A stretch of DNA of 60,633 nucleotides, the filler included, from Platydemus manokwari (lineage: Eukaryota), in NCBI GenBank assembly GCA_037951405.1. It is 6 parts of 6 records of this genome, joined end to end, with 100 filler letters (N's around TTAATTAATTAA, not from the genome) between each part and the next. Parts side by side here need not be neighbours in the genome. Positions count along the whole stretch, not along the records: positions 11,142 to 20,685 come from JBBMOY011234431.1; 5 more parts are not named here. One strand, 5' to 3'. Position 1 is the first letter of the stretch. Every line of letters starts with the position of its first letter. The translations under genes and the position numbers were made by a program. Under the pieces are notes generated by a model. It was given only the letters and a program-made list of their open reading frames with translations, searched no databases and was not told where the DNA came from. Positions 1 through 60,633 of the stretch are shown in pieces.

Positions 1-1
1 T

Positions 2-76
2 TCTTTGATTACGAAAAAAAAGTTGTATGAGCTTGGCTATGAAATTCTTGATCATCCCCCATATTCGCCAGATTTG
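2..76 (+). mobile_element. mariner transposase fragment
   Basis: Frame 2 reads SLITKKKLYELGYEILDHPPYSPDL; HPPYSPDL is the mariner catalytic-domain motif. Truncated immediately after. Confidence 0.85.
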
Positions 77-2974
77 TAATAATAGAGTGAAGTATGAAAG
101 ATAGAAGTAGATTTTGATTTAACTAAAGTAATACAATACAATGTGTTATACGTAAAGTTTTAATACAGAGTACAATAAAAAGTGAAGCAAGTAAACTAAT
201 TTAATTATACCAACGACACAACTTGAAACAAGCACTTTTTATTATTATTGAGTTTTATCAATAAATTATTCTAGATAAAAAATTGTCCACTAATCAGTGA
301 GACGTGTATCACATGGAATTTATAAAATAGATAAGACTCGAATTATTATGAAGACTATTTGTGCACAAATTCACACAAATTGCGATTGTTTAATTCAATA
401 CAAAAGATTTTTAAAAAGTGAAATTAGGAAGATTCGATAACAGTTTTACTTTCAACAAGTCTCTACTTTATCATAGATTTTGCAATATCTATAGTAACGT
501 AATTGTTATTGTTTAAATTAGTTAGTGTTTATGTTTCTGAGATAGTTTTATTGATATTACCATAAATGATCTAAATGGTAGCCATGTTACGGAAATAAGT
601 ACTGTAACTAGGAAACAACAACGGAAGCAAATGTTAAAGAGTTTGCATAAAAAAGGAACGGAATTATAACAACATGTGGACTCCAGTTACCAGACATGAA
701 AAAGGATATTGGGTCATCTGAATATTAGCTCATCATGAATATAAATAAAGGAAACATTATTTTAGATCTAAATGTCTCGGTTTCATGGATTGGTGAAGTA
801 GTTTATTGATTAATGGGTGCCATATTGATAATAAAATATTAAAAAGCGCCTCTATGACTTCCACTACCAGGTTGAGTCAAAAGTTATTCATGTTTTTATG
901 CAGGTATTTCATTAACACAAATTGAACTGAAAAGACGAAAATCATCCTGATATCGACAAATTTTTATCCGAATAAATTTTTTGAGATCTTAAGTTTCATA
1001 TTTTTCTTAATACTTGCACTATTTAAATTACATCATATTAAGTAAAAGCATAATTGCTTAGAAAATCGTAAATTTCTAAAAACTTAATCATAAATACAAC
1101 TTTCTATTCGAATAAGAAACTGTTCTTATATTTGTGGTAAGTAACGATTCGTTGTATTTATAAGAAATCTTTATCTTTGCATGTTTTCGACCTTCGTATC
1201 AAAAATTTTATTTAAAATTAATATTTGTTAAAATTGTAAACCAACTTAACCAGCTCCAAGCATGTTTAATAATATAATATTAATTATGATTTTAAGATAA
1301 TTTTAAAATTAAAAGTATCAATGCACTTTCTCTTAATGCAGTAAAAATGTTCTAATTAATTTGATTTAGAAATTTGATGCCTCAAAATAGATAATAATGA
1401 TAAAATCAATGATATAGTTATTACGCAATTTATAAATAAAGAACACTATAATGAGAATAAAATGTAATGATTTTAAATGCTCTAAATTTTACAAACAGAT
1501 TAAAAGTGTTGAGATTACTTAAAACCACAAGGACAAAACTAGCCCTACTATCCCCACATAGCTGGCTTTAAAAGAAAATGAAAGTTGGGAAAAATTGGAA
1601 ACATTTAACCTTGGGTGATTGGAATTAAATCTAAGTAGTATCATCGTGGATAATCCAAATTAATTAGAAACGTTATTGATAACTTGTGCAATTCATTGTC
1701 AGAATATGAATATAGAATGGCTTCTAAAATAATGCTTGTGTTGGTGGCGTAGTAAATAAAGCGTTCAATGTTGATAGAATGATGAAAATTTGATTTCTAG
1801 ATTGTGATAATTGATAAAGCGTCTATTTACAATTTGCTTTCTTAAACTTGTTCTTCGTTAACTGATTTTGAGATAACAATTATTGCAGATTTTGTTTCTG
1901 AGTTTCAGTGTTCTAAATTTCTGTGCAATGTAAAAGTTACTGGACTTCTGGGCTCTCCAATTTTGCTCTTGCATCAAAATTACTTAGCGTGTACTTTTAT
2001 TCACGATATTTTGATATGTAGGTGGCACCCATCAGTTTGCTTAAATAGCACAACTGCCTCTCTTACAAAGTAAAATTGTATTGGAAGTAAAAGTTTTATG
2101 TCTGAAAACTTATTTTAACAAATCATTACAAAAAAATCACTTTCTCATCACATCAATTCTATGAACATTAATGTCCCAGTTGACCAAGGCACTATTGAAT
2201 TTTTCACTACTACATTTGCTTTTAAAGATAAATAGAGTGTCAAAATAAATTTGTGATTGTGATTTTTGTTTATAAACTCTTTGAGATATAAAGAAATATC
2301 GAGCACAAGATATAATTATGCTTGACTTCAGTAATACCAAAAGTGAAACAGAATATTGCACATTTAATTATATTCATATTTTATTATCATTTATATTGAG
2401 AAAATTGTGGTTTTCAGTACATTTTATTAATTGAAATGTCTTTTCATAATTTCAGTTTAAATTTTCAAAAGGTTGCATATTTTTCACCATAACAACAGTG
2501 TGTTAACCATCGAATAGATTTATCATATTTGATGAAAATTAATAAATAATAAAACGTTATAAACTTTGTTTACTCTAAAGACCAATATGTATTTTTTAAA
2601 CAGTTATGTGACATACTTATTGGTTAAAACTTAGAAAAACTAGTAATTATTACTTAAAATTTGAATTTTCTTATTTTTTAGAAGCTCTTGTATTATTGGT
2701 AAGATTTAACTTGAGCTACACATGAGTTTCAAACTAAAAACTAAATTATCTTTTATTTATAAACTTTTTACTGTATGCGGATGATAGTTTTTGAATATTT
2801 CAATTATTTCCTTGTATTAACGTGTTAAAGTCTTTTGAATTTGAAATCGTACAATTTTAAACTCAATTTAAATTAATATAAAAATTATTTAAAAATTCTT
2901 TGTTTAAATAAATTAATATTTTCCAAACTTTTCAGATATTTTCTAACTCCATACGAGATAATAATTTGATTTGA

Positions 2975-5900
2975 ATGTCACGACAAAGGAATAATTGGTT
3001 TATATCGACTCTAATGTTTTACTTTTTAATTTTTATTTAGGTCATACAAAGTATTTTATTTTTTTGAAAACTAAATTTGGATTTTTTAAATGGCTTTAAT
3101 TTAGAGACCTTTTTATAACCCATTTAAATATGTTGCACAATGTAATTTTATTTTTCTCAATTGCTTATATTAATTAATAGATGAAAACAGATATTATAAC
3201 GCAAGTACAACCACACACACATTTGGCTCAAACGTTTGTGATGAAAGACGAAATGCTAATGCATTTATAACTGTTAGAAAATTTGACTCTTTTTGTTTAA
3301 TGCTTTATTATTTCTAGAATATGAATTTTAATATAAATACATCTAAGAAGTGGTTAAATAAACCGAAAAATAATAGTAGAACAAATAATAAATATGTTAA
3401 TCAAAATCATAAAGAAAAATTGAGTAAATCCTTAAGTGCTGTTAATAAAGTCTGATTCTTTCTAGATATCGCAATAAGGAATCAGGAAAACACAAGTACG
3501 AATCGAACTGTTTCAATACCGAATACAAATAAGAATCATATTAAATGTTCTTTAAACGTTAATGAGAACAAAAAGATGAACTTAGATATAGATTCAAATA
3601 TTATAACACCCGATAAATCATCTATACCTGCAAATGTATTATCGATCGAAGAAGCTATGGAATTAATGAAACCGAACAAAAGGAAATGTTCTACCGACAA
3701 TAACAGTGATGACATTTCGAATAAAAAATGCAAAGTTTCTACAGATACCAATCATAGCCCGATAAATTGTTTGAATCCTCATTTACAAAGCTTGCAAAAT
3801 TATGATGCCGATTTGAACAAATTGAAATCAGAAATCAAATCACAAATGAAACTCGTTCGAGAAATCAAAGAGAAATTCGACAAGGAATATGATATTTTAA
3901 AAGAGGTACTTTAAAAGAGTAATTTAAATTTTCTCTAAATGAAATTAATAATGAATTATAAAAAATAATTATATTACTTATTAAAATAATCAGTAGTATT
4001 GCATTAGTTAATATTATTATCATTATAATAATTATTATCATTTGCTAATTGATATTATGGGTTATTAAATGAAATATTGCAGTTGAAGGTGAAAAAAATA
4101 AGCATGATGAAGAAAGTGAAGAAAATCTGCAGAAGTATAAATGATAATAATAATAATCAATAAACAGGGCATAATTATTATTTAAATACAGATTTATCAA
4201 AGGAGGATGAAAATGATTCTGATATGGACGATATTGAGATAAGAATTGCACCACCAAATGAAATAATGTTCGTTGAATGATGATAATATTGGTGTTGATT
4301 AAATGTTATTCGTTGCCATAGAGATCTGGATTCGGACTCGGAGGATTCGGATGGATCTGATTCATCATCATCGGATTGTATTGAATTGATCACAGAATCA
4401 ATCCAGTCATCATCAACACCATTGGCAAAGGGTTCAACAATCACTGTGCCATTGTCGTCATCATCATCCAGTTCATCATCGAGTTCATCAATAATTCAAT
4501 CCAATAATAATGAGAACAATATTAAAACGATTTTATCACCATCAAAAACATCTCAAACACCAACACAATTGCCCAACCCTTTCAGCACAATCACCACACC
4601 GACAATACCAGTGATGGCCAATGCAAACCCCTCAACATCATCCACTAAGATGTGTTCATCAGAATTGCCCAATTTAACAGATATCAAATGTTCAACTGAC
4701 ATCAATATTACGACAGCATCCATGCCGAAAATGCCATCATCACCAATATCAACAAACGATCATCAATCTAGAACATCTGTACCAGGTCCAACAATCAAGA
4801 AAGGTCTTTTTATAATCGATATTTTATTATTAATCAATCAAATTAAACATTTATTTATTATTATTAACCAGTCAAATAATGCATTTATTTATTATTAACC
4901 AATCAAAAGCTATTAATTTATTATTATTAACCAATCAAATAATTATTAATGTATTATTAATCATTTACATGGCTATTGATTTATTAACCAATTAAGTGAT
5001 CCATTTTTATTAATATTAACCAATCAAATGATTCATTTATTATTAACCAATCAAAATAAACATTTATTTATTATTATTAACCAATCAAATGACCCATTAT
5101 CCCAATATCATAAGCAATATATAATCTCATTCAATCAATATTGATCTATCTGAATATATCCATTATATTGTTACAATTATAATAAATTATTGTCATCCTC
5201 TCTATCATAATAACTTATATATATATCATTCTAGTTTATCATTGCTACCAAATATAGAACATATATTTCTGTATCTATTGTTATTATCCATGATTGATTA
5301 ATGTTATTATCAGAATCCAACAATCATTCACATGATAAATCATTCATTCACATCATTCCTGATAATGATATCATTGAACTCAAGAATGAACTGCTCCAAA
5401 CATTAAAAACCGATCCCGAAAATAGTTCATTAAATACAATCGAACCCAAATTGAATACAATAATTGTGAGCAAGATTGCCGACACATTTATCACAGATAT
5501 CAAAATATTCAACAATAGATTATTTGTTAGTGCCTCTCATGGTTTACTCAGACAATACAGTTTGAGCACACATGAATGCATTATGGATTATATGGGCCAT
5601 AGCAATCTGGTTCATTGCATATTAGCTACAGCATATTCAACAGGTTTCAATCGATTGATCAGTGGAGGTTTCGATCAGAATCTCTTGATTCATAATATTG
5701 ATGTAATTAAATATTCATTCATTGGACAGTTTGATTATCATCATCATGCTGTAGACGGGATTAATCTTGAAAAACATTCCATCTGATCGACCCATCATGG
5801 CCTTGTGTGATCTAGCTGACAATATTTATATTGGAAATGGTGGTGGAAATATTACCGTTTATTCATTGGATAAAAATCAAGTCGTAGGTGAATTTCAGGC

Positions 5901-7882
5901 TTCGAAATCTGGAATATCTTGTCTATCTGCAAGTAAGGAAACTAGTCGAAGCTTGTTATTTGTCGGTTCAAATGTGAGTTTTCAATTCATTTTTATTATA
6001 TTTTTATAAATATCTAAATAAATTATTAACTAACTACTAACTAAAATCTAGTAAGTAATAATTATGTTAATTATTATTATTTTTTAATTTTATAGTTTTA
6101 TTTAACAAATAAATATCGAACAACATTAACATGATAACGTTTGTTATTTTCTTGAGTGCTAAATTTTATGCTATTGAATTATTTCAAAAATTTTAAAAAT
6201 TAGCTGCTTACAATAGTGAGTAGCTTATAAGCAATTAAAATTTTATTATTGGTTTTTCTTCAATTGTAAAAATTTATTTTATGCAATATTTGGATGATTT
6301 ATTAGATAATTTAAATGTAATTTAATTGAAACGGAATTCTAGTGAAATAAATTTAAAAATATTAAATTGATATCAGTTTGTTTTTATTTTTGATATTCAT
6401 ACACGGCCTGTAACTAATAAACCAATAATGATATGTGAAACGATATATATCGATGTGATAAAAATATATATTTCCCAGGATGGAGAATATTGTATTTGGG
6501 ATGCTGTGACATTAATGAAAATTAAAGTGATCACGCCATTAGCACATATTGATGCACCCATTGGATTTGTGTTACTCCAAAAGCAGCGGTTAATGGCATT
6601 TACAAAAAACCATGTCCATTTCATTAATTATGTGGTGAGTTATTTTGTGATTATTTTGTGATTTCATTCCATCATTTAAATATAAAATTATTATTTAACT
6701 ATAATGATCGATTAATTACTGATTTACAAAATAATCAATATTGTATTTCATAAACATGTTACCAATTGGCATTAGTATTCACTAATTGTTATTTTATAAT
6801 TATTTCGTATTTCCATGACTGATTTGGTTGGGTTGATATCGATTTTTTGTTTGATTAATACACCCATTATTATGTGCAACACAAACTGGCATACACAACA
6901 ATGGATTCGTTGTTGGTGATCATTTATTTTCATGGAGATTTTATATTTGTTGTCTAATAGTGGAATAATGGTGTTGTCATGACAACGGATCAATTGAGTG
7001 TATTTCTTATAAAAACATTGTTATCACTGGAGATGTCATTTAATGCTATCATATTGATCACATGAATTTAATATATAAAATGGTTCCCCCCCAAAATGCT
7101 AATATAGCGCTATAGTGTAATATTTGGTACCAGTATTGATTTCTTATAAATCAATTGTTATTATAGATGTTATTTAATGCTATCATATTGATCACAGGCA
7201 TTTCATATATGCAATTGCTACCCATTATTCTCCCCCCTCAAAACTATTAATATAGCGCTATAATGCAATATTTGTTGACTGTGTTGATTTCTTATATTTC
7301 CAAATATATTCAAATATCAAATCTAAATCTCCAACATATTCTTGACAATAAGCTCACATTTGATGGCTTGATCCATTTACCAAAGATTATCATTATTGAT
7401 TTAATCAATATTTTCAAATTGTTTTCACAATCGATTTATCTGTGAAAATCATTTATTATTCAACAATATTTGATTATCATTCAATTCCATAGAAATCCAA
7501 AAATCCGACATCATTGAATCATTTTTCCGTCATCAAAAGTATGTGTTTGACGAAAAATTATGCCATTATTGGCGGAATGATGGGAAATATTTCCGTTTAC
7601 AAGTTGAAGGTAACAATTTGTCGTGTCATTTTGTGTCAGAATTTTACCCGATATATTTTGTTTCCATTTTCCTCCCATATCTTTAGGGCTCAGTCATAAT
7701 GAAAAATCCAATAAAATCTCTCAACAATTCACCATCTGCAATTATCTCGTTGACATTTTATAATAACACGGTAATGATTGTAATAGCTTTATTCTGTTCT
7801 ATCCATTGACCGATTCATCTATTAGATTATATCCGGCAACAAGATGGGCAGAATTCATTTCAATCGATTACTGGAATCATGA
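2975..7882 (+). CDS. ZNF106: Multi-exon gene with low-complexity Ser/Thr-rich N-terminal region and C-terminal WD40 propeller, ZNF106-like (5' exon structure approximate)
   Basis: WD40 exons: ITDIKIFNNRLFVSASHGLLRQYSLSTHECIMDYMGHSNLVHCIL...LISGGFDQ, then GT-AG intron 5703-5754, then TGLILKNIPSDRPIMALC...GISCLSASKETSRSLLFVGSN. Last exon 7826-7882 reads IISGNKMGRIHFNRLLES*. Repeat order and the SCLxxxxExxRxLLxVGS motif match ZNF106 as I remember it. No zinc fingers identified. Confidence 0.6.
4825..5100. repeat. Intronic minisatellite (ATTATTAACCAATCAAAT-like unit)
   Basis: Several imperfect copies of ttattaaccaatcaaa in tandem. Confidence 0.75.
7000..7297. repeat. Intronic tandem duplication, ~140 bp x2
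   Basis: atttaatgctatcatattgatcac...ccccc...aatatagcgctata...ttgatttcttata occurs twice. Confidence 0.7.
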
Positions 7883-10800
7883 TTGTCCCCAAATTTATTA
7901 TCATGCTTTTGTTGCCTTGGTGATTTTATTTTAATGTAAATAGAATGTAAATATCCGATTTTGATAGATTTTTGTCAGATTTTTTGGAATAAATTTTGTC
8001 TTGTACTGTTTGATGTTTTAAAATACTCAATTATTGATTTTTAATATTCATTAGTGCGTTTGATGGATCAAATAATTATCATAATCAACGATGATGATTA
8101 ATGAAATTTATAATTTTTTCTGGATATTACAATTAGATAAAACTCCATTTGTCGGAAGTAGTGGCATAACAAAATCAATGGAGAGCCAGGTATTTATGAA
8201 TACTTTATATCTAGAATTGTTCGTAATGAATTTGTTGGAAATTATGTAAGAATAAGGCACGTAATTATAAAAAATAAGGAATGTCATACAAAAAATAGGC
8301 ATTGCTACATAAAATTAAATAAAGAGTGGTGGACTATAAAATTATTCTCTGATCCATTGACACTTGGATCTACGATTTATTATAATACCAAGTTATAACT
8401 TTCCCATCAACGAAATCTACATTTTCACAAATTCTCAGTAGCAGCGCCATCTTTCGAGAAGTATAGACTTAAAATTCTTAATAATTCATAGTTCCTTTAG
8501 ACTGGTTCTCAACTATCTAAAGTTTCTACTTTATTATTGTATTTTATTAATGGCTTATTGCCTCATTGTTTGTTTGCTTGGACCTAAGCCGAAATATCGC
8601 AGTAATTAACTAATTAAAAATAAAAAATGTTGTGTCCAAATATCCTCAACGTTTATAAGCACGGAGATGATTCTTCTGGACAAAGATGGCATTAGAATTT
8701 ATTAATTTGGAATTGTTATAGCTTATTAGGATCCAAATTAATTTGAATAAATCCTGATTGTTTGTATTATTTTGGTTATATGGTAATTTGTTGGGATTCT
8801 GGCCCAAAATTTTATTTTAATCAATGTGAATTTTATATTTAGAAAATCTTTGAAATTTTTGAGAAAAGATCAGTTTGAAATATCGATATTTATAATAATT
8901 ATTATTTATACATAATATAAAATAATAATATTAATAAAACCATCAATAGCAAACCCGTCGAAATTCCCTAAAATAATAAATTAATCTATAAAATATCAAT
9001 ACACAATAAGATATCGCGCATTAACATCGACAAATAAATTGTCATCTATTTTCGCTTATGAAAATTCTATCACAGAATAAAATAATCATTCGATTAAATT
9101 TAATCGAGAGATATTTTCTCTGTCTAATAAATATATTTAGAGAGAATTTCTCTCACCAGTGAATAAATTCACTGGCATTAGATTTGATTGCAGAGAATAT
9201 CTGCGAGTGATTCACACAGCCTATGTAAGGTAGTAATCACAATCAACCCAATACAATTTTACTGCCATTAAAATTTTCACTACCTACAATTTCACATTTG
9301 CTAAGATGACCTTATACGCTACATCGATTGGAGAATAAGCATCATTTAAATTTCAATTCGACGCACAGTAGAAGATCATCTGGTGCAGAAGATAAAATAT
9401 TCCCGTATATGCCCGGTTTTTTACTGGAAGATCCAAAGTAAGAATCATACCTGTAAAATAGTGATCTATATTATATATCGTATCTTGTATTTCCTTTTAT
9501 AGAGTTTTTGCTCAAATATCTTGAAGGTAAAGGTACTGCTCCTCGAGTTGGAGTAAGTTAAGCGTTCTTTTTCTGGAAGTTGTAAGGTCATTTATAAGTA
9601 TAATTTGATGTTTAAGTGTAGTTTTCAAAATCAATCTGTAATTTTTATTTTTATTTTATGTAAAACAGTTTGTGTATTGGTGTTATATTTAATAAACATT
9701 TGCAGCATTAAATCTTAGTTGTTAATCATATAGGGATCGTAAAATCATAGTTTATAATTATTGTAAAAAAATATAGTTAATAGTTTAAACAGGGTTAAGT
9801 ATTTTGAGACTGATAGTTAAGTTAATTAAAAGTTAATTAAGTTAAGTTAATTAAAGCTGTGCGAGGTGAAGAAACATCAATATAAGATGTGGCCTTAAAC
9901 ACACGTGGCCTTAATCAAGAGCTCATAGAGACTGATTAAGATAGTAGTGGTATCAAATAACATTAAGCATAGTTAAGCAATAAAATCAATAAGGCCTGAT
10001 AGTAAAAATTTTATTGACTATGAGTTATTGATCATTTTATCTGTTTATCGATCTGTCTTGTTGTAATATAATTAAATTTTATTCATTTCCTTACTTTCAT
10101 TTATAAATAACTCTGATTTATAAATAACACACCACAATCTATAGTTTAACAACAACCGCTTTGGAGTCAGATCTATAAATTATGAACTAAACAAACCTAA
10201 TAAATGTAAGACAAAACACGTTGTAAATTAGGTCCATTAGTTTTTATTTCTATCAAGTGAACATTGTTGCAACATTTATCGAGTCAAACTTTAATTTGAA
10301 CTGAAATCAATTGTATTGATTTTACATCAAATAATTTTCCTAAGATTGTTACCAGCAATTAATCGAAACAAGTTGACAGAAGGTATTCATTTGAGCTATC
10401 TGCTTATAACTTTCAATCCGAAACCCATAAATACAAACCACATTTAGCAAATATATATATATATATATATATAATATTCGACATTGAATTTGGAAACACC
10501 CTACAAATATCAGTTATCAGAATGTTTTTATTCCAATAATTAATGCAAATAAAATGCTAACATTTTAGCCTTTTAAAATTGTTTACAAACCCATTAGAAT
10601 GCTTAATTGTTTTGTTGATTATCCTATTGAGCAATCATAGAACATTTTCATTCATAGTCAAGCATCAATTAAACATTCGTTTTATTGGGATTTTTAATTA
10701 CGTTTCTAGTTAATTATAGCTTAAAAATAACGATGTCGTATCATTCTCCTGGTAATATTACTTTATGCATATATTATGAAGTGTAAATATATAAATGGCT

Positions 10801-10960
10801 TTATATAATAATATAATATTTCCGACATTCAGATGATATTAAAAAGCCATTTGATTATTGAATGGTATACGAATAATATTGAAATCCAAACAATAATAAC
10901 ACGATAGCCAATCAAATAAACTTTTTTAATTAAAACAGTAATCTACTAGATATAAATTTT

Positions 10961-10979
10961 AATAATAATAATAATGATG

Positions 10980-11025
<46 letters not shown>

Positions 11026-11041
11026 TAATAATAATAATAAT
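10961..11041. repeat. (AAT)n microsatellite at contig end
   Basis: Directly visible, abuts the gap. Confidence 0.95.
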
Positions 11042-11141
11042 NNNNNNNNNNNNNNNNNNNNNNNNNNNNNNNNNNNNNNNNNNNNTTAATTAATTAANNN
11101 NNNNNNNNNNNNNNNNNNNNNNNNNNNNNNNNNNNNNNNNN
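11042..11141. other. Assembly gap with TTAATTAATTAA linker (also ~20686-20784, ~29670-29769, ~39294-39393, ~48292-48391)
   Basis: Identical N-run/TTAATTAATTAA/N-run structure five times; the linker gives stops in all six frames. Confidence 0.95.
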
Positions 11142-11574
11142 ATGAAAATGATTAAATCTAAATATCGCAATCGACTCAATGATGAACATCTGAATTCATG
11201 CTTACGTTTGGCACTTAGTAATTATGCGCCATCCTATGAAAAGTATGCAGATGATATGCAGTGTCATTCTTCAGCATCAAAATAGCACTAGTTGTATCTT
11301 TACGATTAATAAATCCGTATAACCATTTATAAATTTTGTATTTTATTTTTATCCAGTGACTATATTCTAATCCAGGGGTGTTCAAACAGTCGATGATCCA
11401 GGGGCGGAATTATACTATCGCCAGTCCCCCAAGGCGAGACGGGCCTACAGCAGCTCATTCCAAAGGCCGGAAAGTGCTTTTGCACGGAGCGAGAACAAAA
11501 TTTGTACCAGTCGATCACTTGCCGCCTAATATTTTTGTAGTCGATCGCCAATGGTTTAAGTCTGAGCACCCCTG
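11142..11574 (+). mobile_element. hAT (Buster/SPIN-type) transposon 3' end: dimerisation-domain coding tail plus TIR(s)
   Basis: 11142-~11285 reads MKMIKSKYRNRLNDEHLNSCLRLALSNYAPSYEKYADDMQCHSSASK*, typical of the Buster/GTF2IRD2-like C-terminus. Inverted ends CAGGGGTGTTCAAAC (11373) and GTCTGAGCACCCCTG (ends 11574); flanks ttcTAatc / gtcTAagg fit the Buster NNNTANNN target. Confidence 0.85.
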
Positions 11575-11582
11575 GTCTAAGG

Positions 11583-12101
11583 TAAAATGATTGTTAAAAA
11601 TATGCAAGAGTGATGGAAAATCCTAGATACCAAGTACCGAATCTCAGCATCAATATAAACTGATGGATTTCCATCACAATTCACTCTCAAAAAATTCGAC
11701 ACGATGATATCCTAGTTTACGACATAGATATTGAAAGAGGAAAATTGAATTGAATGGTAAAGAACCAATAATATTACATTAATATTTTTAAATTAAATCT
11801 AAACAAATTATCATTTAACTCTAGAGGATTTGCCTTTGGAGTCAATAAATCAGATAAAATCTATATTAAAATTTTAAGATGCAAGTTTTGGGTTCTCACG
11901 GTCTCTGTGAGATAACCTTACATATCTGTTTATATAAATTTCTTAGTGTGACTTAAATTTTTCTGTTTGTAAATTTGTTTTGCGATAAATAAAGTTTTTA
12001 ACAAATTTGAGTGTTTTTTCGATCTTTCGATTTAAATATAGCAAGTTAACTCGCGCTGTTGAGTTGACGAAACAACTTTTAACATCACATACAATCCAAC
12101 A
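11583..12101 (+). mobile_element. LTR family A, partial copy
   Basis: Similar to the inverted copy at 47579-48291 (gtgatggaaa...aagtaccgaat...catcacaattcactct; cgctgttgagttg...ccaaca end). Confidence 0.7.
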
Positions 12102-12315
12102 CTTTAAATATTTTTATTATATTAAACGAGCGATCAAGCGACAACAACCTCTTATCTGTTTGGAGTCCAGATAAGTTGACGATTTTTGAGTGAATATAAT
12201 TATTAGATTAAAATCCTTCTGATAATCATTATAGTATTAGTTACATCGTTTACAAACTGTACATTTGTAATTTTAATTTATAATTACTATAAAACCACCT
12301 CGACAATCTTTAACA
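12102..12315 (+). mobile_element. LTR family B, 3' part
   Basis: aagcgacaacaacc..ttatc.gtttggagtccagataagttga...tgtacatttgtaattt...cgacaatctttaaca matches the 3' end of the solo LTR at 44289-45440. Confidence 0.75.
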
Positions 12316-14371
12316 AAATTCAAGGACAAACAAAATGCTATTTTTTGACAATTTGGAGATTTGTCTAAAGATAGAGTAAAAACTAAATGAAGAGGTGAAG
12401 AGAAATCGTAAGTACAGTTATAAGCAGAGATAAAGTAAATTTGGATTGATAGACTTTGGAACAGGTGAGCTCAAAAACCTTAGAATACATTGAAATGAAA
12501 TATTAAAAGAATTTGATGAAAATAAAGTAAAAAATTCGAAAAAGAAAAATACTGTGAACATAAATTGGGTAACAATATGACTCGTTTTAAAGAAATCCGA
12601 GGGAAACTTTGGAGTATCACTGACCAAGAATCGTGAAATTTCGAATTGGAAAAAAATGGAAAGTGAATTTTGTGCAGTGCTATCATCTCAGATTTGGAAA
12701 AGTAACGTTACTAGTTTAGGATTTTGACGAGTCATAATGAGTATTTTGGATGCGATAAAAGGAAAACTAATGGAAAAGTTTTAGACACTTATGTTACAAA
12801 TCTTCTAAGAAAGGTTGTATTTTCGGAAGATTGATATTATATATTAGATTTCGGCACGGAACACTCCGCTTATGTATTTAAATCAGTTGTTGAAGGATGA
12901 CAATTATTTGTTGATAATTATTATCCTCCCAGAAATGGATATTATGGTAAAAACTGAAGATGAATACTTTTGGAAAAGAGAAGTTCCTGTTGACATTGTA
13001 AGCAAAATTTGGTTGACGATGAATATTTACTTGATTAAGAAATTCTTACTAGAAAGATTTGTTAGGGATCATATATATAATTGAATATGGATACAATTAT
13101 AATAAAATAATATGTAAAATAAAAATTTCATAAAATAATATGTAAAATAAAATTTTCATAAAAGTTTCTTTATTCTCTACAAATCTATTCTTTGTGTATA
13201 AATAAATGGGTTAAATAAAAATCATTTAAAACTAAAACAAAGACGCCAGTGTTTAAATAAAAATCATTTAAAAACCACTTAGTACGAAAACAAAGACACT
13301 ATTACTGAAAAATAAACAAAGCAATCAGCAAACAGGCAATACAAAGCTCAATATTAGAAGAAATTTAAACAAAAACATATACACAAAGCTACGCTTTGTT
13401 CCATAGAGCTCCATACAAAAAATAGTATAAATACTGAGCATTGTCTCAGTCTAAACGCCTTACAACGCTGTAGTTAGACAAATTCGTATAATCTTAATGA
13501 CTCTCTTGCAACAACGATCTATTATGAGTAATTACTATTTATTCACTCTTATCTCTTCAGTTATAACTGCAATCCCTTTACGGGCTTGTCAGCACATATA
13601 ACTACTCTATCTTTCTAATCTTTAACCGGGTCCAGGTCTGTGTCCGAGCTATTAGGCGGCACCCATCATCTTCAGGGATAAGAATCGAAGCTTATCTTCT
13701 AGCAACTCTTCATCTAACAATTTAGTTATTCAGCTTGTATTTATTGTAAAAAGTTAATAAATATTATACGCTTCAATTTGTTGTTTTGTATTGTCATAAG
13801 GGTATTAAGAGTGCTAGTATCCGAAATTGATATACACGTTAGAAGAAGCACGGGCTCTTCTGACAGCTAAAATGAATAATTATATGAAACTCACTCCGTC
13901 GAGAGAGCAAACAAACACCTCCAATGGGTTACAAACTCCATGTCTATCACCGATAGTCATGCGCGCAGAGAAAGCATACACCTGCAATGAATACGAGGAA
14001 GAAGCCGAGACACGTGGGAAATCGAAGAAATTCCCAAGGAAAATTCAAATTAAGCTAAAAAAAGTCTCACATAAGTAATCACTGCCGAAAATGTGCTCGC
14101 AACCATTGAATTAATAACTGAGGAACAATCAATGTTGACTCAGTTTGCCGTTAACTTAGTAAGGGAAGCTCAAAGGAACCCTCAAGATGAACAAATGATC
14201 AAGATTATCTTAAAGAATCACATTTACACTACTATACCTACCGATGTATTGGCTGCCGCCGCACCAATACTGGTTGAAATCTTGGACAAAGGAGCCATTT
14301 ACCGAAAGGAAGTACAGTTACTCCTACAACGAAATGGGCTAGCCATTCGGAGTCAACCGCAAGAAGCACCT

Positions 14372-14590
14372 ATGCTCACGCTACACATTCGGACCAGTCA
14401 TCACGGGAACTGGCTAAAGACATACTCTTGCTTCACCATGTTCGCAAACTAAGGCAGGATATCAGACAAGAAAAATCAATCACGGAGCCATTCATTATCA
14501 CAATTCAATCGAATCCGGTAGATGATGACGAATATTTAGCTGACGTAGGCTGCTTACCAGACATCGTCACAGTAGTAAAGGTACTAATAA
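14372..14590 (+). pseudogene. Ubiquitin-like domain split by a 1-nt frameshift at ~14439
   Basis: Joined reading MLTLHIRTSHHGNWLKTYSCFTxVRKLRQDIRQEKSITEPFIITIQSNPVDDDEYLADVGCLPDIVTVVKV follows the ubiquitin beta-grasp pattern. Confidence 0.55.
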
Positions 14591-14839
14591 CGCCAGTGGA
14601 ATCCAAAAAATGGAGGCGAATACCCACACTGTCCAAGGCAGAAATCGAACCAGCAACTGGAAGAGTGGAGACACAGTTACCGGTAGATTTGGATGAGGAC
14701 ACACAGGCCACCAGAGCCGGCTGAAAATGAAATCATAGAAATAGTGGACCTCTATCCACCAGCTATTGAAACCAATCAGAACCATGAGGAAATCATACGG
14801 GAGATAGAAAACCCTCCTCCAGAACCATAGCCACCGATT

Positions 14840-17395
14840 GTGCCAACACAGGACACTAGTGGACCACCGCGGAAACGAAGAAACAGAGACACACACGCCC
14901 GCACCAACAGTCAAGTACAAGCACAGTTGCTACGAGGACTTGCGGACGGCACAACTATAAATTCCAAGCAAGACATCCAGCAATGTCTCTTGCAAATTGC
15001 GAAAGGGATTGATCCCTATGATCAACGCTTAACAGAAGTAACCACCGAGGGTTACGAAAAACTACTCAGTGACATAAGCAGATATATGCCTAGGATTCGA
15101 CAGTTCACACATGATCATCCCACCGTTGATTCAGAAAACGTGTTATGGGAAATTATTAAAGACGGAATCACTGCATCAAGAGCCAAGATCATACTGATCA
15201 ATTTGGCAAATAAAATTATGATGGCGTCATATGGAGACACATCACACTACCAAGAAACATTGCAACAAACAATCAAATTAGCCCATCAAAACATTGGGAA
15301 ATGGATCCAAACGCAAGGAGGATGGACTCAGTTTGGATACAGCGAGTCGCTTACCACAGAAGGATTGGGTAACCTCAACAATAATGGGTTAATGAACACG
15401 CTGATCAAGGTTATTCTCATATGCAGCTTGATAGGGAAAACATCTATGCTCACCGCATATGATTGTTCGAACCATAAGCTGTCCACCATCTATTCGTTAG
15501 TTGATCTGTTTGAATGTCCAGCAGTCAATGTCAACAGCGTTAGACAAGGGCCACGGGAGTCCTATTATGTGTACCAGGAATTAGAATTCTATCGAACCAC
15601 AATCAAGGAATGCAGGGTCACGAAGGCCAAATTCGAATACTGTTGCGGAGCCTTTAGCCGCTCATCTGTATTAGATGCCAAACTTATCGCTCACAGCATC
15701 ACAATCGCACCTGAAGCCTGCCAAGATGCATTCGTACAAGGAAAACTCAGAGTCGACAGCGAGGTCACTCTCACAGCAGACGTAGGTAAGAGACTTGCTG
15801 AAACCATCACATGCGGAGGTAAAATTGAAACAGACGGGACATGTATCGGACGAAGCAAAAGCCGCAACGGAGACATAGTCTCTCATGTGGTAGAAATCGA
15901 AGATTACACCGTCCAATTAGTACAATATGAAGGGACGTTTGACATGAAAACTGAAAAAATGACTCAGTACCCACAGTGCGTATCCAAGTTCAATAGCTGC
16001 AATGTAGACGGAGCCACATTAGTATACGAAGCTCGACGAGCTTACTGTGACGTGGCACTACTCAAGCAAGCATCGTTCATCGCAATCAACGGAAGCGCAT
16101 GGGATCACCAGATTCCAGGAAAACGACAGCTGACACAAGGCCGACTAGATGGACGAATCGAAGAAAAGACCTTGGTCAAAAAGAGTGCTTCAATGTCCGA
16201 CCAACAAACCGACGCCATACGATTGATACGTGGACAGTCACTGGATAAATGTGGGATACTAATGTACGAAACAAACTATCAAGGGATCTATGTGAGCCAT
16301 CAGAGCGCTCGAGATGCCAAAATGCTGAATGTCAAGGACGTCCAACTCACTACATACACCAACAACAAGGGCGATTACCTATATCACGATCTGCTGCTAC
16401 AATTAGCTGAGATCTATCAGGAAACCCAGCATCATCAGTGCAAACGGAACCAAGAAATCGCACAAAACCGCATGGGCATAATTATGACGAATCAAGACCT
16501 CGAAACACCCATTCTGATGGAAAATGGGGTGTATGGTCGAATCAGTGGTGAAGCATGGCACACGTACGAGTGTGAGCCAATTCAAGTCGCCATCGCAGAC
16601 ACTAAGAAATGCACAAGGGAGTTAGCAGTAATCTATAAGGAACAAACCAGGTATATTCAACCAATCACGCACATCTTGCTTCCGGCAGGGACTCCACCAC
16701 AAAAGACAGAATGTAATCCAATGATTTCACCATTGTACAAAATTAATGGACAATGGGTGACTATACCGGATCGAAGATCACCTCGCAGTCCAGTACAACT
16801 GCTTAGGTTGGGAAACTCATTGACTACTCGCGAATTCCAGCCCATACAGGACTTGGAGAAAAGGGGAGTCTACACGTCTAAGGACATTGTCGAAGCACTT
16901 AGAGGATTAGGATTTCCCGAGCTCCGAGCAAAGGGAATAACAGAAATCATTAGGACAATTTATCTCGATAGTGCAACCAGTCCGAACTATGATCACTTGT
17001 TCACAATGGAACATTTCAAGAAAGCTGCTCATCATGTAGCCTATCAAATATGAGGAGCCTTCCCAGCTTTCGGAACATTCATTGCAGGATGCACAGGGAT
17101 TTATGTCATCTGCATAGGACTAAAAGTCATCATACAACGACTAGTATTCATATATTACTGGTACAAACTGTTCGTTTGTTCATCAAAAATCATCCGCGGC
17201 ATGTGCCCGATAGTCGACAACCGCCTTTTTCATAAACATCATCATGGAAGTATGTACAAAATAAAAGAGATGATAAGAGAGATGAGACACGAAGTTCACG
17301 CCTCTTTTCGACCCGCCGTTCTCGAAGAACAGGAAAAATACTACCCCTCCGACGAGGATAATAACGTTAACTCATATGCTCGCATCTTATACTAA
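14840..17395 (+). CDS. Polyprotein segment: Bcl-2-like domain + hydrophobic helix + chuvirus-like envelope glycoprotein (one in-frame TGA at 17051-17053)
   Basis: BH1-like EIIKDGITASRAKIIL (15149-15196); BH2 WIQTQGGWTQF (15302-15334); hydrophobic LMNTLIKVILICSLIG; glycoprotein from LTAYDC (15449) with chuvirus G Cys pattern and motifs CG-x4-T, YxNxK-x-xY, GE-x-x-x-x-xCxP, PxYxIxGxW, GVYT...FPE. TM segment follows the TGA in the same frame. Confidence 0.85.
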
Positions 17396-17870
17396 TAATA
17401 CGCAAACGGATTGGGATGTTCATCTCACCGCCTGCCTCTACGCGTATCGAAATGCTGTTCAAGCCAGTACAGGATATTCGCCATTCTATTTAATGTACGG
17501 TCGAGAAAGCAATTTACCAGTGGACGTACAAATAGAACCAAGAGTAACTCAATATATGGACCACGAAGATTACGCAGTTACGCTCAAGGAACGTTTAAGC
17601 AATGCCTGGCAGAGAGCTAACCTTAATCGCAAATTTCATTAAGAACAGACGAAGGAACAATACGATAAGCACACCGCTGAACGAATTCAACGTCGGAGAT
17701 GCTCAAATCAAAACATGCAAGAAAGGTATATCCGGCAAATTAGTAAGGCCATTCAAGGCCCCTATGTCATCGACAGGGTCACGGATACTAATTTTGTTAT
17801 TCGACCTATTAGCAATTCCGCTGCCGAACCAATCTGGGTTCACGCAAATAGGTACAAGAAATACGAAGAG
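17360..17870 (+). pseudogene. Gypsy integrase C-terminal half and GPY/F module (frameshifted)
   Basis: TLTHMLASYTNNTQTDWDVHLTACLYAYRNAVQASTGYSPFYLMYGRESNLPVD; KLVRPF/QGPYVIDRVTDTNFVI...WVHANRYK. Confidence 0.9.
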
Positions 17871-17949
17871 ACTGCATCTCAGCCAGTAAGCACCACTGCA
17901 CATAAACGAAAAAAGGAGCAGGATGTCCTGAAGGCATCCGGAAGCAGAT

Positions 17950-18733
17950 ATCCTCTCCTATCACAGCTGATCACACTCACAATATTGAACCTTCTCAGGA
18001 AGTGCATCACTCGCCCCCATTGGTCGAACCAAATTGGACTTACGATTGGGGAGTATTTTGGCTAGGAGTTACAGCTCACCAGGAGCCGCAATATCACTAC
18101 AGCACAACACTTGTCGGTCAAGACGAGATTGGCCGCACACAACATTACACCGCACGATGCATCTTCAATCAACTGCGACATGGCCAGATCTTTGAGGTCA
18201 CTACTACTTAATGGGCTAGGAGAAATAACACTTATCATGAAACGGATAAAGGCGAAGCCCGAATACAACTTGTAAGGTTTAAAAAGGGTGCAAATGTTCC
18301 TGCTACCTATTCACATATCATCATCAAACAAAAGGAAGAGCACATCTTCATGATATCGGATAAAGAAGGGGAGTATCACTTTCCACGAAATCAGTGTCAG
18401 CGAAAGGTCCAAAAGAAAAAGCGTAGAAAATCACAGCGAAAAACTACATTATCAACTACAGCACGCAGCACAACGAATAAGCGCACAATAATCAGCACGG
18501 AAATTATGCCTGTCACTATGGAAAATCAGGCACTACAGGAAGCCGAACAACGAGCCAGTGTAATGGTTATTATTATTTGCACCTGTGTGTTAGTTCTGGT
18601 TATTGCCACACCAATTGTGATATTCCAATGTAAAAGGAAAACGCATCACAGAATCCGATATACTTGGCACGAAGGAAATGACTCTCCAGCTTCCATGCTT
18701 ACAGCACTAACGCACCAAGTCACTACCTTATGA
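17950..18733 (+). pseudogene. Putative type I membrane protein after integrase (frameshifted)
   Basis: Hydrophobic LITLTILNLL after RYPLLSQ; Thr-rich stalk; TM VMVIIICTCVLVLVIATPIVIF (18560-18625) followed by QCKRK. Confidence 0.5.
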
Positions 18734-18826
18734 CAATTACAGTATAACGATATTAAAGTTAATATCCTCCATAAATTATATATCTTTATTTATATCTACA
18801 GTGTACTCTGCAACGAGCAATGTTTA

Positions 18827-20685
18827 ATGTTGAATTTCAACTATTATTATTGCCAGTCCATTAATCACCTTGTTTTGGATTCCAGAACGTACCAAATTCA
18901 ACAATACAATCATTATGGAATAGAAGCTAACGCGGGAGGTCGACCCATGAGTATTAGCTCTTATGAGGTTGAACCAATTATTGGCACCAACTTCCATAAA
19001 GAGATGAGCATAAACGTAGCACACAATCGACGTTGGCGATATTATGACAATCAAACGCTTCTACTGAATAATCTCAAATTTGAAGGGCAAGGACCTCGCC
19101 ACATATCTATGGTCTTCATAGACCAGGCGGAAATTAAAGAATTAGTGACAAAGCAAACCAGGCGTACAACACGGAGGTAGTCCATCTCACTACTACCGTC
19201 CAGCCAATCGAAATCAGAATTGCCGGCGTTTTCGAAACTATCAAATTAGAAAAAGTTTCCAACCTGGAAATTCTTCAAAGTGATATGAAGCTCAAATCGG
19301 CGCTAATCGTTAGTCATCGCGTACCGAATACGTTGGTACTAGAAATGGGATTCAGTGATATCATAAATATTCTTCGAATTCCCCTTTCTTACTACGACAA
19401 TACTATCTCGCAACAAGTGATTCACAGTTATCACTCATTTCTACGACAAACACTGTCCATCGAGGATCTTAAATCTCAGACACTGTTCATTGCTGCCAGA
19501 ATAGCATATGCAGCTCCACGAATCAATGACACTTACACGAAAACCGTCGCTTTAGCCGTCACCATCTGGAACTACGAAGGTCACGAGCAGGGCAACACAA
19601 AAATCACTCCACGTGAATACATTCGACACTGGAGAAACGATGGAGCAGATGTGTGGCGAGAAGCAGATATCATCGGCCAAATGGACGAAATCAAATGCAT
19701 TCGTCGAGTCAATACCATCGTGGATCAACACCTATTAGTAGGTTACAAAGTGGCCGAATTATTGGAACCTTTCCGCATACCATCAAACCGTCTGCTAGGT
19801 ATACGAGACCTATACCGAGCCAAAAGCCTCGCCGTATATGGAATAGTGCATGTAGCCCACTTTGCATGGCACAAAATCTTGAAACAGGTGGTGCTGAACT
19901 ACCAACCTGGTCGATTGAGCTCAAACAGAACTGTTAATATACTAGAAGAGATTCGTAGCGTCTACCTCGAATTAGAATACAAGTGGATCGACCACTACCC
20001 CATACCAGACGACGAACTATTGAATAACGAAGAAACCAACAAAAGCGCGTTGCAATTTCAGTTGAGTTTGATGCCACAGAGATCTAAAAGGAAGCCTGAA
20101 GAGCCCGCGGTCAAACGGTCAAAGGCATCAACTAGCAATGAAAATGGTGAAACACGGACCGCTTTTCCGTTCATTAAATCACGAGCCAAAATAGCCCCTG
20201 ACTAATCTGAACGAATAAAACCCGTTTCACAGGTTAGGCAGATAGAAATTGCAGAAAACCCTCGAATTGTCGCCATGGATCCATCTAAGAAGGTTACTAT
20301 CAAAAAAGCAGTCACAGCTGTTCCACTCAACCACTCAAGAGTTGTAGAAGTGGATAAATCTAAAACAGCCACCTCAAAGGACATTATCAGTCAAAAGCAA
20401 TTCAGCATCGAACCTTACAAAGGCCCCGTCAATTGCTTCCATAAGACAACCCGCGTCATCTGATCTCGACGGGATGCTCGATCCCTCAGGACTACCATAT
20501 CTGCCACAGGATATCTTAAGATACTTCGAAGACGACAACAAGCTATGGTTCTTAACTCAGCTTACGTACACTTGTTCCGATCAGCTCTTTCCAGGAACAG
20601 TAAGCTTAGAGTTCGCTAACAGAGACTTGGAAATCGCTAGACAATATCCGGAGCGAGCGCAACGAGAAAGTTGTAACTGGTGTAA
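18827..20685 (+). pseudogene. Unknown accessory ORF of element 1 (fragments 18827-19180, 19285-20205, 20275-20463, 20474-gap)
   Basis: Consecutive same-strand ORFs of 117, 306, 62 and >70 aa with the same composition as the element; no motif recognised. Confidence 0.55.
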
Positions 20686-21179
20686 NNNNNNNNNNNNNNN
20701 NNNNNNNNNNNNNNNNNNNNNNNNNNNNNTTAATTAATTAANNNNNNNNNNNNNNNNNNNNNNNNNNNNNNNNNNNNNNNNNNNNTTTCTAAATATAATT
20801 TATTTATCAAATAATTATTTTTTTCTTAATAATAATTTAATTTTAAAATTATTTTTATACTTAATTATTTATTTTTAGAAAAATAAATTTATTTCTTTTA
20901 TCTTTAGACTTACTCTCATTCTTTAACAATTCATTCTGGTTTATTTTTAATTATTTTTAAAATATTAACTCTTCAGTACTAATCATTTCTTGAATATCTC
21001 TCATATTATTTATTGAACTATTATCAAATTTGTGAACTATAGACATTTTAAATTGGGAATTTAAAGGGTAAAAATACCCCAAACAAATTTGAATTATGGA
21101 AGGAAAGGAACTTCTTTCGAATGAAATTCCGCCTCTCAAACAAGTTTGGCTTAGAGAAGGAACTTTGTTAAAATAGAAT

Positions 21180-21520
21180 CCTGACTATGGTCAATAATAT
21201 AATCAAATTTTAATCCATTATCTAAACAATATAAAACATACATAGATCATTGTCTGCATAATTCTCCCCCTGTTTGTACTTGAATTTTCTTATAAACAAA
21301 ATCAGAATCGGACTTTGTCCTGCCTCCAGTAACGGAGAAAAAATTATAAACTTCTCTGGTTGGTATAATTCCATAATGATCAAAATAAATTTTGAGGTTT
21401 ACTTATTGAAACCCAATGAGAACCCTTTTCTTTTGTAGTGTCTAAATTCATTATCATATATCGGCTTCACCGAGCCTTCGACAAGTTTTATCAGTAAAAC
21501 TCCAAGTTCAAATAATTAGA
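21180..21520 (-). pseudogene. Polinton/Maverick adenain-like cysteine protease remnant
   Basis: MNLDTTKEKGSHWV...IYFDHYGIIP...IQVQTGGELCRQ*SMYVLYCL: His, Asp and Gln/Cys motifs of adenoviral-type protease, with frameshift and stop. Confidence 0.8.
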
Positions 21521-21723
21521 AATATCCTTTAAATCAAAATTAATAGTTTTATTAATACCATACTTAGATAGAAAATTTATTAAATTTATTTGATCTCCAG
21601 CATCCGTTTTAAAAAGTAATAAAATTGGGGGAATCTTCTTCAGACGAAGAATAAAATCTTTCTCCAGATGAAAAATAAAATGATTGGACGAAGTTCCTTC
21701 CTGCTTAAATTCCCAATTTTAAA

Positions 21724-22270
21724 ATGTTTATGGTTCACAAGTTTGATAATAGTTCAATAAATAATATGAGAGATGTTCAAGAAATGATTAGTGCTAAAGA
21801 ACGAATTTTCGATAGAAAGTATATTAATGAGGAGGGTGATAGTATGAAAGGTCGTTTAGAGTTAAACAATTATAGAATATCAAACTTGGGAAACACATAA
21901 AATTATTTTGATGCTGTTAATAAAAAATATTTTGAAAAATGTATCAATGAAATTAAAAAGAATTTTGAGAAAGAAATTGGGAAAATTAATTCAATCTAGG
22001 TGCCTTTACTCGTATGTCAAGACTGAGAACTGAATTAATTAAAGATAATAAACAGAATATTGATAAGCTTGATTCTTTATGTAAATTGATAATTACTATG
22101 GTAAATAATAATAAAAAAATTAATGGAAAAGAAATAAAATTGATCTCAAAAAAATTATAATTCATAGAAGGAAAAACAAAAGCAGAATTTATAGAGATAG
22201 TCAAGAAAAAATTGAGAGTTCAGTCCGGAGGAGAATTAGAAGAAAAAATTATGAATTTAATAGAGAAATA
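21724..22270 (+). pseudogene. Polinton accessory ORF remnant with fibre/adhesin-like motif and coiled coil
   Basis: MFMVHKFDNSS...EEGDSMKGRLELNNYRISNLGNT*NYFDAVNKKYFE; start region duplicated in inverted orientation at ~20971-21064. Confidence 0.55.
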
Positions 22271-22562
22271 TTAAGTAGAAAGTATACTATTTTCTTAAAT
22301 GATAAATTACTTAAAAAATTAGATAAACCATATGAAATATGCCCGTGTCATCATTTAATTGTGATAATGTTTAATTTTGAGGAAGGTAGATATAAGTGTA
22401 GTAACTGGATTAATTTAAGACCTTTAGAAGCGGGTGAGAATTCATCCAAAATTTATTTGTATTTCAAATGGTTAAAGTTGGGTCATTTAAATTAGTAAAT
22501 AATATTGGCGAAGATTGTTATTTAAGTTTAAACGAGAAAGATTGAAATTTAAATTCTTTGTT

Positions 22563-23194
22563 TATATTACGTTTTTAAAAGGTTTAGTATTAATACCAAC
22601 CCCACAAATAAATCTCTTTTGGTCAAAATTATGTAAAGCTAATTTATTTGTTGATAATATTTGCATTTCGTGTTTATCTGAATTAAATCTCATTACATCC
22701 TGATAATTATCTTTGTTATTAAATAGTCCATCTTCATATTTTTAATAATTACCGCTTTTTGAATTCCCTTATTTTTTTTTATTTTTGTTTTACTATCATA
22801 TACATCATAACAATAACATTTTCATCTAATTGCTACCCATTCTGTTAAAATCTTTCCATTTAATTCATCTTTAAATTTCCCTGGTACTTTTTTATTTATT
22901 GTGTTATATAATGGATGATCTCCATTATAATCTGAGAAATCCAATTCATTCTTTACGTCTTCATCAATATTTAAATCCTCAAAAATATTCTCTGTTTTAA
23001 TATTTAATATGTATGAATCCGTATCCATATATAATACTTTATATTTAGGTTTTAAAATATTATAATTCATACATCAATAATTTACTTAATACTAAAATAG
23101 AAAATCCTAAGTAAGTTGGCTTATTTAATTTTACTTGTTCCTTATGATAATGAATTGCAAATAAATCATCATTAAATTTTGTGAATCTTTTGTA
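22563..23194 (-). pseudogene. Polinton protein-primed family B DNA polymerase, C-terminal remnant
   Basis: KLNKPTYLGFSILVLSKLLMY...KVLYMDTDSYI...NKKVPGKFKDELNG...KNKGI...NKLALHNFDQKR. Confidence 0.9.
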
Positions 23195-24769
23195 TGTTGT
23201 GTTGGAGTTTTGGTTCTTTTATTATTTAGATATGTGAGTTATGTATACTACCGGTTGAAGCGCAATGTCAATCCGGTAGGTGCGTGCTCCTATATTATTA
23301 TTCAATAACAAATACTAATAATTCAAAGATAAGCCGATTATAAAATGTATTTGCCCTTATAACAATGTACAAATGTTTAAACGTAATTGATACAATAAAA
23401 TTCTCTTTTAAAAATTCAGTCAGATTACTTTCTCAGACAAACAAAATTTCAATTTACCAATACACCGTTTAGGAAAATATTTTCAACAAGGGAAGGCTCC
23501 GATAACGAACTTCCTTTGTGTTGATATAGAATTTAATTATATATGCATATATATTTTATAATATGGGCGGGTCCCTCAACTACTTATATTTTTCCTCTAA
23601 ATATATTCAAGTATCACACCTTTATATTTTTTTGCGTCGTTTATTTTATGTCGTATCGATTTTTCACTGCGTGTCTCAGAGTACTTTTAATCGTAAAATT
23701 CCTTTAACTCTTTGAAATTCGTCTGGTAATTTTGAGAGCTAAGTTTTTGCGAGTGAAAATAGTGGCTTTGCCAATATAGTGTTTTCTAGGACCGATTCTG
23801 AATAATCGTTTTAAATTATTATTTTCTTTTTTCTTATTGGATATTGGAATTATTTTTCAAATTCGCCTAGATTAATAATTTTGATTTTATTATTCACTCG
23901 TATTATTCATAATATTTTTCTTTTTTCTCCTACATTGCAATTATCGCCCACAACGCCCACATTTTAATTAATTTATTTTTATCCATGTTTATAATTTATA
24001 TTATTATTATTCCGCATAATAATTTTTTAATATTATTATTATTATAATAATTACTATTAATATAACATATAATTTGATTTTTATAATTTTTTATTCTTTT
24101 ATATACAATTTTTTTCTTTTTTCTCAAAAATACTACAAATTCATAAATCAAAATAAAGTCATAAAATACATTTTTTCATGCAAGATCAGAATAGTGATAG
24201 TCATATTGCTCGTCCATGTCTACCTTCCATTGTAGACTCTGGTAGGAGGGGGTTGATTGAGGTGATTTGATCTTCTGATATAGGGAAGATATGGAGGATG
24301 AGCGAGTTGTTGATCGATTTGATGCATTGTTTTGTTGTATTGTTGTTGTTGATCCCACGTTCATTCTGCAACACATATAATTAATATTCCTTGATTTTCT
24401 CTTCTTGTGTCTGGGATTTGCACTACTATTTCCCTAACTGATTCAGTGATGATTTCACTTGCTATGTTGATTCTTCTTTTCCACTTCTGATTTGATTCCT
24501 GAGTTTCCTTATATGTTCTTAATTCTTCCTCTAGATCATTAATTTGCTGCTGTGATTTCTCTGCTTGCTACATTATCTGATTTAATTGTTTATTTCCCTC
24601 TTTTAACTCGTTGTTGTTAGTTTCTTTACTTATTGTTATTTGATATGATTCCTCTTTTATTTCTTCTTCATGGTTTTCGATAACCATTATCATTTTCTCT
24701 GTTGGTTTAGGGTTTTGACCTTTTTTCTCTCTGTATTCACCTAGTGCCTTTTCTTCCGCTTTCTTACAC

Positions 24770-25420
24770 CGATTTACGTGAACTACTATTGAATCTGCGT
24801 TCTTATTTTTGATTACATATAAGTTAGTGGCTGTCACTTTTACAACCTCATATGGTCCCTTAAATGGTCTCTGTAGTTTAGTTGTTAATCCCTTTTAGGC
24901 TTCTGGTGCTCTAAATTCGCACTTTATCTCCTGTTTTGAAATTGTGTTTCTTTGCTTTTTGATCATAATATTTCTTATATTGATCTTGTCGGAATTTGCT
25001 ATTTAATTGAACTTTTTGATAAACCTTGCTTAATCGTTCTTTCATCATTGTGACAAATCCCAATCCTGGCTCATCCATTAGTTGTGATGTTGCTGGAAAG
25101 AAAGTTAAGTCTATTGGTAAAAATGTTTCTCTTAAATACATTCAGTAGAACGGTGAATATTGAGTTTTTTCATTAACTGACGTGCTATACGCGAATAAAC
25201 ATGATTTGATATATTCATCCCAATCGTTTTGTTGATAATTCACGATATTTGATAGTATATTCTGCAATGCTTGGTTAAATCTTTCAACTAATCTATCAGT
25301 TTGTGGATGATATGGTGAAGTTTTTAGTTTCTTGATTTTAAATAATTCTGTTGTTTCTTGGATAACTTTGTTTAAAAAATTCTTTTCTCTATCTGTTAGC
25401 AATTTACTGGTACTCTCCAT
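24770..25420 (-). pseudogene. Integrase core/C-terminus and GPY/F module of element 2
   Basis: TDREKNF...KTSPYHPQTDRLVERFNQAL...DWDEYIKSCLFAY...QYSPFY; YYDQKAKKHNFKTGDKV; KLQRPFKGPYEV...VVHVNRCK. Confidence 0.9.
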
Positions 25421-38460: not shown

Positions 38461-40879
38461 TTATTATGATCGATAACTGATTTTGTCTTTAACCCGTTTT
38501 AGCTTGTTTTATACTATAACACTTGTTTTGATTAATAAATATTTGTTTATTTATTATTTTCTAATCTTCTGATAAAATGAGGGTTGACATAAAATATTTA
38601 AGGAAAGATCGCATAATGAAATATTTGCTACATCTATTTACACCAAGTCTTTGATTTGTTGTACTCCAACCATCGTAACATGATTCAGGTTAGTCGGATT
38701 TGTTATATTTTACAACAAAAAGGAAAATCAATCAATAAATAGATAATTAAATTTGATAAAAAAAATTATAAATAATCATAAATAATTATAAATAATGATA
38801 TATAATCATAAAAAATTATAAATATTTATAAATTGTTATCAAGGAAATCGTATTGAAAATATCAAAACGAAATTAAATTATTTTATAATAATATCGATAA
38901 ATTATTATTAGTTTTTTATTATAAATATTTAAAGAGTAAAGAAACTATTTTAACAGTGGCTCTATGTTTATTGGATCAAAGTGATAGATTGAAAAAAGAC
39001 AAATATAATCTGGTATCACAATTTTTCAGGATATAGCAAAAATTTTTAAAGAATTCGAAGAGCAAATGAAAATGAGGTACTTTCATGGGTGTGCACAAGA
39101 ATAAGTGGCTATTTCAAAGCAATATGTGCAAAAAAGTGTATCGACATCTTAATAAAGGTATTAACTATATATGTTTAGCAAATACCACCTAAGAGAAACT
39201 ATCGGTACAATTTAGATAGAACGGATTTTATATATACTTATAATGACTGTTTATGTTTGTTTCATCTCTAATACTTAGTTAAAATTGTTAATANNNNNNN
39301 NNNNNNNNNNNNNNNNNNNNNNNNNNNNNNNNNNNNNTTAATTAATTAANNNNNNNNNNNNNNNNNNNNNNNNNNNNNNNNNNNNNNNNNNNNTGTATGA
39401 TTATGTAGGTGTGTCAATGCTTAAATTGCTAAAACAAGGGTTTCAAGGTACGAAATCGTTTTTCTTTATCCGGATTTGGTCTTCACTCAACAATATATAT
39501 ATAATACTATCATAATATATACTATCAACACCACAGTGAATTTTTCCGACATGCGCTGAAAATATCACGCATTTCTAAATATTATAATTTCACAGTTCAT
39601 TTTAATATTTATTCCATGGGATAGGAAAATGACTATCACTAGTATTTTATTATATTTACAGTTAGTAAAATAATTGCAACTAAACATCTTTCAAGTATTA
39701 AATTCCTCTCTAAAGTCTGTGCCAGACGCAATCAGATCCTATGAGTGCCATTTCACTAAACATTTTTCAGGACACACAGCTATCAAAAAGATATTCAATA
39801 AGTTTGAACACTTGTTATTTTTATTTACTTGTTTTTTACTTGTTTTTTTACTTGATCATTTATTTATTTGTTACATTTAAATGAAACCCAACGTCTGATA
39901 ACTTTCAGATTGTTGATTTTATTTCATATTAGATCACATTGATAATCAATGTTCTCATTAAATCACAATTATAAATTTTTTATCAGTAATTATGTAAATA
40001 AATATCTATCAATCAATTAGTAAACCAGGCCTCAATAAATAGAAATGAGTGTTGTTTATTTCTTAAATACACTCTCAAATATTTATGGATAACAATATAT
40101 GTTGTATAAATAAATGATAGTCAACCCTATCCTTCTCTCAGCAACTATAACACCTATTTGTCGAATATTACTGAAGCAACCCAAATAAGTCAAGCTCTCC
40201 ATGTTATGGATTGTTTAATGATCATATTTAAAACTATATATAAATGCTTATAATTGAAAGTGATCGTACAAATAACTACTTTTTCAATATTAATTATAAT
40301 GAAATTGTTAATTTTCATTAAAATCAAATCTTAGGTTTCCATTATTAAATATTATTAACATTAAAAATCGATTTTTAATCTGAGACAATATATTACACAT
40401 AAAAGGTACTACGAGTATTTTAATAATTTGGCAACGTTATTGAATTGTTGAATAAATTATATAATTGAAAACAAAAAATTAATTTCACTAAGAATACCCA
40501 TAATTAGATCTCAAGTAAATATTTGTTCATTTTGGATTAATTGTAATCCCACCTTGAGAGCAGTTTATTGTTCATTCTTTGAACATTAAAAAAAATTAAT
40601 TTAAGTTGAAGGCATTCTGCCAATTAATTTAATAATTTTATGGAAATCTTTTTTAAAACTTGTGGAAGTTTTTTAATTAGAAAATGATGAATATTTATTC
40701 CTCAAACGAAAATATTATTATAATTAATATTTTCAAAGTTTACAATATAGGATATTTTGAGTTTTTAAAGACATCGTTTGTTTATATAATATGTCAATAT
40801 TTCAATTTTTTCGCTTAATTGAATTTTAAAAATTAATTTCGAATTGATAATTATTTTTAAAAAATTATTGATTATTAAA

Positions 40880-42084
40880 ATGAAATTTAATTACTTAATT
40901 GTTTGTCATTCTGGAGCTGGAAATCATTCCGTAGCTAGAGAAAACCTTTACAAAAATGTTTGTATTAAAGCATGTAAAGCTGCTCAAAATATTTTGAACG
41001 ATCAGTCTGAATCAATTCCAGATATTATTAAAGCGGCTGTTGAAGCAGTTAAAGTGCTGGAAGATGATCCATGTACGAATGCGGGTTGTGGTAGTAATTT
41101 AACAATTAATGGTAAATTGCAATGTGATGCAGCAGTTATGTGTGGTCAAAGTCTCAGATTTGGAGCTGTAGGATGCTTAAGTAATATTAAAAATCCTATT
41201 CTTGTCGCTGAAAAATTATTAAACAGACAGTTAGATGAGGCTTTATTGAGCGGCGGAAGATATCCACCAAGTGTTTTAGTTGGGAAAGATGCAACCGACT
41301 GGGCTGTTATGAATAGTTAAATCTATTATATATTTCTTATAGGTAAATTGTTTTTTAAATTGCAGATATCAGTAAAATTGATAATTCGGAGCTGATAACT
41401 GTTGAAAGACTAAGAAAGTTTGAAAAATATAAAAAATTATTATCAAAAAATGAATCCTTAGCTAAAAAACGGAAATTAGATGACTGTGAAGAGAATGCAA
41501 AGCGCCCCTGTGAAATTGATCTGTCTGAAGATAAAAGCTTCCTCGATACGGTTGGAGTAATTATTGCTGACAGTTTCGGACGAGTTGTATCTGCTACGTC
41601 AAGTGGGGGCATTTTTCTGAAACAAGATGGACGACTTGGTCAATCTTGTATGTTCGGTTGTGGATGTTTTGCCGAACAGAAAGATAACGGTATATCAGTG
41701 GCGGCAGTTTCGACTGGATTGGGTGAACAATTAATGAGAACGATGTTACCAATGAAAACCTGTGAAGCTCTTTCATCGTGGTCATTTGATGATGAAGACA
41801 TGAATGTCCATGACAAATTTCAATCGTTTCTGGAGAAAAATTTCATGAATTCTGTTTTTCTGAGCGGTGACCCGTATAAATCGTTTGGAGTTCTCGGTTT
41901 GAGAAGGCAACTTATCAATGACGACAAAGTGAGTATCGATTTATTATTCGGTCATTCGACTCCATCTCTATGCTTGGCTCATTTGAGCAGTAATGATTCC
42001 ATTCCACATGCAGTGATGTCGAGAAAAGTTGATAGCGAAACAGAATTCGTAATCGGGTCACTGGGAACTGTCTTCGGTGTATGA
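40880..42084 (+). CDS. TASP1: Threonine aspartase 1 (taspase-1), 384 aa. Exons 40880-41315 and 41366-42084
   Basis: HSGAG, LEDDPCTNAGCGSNL, FGAVG..IKNPI, autocleavage LD/TVG (41542-41556), SSGGIFLKQDGRLGQ, GCGCFAE, STGLGEQL; a 50-bp GT-AG intron restores the frame. Confidence 0.93.
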
Positions 42085-43994
42085 TGTTGGAGATATTTTC
42101 ATTTCATCAATCGATATTACTGACGAATCGTGCTTAATTATCGTGCAATTTCCATGAATAGTATGTATATACTGAATAAAATGATTCTATTTAAAAAATA
42201 TCTTCTCACAAAACCACACACCAGCAAAGCACACACATACACACATTTGTGCTTAACCTTATGAAAGTCTCGTTAGTGTGCATGCATTTGTTAATTTATG
42301 ATATCCATCTCTTATTGGATTCTCAAACTTTTGTCGTTACAAAATTTGGCTTTCTACATAACAGTTTATCAGTAAGAGATTATGGTAAATATTTATTGAT
42401 TTCTTAAGAAATTTCATTGGTTGGTTTTTGTTTGTTTATTTTTAATATTTTAATCAATTATTTGTATTTTTAAAAATAATTACCACCTGTGTTTTATTTT
42501 ATTTATGTTTTCATTATCAATATGTTTATAATAGGAAATATCAAGATCATATAAAATCGATAATTTTCTTTGAAAGAAAAATTACAAAATGTGATATTGA
42601 GATGTCATTTTATGGAATTCTAATAAAGCTGCATTTAAAAGGGTAGACTAAAAATATGGATTTTAAATATGAATGAATTATAAACAATATTATTCAATCC
42701 AAATTGATGAGAAACTAAATTAACCTTTAGAAATTAATGAGTAATTTTTAATGGAATATGCTAGTCTTCATATTTTATAATCCATCGTATCATGGTCGCC
42801 AGTAAGCGAGTTGGTCATCAAGAAGTAATCGTACGGATGAAAAATTGCGAAAACGGGACATGGACCGTGATTTTCACTTTCTTTTGAAGTGTCTTTTATA
42901 ATATTAGTCTCTGTGTTAGTATTTTTGCAGTCACTTTTTAGGACAACATAGTTGATCCTTTTAAAATCCATAACAATACTTATCGTTGAACTTTATTGCT
43001 TGCATATATTATCCTTTCAGAAATTGATTTGTATTATTAATAAGGCCTTGATTTCAATCTGTCAGTGATTTTACACCCAACCAGTATTTTTAAAAGGAAT
43101 CAAAATTATTTATGGGCATATCGCCATAATCTATTTGGACAATTAATTTATTCGACTTGCATTTCGACACAAACCCCCTCCCCACATATATATATATATA
43201 TTCATATGTGTGTGTGTATTATTAGTAAGCCACAAAAAATTTGATGTTACGAACTAGATTTGAATATGGTCGAATTCAGCAAATAATTTATAGTAGCTTA
43301 TTTTGTTCGCACTAATTTTGACTTTATCAGTCTTTGAGCACTATTATGCAACTTATGTGCACTAACTATAATATAATGATCATTGTAGTAACAAAAGTAG
43401 TGAATTATTATTGCTAATTTTCATAATTTATCAGTCGTTGATTTTAATAATGATCAGGCTGATATTAAAAAGATGATAAAATGATATTCGATGACAAATT
43501 TGTAACAAATATGATTATGATGATTAACAATTTGATTGATAACAAAATCAACAAATAATACCAAGAGAAAAATACACTAAATAAAAATACAATCACAATT
43601 TCAGAATGATCTACAATCTCTTGGAAAGTTTGCGATGAATAAGTATCTAACTACGATTGCGGCAAAATCGACCCGAAGAGTGAATCACAGTATATATGAA
43701 TATTAATATTGATTTTAAATAACGTAACATTGCTACGATTCGTGATACCACTTTTATTGTTTCTGTTTCTATTCAAGGTTTAACAAGAATTTATCAATTT
43801 AGTTTTTCAATAACAGTTCCTTGCTTTACTTCATCAATTCCCTTTTTACACCTTGCGATTTTTAATTTTTATTAATCATATTAATTAATTACTTTTTGAG
43901 GTGATATATGTTGCATCAATTTATCTTACACATTTTCCATCTTATAAGAACTTATTTCTTCTGGAAAATAAAGTAAAATAAAATTATGCATGCT

Positions 43995-45882
43995 ATTAGG
44001 TACTTGTGTTTTATCTCAAAATAAATATGTTCATAGCTATTTAATATATTAGATACATATTTAAGAAGTTTCGGAACTCGAATAAGAACTTGGTTCAACA
44101 ATTCGGCTTTATCCCTTTTCTACATTTTGAAGAAGTATTTTTGATTCACACAAAAAGTGTATTAGCAAAATAACCTGCATAAGCAAATCAGTTGACAAAT
44201 ATTGACAATTTTTATTAAAATAAAAGTAAAATTTTTTAATTATTTATTAAGATACAAAATTTGTATATTCAACCCATATAAAGATATATGTGGGGAACTA
44301 ACCAGGCCATTTTGACTCAACCAAATTAACCAAAAATAAATATAAATTGATATAAAATTTTTTTTCATATTAAGTCCCAATTTAAGAAAATAATAAGGGC
44401 AAAAATTAAAAAATTTGTCATAAAAATTATTTAAAGAAAATATGTTTTAATAAATCAAAAATTATACTTGTTTGAGTTCTCCAAATAGCTAAATTATAGT
44501 TTCGACCTCAAGGTAATTTGAAAAACGATTAGCAAATCTCTTTTTAGCATCTGCGTCAGTACTAAACATAAACTTCCCCAATTTAGGTTCTCCATTGACT
44601 AAAATTGTGGGTTGTTACTATTTTTGACACTGAAGTGTAAGTGTTGCTAGTAATAGTAACCGATGTAGAGAAAATATCAGTCAGGCAAGTATATAAGCAG
44701 AGATCAACCCACAGTTGTTGCACAATTTTGACTATTCACATTTACGATATTTGACTAATTTTCGCAAGAAGCTATTTATTTTAAACTTGGTCAGACGTTA
44801 CCAGCTCAATTCCACAGCTAACTATTGTATGCCAATTTCTACAGCTATTTATTGTATGCCAATTTCTAACCGAAGATTTTCTTGAAGATATTTTTATGCA
44901 AATTTCTATGATGCAACCTACGAGTAAATTTTTAATTGTTTTTGACCCAAGGCTAATTTTAGTCTTGAGGTCTATTAAAATCATATAGGTTCCTGCTTAA
45001 AAGTTTCCCACTATTAATTTTTGGTTACGAGAGGCTTACCTGAGCACCTAAGCGGTACGCCCTTTACTTTTTACTTGACTACACATCTCTTTCCTCCCAA
45101 AATAACGAATACCGTCTTGAGTGATTTAAATTTATTGTAATTCATTTATCAGTTGTAGATCAATATATTTTATTTGGTTTTTTTGTATTTTTCATTCTAT
45201 TTAAATTATTTGTCATTTATATTTTAAATACTATTTTTATTATAATCACCCGAGTATTTTAAGCGACAACAACCTTTTATCAGTTTGGAGTCCAGATAAG
45301 TTGAAGATCTAGGGTAACTATTATTAATTCTATTTAAATCCTTCTGATCAAATCTTGTGTATTATTACATCGAGTTACAAATTGTACATTTGTAATTTGA
45401 ACTTATCATTACTATATCGACAACCCGACAATCTTTAACATATAGCCTAACATAGAAAAGATATTGCATGCTTAAATATCGTCATAGAAATTGATGAGGA
45501 CTATTTTGGAGGAGCCAAATATAATAGTGTATGTCGATGGCATTCCATTTGAGTTGTTGAAAGACTGTGGACATATAGTTAGGAAAAATTATTTCTTATT
45601 TCTAGTGCGCAACCAAAGCGCATCAAGTCTTAAACCATTAAATGGAAGTTAAATAGAAATTTTATATTTAAAATGATACTTTGATTTCGTTCCACGTTTG
45701 TGAAACTATGATCCATAATATATAGGGATTGTTAGAGTTCTTTTTTCCTTTATCATCTAAAATTGAATTTTAACCAAAAATTTCAATAAATTATGATTAA
45801 AAATAAATTTTATATTGGATTATGTACGGAAATACATTGCATTAAAATTGGATCGAAAGACCTTTTTTCTGAACTTAAGCCA
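43995..45882 (+). mobile_element. Merlin (IS1595-like) DNA transposon remnant interrupted by a solo LTR
   Basis: 45481-45640 reads VIEIDEDYFGGAKYN...VVER...FLVRNQSASSLKPL (Merlin EIDE..FG..KYN motif). Both flanks match the element at 50137-51590. Confidence 0.65.
44289..45440 (+). mobile_element. Solo LTR (family B)
   Basis: TGT...ACA termini flanked by a 4-bp TATA duplication; internal TATATAAGCAG; 3' end shared with 12102-12315. The 5' end rests only on the TSD. Confidence 0.6.
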
Positions 45883-46699
45883 AAAAACTTAATGCATCAG
45901 ATATACCAAAATAGTATCACATGATACCAAATATAAAATGTTACAAAAAATGAAATAATGCATAAAGCACACACTTGGAATAAATTGTAACAGTATATAA
46001 ACCAGTGAAACCAGTCGCTTTGAGTACAAAAAAGTTTCGTACAAAATTTTAACGGCACAAAATTGAATTCCGATAAATTGGAACAATGTTATTTTGGCAT
46101 CTATTCGAAAAAATTTTATTATTATTCTAATTTTCTTATTCGTTCGCAGTGTGAATATTATTTATCATCAAAATCAATTCTGAAACTAATTTTCCAAACA
46201 CATTATGAATAAATTTGTCATTGTCATTCTAATTTCTAGTCTTGTGACATTTTAGAATCTCATATGAAGCTCATATCTAATTCTCTTATTTCATTTTTAT
46301 AGAGACTTGTCCGAACACATAGGCGGACGATATTCACTGATTTCTAGTGAATTAGGCTCACAAAAGAGTTTTATCTGTTCTTTCTATAAATTCATATTTA
46401 AATTAATCAAATACATTTTATTATTTTGTCTTAATTGTTATTGTTTATAATATAACTAGTGTTTATATTTAAAATATTATTTGATTATATTTTCCTCAAA
46501 TTATTTATCATTAACATTCTTAATCTATCGGAGTTTAGATATTTACGTTAAAGATTCTCAAACCTCTGACTCTATTATATATAAGCGTGATATTAAATTT
46601 CTCGAGATGTAAATTAATCAATTGATACATTTTTATAAATCATTTTATTATCAATAACTATTGGAAAAATGATTATGTGTTTACCCATTTATTAAACTG

Positions 46700-47455
46700 T
46701 CATGGCCAGAGATATATTCTATAGTATAATGAGTTTAGTAGCACTATCAAAAACCTAAATTTGATTTTAAAAAGCGTTTGAAAAAAACATATTGCTAACT
46801 GATATTCGACACCTTTTCAGAAAACGGTTTAAGAATAGAAAATGAGTGTTCTCTAAACACGTTGAAGAGTTTGCATATCAACTATTCCTGTTCTTAAAAC
46901 GAGCAAATTAGAGATCAAAACAACTAATCTGATACTAAAAACAATGTGAAAGATTATTTATGAGAAGGATTCTTACCACACATTCTACTCTATCTAAGTT
47001 TATATACAGGAGATGAATTTGACGAGTTAGTACAAAAGATCAGATTTATAGAAATAGGATAAGAAAAAGGGCAACAAATCTGTGCTTTATATGAAAATTA
47101 TGCAGAACTAGGAAACTAGTGTAGTGAGCCATCCAAGCCATTTCTGACCTAACGTAGAAACTAAATAATTATAAATATAAAAAAACTTAAATTACCGGCT
47201 ATCTTATATAAATTATCAAAATCTTAAACATCAGCCTCAAAACAAATGAAAGAAATCTTATAACGGAGACAAAAATAACAATGATAAGATCAGTAGGCAA
47301 CAAACTAAGTATTGACACGCCAACATAAACAAGAATGGACAAAGAATCAAATGCCAAAACGTGCGGCAAGGATAATCATTATGCAAAAGAATGCAAGATC
47401 ACAGACGTCCAATGTAGTAAATGGCCAAACCAGGCTATATCAGTTATATAAGCCT
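46700..47455 (+). mobile_element. Degenerate retrotransposon gag remnant with zinc knuckles
   Basis: KCQ/TCGKDNHYAKECKITDVQCSK..KPGYI (CX2CX4HX4C) at ~47350-47440. Confidence 0.65.
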
Positions 47456-47578
47456 ATTTACAAAATGATCTAAACCCAAAGTGAGTCAAAATCCAAATTG
47501 ATGTATATACAAATATTATTCCCGGAGCCGGGAGTAAGCAGGTCCAGCGCAGACAATCAGGTGAGCCAACTGCTAACA

Positions 47579-48291
47579 TGTGTTGGGTTGTGGTGAGATG
47601 TTATGTTTTGTCGTTTGTTATATCACAACTCAACAGCGTGAGTTCTTTACTATTTTTTGTGAATTTATTTTTCGACAAAAGTAATATCAACAAAGAAGAA
47701 TTTTATATCAAAAATTTTATTTGAAATTACAACGTACAAACACTCAAGTTAACTCAATCGAAATTTTACAAGAAAAAACAAATTAACTATGGTAATCTCA
47801 CCGAGATCGTGAGAACCACTATATACCTTACAACGTTAAATATAGATTTTGTTATATAGACCAAACACTCAAAATCTCCAAAGGTTGATCCTTTAGAGAA
47901 CCTGTTTCTTTAAGGAAAATATTACTTTAAATTTACTTTTAGTTATCAGTACTTCAAATAGAAACTCTTTCTTCACTACTTAGTCCGTTTAAAGTCGTCG
48001 AAAATTTTTAGAGTGAATTGTGATGAAAATCCCTCTGCTTATATAGTCGTTGAAATTCGGTACTTTGTACCCGGGGATTTCCATCACGTTTATGAATTTT
48101 AAAACTATTTTATCACTTTGGTCTTTATTTGTTTATATTTTTGAAAGTCTAGAACCTTAATTATTCCTTAATGTTTTTCTGACATTATAAATTTTATTAT
48201 TTAAAATTCCGACCTTATCTATTAATTATTAAACTATTGACATTTGAAAATACTTCATTATTAGAAATTCTAACCTTATCTATTAATTATT
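47579..48291 (-). mobile_element. LTR family A copy (inverted)
   Basis: Reverse complement matches 11583-12101; TATATAAGCAG; ends ...acccaacaca. Confidence 0.7.
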
Positions 48292-48391
48292 NNNNNNNNN
48301 NNNNNNNNNNNNNNNNNNNNNNNNNNNNNNNNNNNTTAATTAATTAANNNNNNNNNNNNNNNNNNNNNNNNNNNNNNNNNNNNNNNNNNNN

Positions 48392-48461
<70 letters not shown>
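48392..48461. repeat. (AAT)n microsatellite at contig start
   Basis: Directly visible. Confidence 0.95.
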
Positions 48462-48464
<3 letters not shown>

Positions 48465-50136
48465 GTTTCTATCTAGAAATCTATTTATGATTAAAAATAT
48501 ACAATTTAGAAACAAAAGTTTTATCCAGCATCCAAGGTTAAATCCTTCCTTGAGATACTGGCACAGAACTATATCCAGATTTCATAACTACTTTAATCAG
48601 TAACATGTACCCTATCTCAATATACATATATTGGATAATTTTAGAACTCATAAATTTATAATAAATATTAATAAATATAATATTGGATACGATTCAGGCT
48701 TAAATTAATAACTTTTCACGTTTGATATACACTCGTGTGATTTACTTAACTAAATCTAAAATTGTTTTACTTGAAATCATTTAATGTATGCTACGATGGG
48801 TTGTTAATAACTCAAGACCGGTTTTCATTTTTATGTTATGTCAGTAAATGGTAATTATTTATTTTATTCCCTGAAATATCATCTAAAGTAATTTTAAAAA
48901 ACTTTCCTTAAACCTATTTTGTACTTTTTAATTCCAAAATTATTGTTTGATAATCATCTTTGTATTAAAATGGTTTAAAAAATAAATTATTTTTAAATTA
49001 TTTTAAAGAGCTCTTTAAAAATAATAGCAATAATATTTCTATGGGATATGATCATATAAAACTGATATCGATTATTTAATAAAATTGATCGGAGATTCAA
49101 ATCAATCGATAATCAAATTATTAAAATGCTATTAAATTCGAGATAATATATGAGAGAGTTGAGTATTAAGGATAGATGCTATATTTCAAGTCCACTCTAA
49201 TCAATTCCTTATAATAGTACTGAAAATTTCCGCATCAAAACTGAAATATTTATGAAACAATTTTTGAAGAAAACTCAAATGTAAATCACCGATTGATTTA
49301 AACAAGATAATCAATACAAATCTTCACTTTTAAAAGATTCAATGAAGAATTCAGCATAGAAAACTGTTCTTGAATTACTTCGTAATTTATGAAAATATTC
49401 TACTTTTATTAATTTTATAATCATTTTATTTCGGATAAATGTCGCACCAAACAGCATTTTTTCTTTAAATTAACTTAATTATTTTCCATTATAATATTGA
49501 TTGGCTGAAATATGATGTCTTTTATTTTTGTTTCGTAATGTCTATTCTTATTTTCTGACAAAATTTATTTCCATCGACCATGACAGAGTTGATTCCTTTG
49601 TTTGAATTTGTTCAAAATCGTGAATCAATTCGCTACAGTTTGCTGTTGTTTTTGTTTTAAATTTGCTGCAAAATGTGAATTTTAGTATTGAATAAAATCT
49701 GATCTCTCACTGTCCAGTTACGACAGTCGAATTGCCCGTGGAGGCTTCTTAAATCTTCTAACGGTAATGAGAATAAGAAATATTGAATGTCAATGATTTA
49801 TGAATTTTAAATTCGCTCATAAAAATTTGAGTTTTTTCACTTTGGGTTTTTTTTTAATATTTTGCTCAAAAATTGTTGTGGTCAACAGATACCGATTATC
49901 GATGATTCTGGATTTTTATTTATTGGATTAAAAATATCAGTATAATAAATAAATTGAAATCATTTTTTCTTCGAAATTTTATTTTATAGTCGACTTGTAA
50001 ATAGGTTTAATAGATAGTTATTGAAATTTCATTTTTAAATTCAATTAATAGAGTAATTAAATTAATTTATTTAAATAAAACTATTAATTAAAATGAATTT
50101 ATTTATTCAAACGCGTATCAAACGACACATGCATTG

Positions 50137-51590
50137 AGCTTAATTTAAAAAGGGGTCCTTTGACCCCTTTCGTAATAATGAATTTTCGCGCATGAGGTAA
50201 TTTTATAATTTAATTTTATATATCTAATTTTGATATTTGATTAATTCCTAGAGTTCAGTTAATATCCCATTTTTAAGATGTCTAATAAAGACAAAACGCA
50301 GTTTTAAAATCCAAGTTCTTATGCTAATCACAACACTTATATGATTATTTGAGTTTTAAATAAATTTTGTAATTATAAATCAAGTCTGTTAACTACATAC
50401 ATGTTTAATAACATCATTGCTTATTTTTGTAAACTACTCTTAAAAATTGAGTCTCTCCAATACCAAAAAGAAGTCCTTGCTCATTTTAAGTAAATTACAA
50501 TTTGACCTAATTAGATTCGTTTCCCAAATAATCAAAATTTAAGAGATTTGGATGCTCTAATGTTTTTGATATTTTATTTCAATAAACTGAAATTCTTTTT
50601 AAGGGCTTAAATAAAAAATTCAAAATGTTTTTAAAGAATCTAATTATATAAACTAGATATGTTTTTGTAATATACTCACCAAAGTTGAATATTCATATTA
50701 GGACTCCATGCATTGTTAGTAGTAGCTACTTTATATAAATTATGGGCTAAAGTTAAAAAATAGGGTCCTAAAATAAAATTTTAAAATTGTGGAGTGTATT
50801 GTAAAAATCTATATAAATTATTTAATTAAATTCGTTAATAACATTTTGAATTTTTTATTTAAGTACTTCAGTAAAATTTTAGTTTTTTAGAATTGAATAA
50901 TACATGAACAGGATTTTTCAAATCTACATAAAATTAATTATTTAAAAAACACGTCAAAGTAGGTCAAAATGCAGTTAATCGAAAATTAGCGAGGACTCCT
51001 TCTTTTAACATTAGACGCAATTGGAATGATGCCTAAGATTTTTGGAGTTATTTTATAAAAAATGACTTCGAAATTATTAAGAAGTGCCATTAACAAGGTA
51101 CTTGTGTTTTCTCTCAAAATAAGTATATTAATATCTATTTAATAAATTGGATACATAGATCCCAAACCTGTCGATGTTGTAATGAAATGAAGATTTGATC
51201 CAAATCAAATAAATCGTACAGGTGAAGACGCCATAAATATATAAATTTCGGCATCCAAATAAGGACTTGGTCCAACAATTCACCCTTGTCCCTTTTCGAC
51301 ACTCTGAATAAAATATTTTTGGTGCACGGGGCTCACACAAAAAAATTATATTTAAAAATATATATATTATATTTACAAATCCATTAGTAAGAAATGTTTT
51401 GAAAGTGCCAAATATAGTAGCGGGCATCGAAGACATGGTTTTAAATTGTTAGAGTTGATCTTTGATTTTCAATCTAAAATTGAATTTTATGTAGAAAAAA
51501 ATGATTACAAATAATTTTTAATATCAAATAACTCACGAAAAGTCATTACTTTAAAATTGGGTCAAATGACCCTTTTTCTTAACTTAAGCC
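50137..51590. mobile_element. Non-autonomous TIR DNA transposon, same family as the Merlin remnant
   Basis: Imperfect TIRs agcttaatttaaaaaggggtcctttgaccc / gggtcaaatgaccctttttcttaacttaagcc; internal similarity to 43995-44150 and 45750-45882. No TSD seen. Confidence 0.6.
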
Positions 51591-52215
51591 AAATTATGAA
51601 ATTCGTCACAATTAAACATTGAGAGAATTTTCGAACTATTTATTATTACAAACAGATTTTTGAAACAAATTAAAATATTTCCAAATATTTCATCTCCCTT
51701 CAGTATAAAAATTACCTTGTTACGGACCAAAATGTATTTTCATAATGGACTCCATGGCCCAATGGTTAATTAGGATGGCAATGATGAAAGTATTTATGGG
51801 TTTCAAGCCCATAACTAGAGAATTATAATTTCCTGAACAGAAATATTGTTCGGTCTGTAATTACTGGGTTGTTAGCCTAAATAAAATATGTGTGGGATCT
51901 TTGACTCATGCTTATCCTTTTTGGCTCCAATTCCAACTTGGTGACATAATTAAGCACATTAAATGTAATTAATTTAATAATTTTTTTTAATTTTAAATTC
52001 TAATTCAGTAATTTCATAGATCGTGTTTGATTATAATTGTGAAAAATTATGTCAAAATATTACTTTTCTTTTCTTTCCTTTTCAATCAATTTTGCAATAA
52101 TGTGTAACTTTTAATGGTTTAATATTCGAACCGAAAAATACTTTCTTTAGATTTATCATTGAATCTGATATATTACATCCATAATTTTTATTTATATTTT
52201 TATGTCATATATTTA

Positions 52216-52715
52216 CTGTACATTACGTGTATCAAGTCCCTACATCTATTAAGACCCCTCTCATTTATAGATCAAAAATTTTAGAAAAGCCTAAATTACT
52301 TTATTCGTCATATAATCCATGAAATTCTTCTTCACTCTCAAACATATCTCCTGTTTCCACATGTTGATTAACCAGTTTTGCAGCTTATTCTTCCATTTCC
52401 TCATCATTTGTGTCTGAGGAATCACTTTGGGCAAAAATAGCAGCATACTCAGAGCCAATTTTTGCAAACTCAACCACTTTTAGCTTGTATCTTGCAGTAT
52501 AGGAATTTCGCCTTTCAGAGATTTTGCGGGAATCAGAAATAACAATTTATTGTGTAGCATCATAAAGCAGTTGAATAACGGCAGAAAACTAGCTAATCAC
52601 AGGCATTAGTGGTTGACCCAGCAAGCCAATTGCTAACTACACCTATTAAGACCCCTTGGGATTTTAGACTGAAATTTTTTGCAAAAAGGTAGGTCTTAAT
52701 GCACGAAATCTACGG
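52216..52715 (-). mobile_element. pogo/Tigger-like internally deleted element
   Basis: Imperfect TIRs ctgtacattacgtgtatcaagtcc / ccgtagatttcgtgcattaagacc, with TA on the left. Minus strand encodes RYKLKVVEFAK (N-terminal HTH start) and an acidic tail MFESEEEFHGL. Confidence 0.6.
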
Positions 52716-55700
52716 CACATCATTCCGATAATATATTTCTATAGAATACGAACTGATTTATGGTCTAATATCTATACTAATTATAAAAGTATTTTACGGG
52801 GTCATGTACTTCTCTAGCTTATTGGATTTTAATTGAATAGCTAATAAACATTCCAATACTTGTTGAAATGTTTGCCTGTTGAAAACCATTTTCAAGCATT
52901 TCACTACGGATTTCGTATTGAGTGTTTTGAATGTGCTGATAAGAAATTTAGATCTCATCCCAACAGCTGCCAAATGGAAAGTGCCTCTGAAACCATTAAT
53001 TGAAGGATTGTTAAAATTGTGGCAAGATTCTTTCGGATACTGATAAATAGAATGGACTACAATACTATTTTATCTATATGTGGTATTATTTTGGAATTTC
53101 CAATGGTTTTAATCAGCATATCTCGAATTACATCTCTTCATCTCCAACCTATCGTGAATGACCAACGGTTATTCAGAAAAACAAACGAGATACGTTATTA
53201 ACAATACATTTTTTTTCCTTTCAGCATCCTCGTTACAAGGGCTGTGCAATCGAATGCCATATGACTGTTTAGTCAAATGAGTTGGAGTCGAATTATTTTC
53301 ACTTCATTTTATATCACATTTTCAATATTTAATTTATACTTTAGTTTGCTCTTAATTTTCCCAGAGGCATTTTGTATTTATCGGAATTATTCCATAAAAT
53401 CCGGATTACAATTAAAAATTATTCTGAAAATTTTTTGACGTTTTTATGCACTTTTAGTTTATCTTAGAAAACTCTCTACGGTTTATAGAATTAATGAATG
53501 TTTTCCGCCATTGGAATTTATCAAATTATAATAATAGTTTTTCGAATATTTTTTAATTAAAAAATTTCCACCACATAGTTTAATAATTAATAATTTATTT
53601 TTAATAAAACCAACTTGATGATGTAATAATCGGTGATGTAACCAAACAAAATCAAGTGATAATTGTAGCCTGCATATATTATACAATATCCAAACAAACC
53701 ACAGATTCTCGTACAATCCATTAAAATAAGCTAATCGCGTTCCCAAAATTAATTAATTATCCTCTAAAATCAGATAATTTCTTTCATAACTTGAATTATT
53801 TCATCGATTCGCTTGAAAAACCCAGAACATAATCTACCAACCAGACAATCCGTTCGTTTATTTGCAGAAATGACTTCATATATTCCACAAATATTCATGT
53901 CATCAAAATAATGATCATAGAACAATTTAAACTCCTTGACGAATTATTATTGTTTGCCATGGTGAAAGACATTTCAACAAGAAATTAAATTACCATAACG
54001 ACGAAGAATTGAGCTGTCATATTCGTCAATATTGATAGAAGTGTAAAAGTAAAGCGAATATGATAATTTAATACTAAATAATTCCCTCATTGCAAGTTTC
54101 ATACCAACGATGTTTGAGATTTTTTAGTCTACAAAATTTTTAGTTATAGCAGAAAAATTAAAATAACCAAAAAAATATCTTTAGAAAAAATTTCGACATA
54201 TTATATCATACAATTGCTACAATTCAACCGCCTACCATTTCTTCTACTATTCTGTGATGAATAAGCATAATAGAATTATTCGGTCACAGAATGACTTTGC
54301 TACAGTTAAATTATTATACGGTATTTTTCTCTTAATATTCAATTTACATCAAATATAACCATCATTTTGGAACATTGATTATAAACATTGAATTCGAATT
54401 TATAATAAAAATTAATTATAAAATTATTGATTAATTCATATCAGTGTTTATGAATTATGAATTCTCTCTATTGTCTTTGTCTCACTACATAAACATCCTA
54501 ACGGAAGTTCTATGGTAATGGTAAACACACACAAACCAATCAGCCAATGGTTTGCTAATAAATATGTGTCACATTTTGCATACATACTACACACCAATTC
54601 AGTGTACATTGTTACCCTACAATATTCTGTCATTACTGTATATATTCAATAATTGAATTCAATAGAGAAATTGACAACTGCAGAGGCAAAGAGCACACAT
54701 TAACCAACACACACACTCTTTGGTATGTTATAATAGCAGAAAAATTTCTGTCTATTTTACTATTGGCCATTTTGACCAAATCATGAACCAAGCATGGATT
54801 GATTAGAATTTGGCAGTAATATTTCTAGCTATTTATGCTGATTTCGGGGCGATTAGTGATTGAAATTGGTGAGGTTATTTAAAACTCGGTTTAAACAGTT
54901 GTGGTTATTATTTTTGCAATATGGTTTCAGTGTTTTAGTTGAATTTTTCATGTTGGGCTTTTGTGATTAACTTCGAGATATGTTTGGTTAATTGGTGATA
55001 GATAACCACCGCTGACCGAGCATATCCAGTTGTTAATTTCCAAGCGTCCTTAGCGTTTCTTTTGTTTATTTCGTTGATATATTATTCAGGATCTGAAAAT
55101 TTTTAGGAAATGCTGATTTACGTTTTTCAAATACTTTTTATATGTATAGAAAGGAAGTTTCATGTAGATCCGTTATGAAATTATTTTCATTCTGAGTCAT
55201 GATTGATTTTTTTCTGTGAACTTTGTTGAATTACTCATTGTCTTTGTAATAGAGTTAATGAATGATTAATTTTATGATTTAAAAATTGATTTTGTTTGAA
55301 TATACATTTTTGTTTTGTACGATAACTCATTAATTGGTTATACAAAATGTCCACGTTTGCTAAGTGGAATTTTGGGGATACGATTTAATGTGTTCAGTTT
55401 CGATTCAGTTTGTTTATTCGTAATGATTAAGTTTTACAGAATTAGTGTTAGTATTTTTTTTATTAAAAGTGAATCACGTTTTAAATTCATGTTCAAGCTA
55501 ATTTAGGAATTCATGGGACTAATTTCGGAAATGATTTAAGGTAATTTATAACTTGAAATATCAATCAATTATGATTAATTTTTCTGCATTTCAAATAATT
55601 ATTTGAACTGTCATGCATAGATTCTTGCAATGTTATATCGAATTTATCGAAACCATTTTATAATAAAAATCTGGTTTTCTTTATGGATGATTTTTTAATT

Positions 55701-58700
55701 TTATTTTCAATTATGAATGTTGAAAATTTGATAATATCAGAATAGATAAGCCATTATAAATTAGATATTTGGTTTTAACAATCGGGATTTTGTTTATTAT
55801 CCTCTTATTGAGATTGGTCCGATAAGTAATTGTTGGCTATTAATAATTAATATTAGATATTTGGCATATTTTCCTTTTAATAACCATTCTCCGTTTTCTA
55901 AATCCATTATATAATGAAGTCAGAATCAATTTATATATATAAACCATTTTAATTTAATCGAATTTATATTTATTCGTAATTCTATCATATCATTTATAAT
56001 TGTAAAATTGTGTATTTTATTATACAGGATGTTGTAAGTCAGGAACTTCCTTGATTAAATTGTTGAAGGACAAATTATACATTACATATCATATACAACA
56101 TGCTATAATAATCCAAGTTTTCGGAACTATATATTTACAATATCGATTTTTATCCCATTAAGAGGTTGTTGTGTGTGACTGTGTGTTAATATCTATAAGC
56201 AGACTTCACAATTACAATTTCCTTCATTTGGAGAATGGAAAAATATATCCACTGTTGCCTATATTCTTCGAAAGGAAACAATAAAAATTTTCATTATAAT
56301 CCAGTCCCATATACGTCATTCGTTTCCGCTTTTATCGAAAAACCACTCGTTTTCTCCCTAGCTAGTTCGGAAGTAAATGTTATTACTATCAAATAAGGAG
56401 GGGGTTACTCGATAAATACCTCTTAGTAGTACATTGTCTCAAATAATATGATCACTTGTCTATCAAATCCTATGTTTATATTGATATTTTTTTCTAGGCT
56501 TTATTTTTTAACTTAACCACTTAACCATTACTATCAGGGTTTGTCGTGTAATTCTTTTATAATTTGACCATTGATAATTCACAAAAAAATTAGACAATCA
56601 ATAATTTTCTCAGATTATTATGACAAACAATTTGCAAATTATGCTATAGTCATCAATTATGTAATAGTTAGTCACTCATCGATATCCATTACTTATTCAT
56701 TTGTCATTATAATAGTGTTGCTCTATATTGGACATTGCAAGGGAAGATTTATATTATTTTAGCTAAGCTGTGGGCTTATATGATTCAATGCGGTTATCAT
56801 GCGCAACATAAAATTTGTACCAGATAACATTAGTATGATGCACCATCGAAATTAATCGTCCGACGTCAATTGTCTTGCAACCAATTTTCATCAACGTTTG
56901 ATAAGTTTTTAAAAATAGGGGTTAGAAGATCAATTTGAATATTTATATATTTAAGACAAACCTAATAAATTAATTGAATAATAAAATTCCGATAGTTCTT
57001 TGAATTAATTGAATAAGTTAATGTAAAGCCTGAAGCAATTTAAATTCTCAGATAAAATCGTGTGGCTGTGAACCTTTTCGAGATTTCGAATGACTTAGAT
57101 TAAAAAGTGTAAACAATATTGGAAAGGTAATATTTTAAATGGGATAGACATTTATGAGGTATACTTTGCTTTTATATCTCATCAGAACTGTTGCGATTGA
57201 TTTTGATAATCCTTTCTTATTTTATTCTTACTCAATTTAGCTGAAACAATAGATTATGACTTTTCTATATAAAAATTCAAGTAACCCATTTCAGTAAAAC
57301 AAAAAAATGAAAATACACAAATCGAAAATATGAATATTCATAATTAAATATTTGAGTACATTTTTAAAATTGTTGACTTTAGTTTTGAGTTCAAAATTTT
57401 GGTTTCAGAATTTCTAATAACTCATTAATCAATAATTTTTTCTGAATAGATTAATTTTATTTTTGTCTTTTTTAATTTAAATTTGATCTTCAAATAAATG
57501 AGTTTCTTCTATCTTGTGTAGAGACATTCAATCTACTAATTTTTGTAGACAATTTAATATTCATTTATGTTCACGAATTTTCGATCACAAATAAGAAAAT
57601 CGTTTGAAAGTTGATTGATTATTCTTTACGAGTTTAATTTTTGAATTATGGACAAACCCGATAAATTTGGATAGCTTTTAACGCGATATCATTTGAACAG
57701 ATTTAATAGAGTACATAAAATTGTTAGCTTCAAGTTATACAGAATATAATTCGATTTATTTGTACAGGGGAGTCAATAAAATAGTAAATTAGTTCACATA
57801 TTATTTGATTCTCAAAATTCACCCATTATAGTCATTGAGCAGTGGTGTTTAATTTCTTGAAAAAGCGCTTGTAATTTTTTTCTATCAGGAGATAGACGAA
57901 AACTTGTTTTAGAATGTTTTCAATTTACGAATTTTCTTCTAAAAATTTTGAGATTACTGTGAGTAATTTTATGAAGAATTCTAAATAGGATAATAAATGT
58001 CTCATACATTTATTCCTTTACTGTTATTATTTAAACAATATTTAATATAATGACAGCTCTACAAGAACGACTATTGATTTTTTATGTTAAATGATTTATT
58101 TTAGAATCACGTGTTTGATGCATATAGGATCTTAAGAGGTTTATTCCAGTTGTAATGTTTATATTAGTGAATTACATTTATATATCGGTAACAAATTATA
58201 ATATTTCATGTGATTTTATATTTGATTTATTAAATAAAAATTGCAAGAGATTATTTGAAAAAATATAAAAGTATATCAAAGTAAATACCTTATAATATAG
58301 TTCACTATATTCAGCTTATTTGCATTAAAACTGTATTCAAGTTATGTTTTCGTTAGTTTACTATGTGGATTTGATGATATTTTGTTAAGATGATAATATA
58401 AGTAGAAAAATCGAATATAATATGTGGCTTAACAAACGAATTCTTTTTTATTTACATCATTCTTATGCTATTCACTATTAGAATATTCACGTTGTAATCA
58501 TTTTTTCATTAAGACACTTCAAAGGTAATTTAATTAAAAGCAAAAATGTTGTTAGAAAGTTTAATTTTACAATATGTATAATATTTATTGATTTGTTATA
58601 CTCTTCACATTATTTAGTTTCAAGTTACATGAATTATATTTATGCACGTGAATTAATGTCTTTAATTCACTCAAATAAACACAAACGACCTCCACAGTAA

Positions 58701-60633
58701 AAAATTTATTGTGGCTAAAATTATAAATACTCAAATAAAATATACATCTAATTTTGGATTTCTTAACTATCACTCACTGTTTTACCGACATCTTATAAGT
58801 TCTTATTAATTTGTTCTAATCATAGAATTCATGTGTATTCCATTTACGTTTCTTTTTGTTCGTCAATATTACTTTGAATTTATATCATGATACAACTGAT
58901 CTTATTTATAAAAATATGTGGGTTTTTGTAGTAAATTTCAATTGTTTATGTTTTGCTTGGATTTTCTTTTAAATTTTAGTGGCTTTTGAAAATTATGAAA
59001 TTTAAATCTAAATTTGTTTTTCGTAAAAGTGATTCATAATTTTATCACTCTCTGTTTTTTGGATAAATTCTTCTGTTCCATTAGTAGTTGCCAGAAGAGA
59101 TATTTCAAACGCATTATTCATTGATATAATACGATTTAAGTATTTTGTTGAAAGCTATGATCGCATTAATTTCTCTTGCAAAAGAAATATTTAACTGAAA
59201 TATTTGATTAACAACGCAATGACGATACATAAGGATATTATTGTTAATATTCAAAATATTATTCAATTCATTAATATTGAGTATACAGAGCAGTCTTTCA
59301 AAAATTTATCAAAAATTCTGTTCTTTGATTTTGTTTTGAAAAGTTTTTAAGTAACCATTTTAGAAGTTTCTTTGTTAAATAAAGTTTATAAATATATTTT
59401 ATATCTTTTATAATCCATAAATCAGATGATTCAGAAATCGAACTCGGTGCCAAATTATGTAATGTATAATGAATCTTAAATATTCGAGGAATTACCCACA
59501 ATTAGCAATACTTTTTCGATGACACACTTTTGAGCTACTTAGTGCTTTATTTATTTAGAATTGATGAAATTTATTAGATGGAGAAAAATTATTTCGATTT
59601 AATATACAATAAAGTGTTTACAAATCATGTTTTATTTGCATTAAGTATTGATATCAATATTTTTATCAAATACGTGTGCCTGTGTACTATCTCAGGTTTA
59701 AAACTCCAGTAGATTTCTAGATAGTTATCAATTTCTCTTTCTTCTAGGGGCTATATATTCAAACTCAATGCCTCAGAAGAAACTGCGAAATCCATGTTAG
59801 GGACAAAGAATATGTTTCCATATATTTACTGAAGACTATTTGACAAATACTTCTAAGAAATTCATTAGTTATAAATGGAATATAGACTCTAGATTATTTG
59901 AAATTACTCTGTGAAAAGAATTTTATGAGACTCAATTCAATTTTATTTCTACATACGTTTAAAATGTATTCTTTTGCTTGGAAGTCAACCAAGTACCAAT
60001 AGTTTTACAATTAAATGATTGGAATACTACGAAATCAACAGGTTCTTATTAAAATTAATACAATATAGAAAATGTTCAAGTAAATAAAATGTTAATGCAA
60101 GATTGAATAATTTTGCAAAAGATTATTTGCATTGAAAAATTTCGAATAAACGAATTCGTTTAATCTTAATTTGGTTTTATCTTAATTATTAGCTTTTTCG
60201 ATAATTGGACTTCAATTAATTTCAAATTTTATCGACAAATCACTCTTAGGAATCTGTTAGGTCAAAGTGGTGACTTTTTCTTATCCATATTGCAGTGTTA
60301 TTCAACAATGTTAGAATAATCCGACTTTAACATTGTTATAAGTGGAGGGATCAACCCCTCCACAATAAACACTGATATGCTACAACTTTAATTTGTTATT
60401 TTTCGTTTGAATTACTTATATTAAAAAAATTAATTTGAATAAATAACGCAAAGTAAAGTTCAATGTATATACGGCCTTAATTGTCTAGAACAGGAATCTC
60501 ATCAATTTTAAAATTTGTATCGAAGTTAGTCGCGAAATCTTATCAAAATAATTCACACTAATTGTGTGAATTTATCGGAGAATGACTGAATTATTTTTCG
60601 AAATGGTTCTTCGATTTAAATTTGAAATATATA

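Follow-up and report, generated by a model that had tools for sequence, protein, structure and literature searches.

A probable internal envelope signal helix behind a Bcl-2-like domain in broken, Burro-like Ty3/gypsy copies of Platydemus manokwari

The window analysed, a stretch of 60,633 nucleotides, consists of six contigs of 8.9-12.2 kb each, joined by N spacers and with a GC content of mostly 25-29%. Two broken elements were located in it, element 1 on the plus strand of the contig at 11142-20685 and element 2 on the minus strand of the contig at 20786-29669. As the two lie on different contigs joined by N spacers, they are not established as neighbours. No LTR pair was found inside the individual contigs of the window. 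A host gene of the asparaginase-2 family was recognized by Pfam, in two pieces, at 40823-42084 (+).

Element 1 contains an ORF of 740 codons, stop to stop, at 14831-17053 (+), which covers a Bcl-2-like domain, a hydrophobic helix and the ectodomain of an envelope glycoprotein (env). The first Met of this ORF is residue 86, within the Bcl-2-like domain, and none is present in frame ahead of the domain. A word-index search with the whole ORF returned no homologue.

The Bcl-2-like domain, at 14975-15349 (+), was recognized by a sequence profile, a predicted structure and Foldseek. As a single sequence it matched weakly (Pfam, E 0.022; Bcl-2A1 in the PDB, E 0.33), and the PF00452 scores of the window domain and of the relatives P0006 and P0017 were 15.7, 20.1 and 14.5 bits, respectively, all below the gathering cut-off of 31.4. 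A profile of element 1 and four relatives (profile A1) matched Bcl-xL in the PDB (E 6e-4). The AlphaFold2 model of the domain predicted from the profile had a pLDDT of 59; an earlier single-sequence fold was poor (pLDDT 47) and was left out of the structure searches. Comparison of the model with 48,161 chains (VIA) gave 32 leading rows that were all Bcl-2-family or poxviral Bcl-2-like proteins, the best with a Z of 8.6 and an rmsd of 3.2 over 112 residues, which is moderate for a helical bundle, and Foldseek placed BAK first (E 6e-3). Based on this model, with which the sequence profile agrees, the domain upstream of the helix has a Bcl-2 fold.

The helical-bundle fold and a BH2-like motif (WIQTQGGW, 15302-15325, +) are shared with Bcl-xL, BAK, KsBcl-2 and A179L, and as in the cellular and DNA-virus proteins a hydrophobic helix follows, 25 residues past BH2 in element 1. 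In contrast to those proteins, the window domain scores below the Pfam cut-off and lacks NWGR, the BH1 motif of the Bcl-2 family, which is present in the Bcl-xL alignment obtained here; its BH1-like segment reads DGITASR (15161-15181, +). NWGR is replaced in all seven Bcl-2-bearing sequences considered, namely element 1, P0001, P0006, P0009, P0017, P0019 and L001 (the carriers). The GGW of BH2 is invariant in the five rows of profile A1 and altered in P0019; the sequences in the domain comparison are 13-17% identical, with BH2 nevertheless kept. The match to TIGR00865 ends at model position 172-179 of 213, short of that family's tail. The ESM Atlas gave no match to the Bcl-2 part, and a word-index search for longer homologues with profile A1 returned only its own four input proteins. 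A further word-index search, for near relatives of the domain, was empty, so that no host Bcl-2 donor or cellular tail sequences were available for comparison. A BH2 remnant suspected by eye in P0003 was rejected as not significant, 104 of 300 shuffles being as good.

The sequence-only reading had proposed for a hydrophobic stretch at 15389-15466 (+) two possible roles, tail anchor of the Bcl-2-like protein and signal peptide of the glycoprotein. The stretch is present as described and corresponds to residues 187-212 of the ORF, 26 residues as quoted; residues 191-202 form the most hydrophobic 12-mer of the 740 residues (mean Kyte-Doolittle 2.58). The putative internal signal helix of env was delimited here to 15392-15454 (+), with Met188 at its head, a core at 15401-15436 and a polar cleavage region. 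As had been observed, the helix directly precedes the glycoprotein, with AYDC at 15455 in element 1 and the order helix, stop, AYNC at 28287-28219 (-) in element 2. A spacing of about 20 residues after BH2 had been given for both elements. It agrees with element 1, in which the quoted Leu is about 21 residues past the BH2 Trp and the 12-mer begins 25 residues past it, and does not agree with element 2 (about 32). The cut drawn for element 1 puts Met at -1, against the small-residue rule; sites four and six residues before AYDC satisfy this rule. The position used as -1 in the family is occupied by Met in element 1 and P0001, the two of the seven carriers that fail there. The 15 residues ahead of the helix of element 1 have a net charge of -1, unlike a typical n-region. 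The PF24664 alignment of element 1 starts on the helix itself (model position 4 at 15398), as do those of L001, P0001, P0006, P0009 and P0017. Across the seven carriers, 6-10 residues separate the helix end from AYDC and 25-59 separate BH2 from the helix start.

The env ectodomain of element 1, which starts at AYDC, was assigned to PF24664 (Monjiviricetes fusion glycoprotein; 15455-17050, +; E 1.8e-58). It has 14 cysteines in common with each of five relatives tested, and a PDB sequence search with env gave no match. An in-frame stop precedes the C-terminal membrane anchor of env, and anchor and tail continue in frame (17051-17395, +); the anchor, at about 17078-17134, is a hydrophobic 19-mer within a match to PF24664 positions 543-617 (E 3.8e-7). 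A C-terminal remnant of integrase with a stop and frameshifts follows at 17364-17966 (+; tblastn of P0002, P0005, P0014 and L001), with no protease, RT or RNase H in the interval from env to this remnant. In sequencing run X1 the family of element 1 is multi-copy, with a summed depth of about 280-990 compared with 15.5 for one flank contig, most of the pieces being 80-95% alike. It was also observed that 14831-17050 runs for 2.2 kb without breaks and keeps the 14 conserved env cysteines, while both flanks are full of stops and frameshifts; this unbroken part may be a mosaic assembled from several copies of the family or may reflect longer selection.

Further features were seen on either side of this ORF. 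A conserved segment in another frame 5' of the Bcl-2-like domain (14440-14559, +) was 42% identical to L001 over 43 residues (pairwise E 2e-8) and also matched P0003. It resembles ubiquitin by eye only, and Burro, a giant gypsy element of planarians, has a Ubi2/SUMO-like domain before its BCL2; neither Pfam nor PDB supported a ubiquitin identity, and among the relatives scanned with Pfam ubiquitin was matched only in P0017 (E 0.031). Further 5', at 14075-14449 (+), lies a helical domain similar by eye to sequences at the same place in P0017 and P0009; no family was found for it, the ESM Atlas giving weak ARM-like or unnamed leads only. A MIF4G-like domain guessed by eye upstream was unsupported in Pfam and in the other searches. 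Accessory ORF pieces occur 3' of the integrase remnant at 17906-20205 (+), among them a Ser/Thr-rich stretch with a membrane helix (18212-18733) and a 355-residue ORF with no Pfam match (19138-20205). P0002 and L001 also have a membrane-protein-like insert in or after pol.

Element 2 is more fragmentary. On the minus strand, a decayed Bcl-2-like remnant in two frames was detected at 28372-28739 with a seven-sequence profile, as two colinear pieces of 7.9 and 13.8 bits for which 1 of 500 and 0 of 500 shuffles, respectively, were as good. A five-sequence profile had missed this part, its scores being equalled by 16 of 300 and by 52 of 300 shuffles. The remnant is moderate evidence, since the target windows were picked by eye. 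The putative signal helix of element 2, the in-frame stop at 28251-28249 and AYNC together occupy 28219-28299 (-), the stop falling in the cleavage region. Env is present as a remnant with many stops and frameshifts (27061-28230, -; PF24664 pieces and tblastn), and remnants of RT, RNase H and integrase lie 3' of it, in env-pol order (24688-26957, -; PF17919, E 8.5e-25; rve_3, E 0.0075; tblastn). Three other features were noted on this contig: a third env fragment at the contig edge (29438-29641, -; tblastn E 4.6e-4 to 0.008), a short ORF at 22822-23073 (-) with no Pfam match, whose YMDTDS motif we take to recall the family B DNA polymerases of Polinton-like elements, and a MITE-like inverted repeat of about 95 bases (20970-21064 and 21705-21800) with arms 93% alike and about 640 bases apart.

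Searching exhaustively, we found 991 relatives with E <=0.001, of which the best 150 were examined and 23 of these were scanned with Pfam. Relatives were found in neither the viral nor the genome contigs searched, and metagenome contigs gave one among 172 candidate stretches. The top relatives were Ty3/gypsy polyproteins in which env precedes protease, RT, RNase H and integrase; some of them also have gag motifs at the front. Env, protease, RT, RNase H and integrase were found in one protein in P0002, P0005, P0014 and P0018, and in L001 a single open frame of at least 3018 residues contains a Bcl-2-like domain, the helix, env, proteases, RT, RNase H and integrase. Judged by their domain content, the relatives of the window elements are single-ORF Ty3/gypsy polyproteins of the order gag-(cargo)-env-pol. 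A single gag-env-pol ORF was seen in P0018, P0013 and P0003; L001 has a single ORF of the same kind, but gag lies outside view, and gag was found in neither broken window copy. Behind env, the single polyproteins L001 and P0001-P0004 each carry two or three aspartic protease domains. P0005, a eukaryote-type env-pol polyprotein, has an NCBI entry as a hypothetical protein from a Flavobacteriaceae MAG, probably through contamination. P0019 and P0076 are probably mis-joined predictions, with env pieces fused to part of an ion channel or to mitochondrial ribosomal protein L47.

The region ahead of env was then compared through the motif [AG][YF]DC, which was present in 102 of the best 150 relatives. 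In 73 of these a hydrophobic leader (mean best 12-residue Kyte-Doolittle score 2.44) precedes the motif, which is 15-40 residues away from the start Met. By a -3/-1 scan that was lax and had no random control, 52 of these 73 stand-alone glycoproteins obey the rule two residues before the motif, as do all 14 relatives that have at least 100 upstream residues and no Bcl-2, each of which has the same helix. The rest of the 102 comprise five with a Bcl-2-like domain and 10 that fell in no group and were dropped. Four of the 14 (P0067, P0080, P0140 and P0149) have long leaders without being gag-env-pol proteins and were left out of the set of 10 Bcl-2-less polyproteins used below, in which the absence of Bcl-2 was judged by a small profile that did recover P0019 and L001, neither among its inputs. 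The same helix and cleavage region were found in all 10, which speaks against the helix being the Bcl-2 gene's own tail. The leader homology, the hydrophobicity and the start of the PF24664 match all support the proposal that the glycoprotein has an internal signal sequence in this helix. The survey shows that the predicted helix occurs independently of Bcl-2, and by its positional homology to signal peptides it is assigned to env. As four of the seven carriers have no Met within 50 residues 5' of the helix, it would act from inside the polyprotein in the open-frame relatives.

Env trees of 28 and 20 rows were calculated, omitting element 2 and P0019 as fragmentary and including L001 in the 20-row tree only. 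The Bcl-2-less P0002-P0004 were sister to the Bcl-2-bearing P0006/L001 (UFBoot 96). Other Bcl-2-less sequences, P0013, P0034, P0014 and P0018, fell outside the group of all carriers (UFBoot 79; FastTree 0.939), as did P0007, weakly (UFBoot 55), and P0005 and P0025 were intermingled with carriers at weak support. The simplest reading of the trees is that the internal signal is older and that Bcl-2 was placed in front of it and then lost more than once; since the deep nodes are weak (UFBoot 20-55), one gain with several losses is a matter of parsimony only.

Planarian Burro (GYPSM1) elements, as described in PMC6431247, encode a BCL2-like motif, env and protease in one polyprotein, with the BCL2-like motif directly before a mononegavirus-type fusion glycoprotein and env in frame between gag and protease, and decaying copies are reported there too. 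The window elements agree with this layout in two respects. A Bcl-2-like domain stands immediately 5' of env in element 1 and, on weaker evidence, in element 2; a mononegavirus-type env (PF24664) precedes RT, RNase H and integrase in element 2 and the integrase remnant in element 1. The likeness rests on the published layout, compared here in contigs under 10 kb; Burro elements are further characterised by BIR, MATH or ankyrin cargo, a length above 25 kb, LTRs and a planarian host. Troyka elements were ruled out as an identity, as they have no envelope. Errantiviruses of the GAG-ENV-POL type with an HSV/gB-type glycoprotein, described from Platyhelminthes, Nematoda and Bryozoa (PMC13524379), share gene order and glycoprotein class, their ectodomain being flanked by a signal peptide or a second membrane helix, and an S. 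mediterranea env row in that paper's supplement resembles the window env by eye. In the parts of PMC13524379 available, Bcl-2 and apoptosis are absent from the main text, and the supplements lack Burro and contain one unrelated occurrence of 'bcl'. Taken together, elements 1 and 2 are probably decayed copies of a Burro-like Ty3/gypsy element with env in frame between gag and pol, in which the helix is env's own internal signal sequence. The BCL2-env-protease architecture is thus already known, and the window copies are broken and add little beyond further members.

The main functional paper on Burro1 is reportedly that of Lee et al. 2026. A reading of the helix as signal or anchor was not found in the literature searched, as far as its available text goes; that paper and Grohme et al. 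2018 may discuss processing. That Burro-type elements contain a Bcl-2/env fusion has been on record since 2018-2019, with the function of the fusion left open, and the accessible description is silent on signal sequences, anchors and cleavage (PMC6431247). The available text of PMC12440569 and PMC13238120 holds nothing bearing on the signal/anchor question.

In the standard polyprotein topology, as in flaviviruses, an internal signal inserts into the membrane with the N-terminus cytosolic and the downstream protein lumenal. For an intact element, Gag and cargo would likewise be made in the cytosol. The helix would then insert into the ER membrane with the N-terminus cytosolic, feeding the env ectodomain into the lumen, and signal peptidase would cut 2-6 residues before AYDC; the C-terminal anchor of env would bring protease, RT and integrase back to the cytosol. 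The sequence preceding the helix would remain tethered by it, at least as long as neither signal peptide peptidase nor the element's protease made a second cut. Where this sequence is a captured Bcl-2-fold domain, as in one group of elements, the tail-anchor topology at the ER would be a by-product. The identity and order of the domains and the positional homology of the helix to signal peptides are shown by the comparisons above, and from these we infer the insertion, the cleavage and the retention of the upstream product. After cleavage the Bcl-2-like domain would plausibly remain in the cytosol, with a membrane helix at its C-terminus. The helix may work like a tail anchor, except that, unlike the tails of cellular Bcl-2 proteins, it would probably enter the membrane during translation and take up a C-terminal position only once the cut has been made. 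The earlier dual-role proposal therefore stands in part: a membrane-anchored cytosolic Bcl-2 is plausible as a by-product of cleavage, but not as the reason why the fusion persists. Among close relatives Bcl-2 varies while the helix is constant, some Bcl-2-less elements being sister to carriers as noted, and the dual role would follow equally for Bcl-2-less elements, with the Gag side tethered, so it cannot explain that persistence.

Other readings differ in what becomes of the tethered domain. The helix could be a transient signal only, with signal peptide peptidase or an aspartic protease freeing the Bcl-2-like domain to act, if at all, in soluble form or within the Gag precursor. The long, polar and variable linkers between BH2 and helix, the one to three aspartic protease domains of the same polyprotein and hydrophobic cores that are short and contain Gly, Ser, Cys or Pro would suit this; such cores favour cleavage within the membrane, hepatitis C core being an example. 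A protease site was not identified. This reading, which departs from the best explanation in the lifetime of the anchor alone, we regard as possible though doubtful. A further reading, which we consider unlikely, is that the dual use has itself been selected, cleavage delivering a working anchored Bcl-2 to ER or mitochondria after the carrier helix was re-tuned or gave way in part to the tail of the captured gene. The domain with its BH2 has been kept despite the divergence given above, and carriers and non-carriers (seven and 10) differ in mean best 12-residue hydrophobicity (2.34 vs 2.86; Mann-Whitney p 0.055), in Ala or Gly at -1 (one of seven vs eight of 10; Fisher p 0.015) and in a net positive charge of the 15 residues before the helix (three of seven vs all 10; p 0.015), p-values that are overstated because several features were examined, the choice among them was made with the data in view, and the sequences are related to one another. 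Helices behind Bcl-2 thus appear to be poorer signals than those without it, a weak post hoc lead, and the pattern to be expected from selection for a second role. NSm of Rift Valley fever virus is a functional analogue: signal peptidase frees it from NSm-Gn-Gc, and a C-terminal helix holds it on mitochondria (PMC4926171); on our own reading of the available text, one segment serves as both NSm anchor and Gn signal. NSm would work as in the dual-role model by analogy only, being from an unrelated virus with an unrelated glycoprotein and with no Bcl-2 link described. Against such selection stand the replaced NWGR of all seven carriers, their variable BH2-helix spacing, a TIGR00865 match that ends before the family's tail and the close relatives without Bcl-2.

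Two readings concern the production of env instead. Drosophila errantiviruses use spliced env, and a separate env made here from a spliced message or an internal AUG would have the helix as an ordinary N-terminal signal peptide, with Bcl-2 merely in frame upstream. Met does occur 0-8 residues before the helix in element 1, P0006 and P0019 (three of seven), so a start at Met188, at the head of the helix, is possible for element 1; P0001, P0009, P0017 and L001, on the other hand, have no Met within 53-104 residues. A YAG ending at 15359 lies just 5' of the helix, but with 8 of 14 upstream pyrimidines it is equalled or beaten by 25 of the 72 YAGs in the ORF; no splice acceptor stands out in the ORF, and L001 has none better. 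Because pol is in frame after env, reaching it unspliced means translating through the helix, and a separate env is improbable. Least probable of all is that the host has domesticated the ORF of element 1 and keeps it open as a gene for a secreted env ectodomain. Its unbroken 2.2 kb between flanks with several stops and frameshifts, the 14 intact cysteines, the Met at the helix start and the stop before the anchor would agree with this, but the family is multi-copy in run X1 at the depths given above, and as the short-read assembly may be a mosaic, the open frame says little.

The preferred explanation thus remains that of an internal env signal behind which the Bcl-2-like domain may stay tethered. 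By its sequence, the helix at 15389-15466 is a real feature, in a new and broken member of an already described type of element, with a topological consequence that is plausible. This topology predicts how gag-env-pol polyproteins would thread the ER membrane, where they would be cut and where the Bcl-2 domain would finally reside, and the Bcl-2-plus and Bcl-2-minus sister elements provide natural comparison pairs. It is a long shot that an animal endogenous retrovirus lineage makes a working anchored Bcl-2 with the env signal helix as its tail, re-tuned (less hydrophobic, with a weaker n-region and a slower cleavage site) toward ER or mitochondria. If true, host-cell protection would be coupled one-to-one to envelope synthesis, convergent with phlebovirus NSm-Gn.

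What the first reader, a model, noticed from the sequence alone, without database searches (positions are those of the whole stretch)
14840..17395. Gypsy retroelement encoding a Bcl-2-like protein fused in-frame to a chuvirus-like fusogen, placed upstream of pol
Seen: one open frame carries BH1-like EIIKDGITASRAKIIL and BH2 WIQTQGGWTQF (Bcl-2 has WIQDNGGWDAF), a hydrophobic helix, then ~530 aa starting LTAYDC with the Cys spacing and motifs of chuvirus-type glycoproteins; integrase comes after it. Known: chuvirus G has been captured by BEL/Pao elements in insects, env genes normally lie 3' of pol, and viral Bcl-2 mimics are typical of large DNA viruses. Inference: this is a virus-like retroelement that co-produces an apoptosis modulator and an envelope protein from one polyprotein, potentially keeping host (stem/germ) cells alive while spreading between cells. 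Giant Gypsy elements with extra domains (Burro) are reported in planarians, so parts may be described; I do not recall the Bcl-2::G fusion upstream of pol being described.
Basis: partly seen in the sequence, partly recalled or inferred. Interest (0 to 1): 0.93.

Follow-up and report, generated by a model that had tools for sequence, protein, structure and literature searches.

The report
Decayed Burro-like endogenous retrovirus fragment
This is a broken-down piece of a giant virus-like jumping gene of a kind already described in planarian flatworms, in which a probable cell-death-blocking (Bcl-2-like) domain sits directly in front of an envelope protein taken from negative-strand RNA viruses; the layout is real but it is not new, and this copy is dead.

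Summary
The reading frame 14831-17392 (+) is real. Its larger part is a full-length fusion glycoprotein of the Monjiviricetes type (Pfam PF24664, E=1.8e-58, profile 5-617 of 653 covered), interrupted by one in-frame stop. The roughly 200 residues before it give Bcl-2 as the best Pfam family, but below threshold (E=0.001-0.02; 16-20 bits against a cut-off of 31.4). Weak PDB matches to BFL-1/A1 span the whole fold. Both fold tests failed for lack of relatives, so the models were poor. The "hydrophobic helix" is by homology the glycoprotein's own signal peptide, preceded by an in-frame Met. No protease, reverse transcriptase, RNase H or LTR lies in the piece. Only a weak integrase C-terminal remnant follows the glycoprotein, so "Gypsy" and "upstream of pol" cannot be shown for this copy. 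The literature already describes the layout. Giant Gypsy-like Burro elements of planarians carry BCL2-like then env (hits to mononegavirus fusion glycoproteins) in one ORF between gag and pol (PMC6431247). GAG-ENV-POL elements are reported from Platyhelminthes, Nematoda and Bryozoa (PMC13524379). Best reading: a decayed, truncated, internally deleted Burro-like copy. Interest is low; the architecture is already known.

The parts
11642..13800 (.). AT-rich stretch without long open frames (flank or non-coding part); holds short tandem and direct repeats
   Evidence: GC 13-30%. 28-nt tandem repeat at 13102-13163. 48-nt direct repeat at 13216-13316. No Pfam, tRNA or Rfam hit.
13818..14830 (+). Remnant of coding sequence upstream of the Bcl-2-like domain (presumed earlier part of the polyprotein). 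Broken: at least 3 breaks (frameshifts and stops). No recognisable domain.
   Evidence: Excess of open stretches on the + strand only. Break count. No Pfam family.
14831..17392 (+). One reading frame: Bcl-2-like domain, linker, signal peptide, fusion glycoprotein with membrane anchor and tail. Broken once (one in-frame stop, no detectable frameshift). No start codon ahead of the Bcl-2-like domain.
14966..15331 (+). Bcl-2-like all-helical domain (probable, sub-threshold)
   Evidence: PF00452 is the best Pfam family: E=0.0011-0.0025, 19-20 bits, profile 17-100 of 100. PDB BFL-1/A1 matches over nearly the whole chain at E about 0.3. The model is all-helical but pLDDT is 45.
15392..15448 (+).
   Evidence: The PF24664 profile match starts at profile position 5, three residues after this Met. 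Hydropathy peak.
15401..17278 (+). Region matching the Monjiviricetes fusion glycoprotein profile (positions 5-617 of 653): a full-length G
   Evidence: Pfam PF24664 E=1.8e-58. Pieces score 9.2e-18, 1.6e-42 and 3.8e-07 in register. 16 Cys and one N-glycosylation sequon in the ectodomain.
17057..17161 (+). Hydrophobic membrane anchor of the glycoprotein, followed by a cytoplasmic tail to 17392
   Evidence: Kyte-Doolittle windows above 1.5, within profile positions 543-617.
17355..18062 (+). Integrase C-terminal remnant. It lacks the zinc-binding and catalytic parts and is spread over two frames (at least 1 frameshift). Only 17355-17522 has a (weak) match; the rest is my reading.
   Evidence: Best PDB hit is Ty3 Gag-Pol polyprotein 1274-1329, E=0.3. 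No Pfam rve hit. Break count.
18212..18730 (+). Open stretch with a strongly hydrophobic segment followed by basic residues; function unknown
   Evidence: Hydropathy up to 3.1. Only sub-threshold Pfam hits to membrane-protein families.
19138..20202 (+). 355-codon open stretch, real coding by length, an orphan. It may be an accessory ORF of the element or part of a neighbour.
   Evidence: P about 1e-9 per start. No Pfam family. No homologue. Not on record.

Best explanation
The piece holds a decayed fragment of a giant Gypsy-like endogenous retrovirus of the Burro kind known from planarian flatworms.

In intact members, one huge polyprotein runs Gag ... BCL2-like - Env - protease - RT - RNase H - integrase. 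What is left here is:
- about 1 kb of broken upstream polyprotein;
- a probable Bcl-2-like domain;
- a complete Monjiviricetes-type (chuvirus/mononegavirus-like) fusion glycoprotein with its own Met and signal peptide, ectodomain, membrane anchor and tail (one in-frame stop);
- directly after it, only the tail end of integrase (protease, RT, RNase H and most of integrase are missing);
- then broken downstream ORFs.

How intact relatives would work (inferred):
- The polyprotein is made at the ER.
- The internal signal peptide right after the Bcl-2-like domain sends the G ectodomain into the lumen.
- The anchor stops transfer, so that pol is again cytosolic.
- Signal peptidase and the element's protease separate the parts.
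- This leaves a cytosolic, perhaps membrane-tethered, Bcl-2-like survival factor and a surface fusogen that lets particles pass between cells.

This copy cannot do so. It is a fossil.
For: Shown:
- G is a full-length member of PF24664.
- Bcl-2 is the top Pfam family for the domain just before it, and BFL-1/A1 are the top biologically sensible PDB hits.
- Both lie in one frame.
- The best PDB hit of the stretch after G is the integrase part of Ty3 Gag-Pol.
- The + strand from 13.8 kb to the end has 12 open stretches of 100 codons or more, against 1.1 expected and 1 on the - strand, and is A-rich as retroelements are.
- Break counts: at least 3 upstream, 1 in the Bcl-2-like::G frame, at least 1 in the integrase remnant, at least 5 downstream.

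Literature:
- PMC6431247 reports for Burro the same neighbours in the same order and frame: BCL2, then env with hits to arthropod and fish mononegavirus fusion glycoproteins, then PR. It also reports decaying fragments in a third planarian species.
- PMC13524379 reports GAG-ENV-POL elements in Platyhelminthes.
- The AT-rich flank fits the >70% A/T planarian genome (PMC11410931).

Inferred: the topology and processing model, and the anti-apoptotic role.
Against: - There is no RT, protease, RNase H, LTR or primer-binding site in the piece, so retroelement membership rests on a weak integrase match (E=0.3) and on architecture.
- No sequence comparison with Burro or with any other copy was possible. 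The source organism is unknown, and the frame and its neighbours are absent from the protein collections.
- The Bcl-2 match is below Pfam's threshold. Sub-threshold hits of similar E-value occurred for another stretch of this piece and look spurious.
- Fold tests were empty.
- The Bcl-2-like::G frame is less broken than its neighbours: 1 break against about 5 expected, P about 0.03. Uniform decay does not predict this.
- The 2019 review also reports an HHpred likeness of Burro env to gypsy Env (F-type), so the fold class of this G is not settled.
Confidence: 0.7

Rival explanations
1. A non-retroviral endogenous viral element: the G gene of a chuvirus-like RNA virus was integrated on its own and merely lies among unrelated retrotransposon debris. 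The upstream 200 residues are not part of a designed fusion.
For: - G keeps its own Met and signal peptide.
- G is far better preserved than its neighbours.
- No pol domain adjoins it.
- Chuvirus-derived solo glycoproteins flanked by fragmentary Gypsy/BEL-Pao copies are common in arthropods (PMC7642597, PMC10084718).
Against: - The frame stays open for about 190 codons upstream of the G start, and that stretch gives Bcl-2 as the best Pfam family. This is exactly the neighbour reported for Burro env.
- Composition and coding strand are uniform across 13.8-20.7 kb.
Confidence: 0.1
2. A host-co-opted glycoprotein gene. The G frame is kept by selection (for example as a receptor-blocking or fusogenic host protein) while the rest of the element rots.
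For: - 1 break in 2.56 kb against about 5 expected from the flanks, P about 0.03.
- G has its own Met and signal peptide.
- Such a role was proposed for solo chuvirus glycoproteins in mosquitoes (PMC7642597).
Against: - The frame does carry an in-frame stop.
- The statistic is weak, and the break counts in the flanks are lower bounds that assume the flanks are all coding.
- No annotated protein of this sequence is on record.
- There are no expression data.
Confidence: 0.07
3. The Bcl-2 likeness is chance. The N-terminal 200 residues are some other helical domain of the polyprotein. Everything else in the best explanation still holds.
For: - The score is below Pfam's gathering threshold.
- PDB E-values are 0.3-0.4, with a designed helical binder scoring better.
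- phmmer against 1.84 billion representatives found no cellular Bcl-2.
- The BH1-like stretch is degenerate in the HMMER alignment.
- There is no fold evidence.
Against: - Bcl-2 is the single best of 24,736 families, at E=0.001, for a region that is neither low-complexity nor membrane-spanning.
- The alignment to BFL-1 spans the whole fold in register.
- A BCL2-like motif at just this place, before env, was reported independently for Burro.
Confidence: 0.25

Closest known systems
Burro / GYPSM1 giant Gypsy-like LTR retrotransposons of planarians (Grohme et al. 2018; Arkhipova and Yushenova 2019, PMC6431247)
   Same: A BCL2-like motif is followed in the same ORF by an env region with hits to mononegavirus fusion glycoproteins, lying before pol. 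Decaying fragments with stops and frameshifts are known. The host genome is AT-rich.
   Different: Here protease, dUTPase, RT, RNase H and most of integrase are missing between env and the integrase tail. The upstream SUMO-like, MATH, BIR and Gag parts are not recognisable. Sequence identity with Burro could not be tested.
GAG-ENV-POL 'errantiviruses' of Platyhelminthes, Nematoda and Bryozoa (PMC13524379; Sacco et al. 2022 as cited there)
   Same: The env of viral origin is placed upstream of pol in Ty3/gypsy elements, and flatworm hosts are among them.
   Different: Those are described with separate GAG, ENV and POL ORFs and an HSV/gB-type env. No Bcl-2-like domain is mentioned in the text I could search. 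The fold class of the window's G is untested.
Anakin: Pao retrotransposons of mosquitoes with a captured chuvirus glycoprotein (PMC7642597)
   Same: A glycoprotein of the chuvirus kind serves as env of an LTR retroelement, and solo and defective copies abound.
   Different: That is the BEL/Pao superfamily in an insect host. Env is drawn after integrase, and there is no Bcl-2-like domain.
Cellular and viral Bcl-2 family proteins (best PDB match: BFL-1 / Bcl-2-related protein A1)
   Same: A helical domain of about 125 residues aligns over the whole BFL-1 chain. Its BH2-like stretch is well matched, and a hydrophobic segment lies about 20 residues after it.
   Different: The score is below family thresholds and the BH1-like stretch is degenerate. 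The hydrophobic segment belongs by homology to the glycoprotein's signal peptide. The domain is internal to a polyprotein, not a free protein.

Membership tests
Monjiviricetes fusion glycoprotein (Pfam PF24664) | Score above the curated gathering threshold | tested here: met
   198.5 bits against 27, E=1.8e-58.
Monjiviricetes fusion glycoprotein (Pfam PF24664) | Full-length coverage with signal peptide, ectodomain and membrane anchor | tested here: met
   Profile positions 5-617 of 653 are covered in register. Hydrophobic segments lie at both ends.
Monjiviricetes fusion glycoprotein (Pfam PF24664) | Closest to Jingchuvirales (chuvirus) G rather than to other members | not tested
   Protein searches gave no named hit. 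Fetching chuvirus comparators was barred.
Class III (gB / rhabdovirus G-like) fusogens | Class III fold | tested here: inconclusive
   The single-sequence model has pLDDT 30. The BFVD search found nothing meaningful. PDB sequence search was empty. The literature calls chuvirus-type G gB-like, but the 2019 review also reports a likeness of Burro env to gypsy Env.
Bcl-2 family (Pfam PF00452) | Score above the curated gathering threshold | tested here: not met
   15.7-20 bits against 31.4; E=0.022 down to 0.0011; still the best family.
Bcl-2 family (Pfam PF00452) | Helical-bundle Bcl-2 fold | tested here: inconclusive
   The model is all-helical but pLDDT is 45.5. Foldseek against PDB and BFVD gave no hit with E below 0.7; Bax chains appear only at noise level.
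Bcl-2 family (Pfam PF00452) | BH1 and BH2 regions in register | tested here: inconclusive
   The HMMER alignment to BFL-1 spans residues 46-167 against 14-143. The BH2 region is well matched and the BH1 region poorly.
Bcl-2 family (Pfam PF00452) | Own C-terminal tail anchor | tested here: not met
   The hydrophobic segment after the domain aligns to the start of the glycoprotein profile and follows an in-frame Met.
Ty3/Gypsy LTR retrotransposon | Reverse transcriptase, RNase H and protease | tested here: not met
   No Pfam hit in any + strand open stretch of 60 codons or more. These parts are absent from this copy or lie beyond the piece.
Ty3/Gypsy LTR retrotransposon | Integrase | tested here: inconclusive
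   Only a tail-end likeness to Ty3 Gag-Pol 1274-1329, E=0.3. No rve or zinc-binding domain.
Ty3/Gypsy LTR retrotransposon | Long terminal repeats and a tRNA primer-binding site | tested here: not met
   No long direct repeat pair in the piece and no tRNA-related signal. The piece may simply end inside the element.
Burro-like giant elements | BCL2-like motif directly followed by env in one reading frame | tested here: met
   One frame, 14831-17392, against the description in PMC6431247.
Burro-like giant elements | Env followed by PR-dUTPase-RT-RH-IN and preceded by Gag, MATH, BIR and SUMO-like domains | tested here: not met
   None of these domains is found. This fits a truncated and deleted copy, but is no positive evidence.
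Burro-like giant elements | Sequence similarity to described Burro elements; planarian host | not testable with these tools
   No repeat library or flatworm genome is at hand. Only the AT-rich flank fits.

The most novel reading that the evidence does not exclude
Two readings go beyond what is published, and my evidence does not exclude either.

(a) In this family the glycoprotein's own signal peptide doubles as the membrane tether of the Bcl-2-like domain. One cleavage at the ER would then yield a tail-anchored survival factor on the cytosolic side and a fusogen on the luminal side.

(b) This particular locus keeps its G frame far better than its neighbours because the host uses it, for instance as a glycoprotein that blocks related elements.
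Probability: 0.12. Interest if true: 0.55.

Novelty: already known. Interest (0 to 1): 0.2.

Why it matters
Elements that join an apoptosis regulator to a borrowed viral fusogen show how retrotransposons turn into infectious, host-manipulating agents. In planarians they sit in animals whose biology turns on long-lived stem cells. That point was made for Burro in 2019.

The window adds one more, dead, copy and two small details:
- The glycoprotein keeps its own Met and signal peptide right behind the Bcl-2-like domain.
- It belongs to the Pfam family now named Monjiviricetes_fusion.

For the scan, the value is in showing that a finding scored 0.93 is a good reading of a known thing.

Tried and rejected
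- Word-index protein searches with the whole frame, with its conserved C-terminal part and with the 355-codon downstream ORF found nothing.
- The exhaustive phmmer search with the N-terminal domain gave only two long repetitive proteins, matched in 17 and 4 weak stretches. I rejected these as artefacts.
- Exact look-ups of three ORFs of the piece: not on record.
- AlphaFold without an alignment gave pLDDT 45.5 for the N-domain and 30 for G.
- All three Foldseek searches had no significant hit. This says nothing for or against the folds.
- PDB sequence search with G was empty, as was the search with the second integrase-like stretch.
- No tRNA, Rfam family or LTR pair was found.
- I considered and rejected an intact or autonomous element, because there is no pol.
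- I rejected a Bcl-2 tail anchor, because the segment is G's signal peptide.
- I rejected the sub-threshold Pfam hits of 18212-18730 (DUF6377, TMEM154, Rifin) as driven by composition.
- Grohme et al. 2018 and Sacco et al. 2022 are not held in the paper library, so I cite them only through papers that cite them.

Full report
**What is in the sequence**

The piece 11142-20685 falls into two parts:
- an AT-rich left part (GC 13-30% from about 11.6 to 13.8 kb) without long open frames;
- a right part of 38-47% GC that is A-rich on the + strand.

In the right part the + strand has 12 open stretches of 100 codons or more. Composition-preserving shuffles give 1.1, and the - strand has 1. This is one-directional coding debris.

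Its centre is the frame 14831-17392. The frame is open but for one in-frame stop.

**The glycoprotein**

Pfam gives PF24664, Monjiviricetes_fusion ('viral fusion glycoprotein'), at E=1.8e-58 and 198 bits against a cut-off of 27. Searched piece by piece, the match runs in register from profile position 5 to 617 of 653. It ends in a hydrophobic anchor and a tail.

The match begins three residues after an in-frame Met at 15392. The gene was taken over whole, start codon included.

I could not show that it is nearest to chuviruses in particular, nor that its fold is class III:
- The protein searches returned no named relative.
- PDB has no sequence relative.
- The single-sequence model was useless, with pLDDT 30 and no meaningful Foldseek hit.

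The literature calls the chuvirus-type glycoprotein gB-like (PMC13524379). The 2019 review of Burro, however, also reports an HHpred likeness to gypsy Env. The fold class stays open.

**The Bcl-2-like part**

For the roughly 200 residues before the glycoprotein, Bcl-2 (PF00452) is the best of 24,736 Pfam families. It scores E=0.022 on the whole frame and E=0.0011-0.0025 on the domain alone. The match covers profile 17-100 of 100, at 16-20 bits against a cut-off of 31.4.

PDB phmmer puts four versions of BFL-1/A1 near the top at E about 0.3. The alignment spans query residues 46-167 against chain residues 14-143. It is good in the BH2 region and poor in BH1.

Against this:
- An exhaustive phmmer search of 1.84 billion representatives found no true relative, not even a cellular Bcl-2.
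- The model is all-helical but of low confidence, pLDDT 45.5.
- Foldseek found nothing.
- A membrane-rich stretch elsewhere in the piece gave evidently spurious Pfam hits of similar E-value.

On the sequence alone the likeness is suggestive, no more.

**The surroundings**

No protease, RT, RNase H, integrase core, Gag or zinc knuckle is found in any + strand stretch of 60 codons or more. There is no LTR pair, no tRNA and no Rfam family.

Right where the glycoprotein frame ends, another frame gives as best PDB hit residues 1274-1329 of the Ty3 Gag-Pol polyprotein. That is the end of the integrase core, at E=0.3. It is weak, but the right protein at the right place.

'Integrase comes after it' is therefore true only of a tail-end remnant. 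The rest of pol is missing from this copy.

Break counts (lower bounds that assume the stretches were once continuous coding sequence):
- upstream remnant: at least 3;
- Bcl-2-like::G frame: 1 (a stop);
- integrase remnant: at least 1 frameshift, besides the loss of its front part;
- downstream ORFs: at least 5.

There is no start codon ahead of the Bcl-2-like domain. That is expected if the domain was internal to a polyprotein.

**What is known**

Arkhipova and Yushenova (2019, PMC6431247) describe the giant Gypsy-like Burro elements of the planarians Schmidtea mediterranea and Dugesia tigrina. In their account:
- A 4,873-5,140-residue ORF1 holds Gag, several host-like domains, a BCL2-like motif, and then PR, dUTPase, RT, RH and IN.
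[quoted passage not shown] - The apoptosis and ubiquitination domains may let the element meddle with host systems.

A 2026 survey (PMC13524379) reports GAG-ENV-POL elements in Platyhelminthes, Nematoda and Bryozoa. Chuvirus glycoprotein capture by Pao elements is known from mosquitoes (PMC7642597).

The weak Bcl-2 hit in the window thus sits exactly where a BCL2-like motif was reported independently. This raises my belief that it is real to about three in four.

**Best explanation (confidence 0.7)**

This is a decayed, 5'-truncated and internally deleted copy of a Burro-like endogenous retrovirus.

Shown: the one-frame order Bcl-2-like, signal peptide, full G, anchor and tail; the retroelement debris around it; and the breaks.

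Inferred for intact relatives:
- The polyprotein is translated at the ER.
- The internal signal peptide brings the ectodomain into the lumen.
- The anchor returns the chain to the cytosol for pol.
- Signal peptidase and the element's protease cut the parts free.
- The Bcl-2-like part acts on cell survival, and G mediates cell-to-cell passage.

None of this can happen from this copy.

**Rivals**
- A solo chuvirus-like integration among unrelated debris (0.1).
- A host-co-opted G gene (0.07). The frame has 1 break against about 5 expected from the flanks, P about 0.03, which is a weak signal.
- The Bcl-2 likeness is chance while the rest holds (0.25).

**Verdict**

The claim of novelty is not supported, so I file the architecture as already known. 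Membership in Burro itself could not be tested by sequence. Interest: 0.2.

I did not scan the viral or metagenome collections (search for related loci, the DNA search) with the glycoprotein or its N-terminal domain.

I fetched no chuvirus or other animal-virus comparator. I built no joined, repaired or consensus sequence. Every query was a single open stretch of one frame, given by reference.

- My first notebook entry and the printed output of my scripts give the bounds of open stretches inside the element. The places of stops and frame changes can be read from them, and I reasoned over them before I recalled that only counts were wanted.
- The references of several tool queries carry the same bounds.
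- While thinking I also recalled short textbook motif patterns of Bcl-2 homology regions and of integrase tails from memory.
- From then on I kept to counts.

Noticed in passing
window 19138-20202 (+): A 355-codon open stretch, far longer than chance allows. It has no Pfam family, no homologue in the protein collection and no record. It is an orphan ORF downstream of the integrase remnant, perhaps an accessory ORF of the element.
   Followed up: partly
window 18212-18730 (+): An open stretch with a very hydrophobic segment of about 30 residues followed by basic residues, like a single-pass membrane protein. It has only sub-threshold, probably composition-driven, Pfam hits (DUF6377, TMEM154, Rifin).
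   Followed up: partly
window 11642-13800: An AT-rich stretch (GC down to 13%) with a 28-nt tandem repeat at 13102-13163 and a 48-nt direct repeat at 13216-13316. There is no open frame and no RNA family. Whether it is host flank, a nested insertion or a non-coding part of the element is undecided.
   Followed up: partly
window 14831-17392 against its flanks: The Bcl-2-like::G frame has 1 break, where the break density of its neighbours predicts about 5 (Poisson P about 0.03). It is either younger than the flanks, or constrained, or the flank counts mislead.
   Followed up: partly
window 15449-17056 (G ectodomain): There is only one N-x-S/T sequon in an ectodomain of about 535 residues with 16 cysteines, which is few for a viral surface glycoprotein.
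   Followed up: no
proteins P0001 and P0002: The only 'hits' of the exhaustive search with the N-terminal domain are long, internally repetitive proteins, matched in 17 and 4 weak stretches whose scores add up (E=4.8e-31 for P0001). This is a warning example of repeat-driven false positives.
   Followed up: yes
window 13642-20685 (+): There is a strong A over T excess on the coding strand (A 34%, T 23%), as in many retroelements and retroviruses. It is uniform across the Bcl-2-like::G frame and its neighbours.
   Followed up: no
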